From Candidatus Heimdallarchaeota archaeon (lineage in GTDB: Archaea; Asgardarchaeota; Heimdallarchaeia; Heimdallarchaeales; Kariarchaeaceae), in contig WAKA01000060.1 of the NCBI GenBank assembly GCA_015523565.1, positions 1-36,915 of the forward strand: 36,915 nt of DNA. The letters are read 5' to 3'. Positions 1 to 36,915 of the stretch are shown here, one piece after another (position 1 is the first letter of the stretch; every line of letters starts with the position of its first letter). Made by a program: the position numbers and the translations under genes. The notes beneath the pieces are model-generated. The model had not been told where the DNA came from. It ran no database searches and saw only the letters and a program-made list of their open reading frames with translations.

Positions 1-1
1 C

Positions 2-454
2 CGAAGGATGTTTGAAGATGAAAGCCTTCACCCGATGGAAAAACTATTTATCTCTGCATGGGTAATTTATTTCAGAGAGGATACAATGTCCGATGTCGTC
101 AGTGAGATCCGAGAGATAATAAAGGAGAAGTATGATTCCGAAGAGGAGTTTGTAAGGGAGGGGTTGAAAGCAGGCGGTCCGGAGTTTGTGAAGCTTCTGA
201 CGCCAGATGAGCTGGTCGGTCTGACCCCCAAGCAGATTAAAGCTTTGACCCCCCAGCAAGTGGCATCCCTCAGCCCTGAACAGCTTGCAGTATTGACTCC
301 TGAACAGATCCAGTTGTTGACCCCTGACCAGCTTGTCGCATTGAGTCCTGAGCAGATCATGGGGCTTTTCCAAACCAAAGAGGTTCTGCGGAAGCTTTCC
401 AAGGAACAAAGGCAGGAGCTTGCCCGAATTCTGATGAGTGAGGAGAACGAATAG
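2..454 (+). CDS. 3' part of a probable Rpn-like/PD-(D/E)xK 'transposase-family' protein with C-terminal 8-aa LT/SPEQ repeats (5'-truncated by window edge)
   Basis: Frame is open to the left edge (cga agg atg). The C-terminus has 7 tandem L(T/S)PxQxxx units followed by 'LRKLSKEQRQELARIL', typical of the variable tails of this family. The catalytic N-terminus is not visible. Confidence 0.5.
   Translation, partial: RRMFEDESLHPMEKLFISAWVIYFREDTMSDVVSEIREIIKEKYDSEEEFVREGLKAGGPEFVKLLTPDELVGLTPKQIKALTPQQVASLSPEQLAVLTPEQIQLLTPDQLVALSPEQIMGLFQTKEVLRKLSKEQRQELARILMSEENE
197..364 (+). repeat. 7 x 24-bp degenerate coding tandem repeat (LTPDELVG/LTPKQIKA/LTPQQVAS/LSPEQLAV/LTPEQIQL/LTPDQLVA/LSPEQIMG)
   Basis: Read directly; units start ctgacg/ctgacc/ttgacc/ctcagc/ttgact/ttgacc/ttgagt at 24-nt spacing. 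Confidence 0.9.
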
Positions 455-881
455 GTGTAGTCAATCTGAGTTTTTGGGACATGCAATCCAATTTTAGGTA
501 GAGCTCGTAATTTTTGACATCGGGTGTCGTATCCAATATCAGATTGCCTTCAGGATCACCGTCATCTTTTTTTGTGATGATTTTGAAATCTGGGTTTTCT
601 GGATGAATTTCCATATTTTACCTGTCAATTCTCTGTTTATGATTGGATGTTGGCAATTGCTTGGTCATTAAGTAAGTTAGCTGTTCACATCTGCCTACTG
701 AAACCCTTGACGGTACAGTTATGATGACGCAAACCCTTTGTTGTTTTCCTCCTCATTTACATTTCCTCATCAAGAAAGGTCAAGAGAGGCATTGTCCTTA
801 CAAACGGGTTCGCACAATGTTTGCATGGTTGCGACCCCCATATTCTAAAATTTTTTAAGATTCGAAAAAAAGAATTGGATT

Positions 882-2117
882 ATGGATCAAAATCTTCTTG
901 CCCAGCGGTTTCGAGAGATGTATCCCGTCATCAAGCTGGATCTGGATGAATATGACCCTGACAAGACCTATGACCACATGGTTTTTTTGTGTCGAAATGG
1001 TCGTTGTACCAAGATAATATATGGTTCAAAAATCAACTATCTTTCAAAGGACAGGCATCTTGACATCTGGCATATGGATTCCATTCCTGACATGGTCTAT
1101 GAGGCAGATCCGAAAAGCCTGTTGATTGATTCCTCTGGGTCTGTAGACCTTTCAAAGTTTCCCAACCTGGAAAGAATTTCAATCCGACAAATGGATCCGA
1201 AACTGATCGAGCTGGATGATTCATTGACACACCTTAAAAGCATAAGTTTACGTGGTACCGACAATGAATTTCCCGAATGGATACGCCTTTGCCCAAACCT
1301 TGAAGAGCTTTGGATCAATGACTGCAAGATCAGCAAACTTCCAGACTGGCTTTCTGAACTTCCAATCAAAAGGATGCAGTTGATGTCAGTGCCGATGACG
1401 GATCTTCCAGCATGGCTCCCCAACCTTCCATTGGATGATTTTGAAGTTGAAGGGCTTCCTTTAGGCAAGATCCCTCTAGTGTATCGGGACTGGCAAAAAC
1501 GCAGTATCCACTTACCAAACTGTGGAATCAAAGAGATTCCAGAGTGGCTGGGAGAAGCGACATGGCTGAGATCAATCAACCTAAGCCACAATTCAATTGA
1601 TGAAGTCCCCAGTTTCCTCCTTGAAAAGTTGAGGATAAATAATCTCAATCTCTCACACAACTGTATCCAAGAATTACCTACTGGGGTATGGGCATCCCAA
1701 TCCTTTTCCGAGTTGAACTTGAGCCATAACCTGCTAAAGGAATTGCCTGATGATTTTGGCAAGATGCGAGTCATGAAACTTAAGCTGAATCACAATCCGA
1801 TAGAGGAACTACCGCCTCTTAAATATTGTATGAATGAGATTCTAGACCTATCTGAAACCAATCTGCAATATCCAATGTTCTGGAAGCAGGATCACACTTG
1901 GTTGCAATACATGGAGGCCTTGATTGTTCCTGACTGGTGGGACATGGAGATGATCACTGCTGCAAGACGGTTGATTGGATTTCCTGAATATAAGATTTAC
2001 AGACACATGGAGTATTTGGAAAAATTCGTGGATGGATCTCAAGAAAAATTTGGGCAATTGACGCACCCTGCTTTCCATTCCATTTTTGATTTACCTTTAA
2101 AGGACACGCAACTATAG
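882..2117 (+). CDS. Leucine-rich repeat protein (LRR1) with Trp-rich C-terminal module
   Basis: Repeated LxxLxLxxN/CxIxxLP units (LRSINLSHNSIDEVP, LNLSHNCIQELP, LNLSHNLLKELP); C-terminal IVPDWWDME motif. Confidence 0.9.
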   Translation: MDQNLLAQRFREMYPVIKLDLDEYDPDKTYDHMVFLCRNGRCTKIIYGSKINYLSKDRHLDIWHMDSIPDMVYEADPKSLLIDSSGSVDLSKFPNLERISIRQMDPKLIELDDSLTHLKSISLRGTDNEFPEWIRLCPNLEELWINDCKISKLPDWLSELPIKRMQLMSVPMTDLPAWLPNLPLDDFEVEGLPLGKIPLVYRDWQKRSIHLPNCGIKEIPEWLGEATWLRSINLSHNSIDEVPSFLLEKLRINNLNLSHNCIQELPTGVWASQSFSELNLSHNLLKELPDDFGKMRVMKLKLNHNPIEELPPLKYCMNEILDLSETNLQYPMFWKQDHTWLQYMEALIVPDWWDMEMITAARRLIGFPEYKIYRHMEYLEKFVDGSQEKFGQLTHPAFHSIFDLPLKDTQL

Positions 2118-2130
2118 ATTTCCCGACTTG

Positions 2131-2328
2131 CTACATAGGGGTAAAAAGTTTCCCAATCGAATGACATGTCGGGTGTTTCCTCGTCTTTTTTCTATTGGTT
2201 GTTTTTGATTTCCTGTTTTCAGGATCAAACTTGTTAGAATGTATTCGGCAGGTTATTAATTTTAGCAATAATTGATAGGGAATTATATTTGTCTCTGCAT
2301 AAAAAAACTCTTTCTCTCTCACCTTGTC
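2131..2328 (-). pseudogene. In-frame C-terminal continuation of LRR2 beyond TAG(2329-2331)
   Basis: Same frame as LRR2 (…VFTK*DKVREKEFF…). Ends HPTCHSIGKLFTPM, versus LRR1 HPAFHSIFDLPL. Confidence 0.55.
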
Positions 2329-3429
2329 CTATTTGGTGAACACTTTTGGATTCACCCCCAATATCCTGCATTGTACATGGACTTCCTCCATGTCCCACCA
2401 ATCTGGGACTATTATTTTATGGTTTTGAAGCCAATCTAAGTCATGCTTCCAATCTAGGGGATACTTGAGGGGTGCCTCATCCAACAGGATTGCATGGGCA
2501 CCATCGAGGTTCAAGGGTGGGAGTTCTTCGACAGGGATGTTGTCGAAACTAAAGTGTATGGGTGGTAGATTTCCTATGTCTGAAGGGAATGCCTTGAGCT
2601 TTGTGTTGTCGATATAAATATATTTAATTTGTTTCATGTTTCCAATTCCTTCAGGCAGTTCTTCGATCAGGGTGTATGAAAGGTCAAGATTCCTCAGATT
2701 GGGGATTTTATAGAGATTTGGAGAAACATTCTTGATCGGGTTGTCCGAAAGGTCCAGCTTTTCGAGATAAACAAACTCGTCCACCCAGTCGGGAACCTCG
2801 CGGATTTGGCTGTGCTTAATCTCCAGTTCCTTAATTGGCAGCTTTGTCAACATTCTTGGAATGGATGTCAATGCTGTATTTTCCACCACCACATAATCAA
2901 GATTTGGCAGATCTGCGACATATTCTGGAAAGCTTGTTATCTGCGAATCTCTTACCCTAAGGGTCTCAATGCTTTGACCAGAGACAATCCATTCAGGGAT
3001 TTCAGATGCTTTCCTGAAAGAAACGGATTTCACCGTCTCTGGAATCTCCAATGGTTCGGATGGTCCGATGGGCTCGATGAAATAAAGGTACGGAAAATGT
3101 GAGAGGTCAATCTTGGGCACGTTTTCCATGAAAATGCATATTACGGATTTCATTTTGTAGATCGGGTCGGGGATTTCCTCCAAGTTCTCCAAATGCAATG
3201 CATGAGCCCCTATATGAAATTGTATCTTGTCTCCATATTTTTTCCTTAGCCGCTTGATTGTCCGCATATCCCTTTTTATATACCGATCGGCGGAGTTGCC
3301 CATAGTTGTCACAGGTTTTAACTTCTTGATAAATGTAGGCTTGGGAGGGAGGACTGTAAGTGAAACTGCATATTGGGGATTGATGAACTTTACCTCAAAG
3401 GGATTGATGAAGGGTGAATTATGAAGCAT
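2329..3429 (-). CDS. Leucine-rich repeat protein (LRR2), paralog of LRR1; possible start at 3303; coding appears to continue past TAG to 2131
   Basis: LEKLDLSDNPIKNV and LRNLDLSYTLIEELP repeats; shares PxEELPPL...YPxxWKxDxxWLQ...IVPDWWDME with LRR1. Confidence 0.88.
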   Translation of the reverse strand: MLHNSPFINPFEVKFINPQYAVSLTVLPPKPTFIKKLKPVTTMGNSADRYIKRDMRTIKRLRKKYGDKIQFHIGAHALHLENLEEIPDPIYKMKSVICIFMENVPKIDLSHFPYLYFIEPIGPSEPLEIPETVKSVSFRKASEIPEWIVSGQSIETLRVRDSQITSFPEYVADLPNLDYVVVENTALTSIPRMLTKLPIKELEIKHSQIREVPDWVDEFVYLEKLDLSDNPIKNVSPNLYKIPNLRNLDLSYTLIEELPEGIGNMKQIKYIYIDNTKLKAFPSDIGNLPPIHFSFDNIPVEELPPLNLDGAHAILLDEAPLKYPLDWKHDLDWLQNHKIIVPDWWDMEEVHVQCRILGVNPKVFTK

Positions 3430-3463
3430 GTCTCCCTTGTATCAATTGGTCTTTTTTTGCTAA

Positions 3464-3997
3464 TCACGGATCCTCGACCAAGTCAGATATCCACTGATTT
3501 AGGTCATCCGCTTGATTTCGTTCTGATTTCAATATCCCAATTAATCTGAGAAGGCGTTGTTTCAGGACAACCAATTCACGATCAGTTGGAATCAAGTTCC
3601 ACACAAGGTCTTCAATAATATCCAAATCCCTGATTTTTTTCAACCGTAGAGTGTTTAAAAGAAAAAGAAGACTTGTTGAAGATGGGACAAAATTTCTTTG
3701 GTTGGTTTCTAGGCTTTGCCTGTAAAAATTCTCATAGATTTCAGGGAGGCGTGAAAAATCCTGTTCAAAAACCATTCTCTTAATTTGAACATGGAACTGT
3801 TTTCTAAGTTGCTCAATGTCACCGTCTGGATATGCGGTGTAGTTTTGGATTTTAAATGATGCAAGGGGATTATTCGATGGGTTTTGTGTCTTTGTATTGT
3901 TCATTTTTAATGCATTCCTAGTTCTTTCAGTATTGGTTTCGAATTTTGAAACCATGATGGTTTGTTTGTAACCATTTTCTTGTAAATCCATTTTCAA
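3464..3997 (-). CDS. Hypothetical alpha-helical protein (start may be ATG 3904)
   Basis: 177-aa ORF, co-oriented between an orphan and LRR2; no recognisable motif. Confidence 0.55.
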   Translation of the reverse strand: MKMDLQENGYKQTIMVSKFETNTERTRNALKMNNTKTQNPSNNPLASFKIQNYTAYPDGDIEQLRKQFHVQIKRMVFEQDFSRLPEIYENFYRQSLETNQRNFVPSSTSLLFLLNTLRLKKIRDLDIIEDLVWNLIPTDRELVVLKQRLLRLIGILKSERNQADDLNQWISDLVEDP

Positions 3998-4454
3998 CCT
4001 CTTCGATTAGTTGAATACTTGCATCATATGGAATTTCTCGCATAAGATTTTCCGTATTTTCTTCACTTTTTATGCTGTATTGTATCCTATTGGGAAAAAA
4101 ATTAATCATTATGCTGACTTGGTCAAATTCAATAAACATCAGAATTGTTCCGTCATCATCGGGTTCGAAGAATACTTCCTTATCGGTTGCCGATGGGAAC
4201 AAGCGGGAAATTTTATTAATTACAATGGTTGCTTTTTCAACGGTTTCTTTCTGAATCAATTGTTTTCCATTCTCTCTTTCCAAAATCAGGAAATGTCTTG
4301 CTTTTTCCTTAAACCTTTTCCAAACTTTGTTTTGCTCTACTGCATGAGACAATGAAGATCCAATGATTTTGTTGGATATTTGCTCTTCTGATGAGTCTAG
4401 GGATGCTGTTCTTGAAGGATGACTTTTCATCCTGTTATCCGTCGGATCTTGCAC
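3927..4454 (-). CDS. Hypothetical protein
   Basis: 175-aa ORF. The segment 'IQKETVEKATIVINKI…EVFFEPDDDGTILMFIEF…IMINF' resembles small accessory proteins with a helix followed by a P-x-x-D-G-x-I beta-meander. Confidence 0.6.
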   Translation of the reverse strand: MQDPTDNRMKSHPSRTASLDSSEEQISNKIIGSSLSHAVEQNKVWKRFKEKARHFLILERENGKQLIQKETVEKATIVINKISRLFPSATDKEVFFEPDDDGTILMFIEFDQVSIMINFFPNRIQYSIKSEENTENLMREIPYDASIQLIEEVENGFTRKWLQTNHHGFKIRNQY

Positions 4455-4633
4455 AACTCATACATCTCCAATTAATTTATTGGGATGTTTTCGTATTTTT
4501 AATTTTATTCTAAATTTTTAATTGATCGTTTTCCATTCCATGCTAACTATTGAGATGTCATTTATACAATCCAGACAGTTGATAGCATATTTTGCATCAT
4601 TGAATTCATTTTTTTATCCAATTCCAGATAAAG

Positions 4634-4815
4634 CATGACCTTTACCAATTGGTGTTTATTGACAAGGGAATTGGTCAAATCCTTAAGCCCCATTCAGAAA
4701 AGGGGCGAGAGAGGGAGGAAAATGGGAAAGGGAGAGTAAATCTCGTAGAACAGGGGATTCGGGAGTTGGTGTGCAAATTGGGTAAGTCTCTTGAAGGATG
4801 AGTGTCTGAATTGCG
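4634..4815 (+). repeat. Degenerate direct repeat copy A; decayed coding remnant (HDLYQLVFIDKGIGQILKPHSEK…)
   Basis: catgacctttaccaattggtgtttattgac…ccattcagaaaagg…aattgggtaagtctcttgaaggatgagtgtctgaattgc matches 7809-7963. Confidence 0.8.
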
Positions 4816-5228
4816 ATGATTTGTGTTAACAGGTGTATTCTCCAGATTTACGATTTTAAGTTGCTCCTTGGATGGTATTGCATCTCCAATTTTTGTACAA
4901 AACAGTTTTAGGCGCAGAAAACAGACATTTTTTAGAAAGCCTGACCCGATAATTTCACAGCTATTTCATTAGAATTTACGTAATGAAAGTATTTTTTTCA
5001 TTACATTGGTCCTCTGTTTAATATCCGCATTTAACATCATTTCACTGGAATTGCAAGGATAAGGGTAGAGACACCCCTATTGAATTTTTCATGATATCCC
5101 AAATTGAGAGGCTTGTGATGTGTACACCTTATCAACAAATAAAACTTAACTATAACATGTAATTGGTGGCTTTTTCATACCATTCAATACATTATGGAAA
5201 CATTTTTATATTTTTTTCGTACACATCC

Positions 5229-6560
5229 ATGCACCTTCACAAGCCTTGTGCACTTTTAATCTGTATAATGATAAGTTTTATCAACTTCTCGCCTGTAGGG
5301 GGAAGTATTGCAGTGAACATTTCAAATATGACCCATAGAAATGGGGTGCCTGGACGAGTTCTCACTTCAGTTGATAGCTTAAGAGATTGTACTGACCCTG
5401 CCCTCACCAAGATGAAATGCAATGAGTGGTTGCCGAATGCCCCCTCTGATGGGGATTATGGGGGTATTACCGTGATCCTCGATGATGGGTTGAGCGTTAC
5501 TAATTGGCAGGATTTAGAAAGCGGTTTTTACGGGATGGCGATTGATATTATTGGGTATTTAACACCAGATGATGAAGGAAACATACCCGATTCGCTAATT
5601 GGTGGATATGGGCAGGATTCACTTCAAAGAATCACCAATGAAGATCTAGGGTATCTTGATTCCGATTTCCATGCCCTTGGTGTGCTCAGCGCTTTTGGTA
5701 CCATTGCTAGGGATGCAAAGGTTCTTTTTGTAAATATCCGTTTGAAAACTACCGATCCTGAAAATTCTGGATTTTTTCTTTATGATTCAAGAATATGGGA
5801 ATGGATCAAAAACAATGTTGGTCAATATAACATTAAGGTTATTTCTACATCAATCAATACAGGATATGCAAAAGCCAAAAACCACACAAATACCGATTTG
5901 ATCACGGAAATCTATGAACAGGGTGTTTTCATGGTTGCTGCCATCGGAAATGATGGCTGGGGCATTCCAAATCGGGGTGACTTTTTTCCCAATTACCATC
6001 CTTATGTTTACTCAGTTGGGTCAATTGACCATGAGACCCGAGGCAAATCAAATGATGAAGATTATTATTCAGTTGAAAACAGATATTCAGGATTCAGCCA
6101 AGCATGCAAAGAAAAGAAAAATTACCTCACCCTTTGTGCTTCATATGGTGATAGATGGGATGACAATTCTTCTGAAGCTCTAGATTTTGTAATGCCTGGC
6201 AATGGAGTTCCTGTTGCATTTGAACCAACGATAGAACAGGTCTTGCACGGGCAAGTTTTGGAGTTTGCCCCTGGAACCAGCTATAGTGCACCCTATCTTG
6301 CAGCAACTGCCTTGGTGGCAATCTATGGGTATTCACAAGCGTATTATTCCGTAACGGAAACTTACGTTTACCCTTCTGTCTCTATGATCTATGATTTCCT
6401 GAAGGAAAACTCTTTTTCACCAGAGGATGGGCATCACCAACGATATGGTTGGGGAATGCCCTTTGTCTCTTCGGTTTATGCTGGTGCGTATGCCAAAGGA
6501 CTTGTTGATGCCCCTCCTGCTTCATCTGGGGGTGGTGGAAATGAATGGCTTTTATATTAG
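5229..6560 (+). CDS. Secreted S8 (subtilisin-like) serine peptidase
   Basis: Signal peptide from ATG 5229; catalytic D (ITVILDDG), divergent H (DFHALGV), oxyanion N (VAAIGNDG), S (GTSYSAP). Confidence 0.88.
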   Translation: MHLHKPCALLICIMISFINFSPVGGSIAVNISNMTHRNGVPGRVLTSVDSLRDCTDPALTKMKCNEWLPNAPSDGDYGGITVILDDGLSVTNWQDLESGFYGMAIDIIGYLTPDDEGNIPDSLIGGYGQDSLQRITNEDLGYLDSDFHALGVLSAFGTIARDAKVLFVNIRLKTTDPENSGFFLYDSRIWEWIKNNVGQYNIKVISTSINTGYAKAKNHTNTDLITEIYEQGVFMVAAIGNDGWGIPNRGDFFPNYHPYVYSVGSIDHETRGKSNDEDYYSVENRYSGFSQACKEKKNYLTLCASYGDRWDDNSSEALDFVMPGNGVPVAFEPTIEQVLHGQVLEFAPGTSYSAPYLAATALVAIYGYSQAYYSVTETYVYPSVSMIYDFLKENSFSPEDGHHQRYGWGMPFVSSVYAGAYAKGLVDAPPASSGGGGNEWLLY

Positions 6561-6569
6561 GTGTTTCTG

Positions 6570-7007
6570 ATGAGAAAACTGGTAATTTTGGCATGGGTGA
6601 TACTTTTCTTCCTGTTGGCAACACCACCGATAGTGTATCATTACTCCATTCCCCAATCGAAAGGGGAGGTGATTCTTGATGAGACTCGTTCCGTTTCTCC
6701 AGGTGAGGTGGTCATATACAACCTGACAGACCCTCTCTTGCCAGCTATTGTTGGTTGGCGTTTTGATGGATGGGCAAACACGGTCCAAGCCACCATCAAG
6801 TCGCTCGTAGGCAACCTGACATTGTTCCGTGGTTGCTACTCAACAAATTTAACAGATCTTGAGCAGAACTATACTGAACTATGCCAACAGAATCCTATCC
6901 CTGTAAACACAAACTCCTTCAATGAGTATATTGGTGTTTCATACTTTATCGTGCTTGTGTTTGGCACTTATGATATCTATCGCATCAGAATTGTCTTTCA
7001 GGAATAG
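6570..7007 (+). CDS. Small secreted/membrane protein co-transcribed with the S8 peptidase
   Basis: AGGTG SD-like motif overlapping the S8 stop, ATG 6570, hydrophobic N-terminus MRKLVILAWVILFFLLA. Confidence 0.7.
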   Translation: MRKLVILAWVILFFLLATPPIVYHYSIPQSKGEVILDETRSVSPGEVVIYNLTDPLLPAIVGWRFDGWANTVQATIKSLVGNLTLFRGCYSTNLTDLEQNYTELCQQNPIPVNTNSFNEYIGVSYFIVLVFGTYDIYRIRIVFQE

Positions 7008-7039
7008 CATCTTAAGAATTATGAACGTATCGATCGTTT

Positions 7040-7395
7040 TTTATACCAATTGGGCTTTGACCATTGACAAAATTAAGGATGAAGATCCCAAACGTGCAGG
7101 AGAGGTAGAGAAATTTTTTTCAGATTATTTTGAGGCAGTTGAAGAACATTCCCGGATTCTCGGTGAAAATTCAAAATTGGTTTATGTTGTCGGAAACCGT
7201 ACCGTCAAGAAGATCTGGATTGAAACCGATATCATCACCAAGGAGATGTTTGAACAATTCGGTTTTAAGCTGAAAGGGATTTATTATCGTGATATCCCTA
7301 ACAAAAGAATGCCTTCCAAAAATTCACCTACAAATGTGAAAGGAGAACGAGTGTCAACAATGGTAAACGAGTATGTTGTGGTTATGGAGAGGTAA
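7040..7395 (+). pseudogene. C-terminal fragment of an M.MvaI-type N4-cytosine DNA methyltransferase
   Basis: 'KRAGEVEKFFSDY…RIL…VYVVGNRTVK…TDIIT.EMFE..GF…RDIPNKRMPSKNSPTNVKG…STMVNEYVVVM' is the recognisable C-terminus of this family. The SAM-binding and SPPY motifs are absent. The 5' boundary is approximate. Confidence 0.75.
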
Positions 7396-7519
7396 TCCTC
7401 ATTCCTGATCTTTTTAATCGGGAATTCTGGAAATTCCAATTTATCTGATTTTCTGCATATTTCTGATCTTCTATGACTATCGGATACCTGACACGTCTTA
7501 ACAGCTTTTGATCCTGGCA

Positions 7520-7965
7520 GGTGGTCGCTGAAGACCACAGAAACAGGATTCTGGAATTTCATGCAAATTTCGCCGATGATACTCTAGTCTTTATTGAAGG
7601 TGGATCTGGAAAAGACATTGATGACCATGCTTGCTGAAGGTTTTTCATCATACTGAGGACAGGTATGTCATTGATGATTTGTTCGATTGTTGTTATATTG
7701 AAGGGGATTATGCCTCTTGATTTGGAAAAAACCATTAATGTTGACGAGTTGCCATTCTATTTGAGCGTGCTGAGGTTCAAGGACAAATACTGGTTTAAGG
7801 GTCTGAGACATGGTCTTTATCAATTAGTGTTTATTGACTAGAAAACGGGTCAGATTCTCAAGATCCATTCAGAAAAGGAGAGTGAGGGCAGATTGTGCAA
7901 AACAAAGGAACCTTGATGAAGGTTAATTGGGTGAATCTGTCAATGGTTGAGCGTTTGAATTGCAT
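7520..7965 (+). pseudogene. Decayed gene remnant including direct repeat copy B (7809-7963)
   Basis: One frame reads …ILEFHANFADDTLVFIEGGSGKD…*…SIVVILKGIMPLDLEKTINVDELPFYLSVLRFKDKYWFKGLRHGLYQLVFID*KTGQILKIHSEK with internal TGA/TAG stops; homologous to copy A. Confidence 0.6.
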
Positions 7966-8032
7966 TAATATTCATTCCTTATCATAGTCTTTTATAGAGA
8001 AAATTTCATTTCCATTTTATCTGTATGATGTT

Positions 8033-17066: not shown

Positions 17067-18494
17067 TTACTGATTCACTTTTTTCCATCTGTTTCTCTCT
17101 ATGGTCAACCAAATATTTCCTCCTTGTTTTACAAATTGGGCAGGTTCTTTTCCTCCCATTTCTGTAGGCAAGTAATAGTTCAAAGTGAATGGGTCTCCAT
17201 TCAATGGAAGTAGTTGACCCTGTACTCTTCCCTTTAAATCCTTGATAATAAGTGAACCTGATTGGGAATCTATCCTGATTTTATTCAGTCCTTTATAGGT
17301 ATGGTATTCACCTGTCAATTCCTTATGAAGATTTCTAAGTTTAAGCAGTGGCCATTCTTTTTCAGGGTCTATCCCCAATGATTGTATCATTATCGCTTGA
17401 CTGAATATCCTTGGACTTGGATGGTGATTGCTTAGCATTATTGCCCCACGCTTAAGCTCAGAAATGAAGCAAAACCATGCGCTCGCTCCAATAAAACTTC
17501 CAGAATGCTGAACAAGCTTGTATCCATAAAAGTCTTCATCAATTGCAAACCCATATCCATAGCCAGATATTGTTTGACCGTATGCCGCTGCAAATGACGC
17601 GCTTGGATACTCTTCCCTGAATTGCATTGATTGCATTGATTCCACACTTTCTTTAGTCAATATTTGTTTTCCATCAAAATCCCCTTGATTCAAATGCATC
17701 TGCAAGTATTTGGAAAGATCGACGACCGTCGAAAACAATCCTCCTGCCGCTTCATCTAAGGATCTTGTAAGCTTATGCTCTTCATACGGCACATGGATAA
17801 ATTCATTTGTTTTACTATTTGGCTTGTCCATATACCCTTTTGCCAACAATTCTGTATTCTTGATCTCATTGAAAAATCCAGTCATTTTCATTTTCATGGG
17901 CTCAAATAATTTCTTGCGAAGGAATTTTTTGTATGATTCTTGTGCTACCTCACTGATTATTTTGGAAAGTAATCCATAAGCGAAATTATTGTAATGGAAT
18001 TTTTTGCCAGGTGGAACAAGATATTCTTGAGCACCATTTAAAAATCGAAATCCATCCTCCCATGATGAAAAAGGGATGCGAGGCACTGGTTGGGCATCCA
18101 TGAAATGTTCTCTATTTCTGATCCACATGGCATCCGCAAGATTTGGTATGCCCGACGTATGATTCATCAAATGGTGTATACGAATTGGGTTATCAGGAAA
18201 ACCGATTTTGACGGGCAGATATTCTGCAATTGGATCCATGACATTAAGCTTGTCTTCTTCTTGGAGTTTTAGTATCCCTGCACAGACAAAGGATTTTGTA
18301 ACGGATGCAACATTGAAAATGGTGTCTGGTGTAACTGGTTTGTTCAATTCAAAGTCGCGTGCACCATAACACCGTGTCATTTCCAGTTTCCCGTCATTCA
18401 CAACTGCAACTGCCGTTCCTGCCGTATTCGTTCTTTCCATTTCCTCAATGATAAGCCTGTCCAATTTTTGCTCAAAAATGCTTTTGAAATCCAT
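17067..18494 (-). CDS. Beta-lactamase/AmpC-family serine hydrolase (Pab87-like peptidase)
   Basis: SxxK (ASVTK), HLMNHTSG, YxN (YNN), AAGGLFST, HSG triad. Confidence 0.92.
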   Translation of the reverse strand: MDFKSIFEQKLDRLIIEEMERTNTAGTAVAVVNDGKLEMTRCYGARDFELNKPVTPDTIFNVASVTKSFVCAGILKLQEEDKLNVMDPIAEYLPVKIGFPDNPIRIHHLMNHTSGIPNLADAMWIRNREHFMDAQPVPRIPFSSWEDGFRFLNGAQEYLVPPGKKFHYNNFAYGLLSKIISEVAQESYKKFLRKKLFEPMKMKMTGFFNEIKNTELLAKGYMDKPNSKTNEFIHVPYEEHKLTRSLDEAAGGLFSTVVDLSKYLQMHLNQGDFDGKQILTKESVESMQSMQFREEYPSASFAAAYGQTISGYGYGFAIDEDFYGYKLVQHSGSFIGASAWFCFISELKRGAIMLSNHHPSPRIFSQAIMIQSLGIDPEKEWPLLKLRNLHKELTGEYHTYKGLNKIRIDSQSGSLIIKDLKGRVQGQLLPLNGDPFTLNYYLPTEMGGKEPAQFVKQGGNIWLTIERNRWKKVNQ

Positions 18495-18741
18495 AATGAA
18501 AATACACGACAAGATATTTCTACATTTTGCATTCTGGGAGGAGTCATGGTATAATCAAAAGACAATCTTGCTTTTTCCCATTTCTTTTTGACAATTCACT
18601 TTCCATGCTTATCTATTCACATGTTTTCTTGCTGTTATTTTTCAGCATGGTTCACAATTCTTCCTCAAACATTTCCGTTTAATACGCAAATTGGAAATCT
18701 CCCCTACCAACCTTAAAAAAGTCAATTGTCATTTAACATTC

Positions 18742-19203
18742 ATGATTTTTCCAGAAAAGCAAAATGAATTATTGCTTTGTATAGGGGAAACAATTCTGGG
18801 AATTCCTGCAGAAAACCTGGGTGACGATTTTATCCAAGAAATAAATAGGTATGTTGGACTGTTAGATGATTACCTAATAAAGGATCTAAAAAATTTGGTT
18901 ACAATGTTTGGGTCAAGAGCCATGGTTTTTATGCGCCTTTTCAAATTCAAAAAATTTGTCGGGCTTTCTCCAACAGACAGGTTGCGTTATGTCAAATCAT
19001 GGGGAACAAGTCGCATTCCATTATTGCGTACTGGATATACCGCATTGAGGTCATTATGTGGTTGGGCATATTATTCAAATGATGATCATGGTGAAGAGCT
19101 TGGTCACCTTGGCAAAACAATTGGCAGGGAAAAAGAAACACCCACTCTGCTTTCACCACAGTTCTATCCAAATTCCCCATTGGCAAGAGGTGACATGAAA
19201 TGA
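18742..19203 (+). CDS. Small partner subunit of the GMC oxidoreductase (gluconate-2-DH subunit 3-like / N-terminal domain of long-chain alcohol oxidases)
   Basis: 'FVGLSPTDRLRYVKSWGTSRIPLLRTGYTALRSLCGWAYYS'; ATGA overlap with the GMC gene. Confidence 0.7.
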   Translation: MIFPEKQNELLLCIGETILGIPAENLGDDFIQEINRYVGLLDDYLIKDLKNLVTMFGSRAMVFMRLFKFKKFVGLSPTDRLRYVKSWGTSRIPLLRTGYTALRSLCGWAYYSNDDHGEELGHLGKTIGREKETPTLLSPQFYPNSPLARGDMK

Positions 19204-20723
19204 TAATCACTCCAGAAACATGGGACAAAAACAAAGAAATAACCACAGATATTGCAATCATTGGTTCTGGATGCGGGGGTGCAATGACTGCCGCAAGACT
19301 TTCTGAACAAGGCTATTCTGTGATCATAATTGAAGAAGGTGAATATGTATCAAAGGATGATTTTGATCAGAATGCCAGAAATCTTGTGCCTCGGCTGTAT
19401 CGACAAAACGCCTCCTTGGGTACGGATGACCAATCAATTCGAATACTTCAAGGCAAGGCATTCGGGGGGTCCACCACAGTTAATTGGATGACTTCGCTTC
19501 GCACGCCTGATTGGGTACTCGAAGAATGGGCTGAACGCTTTGGACTCAATGAATACTTGCCTGAACACCTCGGCAAACATTTTGAAATGATTGAAAAAAG
19601 GCTTAATGTCCATCAGGTTCCTGACTATGCCATAAGTCCTTACAACCGTATCATCCTTGATGGTGCAAAAATGCTGGATTTGCACCAAAAAGTGCTTCCG
19701 AACAATTCAAAAGACTGCATTGGCTGTGGCAGTTGCGGATTGGGATGTCCCTATGATGCAAAACAGGATATGCGGCTTACTTATCTTAAAGATGCCTTGG
19801 AAAATGGCGCAACTGCCTATACATCGACTCATGCCTACCAAATCTCTCCCGAATCCCGTGACAGGCATATTGTAAAGGCAACAATGCAAAACCAGACAAT
19901 CAGATTTCAAGCTAAGAGGGTTGTCGTTAGTGGCAGTGCAATCATGTCCCCCCTTCTTCTGCAATCATCAGGACTCACCAAGGGTGGTCAAGTTGGGAAA
20001 AATCTTTCCCTTCATCCTGTAACTGCTGCAATTGGACAATATGATTCTGAGATGCATCCGACATATGGCATCCCTCAAAGTGCAACCGCTGAATATTTTG
20101 ATGATACAGGCTATGGCTATTGGCTTGAGGCTCCAGACCTTGAATTGTTTCTTGCAGGTGTCAATTTCCCCATAATTGGACCGCAAAGGCATGAAGAACT
20201 TAAAAAATTGTCAAAAAGTGCAGTGATCATTGTCTTGGTTCGGGATGGGGCGGATGGGAAAACAGACGGGGAAGTGCGCTGGAGACGCGGGTACAATAAG
20301 CAAAATGGTCGAATCACTCTTAAAAAAGTCCCTTCAATTCGTTATCGTGTCTCTCCAACGGATCGAAAACACTTAATGATGGGGTTGGAGACAGCAATAA
20401 AAATCATGTTCAGTACAGGTGCCAAACGTGTGTTTCCTTTCTTGAATCCATCTCCTGAGCTTACTGACATTTCTCAAGCCCCTGAAGTTCATAAGCATCC
20501 TTTTCAACCAAATCGCATTTCCTTATTTAGTGCACATCCGCAGGGCACTTGCAGGATGTCAAAAGGGAAGGGCGTTGTTGATGAGACTGGACAAATGAAA
20601 CATTATCCTGGTGTCTATGTGCTTGATGGAAGTATTCTTCCCACTGCTGTTGGTGTCAATCCCATGATTTCCATCTTGGCATCTGTGTCTCGTGCAATTG
20701 AACTTGGAAACCTTAATCTATGA
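19200..20723 (+). CDS. GMC-family FAD oxidoreductase (long-chain alcohol oxidase-like)
   Basis: IIGSGCGG FAD motif, GGSTTVN, CIGCGSCGLGCP, SAHPQGTCRM, VLDGSILPTAVGVNPM. Confidence 0.92.
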   Translation: MIITPETWDKNKEITTDIAIIGSGCGGAMTAARLSEQGYSVIIIEEGEYVSKDDFDQNARNLVPRLYRQNASLGTDDQSIRILQGKAFGGSTTVNWMTSLRTPDWVLEEWAERFGLNEYLPEHLGKHFEMIEKRLNVHQVPDYAISPYNRIILDGAKMLDLHQKVLPNNSKDCIGCGSCGLGCPYDAKQDMRLTYLKDALENGATAYTSTHAYQISPESRDRHIVKATMQNQTIRFQAKRVVVSGSAIMSPLLLQSSGLTKGGQVGKNLSLHPVTAAIGQYDSEMHPTYGIPQSATAEYFDDTGYGYWLEAPDLELFLAGVNFPIIGPQRHEELKKLSKSAVIIVLVRDGADGKTDGEVRWRRGYNKQNGRITLKKVPSIRYRVSPTDRKHLMMGLETAIKIMFSTGAKRVFPFLNPSPELTDISQAPEVHKHPFQPNRISLFSAHPQGTCRMSKGKGVVDETGQMKHYPGVYVLDGSILPTAVGVNPMISILASVSRAIELGNLNL

Positions 20724-20778
20724 CCCTCTTTTTCTCCTGTTTATGAATTTTAAAAATTCGTTGTAATTTTGCATGAGG

Positions 20779-23571
20779 TTATGGATTTTCTTCTTCTATC
20801 TCAAAATCCCTTATGACCTGCCCTCTTCTAATGATCTTAAGTGGTGCCGCAGTTATTTCCCCTTCAACATGATTGAATTGTGTAAATGCCACGGCTATTT
20901 TGTCTCCTAATTCCACGATTATTTCTATTGGTTCCTCTTTGTCGTCTGAAGATGTCTTCAAGAGTTCCTTGTAATTGTCTGGTGTGATTTCCGTATTCAT
21001 GTCAAATTTCGACCTCGATCCTACAAAGCACATGCTTTCAAAATCATCGACAAATGTTGGTCGATCTGTAAACCTGCGAAGCGGGATTCTTGCCTCGATA
21101 CCATTCGGCAGCAGGACATTGACACCTCCTGAAAAGATTGACGATACTATGCCTAATCTGTTTTGTAAACTCTCATTCTTGGCAATGAATGAATATCCTG
21201 CAGAAACAATTTTTTGCTCGATCTTAGATGCCAAAACCGATTGTTCGGTTGAATGTTCCGCAAGATTCTCAATTTCTTCAGCACTGTAGACAAATTCTGG
21301 TTCTTCTGTCTCGTCCTTCCAATTGCCGTCATTTCTTCCTTCCCTGATTAATTGTTTGCAAATCCTGTGGGCTATGATATCGGGATATCTTCGTATGGGC
21401 GATGTGAAATGGACATAACGGATGCTTCCCAATCCAAAATGCCCTATATTTGCGGCAGAATAGAACGCCTGAGGAAAAACACGTAATACCAATAAATATG
21501 AAAGTCTTTGCAAATCTTCCTCGCTTATTTCCCCAATCTTGTCCAATACTTCCATAAATGGTCTGAGAATTGCCTCTTGTTTATCCTTGGTGAGTTGTGC
21601 CAATCCCTTTGCCAAGGGTGTGCCTAAATCGACTTCTTCATCCTCTTCTTCCTCTTCAAGAGATCCCTTTAATACATCTCCCAAAGACGCTCCCCCTCCG
21701 AATGAAAAGGTAATTGGTCCCTTCCCTTTTTGCTGTTTCAGTTTCTCGAAAAAGTTTTCCTCTTCCTCCTCCTCCTCTTCTTCTTCCTCCTCTTCAAACA
21801 GGTTCTCTGGGAAGCCAATTTCCAAGGGCAACCCCACAACCTTCATTTGTCCATTGAATTTCACCGTGCTTTCTTTTTCTGGCAATGGATGATCCCTGTA
21901 AATGGCAGGAACTTTTGCCCTATGGAATATCTCACCAATGGCTTCATTTGCGGATACCATGAATGTTTCAATCATTCTGGTGGATGGTGAAGATTCCTTG
22001 ATGGCAATTGTCATTTTTTTTCCAAGTTGAAGCTTGACTTCTGGAGTTTCCAAATGCAGACTCCTACGGTGTTCATCAATAAGCTTTGCTAATTTGTAAT
22101 ATGTTGTGAATGGCTCTTCCTCCTTTTCAATTGCTTCATTCACATAGTCATAAGACAAGTTTCTGTTTACAAGGATAACGGTATTGTGTACTTTCTCACT
22201 TCCTTCTATTTTTCTCCCTTTCTTGTCAAAGTGGATTTCAACAGACATGGCCAATCTTGGTACCTGTTCCCGAAGGGAGCAGAGGTCATCGGAAAGCCTT
22301 GAAGGAAGCATCGGCAGGACTGCTGTCGGTAGGTACACACTTGTTGCTCTTTTACGTGCATGCATATCCAATCTTGAATGTTTTTCTACATAATGGGCTA
22401 CATCTGCAATGTGAACCCACAAGATAAATTCATTCTCCTTTTCAATGACTGTCACGGCATCATCAAAATCCTTTGCAGTTGGTGGGTCTATGGTGTATGC
22501 TTCCAGATCCTGTAAATCAAGCCTGCCCTTAAAAACCTCAGGGGTTTCTTTTGGTTCCTTAAATCGTTGGGCGTATTCCTCAATGTCTTCTGGGGTTTCC
22601 CACTCAAAATCTGCGGCAAGATTTATCGCTCGCCTTGAAATCTTAAGCAATGCCGTATTTTCACCCCAAAAACCAGTGCGTATCAAAAACTTGACAAAAG
22701 AATCCGCAATGGTTGTTCTTCCTTCATCAATCCAATCTTCCGCCAAATACGTTATGAACTTGTAAAGGGAAAAATCCTCAATCTCAGTCACAAGTGTTTC
22801 TCCCAATCCCATTTGTGGCCATGTGTCATATTCAACAAAATGATCCATCATTTCCTGTAGTTTTCTCAACAGCACTTTTTCCTCGTCAGTAAATGGGATT
22901 TCATCCCATGGCAACGGTTTACGCACTGTTCTTGTATCTCCGTCTTCAGTCTCTTCTTCGACATAATGAAACATTTTTGCCCTAATCCTGCCTAGATCCC
23001 CTATTTCCCTGTTAATTGACTTTTTCTCCTCTAGAGTCAAAATTTTCCAAAGCTGTTTTCGGCTGTCAAGAAGAACAAAATGTCCTCTCTGTGGAGAAGA
23101 TACCTGATTCAGGACTTCTTTGATTTTTCTGAGTTGGTTTTTTGACAATTCCTCTTTTTTATACCAAATTTTAGCAATTTCCTCTAGTGTAAATTGTTCC
23201 TTGCCCTTTTTGACCAATAATTGCCATAGATTCTTTTCCGTAAGCTGACCTGCTGTTGATGAACCGCTTTCTCCTCTTTCTTTTGCGATCTCGTTGATCC
23301 ACTGTTTCAATCTTTGCCGCATCTCTTTTTCAGGCGGTAATTGTCCATTCTTGAGTTGAACCGATCGTCCAAATGTCGACTTGTATACATTCCCCTGTTT
23401 CAGTTCCTGCATTCCTCTTAGGGTAAATAATGTAACAATAACCCCTTTCTTGCGTTTACTGCTCTTGACAAAAATGCCAAAATTGTTTGGTGGTTGAATA
23501 CCAAATAATCCCGGTTTAAATTCAACTAATTCTCCTTTTGCCGGCAATTTTTCCTCAATCACAAAATGCAT
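20779..23571 (-). CDS. RNase II/R (RNB-domain) 3'-5' exoribonuclease with acidic insertion
   Basis: TIDPPTAKDFDDA, VHIADV, RATSVYLP…MLP, HFGLG..Y.HFTSPIRRYPD; C-terminal S1-like domain. Confidence 0.93.
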   Translation of the reverse strand: MHFVIEEKLPAKGELVEFKPGLFGIQPPNNFGIFVKSSKRKKGVIVTLFTLRGMQELKQGNVYKSTFGRSVQLKNGQLPPEKEMRQRLKQWINEIAKERGESGSSTAGQLTEKNLWQLLVKKGKEQFTLEEIAKIWYKKEELSKNQLRKIKEVLNQVSSPQRGHFVLLDSRKQLWKILTLEEKKSINREIGDLGRIRAKMFHYVEEETEDGDTRTVRKPLPWDEIPFTDEEKVLLRKLQEMMDHFVEYDTWPQMGLGETLVTEIEDFSLYKFITYLAEDWIDEGRTTIADSFVKFLIRTGFWGENTALLKISRRAINLAADFEWETPEDIEEYAQRFKEPKETPEVFKGRLDLQDLEAYTIDPPTAKDFDDAVTVIEKENEFILWVHIADVAHYVEKHSRLDMHARKRATSVYLPTAVLPMLPSRLSDDLCSLREQVPRLAMSVEIHFDKKGRKIEGSEKVHNTVILVNRNLSYDYVNEAIEKEEEPFTTYYKLAKLIDEHRRSLHLETPEVKLQLGKKMTIAIKESSPSTRMIETFMVSANEAIGEIFHRAKVPAIYRDHPLPEKESTVKFNGQMKVVGLPLEIGFPENLFEEEEEEEEEEEEENFFEKLKQQKGKGPITFSFGGGASLGDVLKGSLEEEEEDEEVDLGTPLAKGLAQLTKDKQEAILRPFMEVLDKIGEISEEDLQRLSYLLVLRVFPQAFYSAANIGHFGLGSIRYVHFTSPIRRYPDIIAHRICKQLIREGRNDGNWKDETEEPEFVYSAEEIENLAEHSTEQSVLASKIEQKIVSAGYSFIAKNESLQNRLGIVSSIFSGGVNVLLPNGIEARIPLRRFTDRPTFVDDFESMCFVGSRSKFDMNTEITPDNYKELLKTSSDDKEEPIEIIVELGDKIAVAFTQFNHVEGEITAAPLKIIRRGQVIRDFEIEEENP

Positions 23572-23657
23572 TCTGTGCTTATAACTTCTCTGTCAATGCA
23601 ACTGTTTTGGTTCCTTTCTGAAGAATGAAATAGAGTGATTGTATTGGTAGTATAGTT

Positions 23658-24515
23658 ATGGAAGTCTTCATTCCCAAATCATTTGTGGCATTGCTTCTTA
23701 TTTCTTCACTTCTTGTTGCAATGACTATTGGTGTCACAATCGAAAGGAATGAAGTCCTGTTGCTGGCAACCACCACATCAGTCGATAACTCTGGATTGCT
23801 GAACATGCTGATCTCTGAATATTTGAAGACCACCCCCCATCTGAAGATCTATGTGGTCGCAAAAGGCACAGGGGCCGCACTTCAATTGGCAAAGGACGGG
23901 GACGCCGATGCTGTTTTGGTTCATGCCAAAGAAAAGGAACTTGAATTCGTCAAAGAGGGCTATGGTATAAACCGAACCACTCTTTGGTACAATTATTTCA
24001 TACTAGTTGGTCCCTCTTCGGATCCTGCCCAAATCAAAACTTCCCAAGACATCATTGATGCGTTTAAACGTCTCTATAATTCTGGAAATGAGACAATCAG
24101 ATTTCTATCAAGAGGTGATGAATCTGGTACCCATATCAGGGAACAAATGCTTTGGAATCTTTCTTCATTGACCCCTTATAACAAGGCATGGTATCTTGAA
24201 ACAGGCACTGGGATGGCCCGTACCCTTATAACAGCAAATCAACTGAATGCATATACTTTAACTGATATTGGCACCTATCTGCAATTAAAACAAAATGCAG
24301 GGATCAAACTTGTTCCTGTCTTTGACAAGGAAATTCCTGAACTTTATAATCCCTATTCCTACATTGTTGTCAATCCCAAGATCCATCCTGATCGGAACAC
24401 GGCCCGTGCAATCGATTTTCTTCTTTTTCTGAAAAATTCATTGGATCTTGTCGGAAATTATACGATCGATGGATCTGTCCTGTTTCATCCCTTAAAGGAG
24501 GGTCGGTCATGGTAG
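23658..24515 (+). CDS. tupA: Tungstate ABC transporter substrate-binding protein
   Basis: LATTTSVDNSGLL, GTGAAL, VHA, SRGDESGTH motifs. Confidence 0.92.
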   Translation: MEVFIPKSFVALLLISSLLVAMTIGVTIERNEVLLLATTTSVDNSGLLNMLISEYLKTTPHLKIYVVAKGTGAALQLAKDGDADAVLVHAKEKELEFVKEGYGINRTTLWYNYFILVGPSSDPAQIKTSQDIIDAFKRLYNSGNETIRFLSRGDESGTHIREQMLWNLSSLTPYNKAWYLETGTGMARTLITANQLNAYTLTDIGTYLQLKQNAGIKLVPVFDKEIPELYNPYSYIVVNPKIHPDRNTARAIDFLLFLKNSLDLVGNYTIDGSVLFHPLKEGRSW

Positions 24516-25204
24516 TGTCTGATTTTTTGGATGGTTTAATAAAAATCCTCTCAGGTGACCCTGAAGTTTGGGAAATCGCATTTTTGAGCATAATTGTGTC
24601 TTGCACAGCTGTGGCTTTGGCATCACTTGTTGGTATACCACTTGGCATCTGGCTTGGTAGTTCCAAACGGTTTGGCGGTTTGTTTCCAACAACAATTCTC
24701 AATACTCTTATGGGCTTACCTCCTGTGGTGGTGGGGCTTGTGGTGTTCCTATTTTTAGCCTCAGAGGGTCCCTTGGGCAGTCTCCAACTTGTTTTTACCC
24801 CTCTTGCAATGGTTGTCGCCCAATTTGTCCTTACCTTGCCGATTGTTACCGGATTGACCAAATCTGCAATAGAAGATTTACCAGAAGAACTTCCCTTGCT
24901 TTTGCAGTCTCTTGGTGCAAGCCCTGTTCAACTAAAAAGTGAAGTGTGGAAGGAAGCTCGCCCTGGCATTGTCATTGGTGTTATCACTGCACTCGGTCGG
25001 GCTTTTTCTGAAGTGGGTGCCATCCTTATTGTTGGTGGTAATCTTAAAGGATATACCCGTGTCTTAACCACTGCAATTGTAACTGAGACAAGCAAGGGGA
25101 ATTATGGACTCTCACTCGCCTTGGGCACCCTTCTTTTTCTTATAAGCCTTAGTTTGACTGGTATGGTAACTTTCCTCCGTTACAAAATAAACGGATGGAC
25201 ATAA
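24509..25204 (+). CDS. tupB: Tungstate ABC transporter permease
   Basis: NTLMGLPPVVVGL, GRAFSEVGA..IVGGN..GYTRVLTTAIV.ET.KG. Confidence 0.92.
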   Translation: MVVSDFLDGLIKILSGDPEVWEIAFLSIIVSCTAVALASLVGIPLGIWLGSSKRFGGLFPTTILNTLMGLPPVVVGLVVFLFLASEGPLGSLQLVFTPLAMVVAQFVLTLPIVTGLTKSAIEDLPEELPLLLQSLGASPVQLKSEVWKEARPGIVIGVITALGRAFSEVGAILIVGGNLKGYTRVLTTAIVTETSKGNYGLSLALGTLLFLISLSLTGMVTFLRYKINGWT

Positions 25205-25244
25205 TACTTAATAAGCCCATAATTACTTGATTATTTGAAAAAGA

Positions 25245-25472
25245 ATGGTAAAGGCTTATGTTTTCATAAAATGCAAAGCTAATAACCTCCCTGATGTAAA
25301 GGAACGACTGGAAAAAATCCCACAGGTCATTGAATGTGTCAGGTTGGTAAATGACTATGATTTTGTTGTTACTGTTGAAACTACAAATAGTAAATTCCTT
25401 CGTCCAATTGTGACATCCCAGATACGAACTATCCCTGAGGTCATAGAGACTATGACAATCATTTGTGTATGA
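25245..25472 (+). CDS. Stand-alone Lrp/AsnC ligand-binding (RAM) domain protein
   Basis: MVKAYVFI…V…YDFVV.VE…IRTIPEVIETMT pattern; 75 aa, no HTH. Confidence 0.85.
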   Translation: MVKAYVFIKCKANNLPDVKERLEKIPQVIECVRLVNDYDFVVTVETTNSKFLRPIVTSQIRTIPEVIETMTIICV

Positions 25473-25536
25473 CTTATTATGCTCTGGAAGGTTGATAAAA
25501 CATTATTAACAACGTTCTCTAATATTGATTTGAATA

Positions 25537-26289
25537 ATGCTTGAGTCGATTGCGGTAAAACATCTAAATTTGGAAATAAATGGGACTTTACTCCTATCCA
25601 ACATTTCTTTCACTATCAAGTCTGGTGACGTGCTAGTCACCTACGGTCCAAATGGTTCGGGGAAAAGCCTCCTCAACAAGACCCTTGGCTTTTTGATTTC
25701 CCCACAATCTGGTAGCATTTTCTGGGATGGTCAAGAGGTCTTTTCCGACGGGCAACTGTTGAAAGCAGAAGAGAAATTGAGAAGAAACATAGGTTTTGTT
25801 TGGCAACATCCTGTTTTCCTTACTGGAAATGTCAAGAAAAATATTGAAATGCCATTAATCCTCCAAGGTCTTCCAAAAAATGTTCGCGAGAAAAAAATTA
25901 AGGAACTCGCCATTGAATACCAAATTGACGACCTGCTCATGAGTAATCCACAAAAACTTTCTGGAGGGGAAAAACAACGTGTCTCATTTCTAAGGGCCAT
26001 TGTCCATGATCCGGATTTCCTCATTTTTGATGAACCGACTGCATCATTGGATCCTTCCTCAATTGTATGGTTTGAGGAAAAAATCCATGAACTCAAAAAA
26101 AATGGCAAGCTGATTGTTGTCACCACACATGATTTAGATCAAGCTAAACGTGTGGGAACAAAGCTGGCAGTTTTGATTTCTGGAAAAATCATGGAATACG
26201 GCAAGTTGGATCATGTTCTTCATCATCCTGAAAATGATCTTGTCAAATCTTATCTTCGCGGTGACCTCAAGGCTTTGATTTCACAATAA
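25537..26289 (+). CDS. tupC: ABC ATP-binding protein, probable TupC
   Basis: GPNGSGKS, LSGGEKQR, FDEPTASLDP, TTHD; located next to tupAB. Confidence 0.8.
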   Translation: MLESIAVKHLNLEINGTLLLSNISFTIKSGDVLVTYGPNGSGKSLLNKTLGFLISPQSGSIFWDGQEVFSDGQLLKAEEKLRRNIGFVWQHPVFLTGNVKKNIEMPLILQGLPKNVREKKIKELAIEYQIDDLLMSNPQKLSGGEKQRVSFLRAIVHDPDFLIFDEPTASLDPSSIVWFEEKIHELKKNGKLIVVTTHDLDQAKRVGTKLAVLISGKIMEYGKLDHVLHHPENDLVKSYLRGDLKALISQ

Positions 26290-26324
26290 AATTTCTTTTT
26301 CCAAATGTTGTTAAAAAGTCTTAT

Positions 26325-26792
26325 ATGCCTGAAATTTATTTTACAACTGTGGTTCACAAGGTTCCACTGGCGTACAATAACAAGGAAAAATTCCGTTTTG
26401 GAGTTGGTTATGAGGAAGTTCCAATTGACAAGATTGAATTAACCATGGCCTTCTTTGCTTGGTATATTTCTGCTTATGTAATTTTAGGTTTTCCTGAAAC
26501 TTATGAAAGGCATGGTCCGATTGTTTATGCTGTGGCTATTCTTTTTGTGGTTATTCAATGGCGTTATTTTTTCTCCCTCTTTGCTTACTTGACAATTTAT
26601 ACTTATGTTTGGCCTTATATTGGGATATTTTATTATGCAATACCCCTTTTTGTCCTTCCTTCTTTGGCAAATTTAGAAAATTACATGATCAAGGTGATGA
26701 AGGCACTTCAATCCCCATATGACCTATATCCCTATGAATCATTGCTTGATGAACCTTTAAGTGAAGTAACTCCTTTTATTCAGGAAGATTGA
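26325..26792 (+). CDS. Hypothetical membrane protein
   Basis: 155 aa with an aromatic-rich hydrophobic core; no family recognised. Confidence 0.65.
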   Translation: MPEIYFTTVVHKVPLAYNNKEKFRFGVGYEEVPIDKIELTMAFFAWYISAYVILGFPETYERHGPIVYAVAILFVVIQWRYFFSLFAYLTIYTYVWPYIGIFYYAIPLFVLPSLANLENYMIKVMKALQSPYDLYPYESLLDEPLSEVTPFIQED

Positions 26793-26858
26793 ACTTCCCA
26801 CTTGTTAGCACTTATAAGCGCATCATTTCAACTAGGGTTATTGAAATGAGGAATTTAC

Positions 26859-27773
26859 ATGGCATTTTCAGAATCTGATGAACTTATTGCATATGGAAGC
26901 CTGACGGCAGTTGCAATGATTTGGGGGTTAAGTTGGCCTGCAGGACGGTTTTTGGCTCTTGAATTTGGCTCAAAAGTCTTGACTGCGGCATTCATTCGTT
27001 TTACGTTTGCTGTTCCTTTCCTTTTCATATTTGCTAAATTATTTACTGGGACAATAAAGGTTGAAAAAAAGTTGCATAAATCATTGATACTTTTTGGTCT
27101 TCTCCAAATCTCGCTCTACAATTTTTTCTATTTGACAGGCTTGAGATTCACAAGTGCTTCTGATGCATCACTTGTTATTGCCATAAATCCTTTGCTGACA
27201 GCCATCATTTCCTCGTTTCTCTATGCAGATGAAAAGTTGACCCTTAGGAAAGTTCTTGGTTTCCTGATTGCCTTTGCAGGGGAGTTCCTGATATTTATGT
27301 TCTCCCCCAATTCGAATGTGGAAAATCGTATCTTGGGGAATGTTGTGATCTTTCTGGCCGCATTGGTGTGGGCTACATACTCTTCATTTTCCCGACCGAT
27401 CTACCAAAAAATTCCTCCCTTGAGGTTTCAAGCTTGGGCTTCATTCTATGGGTGGTTGGCGTTGGGTATTTTTGCATTGGTTGAAAAACCGTGGACTGTT
27501 TCCCCATCTTCCACTTCATGGGCTATCCTTGCATATTTAGGTATCCTTTCTGCGGCGCTGGCAAACACCATCTTCTCATTTGGCATAAAAAAAATTGGTC
27601 CCTCCCGAACCTCAATCTTTGTTAATATGGTTCCATTGTTTGGCATAACCTTTTCCTTCTTCCTTTTGGACGAGGAATTCTCTTACTGGTATTTAGTCGC
27701 CTTTGTATTGGTTGTCACAGGCATCAACTTGGTGACACGTTCAAAACCGCGACCTCCTGACGAAATGAGTTGA
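26859..27773 (+). CDS. DMT/EamA family transporter
   Basis: IWGLSWP, RF, GLRFTSASDASLVIAINP; duplicated 5-TM architecture. Confidence 0.92.
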   Translation: MAFSESDELIAYGSLTAVAMIWGLSWPAGRFLALEFGSKVLTAAFIRFTFAVPFLFIFAKLFTGTIKVEKKLHKSLILFGLLQISLYNFFYLTGLRFTSASDASLVIAINPLLTAIISSFLYADEKLTLRKVLGFLIAFAGEFLIFMFSPNSNVENRILGNVVIFLAALVWATYSSFSRPIYQKIPPLRFQAWASFYGWLALGIFALVEKPWTVSPSSTSWAILAYLGILSAALANTIFSFGIKKIGPSRTSIFVNMVPLFGITFSFFLLDEEFSYWYLVAFVLVVTGINLVTRSKPRPPDEMS

Positions 27774-27835
27774 AATCTCTAGTGCAACCTTTAGTTAATT
27801 TAAAATAACGCGGGATTGTAGTCAATCTTGTACAA

Positions 27836-28249
27836 ATGAGCAAGCGAATTACTACTTACAGAGGAAAAACTCTCAAAGAGCTTCAACAAATGAGCTTGGA
27901 TGAGGTTGTGGAACTTCTCCCTGCAAGACAAAGAAGAAGCTTAAAACGCCCTCAATACTGGAACCATGAAAGGAAGAAACTGCTTAAGGATCTCAGAGAA
28001 GCAAAGAAAGCAATGGAAAAAGGTCAACAGGTGGTGGTTCGAACCCATCTGCGTGATTTTATTGTTCTTCCTGAATTTGTCGGATTGACCGTTGAAATCC
28101 ATAATGGTAAGGAGTTTGTTCCAGTTGAGCTGACTTTGGATAAGGTCGGTGACTATTTCGCCGAATTCGCCCATTCCAGGAAGGTTGTCAAACACTCCGC
28201 CCCTGGTATCGGTGCAACTCGGTCATCTATGTTCGTACCACTCAAATAA
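27836..28249 (+). CDS. rps19: 30S ribosomal protein uS19
   Basis: YRGKTL.EL, LPARQRRSLKR, VRTHLRD, HNGKEF, PGIGATRSSMFVPLK. Confidence 0.98.
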   Translation: MSKRITTYRGKTLKELQQMSLDEVVELLPARQRRSLKRPQYWNHERKKLLKDLREAKKAMEKGQQVVVRTHLRDFIVLPEFVGLTVEIHNGKEFVPVELTLDKVGDYFAEFAHSRKVVKHSAPGIGATRSSMFVPLK

Positions 28250-28260
28250 GGTGAATTATC

Positions 28261-28725
28261 ATGGCAAAACGATTTGGCTATTCTGTTATCGGTCTTGACC
28301 CCGACAAAACAGCACTTGCATCAGGAAGGGAATTGGACATTTCCCATAAGCACGCACGTGAAATATGCAATACCATAAAAGGTATGTTCTTGGATGAGGC
28401 AAAGGAATATTTGGAAAAAGTCATCAAAATGGAACGTTCTGTTCCTTTCAAGAGACATCACAAAAAGGTCGGTCATCGATCTGACCTTGTTGGCTGGCAT
28501 ACTGGTAGATATCCTGTCAAGGCCGCAAGCAAAATTCTTGAAGTTCTTGAAAACGTTGAGAAGAATGCCGAATTCAAAGGTCTTGAAATTGATCGGCTTC
28601 AAATCATCCATGCCGCAAGCCAAAAGGGAAGGGCATTGAAAAGGGTATTTTACAGGGCATTCAGGACATCCTCTGCCAAAAACAATATCCTGACACATGT
28701 AGAAATTGCTGTTGAAGAAAGGTAA
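28261..28725 (+). CDS. rpl22: 50S ribosomal protein uL22
   Basis: ISHKHAREIC..IKGM, VPFKRH.KKVGHR, GRYPVKAA, HVEI. Confidence 0.98.
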   Translation: MAKRFGYSVIGLDPDKTALASGRELDISHKHAREICNTIKGMFLDEAKEYLEKVIKMERSVPFKRHHKKVGHRSDLVGWHTGRYPVKAASKILEVLENVEKNAEFKGLEIDRLQIIHAASQKGRALKRVFYRAFRTSSAKNNILTHVEIAVEER

Positions 28726-28729
28726 ATAA

Positions 28730-29707
28730 ATGAAGGACTTAGGTTTCCATTCTGAAATAATTTGGCTTGACTATGATTCATTTCAACAAAACAGAAATGA
28801 GAATGTTGGCTATCATTTAGACCAGAGACCTATTGAATTATTATTCAAAATAGGTTTAATCAACTTGGACAAGCCCGCTGGTCCGACTTCACATGATGTT
28901 GTGGCAACGGTCAAAAAAATCTTGGAAGTCAAAAAAGCAGGTCATTCTGGAACCTTGGATCCAAACGTAAGTGGTATTCTCCCCATTGGGCTAAATAATG
29001 CCACAAAAATCTTGCATACATTTCACCTAATCCCAAAAAATTATGTCTGCAATATGGAAGTCCATGACAAAACAAAGGACGTGGATTGGGAAGAATATTT
29101 TCAAGAATTCACAGGCTTGATTTATCAGTATCCCCCTTTGGAATCCAACGTGAAACGGAGGTTACGAAAGCGAACAATCTATTCCCTCGAATTTTTAGAA
29201 AAAAGCCTCTCCGAGGTTTTATTCACTGTCGAATGTGAGGCAGGCACTTACATTAGGACTCTTTGCATCGACTTGGGAAGGGCAAGCGGAGTTGGTGCCC
29301 ATATGAGGGAATTACGCAGAATCAAAACAGGACCATTTGACGAAACATCTCGCGTTACACTGCACAATCTCTTTGATGCCTATATGGACTATAAAGAGAC
29401 TGGTGATGAAAAGGGGCTGAGGAACACTATTCTCCCAATTGAATTTGGTACTTCCCACCTCCCTGAGCTGGTAGTCAAAAACTCTGCTGTTTGGAACCTG
29501 TGCCATGGAGTAAGGCTTGGAACATCTGGAATTCTTGGATTTTCACAAAACATCAATCAGGAAAAGATAGTGGCAGTGAAAACCGCGAAAGGTGAACTGA
29601 TAGGTCTTGGAACCCTGCTTATTCCAGCTTCAGACCTTCAAAAAGAACATCATTCCGCATTCAAGATTGATTCGGTAATTATGCCACAAGATCTCTATCC
29701 TAGATAA
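28730..29707 (+). CDS. cbf5: H/ACA RNA-guided pseudouridine synthase Cbf5 (TruB family)
   Basis: INLDKPAGPTSH, GHSGTLDP (catalytic Asp), CEAGTYIR.LC.D, MRELRR, C-terminal PUA domain. Confidence 0.95.
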   Translation: MKDLGFHSEIIWLDYDSFQQNRNENVGYHLDQRPIELLFKIGLINLDKPAGPTSHDVVATVKKILEVKKAGHSGTLDPNVSGILPIGLNNATKILHTFHLIPKNYVCNMEVHDKTKDVDWEEYFQEFTGLIYQYPPLESNVKRRLRKRTIYSLEFLEKSLSEVLFTVECEAGTYIRTLCIDLGRASGVGAHMRELRRIKTGPFDETSRVTLHNLFDAYMDYKETGDEKGLRNTILPIEFGTSHLPELVVKNSAVWNLCHGVRLGTSGILGFSQNINQEKIVAVKTAKGELIGLGTLLIPASDLQKEHHSAFKIDSVIMPQDLYPR

Positions 29708-29757
29708 GCGAAGGTTTCTTCAACTTTTTAAAGGTAAATGGGAAAGGTAAATTATCA

Positions 29758-29783
29758 TCGCCTGCAAGATATTGCAGGGGCGA
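29758..29783 (+). promoter_or_regulatory. Hairpin in the presumed 5' leader of rpl14e
   Basis: tcgcctgcaa-gata-ttgcaggggcga: 10 bp with a 2-nt bulge, downstream of a TTTTAAAG TATA-like motif. Confidence 0.4.
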
Positions 29784-29800
29784 GAAGGATGGTATGAACT

Positions 29801-30061
29801 ATGGCTGTAAGCGTAGGAAGAGTTGTAAGAAAAGTTGCTGGAAGAGAAGCAGGAAAACCCGCTGTGATTGTCAAATTCATTGACAAGAATTTTGCCCTGA
29901 TAACGGGTGCTGGCTTATCCAAAGTCAAAAGAAGAAGGGTAAATATCAATCACATCGAACCTACCCCTGTCAAACTAGACATTAAACAAGAGGCTTCTGA
30001 TGACGAGGTTGCAAAAGCAATCAAGGAAAACCCAGAAGCATCCAAAATTTTTGAGCTATAA
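29801..30061 (+). CDS. rpl14e: 50S ribosomal protein eL14
   Basis: [41 protein letters not shown]. Confidence 0.97.
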
Positions 30062-30125
30062 ATTTCCATTTTCTTATATAGGCTAGATAAGTAATATATT
30101 GCTGAAAACATCAAGTGTATTTGAA

Positions 30126-30923
30126 GTGAAACTGCTAAAAAACCGTAAAGCCGCATCAAACATTGTTGCCACCATGTTAATATTCACCATGATGGTTGTT
30201 TCAATGGCACTGCTTTACTCCAGAATCTCCCCGACAGTCATTGGATACAGTGCAGAAACAAGTGCTAACAACCAAGAGTTCATTTTCTTGAATATTGAAA
30301 CCCAAGTGACGCGCTTGGCAACCCTTCCCCCAAGCAGTGTTGCCACTGTCAATGTCCTTTCGAATGGGGCAAGGTATGATGTCATTAACGGTAAAAATGT
30401 AACCATTGGTGTCGGTGGTGCAAACAGCACCCTTTATGCCACTCCATTGGGAATGTTCAAGGCATATTTGAATAAGTCCTATCAGGACGTGTCGAGATCC
30501 CATTATTTGGCTGACGGTCTTGAAGAGAACACCATGTTGATGAATGACAGCTCTTCCAACTATGTGTTCGGAATCTCAAGAGCTGAAATCAAGGTGGGCA
30601 ATGCAACCTATTGGCAGTATTTCCGTGGAAAGATAAGCTTTATCCAAAACAATGGCATTTATACGCTGAACATCATCTTTTATCTTATTCGTTCCAATGC
30701 CGCAGATTTTCCTCTTTCCCTTGCCCAATGGGTTCTTAAATTAAGAAGGGGTGAACCTACCATCACTTCCACAAAAATTCAGGCGAACGTAAATGGAATA
30801 ACGGTCAATCAAACTGCGACACATACTGACACTTCATTGGAGACCTATAATTTTGGTGGTATCCCTGCAGGTACAGTTGTCACTGTCAATTTTATTGAAA
30901 TCCCCATCTATTATGAAATTTAG
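30126..30923 (+). CDS. Archaeal type IV pilin/archaellin-like protein (class III signal peptide)
   Basis: KNRKA|ASNIVATMLIFTMMVVSMALLY N-terminus followed by a beta-rich domain; GTG 30126 is the likely start. Confidence 0.75.
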   Translation: MKLLKNRKAASNIVATMLIFTMMVVSMALLYSRISPTVIGYSAETSANNQEFIFLNIETQVTRLATLPPSSVATVNVLSNGARYDVINGKNVTIGVGGANSTLYATPLGMFKAYLNKSYQDVSRSHYLADGLEENTMLMNDSSSNYVFGISRAEIKVGNATYWQYFRGKISFIQNNGIYTLNIIFYLIRSNAADFPLSLAQWVLKLRRGEPTITSTKIQANVNGITVNQTATHTDTSLETYNFGGIPAGTVVTVNFIEIPIYYEI

Positions 30924-30937
30924 ATTTCCCCAGTCCA

Positions 30938-31849
30938 TTAGGCAAAATGATCCCAACCCCTGCATTCAATTTCTTTGTTTTCCAACCAGATTCCCCTTTC
31001 CTTTTTTAACCTCCCAATCAACAACGCTCCTTTCACTTCCTCTTCTGCAATAAACAAAATGCCATATTCTTCCCCACCAAAAAAGACAGATTCTTGCCAT
31101 TCACTGCCTAATCCATGGATCGTATTACCCAATATTGCCTTTTTATCCAATTCAATCCCATAGCCTGACCCTTCAACCAAACTGCACAACGTCAAGGCAA
31201 GACCGTCACTGCAATCCATGCTTGATTTTATGTTGTATTTTCCTGAGATTTTCAAAAAGTCAATCTGTAGCTTTGGATAATTGAAATATCTTTTCACAAG
31301 ATCTATTTCGCCCTCCTCCTGTCCTGTCAATATCCTATAACCTTTTGCTGAAGAACCAAAAGGTGGTCCCATCCAATATATCTGGTCGTTCTCATTACAA
31401 TTTTCACTATGCCTAGGAATTGGCATTGATTTGGAGATTCCTATTGCCACTACATCCAACATCATTTCTTTTGTTCTGTTCAGGTCACCCCCATAAAATT
31501 TCACAGAATACGTATCACATGCCTCCTTTATGCCCTGCAGTATTTCCATTGATTCATTGACACCAAAGTCTGGAGGCAAACCAATGGAGACAATTACTTG
31601 CTTGGGGTGGGCTCCTTTTGCCACAATGTCACTTAATGCTGCAATTGTTGCCTTGTAACCACATGCATGCCAAGGCATTTTTTCTGGCTTGTCACTGCTT
31701 TCCACAAATCCATCCACATTTGAAATAAGAAACGCTTCACTGTCAACCTTCATTGCAAACGCATCATCATCAATCGATAGTATTGACTTGTCAACATATT
31801 TCCTTGCAATTTCTATCCATTCTTTTTCGCTAATGTCTTTTATTCTCAT
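30938..31849 (-). CDS. thiL: Thiamine-monophosphate kinase
   Basis: DDA, D.FVE..D, LSDIVAKGA.P, GGDLN, MDCSDGL, GGEEY. Confidence 0.92.
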   Translation of the reverse strand: MRIKDISEKEWIEIARKYVDKSILSIDDDAFAMKVDSEAFLISNVDGFVESSDKPEKMPWHACGYKATIAALSDIVAKGAHPKQVIVSIGLPPDFGVNESMEILQGIKEACDTYSVKFYGGDLNRTKEMMLDVVAIGISKSMPIPRHSENCNENDQIYWMGPPFGSSAKGYRILTGQEEGEIDLVKRYFNYPKLQIDFLKISGKYNIKSSMDCSDGLALTLCSLVEGSGYGIELDKKAILGNTIHGLGSEWQESVFFGGEEYGILFIAEEEVKGALLIGRLKKERGIWLENKEIECRGWDHFA

Positions 31850-31861
31850 GCAGAAACTCCT

Positions 31862-32989
31862 TCACGTACAGATTTTTTCAAGCTCTCCTTTTTCCAGCGC
31901 CAATTGCACTTCCATTGCAATCCGATCCCCATAACTCAATGTGTCGATGTAAAGGTAGCCCGTGTATGGGGTAAACTGTGTTCCTGGCGATCCAGGAATT
32001 CTTAATGATGCATCAAAAATCACAATTTCCTCTCTTCCCTTTTCAGGCACTACCGCTCCCTGTAATCCAAATGCCCCTATTATTCCAGGCTTGGCAATCC
32101 TTTGTGTTGTTCTTACAAATTTCCATCCCATTTCCATTGCCTTTTCAATCAGGCTTTCCTTTATGGTCACAGTATAATGTCCTGTTTCTATAATCTTTAT
32201 GCCAACCTTGTCCAAAATTTGTAATTGTTGACTTGCAGGCAACCTCAAAATCCCATCCAAATTTGTCTGCCTTCGGGTGTCAGTTCCCATGAATTCCAAT
32301 TCATCAGTTAAGGGGGAGTAAAAGAAATTAAAGTTTACCTGTGCTCCTAATGCGAATTCTTCAATCACCGCATTTCTCAGGGACTCTTCTGTGATTATCC
32401 CTTTGTTTATCATCTCTTCACTTTTCTTCTTATAGCTTTCATAGTCGTTTACAAAGAAAAATGCCCGTTCATAACCCCTTATGGCTTCATTTGCCTTGAC
32501 AATGCAAAGTCTGTCAATGGCTTGCGGCCTATCAAAAATCTTTGGTATTCTGATGCCTGCCTCTTTCAAAATATGGTACTGGTTGAATGGTTGGTCTCTT
32601 TCCTCCAATTTCAACATGGTTCGTGTTCCAATGATTGGAACCCTGAATTCATTTTCTATTTCATCAAAATTACAGTAAACCCAAAAATACCTGTTATGCA
32701 CAAACAATGCATTGTTTTGTCTTAATTGCTCCTGAACTTCTGGTTTTACGATGTCTGCAAACTTATCTAGGACTATCGTCTCATCAACAATTCCCTTTCC
32801 GTTCCTTCTTTTGTAGTAATCTGTATAGGTTTTTTCCCTTCCTCTCTGACAAACCACAAGCGTTTTGAACCCTGCTTTTTTTGCCCCTCTGCATACGTCC
32901 AATGCCGAATGTCCCCCTAAAACCGCAATAGTTATGCTGTCCTTGTCATATTTCCCCAATATTTGCCTTATCTCGTCTTTGTCAATCAT
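31862..32989 (-). CDS. PurP-family ATP-grasp ligase (PurP-like paralog)
   Basis: GGHSALDVCRGAK..GF.T, ERAFF, D.R.QTNLDG, GH…IKESL, RIPGSPG. Confidence 0.9.
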   Translation of the reverse strand: MIDKDEIRQILGKYDKDSITIAVLGGHSALDVCRGAKKAGFKTLVVCQRGREKTYTDYYKRRNGKGIVDETIVLDKFADIVKPEVQEQLRQNNALFVHNRYFWVYCNFDEIENEFRVPIIGTRTMLKLEERDQPFNQYHILKEAGIRIPKIFDRPQAIDRLCIVKANEAIRGYERAFFFVNDYESYKKKSEEMINKGIITEESLRNAVIEEFALGAQVNFNFFYSPLTDELEFMGTDTRRQTNLDGILRLPASQQLQILDKVGIKIIETGHYTVTIKESLIEKAMEMGWKFVRTTQRIAKPGIIGAFGLQGAVVPEKGREEIVIFDASLRIPGSPGTQFTPYTGYLYIDTLSYGDRIAMEVQLALEKGELEKICT

Positions 32990-34011
32990 TCAACCACTTC
33001 CTCAAGTCGGTTCTCATTAAGTGCATTCTTCAGTTCCCTAGCCACTCTTCTTCCTGTTGACATAGGTTCGCCATATTTGAGCCAAGTGTATGGGCTTCCA
33101 TTCACATAAGGATTTGTTCCCGCTACAATTCTCGCAGATATTTCAAAACAAATGATCTCCCCATCGTCAGTCACTATCGTTTCCAAACAAAATGGTCCAT
33201 ACAACCCTTTTTTTGTCACTTGTTTGCTTGCCTCAACAACATTCTCCCCCATCTGCAATATCTTTGGAAGATAGGATTCCCTGACAACCAAAGGGAAATT
33301 TCCTATGACTAAATATGAGGGGTCAATCCTTAGTTGCAATTGATCCATTGCAGGAATTCTTCCCATGGAATCAACATTGGTTTCATATCTTCTGTCAAAA
33401 CTCATTATTTCTGTTTCATCCATGATTAAAGAATGAAAATAGTGAATATAAAGGGGGGTTCCAATGATGTATTCTTGAATTATGTATCTGGTGTCATTCA
33501 GCCTCCCCTTGTCAAGCTCCTTTTCCATTTTCTCATGGAAGTCTTCCTCACTTGTGGCAAGAAAATACCCGTTTCCTCCCCCTGCCCCAAAGAACTTGAC
33601 AATGACTGGTCTGTCTATCTTTTCAGGGGAATCAACCATCTTTGGAAGTTTTAATCCTGCCCTTTCCAGCCATTTCCTTTCCAATTGTCTGTCTGATTCC
33701 CAGTCAAGTATGGCTTTATGCCCGTAATATTTTGGCTTGAGTCTTTTAATCCCTTCTAACCCCAAATATGCAATAAATGACCCATGTGGAATAAGTACGG
33801 TGTTCATATCTACCAATTCATCTTCGATGCTGGCAAATTCGTTGAAATTATCTATACTTATTATCCTGTCTGCAACCTTGAATTGGCGATAAACTTTTTC
33901 AGTCCCCTTCCTGCAAATCGCAACCGTTTCAAATCCTTCATCTTTTGCCCCCTTGAGTATTTGCAAGGCTGAATGGGATGCGATTGTTCCTACTGTTATG
34001 TCTTGGCTCAT
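32986..34011 (-). CDS. purP: FAICAR synthetase (formate-phosphoribosylaminoimidazolecarboxamide ligase)
   Basis: SHSALQILKGAKDEGF, IPHGSFIAY, GAGGG.GYF, DRRYE, GN.PLVVRES, FEISARIVAGTN. Confidence 0.93.
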   Translation of the reverse strand: MSQDITVGTIASHSALQILKGAKDEGFETVAICRKGTEKVYRQFKVADRIISIDNFNEFASIEDELVDMNTVLIPHGSFIAYLGLEGIKRLKPKYYGHKAILDWESDRQLERKWLERAGLKLPKMVDSPEKIDRPVIVKFFGAGGGNGYFLATSEEDFHEKMEKELDKGRLNDTRYIIQEYIIGTPLYIHYFHSLIMDETEIMSFDRRYETNVDSMGRIPAMDQLQLRIDPSYLVIGNFPLVVRESYLPKILQMGENVVEASKQVTKKGLYGPFCLETIVTDDGEIICFEISARIVAGTNPYVNGSPYTWLKYGEPMSTGRRVARELKNALNENRLEEVVE

Positions 34012-34087
34012 TTAACCTGTTGAATGATTGTACATAAAGAAAAGTTTTGGTCAAAAACAGACATTAAATGTAAATTGATTTGATTAT

Positions 34088-34393
34088 TTAACCGAACAAG
34101 CTTCCAAGACCAAGATCTGCTTCGTCGATCTCCTCTTCTTCTTCCTCTTCTTCCTTCTCCTCTTCGGCCGCTTCGGTTGCCCCTGCCGCGGCTCCTGCTG
34201 CGGGTGCAGCAGCCACCATTGCGGCAGATGACAATGCCTCTTCAATGTCAACACCCTTTAGGGCGGCAACCAAGGATTTGACCCTGTTTGCATCGACACT
34301 GACACCTGCAGCCTCAAGGACAGCAGTCAGATTTTCTTCATTTATTTCTTTTCCAGCTTTGTGTAGTAGTAATGCAGCATATAGATATTCCAT
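34088..34393 (-). CDS. rpl12: Ribosomal stalk protein P1 (aL12)
   Basis: [11 protein letters not shown], Ala-rich hinge, acidic tail ending GLGSLFG. Confidence 0.98.
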
Positions 34394-34412
34394 TTTATAT
34401 CTCTCCTTTTAT

Positions 34413-35363
34413 TTAACCGAAAAGGCTTCCGAGACCAAGATCCGCCTCATCAACCTCTTCTTCCTCTTCCTCTTCCTCCTCTTGCTCTTCGGAGGATTCA
34501 GAAGCAGTATTCTCCATTGCAGCCACAGGGACAGAGCTTGCAAGCTCCTTAAGCTCATCAGACAATGCATTTTCATCAATGGCTGCCAATGCACGAGCCA
34601 AAGCAAGTACTTTCGCTTGGGCAGTTGCCAAAACAGCCTCAGCTGTTTCTTCAGTAACATAGCCAATTTCTGCAGCCAAGTTAAGGGCTTGCCTATGGGC
34701 AGTGGCAAGAAGACCTGGATAATCTTTCATCAACTCTTCCTTGGTGATGAGCATTCCATCACTCAAAGCAACTTCCAATTCCAGTCCTACCTCGAATGGT
34801 GTGATTCCTAACCTGCCAAGAATGATTGCTAACCCTTTGCTGACCTTTTCTCCTTCCTTGACAACAACTGTGTCCTGTGGAATGGCGATTGTACCTCTTT
34901 CGATACGTGTTGGCAAGCCGACTGCATTCAATTCACTGATAAATGTACCTGGTGGCACACCTGTGTTCATTTTTGGAACCAAAACATCCTTGGGTGCAAT
35001 CTGCCCTGGTCTTGCTGCCGCAGGAACCTTATTGTTTGCAAGGTATTGGGCAATTTCAAAAGGACTCCCGTCTGCAAAAAGAAATGCGGCATTTCCGCTC
35101 ACATATTCCTTCAATGATTCTATGTTGTCAACTTCGTCCCTGACGGCGTCAATGGCAATCTTCATGAGCGTATTCTTTGCCATTTTCAGCGTCGACCCTT
35201 TCTCTCTCAAGTCTCTTCTGATTTGGTGAACTGAGGTCTCGCTCATCGGCTCCATTCTGACGATCCCGATAACTGAATGTGCCTTCAGCTTTTCCTTCAA
35301 AAACTCCAAGGTTTTTGCTTTCTTGGGTCTCGCTGATCTCTTGTTCATGATTGCTATGCTCAT
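34413..35363 (-). CDS. rpl10: Ribosomal stalk protein uL10/P0
   Basis: KNTL, A.ARPG.IAP.D, NTG.PPG, L..LGI.P; acidic tail ending like P1. Confidence 0.98.
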   Translation of the reverse strand: MSIAIMNKRSARPKKAKTLEFLKEKLKAHSVIGIVRMEPMSETSVHQIRRDLREKGSTLKMAKNTLMKIAIDAVRDEVDNIESLKEYVSGNAAFLFADGSPFEIAQYLANNKVPAAARPGQIAPKDVLVPKMNTGVPPGTFISELNAVGLPTRIERGTIAIPQDTVVVKEGEKVSKGLAIILGRLGITPFEVGLELEVALSDGMLITKEELMKDYPGLLATAHRQALNLAAEIGYVTEETAEAVLATAQAKVLALARALAAIDENALSDELKELASSVPVAAMENTASESSEEQEEEEEEEEEVDEADLGLGSLFG

Positions 35364-36016
35364 GCTTCTGCACCTCCAATTTCAACGGCAGGACCCATGG
35401 TTGTTTTCACATGGACATGCTTGATGTTTTGTGCTCCTTGCTCAAGACGATTCTCAATGTCTCTTAATACAACTTCAATATTTTCTGCAATGTCGTCATC
35501 GTCCATATCACGAGTCGCAACCCTCGCATGGATGACTGGATTCTGCCTTAGTCTAAATTTGGCTGTCCGGGAAAACCTGTCAATCATTGTTTCCAAGTTC
35601 GCGTTGGGTGGAAGGACATTCGGACTCTTCCCAAGTGGTCCCAGATACCTACCAAGATATCTACCGACCTCTGCCATCATTTGTGGCACTGCCAGCACAT
35701 AATCAACACTCTTTGCAAATTTCTTTGCCTCTTTTGGATTTTTTGACAATGCTTCCAATTGATCCTTGGAAAGGGTAACATCAACACCCAACTCTTTTGC
35801 CTTGTCCAAGACATCATCTGGACCAACAACTGCAAGTTTCACCGGTTTATTCGGTTTGTGTGGAAGAACAATCTGCGCACGGAACCTCTTAGAAGGATCC
35901 TTCAGATTAATGTTCTTCAAGCCAATGGATAGATCAATGCTTTCAACAAATTTTCTCTCCTTGGCTTTTTCCTTTGCTTTCTTAACTGCTTCCTTGATTG
36001 CTTTTCGATCGATTAT
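35360..36016 (-). CDS. rpl1: 50S ribosomal protein uL1 (full length only with an ATA start at 36016)
   Basis: The conserved N-terminus (IKEAVKKAKE…RKFVESIDL.I.LKNINL) lies upstream of the ORF-track TTG. Other motifs: LGRYLGPLGK, KTTMGP. SD GGAGGTGA at 36027-36020. Confidence 0.95.
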   Translation of the reverse strand: MIDRKAIKEAVKKAKEKAKERKFVESIDLSIGLKNINLKDPSKRFRAQIVLPHKPNKPVKLAVVGPDDVLDKAKELGVDVTLSKDQLEALSKNPKEAKKFAKSVDYVLAVPQMMAEVGRYLGRYLGPLGKSPNVLPPNANLETMIDRFSRTAKFRLRQNPVIHARVATRDMDDDDIAENIEVVLRDIENRLEQGAQNIKHVHVKTTMGPAVEIGGAEA

Positions 36017-36019
36017 ATG

Positions 36020-36099
36020 TCACCTCCTGCTCCTGAATTGAAAAATTCAGTCTACGCAGGTTTTTCGTAGACGAAAGTAAGCCTTGCCTGACCTACTCC
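36020..36099 (-). promoter_or_regulatory. Structured uL1-operon 5' leader (putative L1 autoregulatory element)
   Basis: Hairpin GGAGTAGGTC/GGCTTACTTT; hairpin GTCTACG/CGTAGAC; alternative fold CCTGC-GTAGA-CTGAATT[TTTC]AATTCAG-GA-GCAGG overlapping the SD. Confidence 0.7.
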
Positions 36100-36122
36100 T
36101 CAGTTCTATGTCTTCCTCAACT

Positions 36123-36130
36123 TTTTTAAA
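36123..36130 (-). promoter_or_regulatory. Putative TATA box of the rpl1-rpl10-rpl12 operon
   Basis: TTTAAAAA on the minus strand, about 24 nt upstream of the first leader hairpin. Confidence 0.55.
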
Positions 36131-36211
36131 TATGATGAAGCATTACATAGCCCTTTTCTTTTCCATCTTCGTTTTTTACTTGCCATCCAAACGCGTTATT
36201 TAAACTATTAT

Positions 36212-36508
36212 TCACTCTTTAATAGCTCTGACTTTGTCTTCCATTTTCCTATCCTTGTCCCTCCTATCATCAATTTTCAAAGTGGTGACTACACGTTTTG
36301 CTCCTGCTTTGAATATTGTCTCATGCGCGAGTTTTGTCACTTCCAATATTTGATCAATCGTATCTGCCTCTATTACCGTACCCATTGGATGGTGAAGAAC
36401 TCGTATCCCTTCAAAGGAATCGCTTTCCCTTATTGCTTCTTTTACAAATTTACTCAGACTTGTTCCTTCTCCAACAGGTGACGTAACCAACTCGGCAATT
36501 ACCTTCAC
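36212..36508 (-). CDS. MTH1187/YkoF-like thiamine-binding protein
   Basis: IAE…P.GEGTSLSKFV.EA, PMGT.IE, H…GAKRVVT.LKIDDRRDK…ME.KV. Confidence 0.92.
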   Translation of the reverse strand: MKVIAELVTSPVGEGTSLSKFVKEAIRESDSFEGIRVLHHPMGTVIEADTIDQILEVTKLAHETIFKAGAKRVVTTLKIDDRRDKDRKMEDKVRAIKE

Positions 36509-36915
36509 AAAACAAATAGTTCTCACTTCTTCTTATTATTTTTGTTAATCTCTCTTTACAATTTGTGGCATTGACTCGTTTAAATGTGATTAACTACAAT
36601 GCTTATTCTGACTAATTTCCTACAAACGTAGTTTTTACGAAAATTGTGAAAAGGAAAAAAAGAAATCAAATGTCCAAATTAAGGTCTTTTGTCAGTTCTC
36701 CTTTCACAAATCACACAAACTTCAATTAACGTAGATGAAACGAATGTTATTTTGTAGTTTTGCACTAAGGGTTTAATGAAGGATAGTGTAACACTTTTCG
36801 TCATTATATTATTTCTCCCATATGTTTTCTTTTCCTATGGTTTTGTTATCATGAGGAAGTCCCGATGTCGATGCAAACGGTATTGTCGACTTGCCATTCG
36901 ATGCAGGTCCTAATA

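What the first reader, a model, noticed from the sequence alone, without database searches (positions are those of the whole stretch)
36020..36099. Candidate bistable RNA switch with a circularly permuted L1-binding site in the uL1-P0-P1 leader
Seen (minus strand): fold A is CCUGC-GUAGA-CUGAAUU[UUUC]AAUUCAG-GA-GCAGG (36060-36026). It has two helices around an asymmetric GUAGA/GA loop, and the basal helix takes the first GG of the SD. Fold B is GUCUACG(36072-36066) pairing with CGUAGAC(36056-36050), which destroys fold A and frees the SD. A separate 10-bp 5' hairpin (36099-36074) begins near the predicted TSS. Established: uL1 represses its operon by binding an rRNA-mimic helix-internal-loop-helix with a GGAG strand opposite a GC-G..A-C strand. 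From recall, in described sites the GGAG strand is 5'. Here it is 3', so the connectivity is permuted. Inference: an L1-stabilised OFF state versus an anti-hairpin ON state, acting together with the ATA start.
Basis: partly seen in the sequence, partly recalled or inferred. Interest (0 to 1): 0.8.

Follow-up and report, generated by a model that had tools for sequence, protein, structure and literature searches.

The report
Permuted uL1-binding site in Heimdallarchaeial leader
The leader of the uL1-P0-P1 ribosomal operon of this Heimdallarchaeial genome carries a conserved, covarying copy of the 23S rRNA site that binds uL1, wired in the reverse strand order and abutting the ribosome-binding site; it is most likely a feedback operator, while the proposed two-state switch is not supported.

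Summary
Fold A (36060-36026, minus strand) is the minimum-energy fold.

Fold A is conserved in about 35 related Heimdallarchaeia genomes. In a 17-sequence alignment 92% of cells are paired and 9 of 12 pairs show compensatory changes. The G-C pairs closing the internal loop and the loop A residues never vary.

In this genus the motif repeats the genome's own 23S rRNA H77/H78 junction almost word for word, but the hairpin loop caps the H77 mimic instead of the H78 mimic. I checked three references on real sequence: the own rRNA, the E. coli rplK leader, and the in-CDS site of Methanococcales, Methanobacteriales and a Thermococci-like group. All three have the opposite strand order, so the circular permutation is real.

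The best explanation is a uL1 autoregulatory operator that occludes the Shine-Dalgarno sequence (confidence about 0.8).

The bistable-switch layer is weak:
- Fold B is about 1% of the ensemble.
- Within the genus it shows only disruptive changes.
- It cannot exist in the sister family, whose leaders start at the motif.
- Its 5' arm is predicted to pair with the 3' part of the Shine-Dalgarno sequence instead.

The start codon is more likely AUC at 36013 than AUA at 36016.

Verdict: a new variant of a known kind, of moderate interest. The scan had already noted the odd start codon on this window.

The parts
36122..36130 (-). TATA-like box (TTTAAAAAA) of the uL1-P0-P1 transcription unit
   Evidence: Read directly. 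It lies 22 nt upstream of the 5' hairpin; the same box and a 20-22 nt spacing are seen in congeners L003 and L004. The TSS has not been measured.
36074..36099 (-). 5'-terminal hairpin: 10 bp (4 G-U) with a 6-nt loop
   Evidence: Pair probabilities are 0.87-1.0 for the inner 8 pairs. All four genus members, and other genera of the family, have a hairpin at this position with a different sequence.
36066..36072 (-).
   Evidence: fold B P about 0.01; SD-extension pairs about 0.57-0.84. No compensatory change among congeners.
36056..36060 (-). H78-mimic (basal helix), 5' strand CCUGC
   Evidence: Pairs with 36030-36026. Four of its 5 pairs show compensatory changes, and the closing C-G is invariant in 17/17 and 24/24 sequences.
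36051..36055 (-). Long strand of the asymmetric loop, GUAGA (corresponds to the rRNA strand between H78 and H77)
   Evidence: The last A is invariant in MAFFT alignment A3. The first base is G in most leaders; the inner bases and the length (5-7 nt) vary.
36033..36050 (-). H77-mimic hairpin: CUGAAUU / AAUUCAG with loop UUUC
   Evidence: Closing C-G and third G-C pairs are invariant and five pairs covary. Its first 4 bp equal the own rRNA H77 (CUGA/UCAG). The loop tolerates insertions of 3-68 nt in relatives.
36031..36032 (-). Short strand of the asymmetric loop, GA
   Evidence: The A is invariant; the first base is G, A or U in relatives. The same GA is found in the own rRNA, the E. coli site and the Methanocaldococcus site.
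36026..36030 (-). H78-mimic, 3' strand GCAGG; overlaps the first two G of the Shine-Dalgarno sequence
36020..36027 (-). Shine-Dalgarno sequence GGAGGUGA
   Evidence: Read directly. Conserved at the same distance from the motif in relatives.
36011..36013 (-). Most likely start codon, AUC (AUA at 36016-36014 is the alternative)
   Evidence: There is no ATG/GTG/TTG between the in-frame TGA (36022-36020) and codon 33. AUC aligns with ATG of other genera. Congeners read ACA-ATC, AGA-ATC and CAG-ATA, each 6 nt after the Shine-Dalgarno sequence.
34088..36013 (-). Regulated genes: uL1 (35360-36013), P0/uL10 (34413-35363, whose ATG overlaps the uL1 stop) and P1 (34088-34393)
   Evidence: Pfam: PF00687; PF00466 with PF17777; PF00428. 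ORF coordinates.

Best explanation
The element at 36060-36026 is an operator for autogenous translational repression by ribosomal protein uL1.

It reproduces the junction of 23S rRNA helices 77 and 78 that uL1 recognises: two helices closed by G-C pairs around an asymmetric loop, with a 2-nt strand ending in A opposite a longer strand running from G to A. The strand order is circularly permuted. The hairpin loop caps the H77 mimic, and the H78 mimic is the open basal helix. The 3' strand of that basal helix runs into the Shine-Dalgarno sequence.

Inferred mechanism: when uL1 exceeds free 23S rRNA, it binds and locks this fold. Its bulk on the basal helix then blocks 30S access to the Shine-Dalgarno sequence and the weak AUC start 6 nt downstream. 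P0 and P1 would follow by translational coupling, because the ATG of P0 overlaps the uL1 stop.

Shown: the structure, its covariation, its mimicry of the rRNA site, its permutation, and its fixed position next to the ribosome-binding site. Inferred: uL1 binding and repression.

The genus-specific 5' extension (terminal hairpin plus the GUCUAC segment) more likely protects the 5' end and lengthens the SD-masking stem than acts as an anti-hairpin.
For: - Fold A is the MFE. RNAalifold predicts it independently from a MAFFT alignment.
- Covariation: 92% of cells are paired, 9 of 12 pairs have changes on both sides, 0 of 500 shuffles reach the covariation score, and slid controls collapse to 25-59% paired. 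The same holds for 24 sequences, including 6 that were not in the seed alignment.
- Invariant positions are exactly the loop-closing G-C pairs and the loop A residues.
- The own rRNA reads GUCAG-GA-GCG ... UGC-(12 nt ending in A)-CUGAC. The leader shares UCAG-GA-GC and UGC...A-CUGA.
- Covariance model R1 hits exactly once per genome in 15 genomes, always at the uL1 start.
- The motif is present in 29 of 30 leaders of the order and in 6 of 8 leaders of a second order-level family, always 5-18 nt upstream of the start region.
- The protein is an ordinary uL1, E 1e-47 to the M. jannaschii L1 that was crystallised with its mRNA site.
- uL1 autoregulation by rRNA mimicry is established in bacteria and Methanococcus (PMC3616713 section 11; PMC10931766 section 3.1; PMC2175363).
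Against: - No binding or expression data.
- No uL1 complex with a permuted site has been described, as far as I could find.
- Outside this genus the mimicry shrinks to the closing pairs and loop A/G residues. For example, Heimdallarchaeum aukensis has rRNA H77 GUCAG/CUGAC but leader CCGUU/AACGG.
- In this genus the loop also fits a simple kink-turn consensus, so another K-turn binder is conceivable.
- Family f5 of the same class and the other Asgard classes sampled lack the motif.
Confidence: 0.8

Rival explanations
1. The leader is a bistable switch: fold B (36072-66 with 36056-50) is an ON state that frees the Shine-Dalgarno sequence, and uL1 captures fold A as the OFF state.
For: A perfect 7-bp complement is present, with a chance of roughly 0.002-0.005 within 35 nt of upstream RNA (my estimate). 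Fold B would be transcribed first, so a kinetic role is possible. Its ensemble lies only about 2.7 kcal/mol above fold A. Six and 5 bp persist in two congeners.
Against: - Fold B has P about 0.01 and is never the MFE in any of the four congeners.
- The substitutions in L002 and L003 break pairs and none restores one. In L004 only about 4 bp remain, after a loop change.
- The same arm pairs with the 3' part of the Shine-Dalgarno sequence in the MFE.
- Sister-family leaders carry the operator but appear to begin within about 7 nt of it (TATA spacing), so the switch is not part of the conserved mechanism.
- With fold A as the ground state, an anti-hairpin is not needed for repression.
Confidence: 0.1
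2. The element is a kink-turn bound by L7Ae (or another K-turn protein), as in archaeal l7ae leaders, rather than by uL1.
For: In this genus the loop reads as a C-stem, a 3-nt bulge GUA, tandem GA opposite GA, and an NC-stem. That is the simple K-turn consensus. L7Ae represses mRNAs through 5'-UTR K-turns in archaea (PMC5539422, PMC6298567). From memory, the rRNA uL1 site itself was classed as Kt-77/78.
Against: The positions a K-turn needs are not conserved. The penultimate base of the long strand is G, U, C or A, and the first base of the short strand is G, A or U across relatives. The invariant positions are instead those shared with the uL1 sites of rRNA, E. coli and Methanocaldococcus. 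The element is found only at uL1 genes, one hit per genome.
Confidence: 0.06
3. A structured leader with no protein ligand, for example an mRNA-stabilising or SD-masking stem that tunes translation constitutively.
For: The fold is stable on its own and already buries part of the Shine-Dalgarno sequence.
Against: A plain stem would not keep an unpaired asymmetric loop with invariant A residues and invariant closing G-C pairs while the helices covary. Nor would it match the rRNA uL1 site.
Confidence: 0.04

Closest known systems
uL1 operator of the Methanococcus/Methanocaldococcus L1-L10-L12 operon (MvaL1 type)
   Same: The same operon (uL1-P0-P1) and the same recognition core: G-GA-G opposite C-G...A-C between two helices. 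The presumed repressor is also the same.
   Different: The known site lies inside the uL1 coding region, 24-30 nt after the ATG, with the GGAG strand 5' and the loop capping the H78 mimic. Here the site lies in the 5' UTR, touches the Shine-Dalgarno sequence, and has the reverse strand order. The homologous codons of this uL1 gene carry no such site.
E. coli / bacterial L11-operon (rplK or rplA) leader uL1 site
   Same: A 5'-UTR hairpin with an internal asymmetric loop that mimics 23S rRNA and represses translation (PMC3616713, PMC10931766).
   Different: E. coli reads GGG-GA-GCCUC...GAGGC-GUUAUUA-CCC, which is the rRNA strand order. It regulates rplK-rplA. Here L11 lies on another contig with no site upstream.
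23S rRNA helices 76-78 (L1 stalk) of the same genome
   Same: Shares the words UCAG-GA-GC and UGC...A-CUGA with the leader.
   Different: In the rRNA, H77 opens into H76, H78 is closed, and the long loop strand has 12 nt. In the leader, H77 is closed, H78 is open, and the long strand has 5 nt.
Archaeal L7Ae 5'-UTR kink-turn autoregulation
   Same: A ribosomal protein represses translation through a small helix-bulge-helix next to the Shine-Dalgarno sequence (PMC5539422).
   Different: The K-turn signature bases are not conserved here, and the element is tied to uL1 genes.

Membership tests
uL1-binding mRNA operator (mimic of 23S rRNA H77/H78) | Two helices around an asymmetric internal loop | tested here: met
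   MFE; RNAalifold consensus; covariation in both helices.
uL1-binding mRNA operator (mimic of 23S rRNA H77/H78) | Conserved G-C pairs closing the loop on both sides; 2-nt strand ending in A; long strand from G to A | tested here: met
   Invariant columns in MAFFT alignment A3. The closing pairs are present in 17/17 sequences; in the 24-sequence alignment the H78-mimic closing pair is 24/24 and the H77-mimic closing pair 23/24. The first G of the long strand is replaced by A in 3 leaders.
uL1-binding mRNA operator (mimic of 23S rRNA H77/H78) | Same strand order as the rRNA (GGAG strand 5', loop on the H78 mimic) | tested here: not met
   The order is reversed in all Heimdallarchaeial leaders. 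The own rRNA, E. coli, Methanocaldococcus, Methanobrevibacter and the Thermococci-like group all have the rRNA order.
uL1-binding mRNA operator (mimic of 23S rRNA H77/H78) | Sits on the mRNA of uL1 (or L11-uL1), at or near the ribosome-binding site | tested here: met
   One hit per genome, always at the uL1 start; 5-18 nt from the start region.
uL1-binding mRNA operator (mimic of 23S rRNA H77/H78) | Binds uL1 and represses translation | not testable with these tools
   Needs EMSA or filter binding, toeprinting, or a reporter assay.
Kink-turn / L7Ae operator | Tandem sheared G-A / A-G pairs after a 3-nt bulge, conserved across homologues | tested here: not met
   Present only in this genus. The key positions vary (G/U/C/A and G/A/U) in relatives.
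Bistable RNA switch | Two mutually exclusive folds of similar free energy | tested here: not met
   Ensemble -27.9 against -25.2 kcal/mol; fold B P about 0.01. The energy model has an error of a few kcal/mol.
Bistable RNA switch | Both folds conserved or covarying | tested here: not met
   Fold A covaries. Fold B shows only pair-breaking changes in congeners and is absent elsewhere.

The most novel reading that the evidence does not exclude
In this genus the permuted uL1 operator has gained an add-on: a 5' extension (terminal hairpin plus a GUCUAC segment that can pair either with the operator loop or with the Shine-Dalgarno sequence) and a non-AUG (AUC/AUA) start codon. Together they would form a kinetic or three-state switch that sets uL1-P0-P1 output. 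This would be a riboswitch-like r-protein leader in the archaeal lineage closest to eukaryotes.
Probability: 0.12. Interest if true: 0.7.

Novelty: new variant of a known kind. Interest (0 to 1): 0.58.

Why it matters
uL1 feedback through rRNA mimicry is a textbook case. All described operators, in bacteria and in euryarchaea, keep the rRNA strand order.

A covarying, circularly permuted mimic in Heimdallarchaeia shows that the recognition core can be rebuilt with different connectivity. This argues that the operator arose independently rather than being inherited. It also means that homology searches seeded on known sites will miss such elements; Rfam does not detect even the classical sites.

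As far as I could find, this is the first candidate r-protein leader for Asgard archaea. It offers a compact 35-nt RNA for testing how uL1 domain I reads the H77/H78 junction. The genus-specific AUC/AUA start next to it is a second, testable oddity.

Tried and rejected
- Rfam found nothing at the element. This is uninformative, because Rfam also fails on the E. coli and Methanocaldococcus uL1 sites.
- MAFFT on untrimmed leaders misaligned the two families. I re-did the alignment on motif-anchored references.
- The key structural papers (Nevskaya 2005; Kraft 1999; Hanner 1994) are not held. I therefore established the canonical strand order on real sequences instead.
- An attempt to sample Halobacteria landed in a Thermococci-like group instead. 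The 5'-UTR uL1-like site I recall being reported for Halobacterium was therefore not examined.
- A second operator upstream of L11 was sought and not found.
- A long 14-bp SD/AUG-masking extension in the Heimdallarchaeum leader probably lies partly upstream of the TSS, judged by TATA spacing, so I did not count it as evidence.
- Pair probabilities computed with 70 nt of upstream DNA mix in untranscribed sequence, and I did not use them.

Full report
**Context.** The window's minus strand encodes uL1 (35360-36013/36016), P0/uL10 (34413-35363) and P1 (34088-34393). A thiamine-binding-family gene (36212-36526) lies upstream. Record titles of close relatives place the genome in Heimdallarchaeota. 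The sister family contains Candidatus Heimdallarchaeum aukensis and H. endolithica.

**Observation.**
- Fold A is the MFE of the 43-nt element (-14.1 kcal/mol, z -2.9) and of the whole leader.
- A TTTAAAAAA box at 36130-36122 lies 22 nt before the 5' hairpin. Two congeners show the same box, spacing and a hairpin of different sequence. A TSS near 36100 is therefore a reasonable inference, but I could not obtain reads.

**Conservation.**
- I fetched the uL1 loci of 38 genomes of the same order and of other families of the class.
- A descriptor for the core, allowing either strand order, found the permuted form directly upstream of the start in 29 of 30 leaders of the order. It also found it in 6 of 8 leaders of family f7, where the capped helix carries a 63-68 nt insertion. 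It found none in 11 leaders of family f5.
- A motif-anchored MAFFT alignment of 17 distinct leaders (A3) has as its invariant columns the two loop-closing G-C pairs, a third G-C pair, and the A of each loop strand.
- On this alignment 92% of cells pair and 9 of 12 pairs have changes on both sides. Examples are G-C to A-U in 8 sequences and C-G to U-A in 5. No shuffle out of 500 reaches the covariation score, and sliding the partner by 1-3 columns drops pairing to 25-59%.
- RNAalifold predicts the same two helices unaided.
- Covariance model R1 recovers 6 leaders that were not in its seed alignment. In a scan of 151 genomes of the phylum it gives exactly one hit per genome in 15 genomes, always at uL1, and none in other Asgard families.
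- In the other Asgard classes uL1 directly follows another gene, and no motif was found.

**What it mimics.**
- The genome's own 23S rRNA (contig C157), aligned to the Rfam archaeal LSU model, reads at the L1 stalk: H77 GUCAG, then GA, then H78 GCG ... UGC, then a 12-nt strand ending in A, then H77 CUGAC.
- The leader reads CCUGC-GUAGA-CUGAAUU[loop]AAUUCAG-GA-GCAGG. It therefore shares UCAG-GA-GC and UGC...A-CUGA with the rRNA.
- In the rRNA the GGAG-type strand comes first and H78 is the closed helix. In the leader that strand comes last and the H77 mimic is closed.

**Checking the canonical order on real sequence.** I did not rely on memory for the canonical order.
- A pattern recalled from the crystallised M. 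vannielii fragment matched 105 genome stretches.
- In Methanocaldococcus indicus and Methanobrevibacter acididurans it lies 24-27 nt after the uL1 ATG, as GUGAAG-GA-GGCU[13]AGCC-GAGAAA-CUUCAC.
- 32 of 34 loci examined carry the same in-CDS site: 30 of a Thermococci-like group plus three of the four handle loci, with no site in the Nitrososphaerota locus.
- The E. coli rplK leader reads GGG-GA-GCCUC[3]GAGGC-GUUAUUA-CCC.
- All of these have the rRNA order, so the permutation is real. The homologous codons of this uL1 gene carry no site. This points to an independent origin of the Heimdallarchaeial operator.

**Mechanism.**
- uL1 autoregulation by rRNA mimicry, with rRNA outcompeting mRNA, is established (PMC3616713 section 11; PMC10931766 section 3.1; PMC2175363).
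- Here the 3' strand of the basal helix contains the first two G of GGAGGUGA, and the start region follows within 5-18 nt in all relatives.
- The inferred action is therefore occlusion of the ribosome-binding site, with P0 coupled through the ATGA overlap.
- The protein is a standard uL1.

**The switch.**
- With ViennaRNA on 36101-36000, fold A plus the 5' hairpin scores -24.5 kcal/mol and fold B plus the hairpin -19.3.
- The ensembles with each helix enforced are -27.9 and -25.2 kcal/mol. Fold B pairs have probability about 0.01, against 0.88-1.0 for most fold A pairs (0.70 for the innermost pair of the upper helix).
- In the MFE the GUC-UAC segment pairs with GU-GAC of the Shine-Dalgarno region. 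A comparable pairing appears in congeners.
- Among congeners the fold B arm reads GUCUACG, GUCUACA and AUCUACA, giving 7, 6 and 5 bp with no compensation. About 4 bp remain in the fourth genome, whose loop changed.
- In the sister family the TATA box sits about 22 nt before the motif's flank, so there is no room for an anti-hairpin.
- I therefore rate the switch at about 0.1.

**K-turn rival.** In this genus the loop fits a simple K-turn, but the signature bases vary in relatives. I rate L7Ae binding at about 0.06.

**Start codon.**
- Between the in-frame TGA (36022-36020) and codon 33 there is no ATG, GTG or TTG.
- The codon aligned with ATG of other genera is ATC (36013-36011).
- The congeners read ACA-ATC, AGA-ATC and CAG-ATA at that position, each 6 nt after the Shine-Dalgarno sequence.
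- AUC is therefore the likelier start here, and the non-AUG start is a trait of the genus.

**Verdict.** A real, conserved, permuted uL1 operator: a new variant of a known kind. The bistable layer is unsupported.

Noticed in passing
window 36011-36016 (-); L002, L003, L004 at the aligned position: All four genomes of this genus lack ATG/GTG/TTG at the uL1 start. They read ATC, ATC, ATC and ATA, each 6 nt after GGAGGUGA, where other genera have ATG. This is a genus-wide non-AUG start on a highly expressed r-protein gene.
   Followed up: partly
window 36074-36099 (-); L003, L004, L006, L007, L008, L012 upstream of the motif: A hairpin sits at the predicted 5' end of the transcript throughout the family. 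Its sequence differs within this genus. In four other genera it is a conserved AGAAGCUC...GAGUCUUCU stem with variable loops. It may stabilise the 5' end.
   Followed up: partly
L155 and L158 (family f8, 1.3-1.4 Mb genomes), about 60 nt upstream of uL1: A conserved leader with a pseudoknot-like arrangement: CCUUAAC ... CUGC-GA-GUUAAGG ... GCAGGAGGG, ending in the Shine-Dalgarno sequence. It does not fit either uL1-site descriptor and may be a different operator.
   Followed up: no
L113-L123 (family f5, genus g14), -140 to -60 of uL1: A strongly conserved A/C-rich leader block (CUCAAAACACACAAAAAAC and repeated GUCUAAAAA) with no uL1-like motif. Its function is unknown.
   Followed up: no
L179-L258, L286-L319: The canonical in-CDS uL1 site is nearly invariant at +24 to +71 of uL1 in Methanobrevibacter, Methanocaldococcus, Methanofastidiosia, Thermococci and relatives (105 exact pattern matches). 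Rfam 15 has no family that detects it or the E. coli site.
   Followed up: partly
L035 (own contig C157) 383-3660: The genome's 23S rRNA spans 3278 nt against a 2987-position model, so it carries about 290 nt of insertions. I did not locate them.
   Followed up: no
L105 (G073), -75 to +27: In one f7 genome the only match to the permuted descriptor places its 3' strand inside the first codons of uL1 (UGACGG-AA-GCU at codons 6-9). This could be chance or a relocated operator.
   Followed up: no
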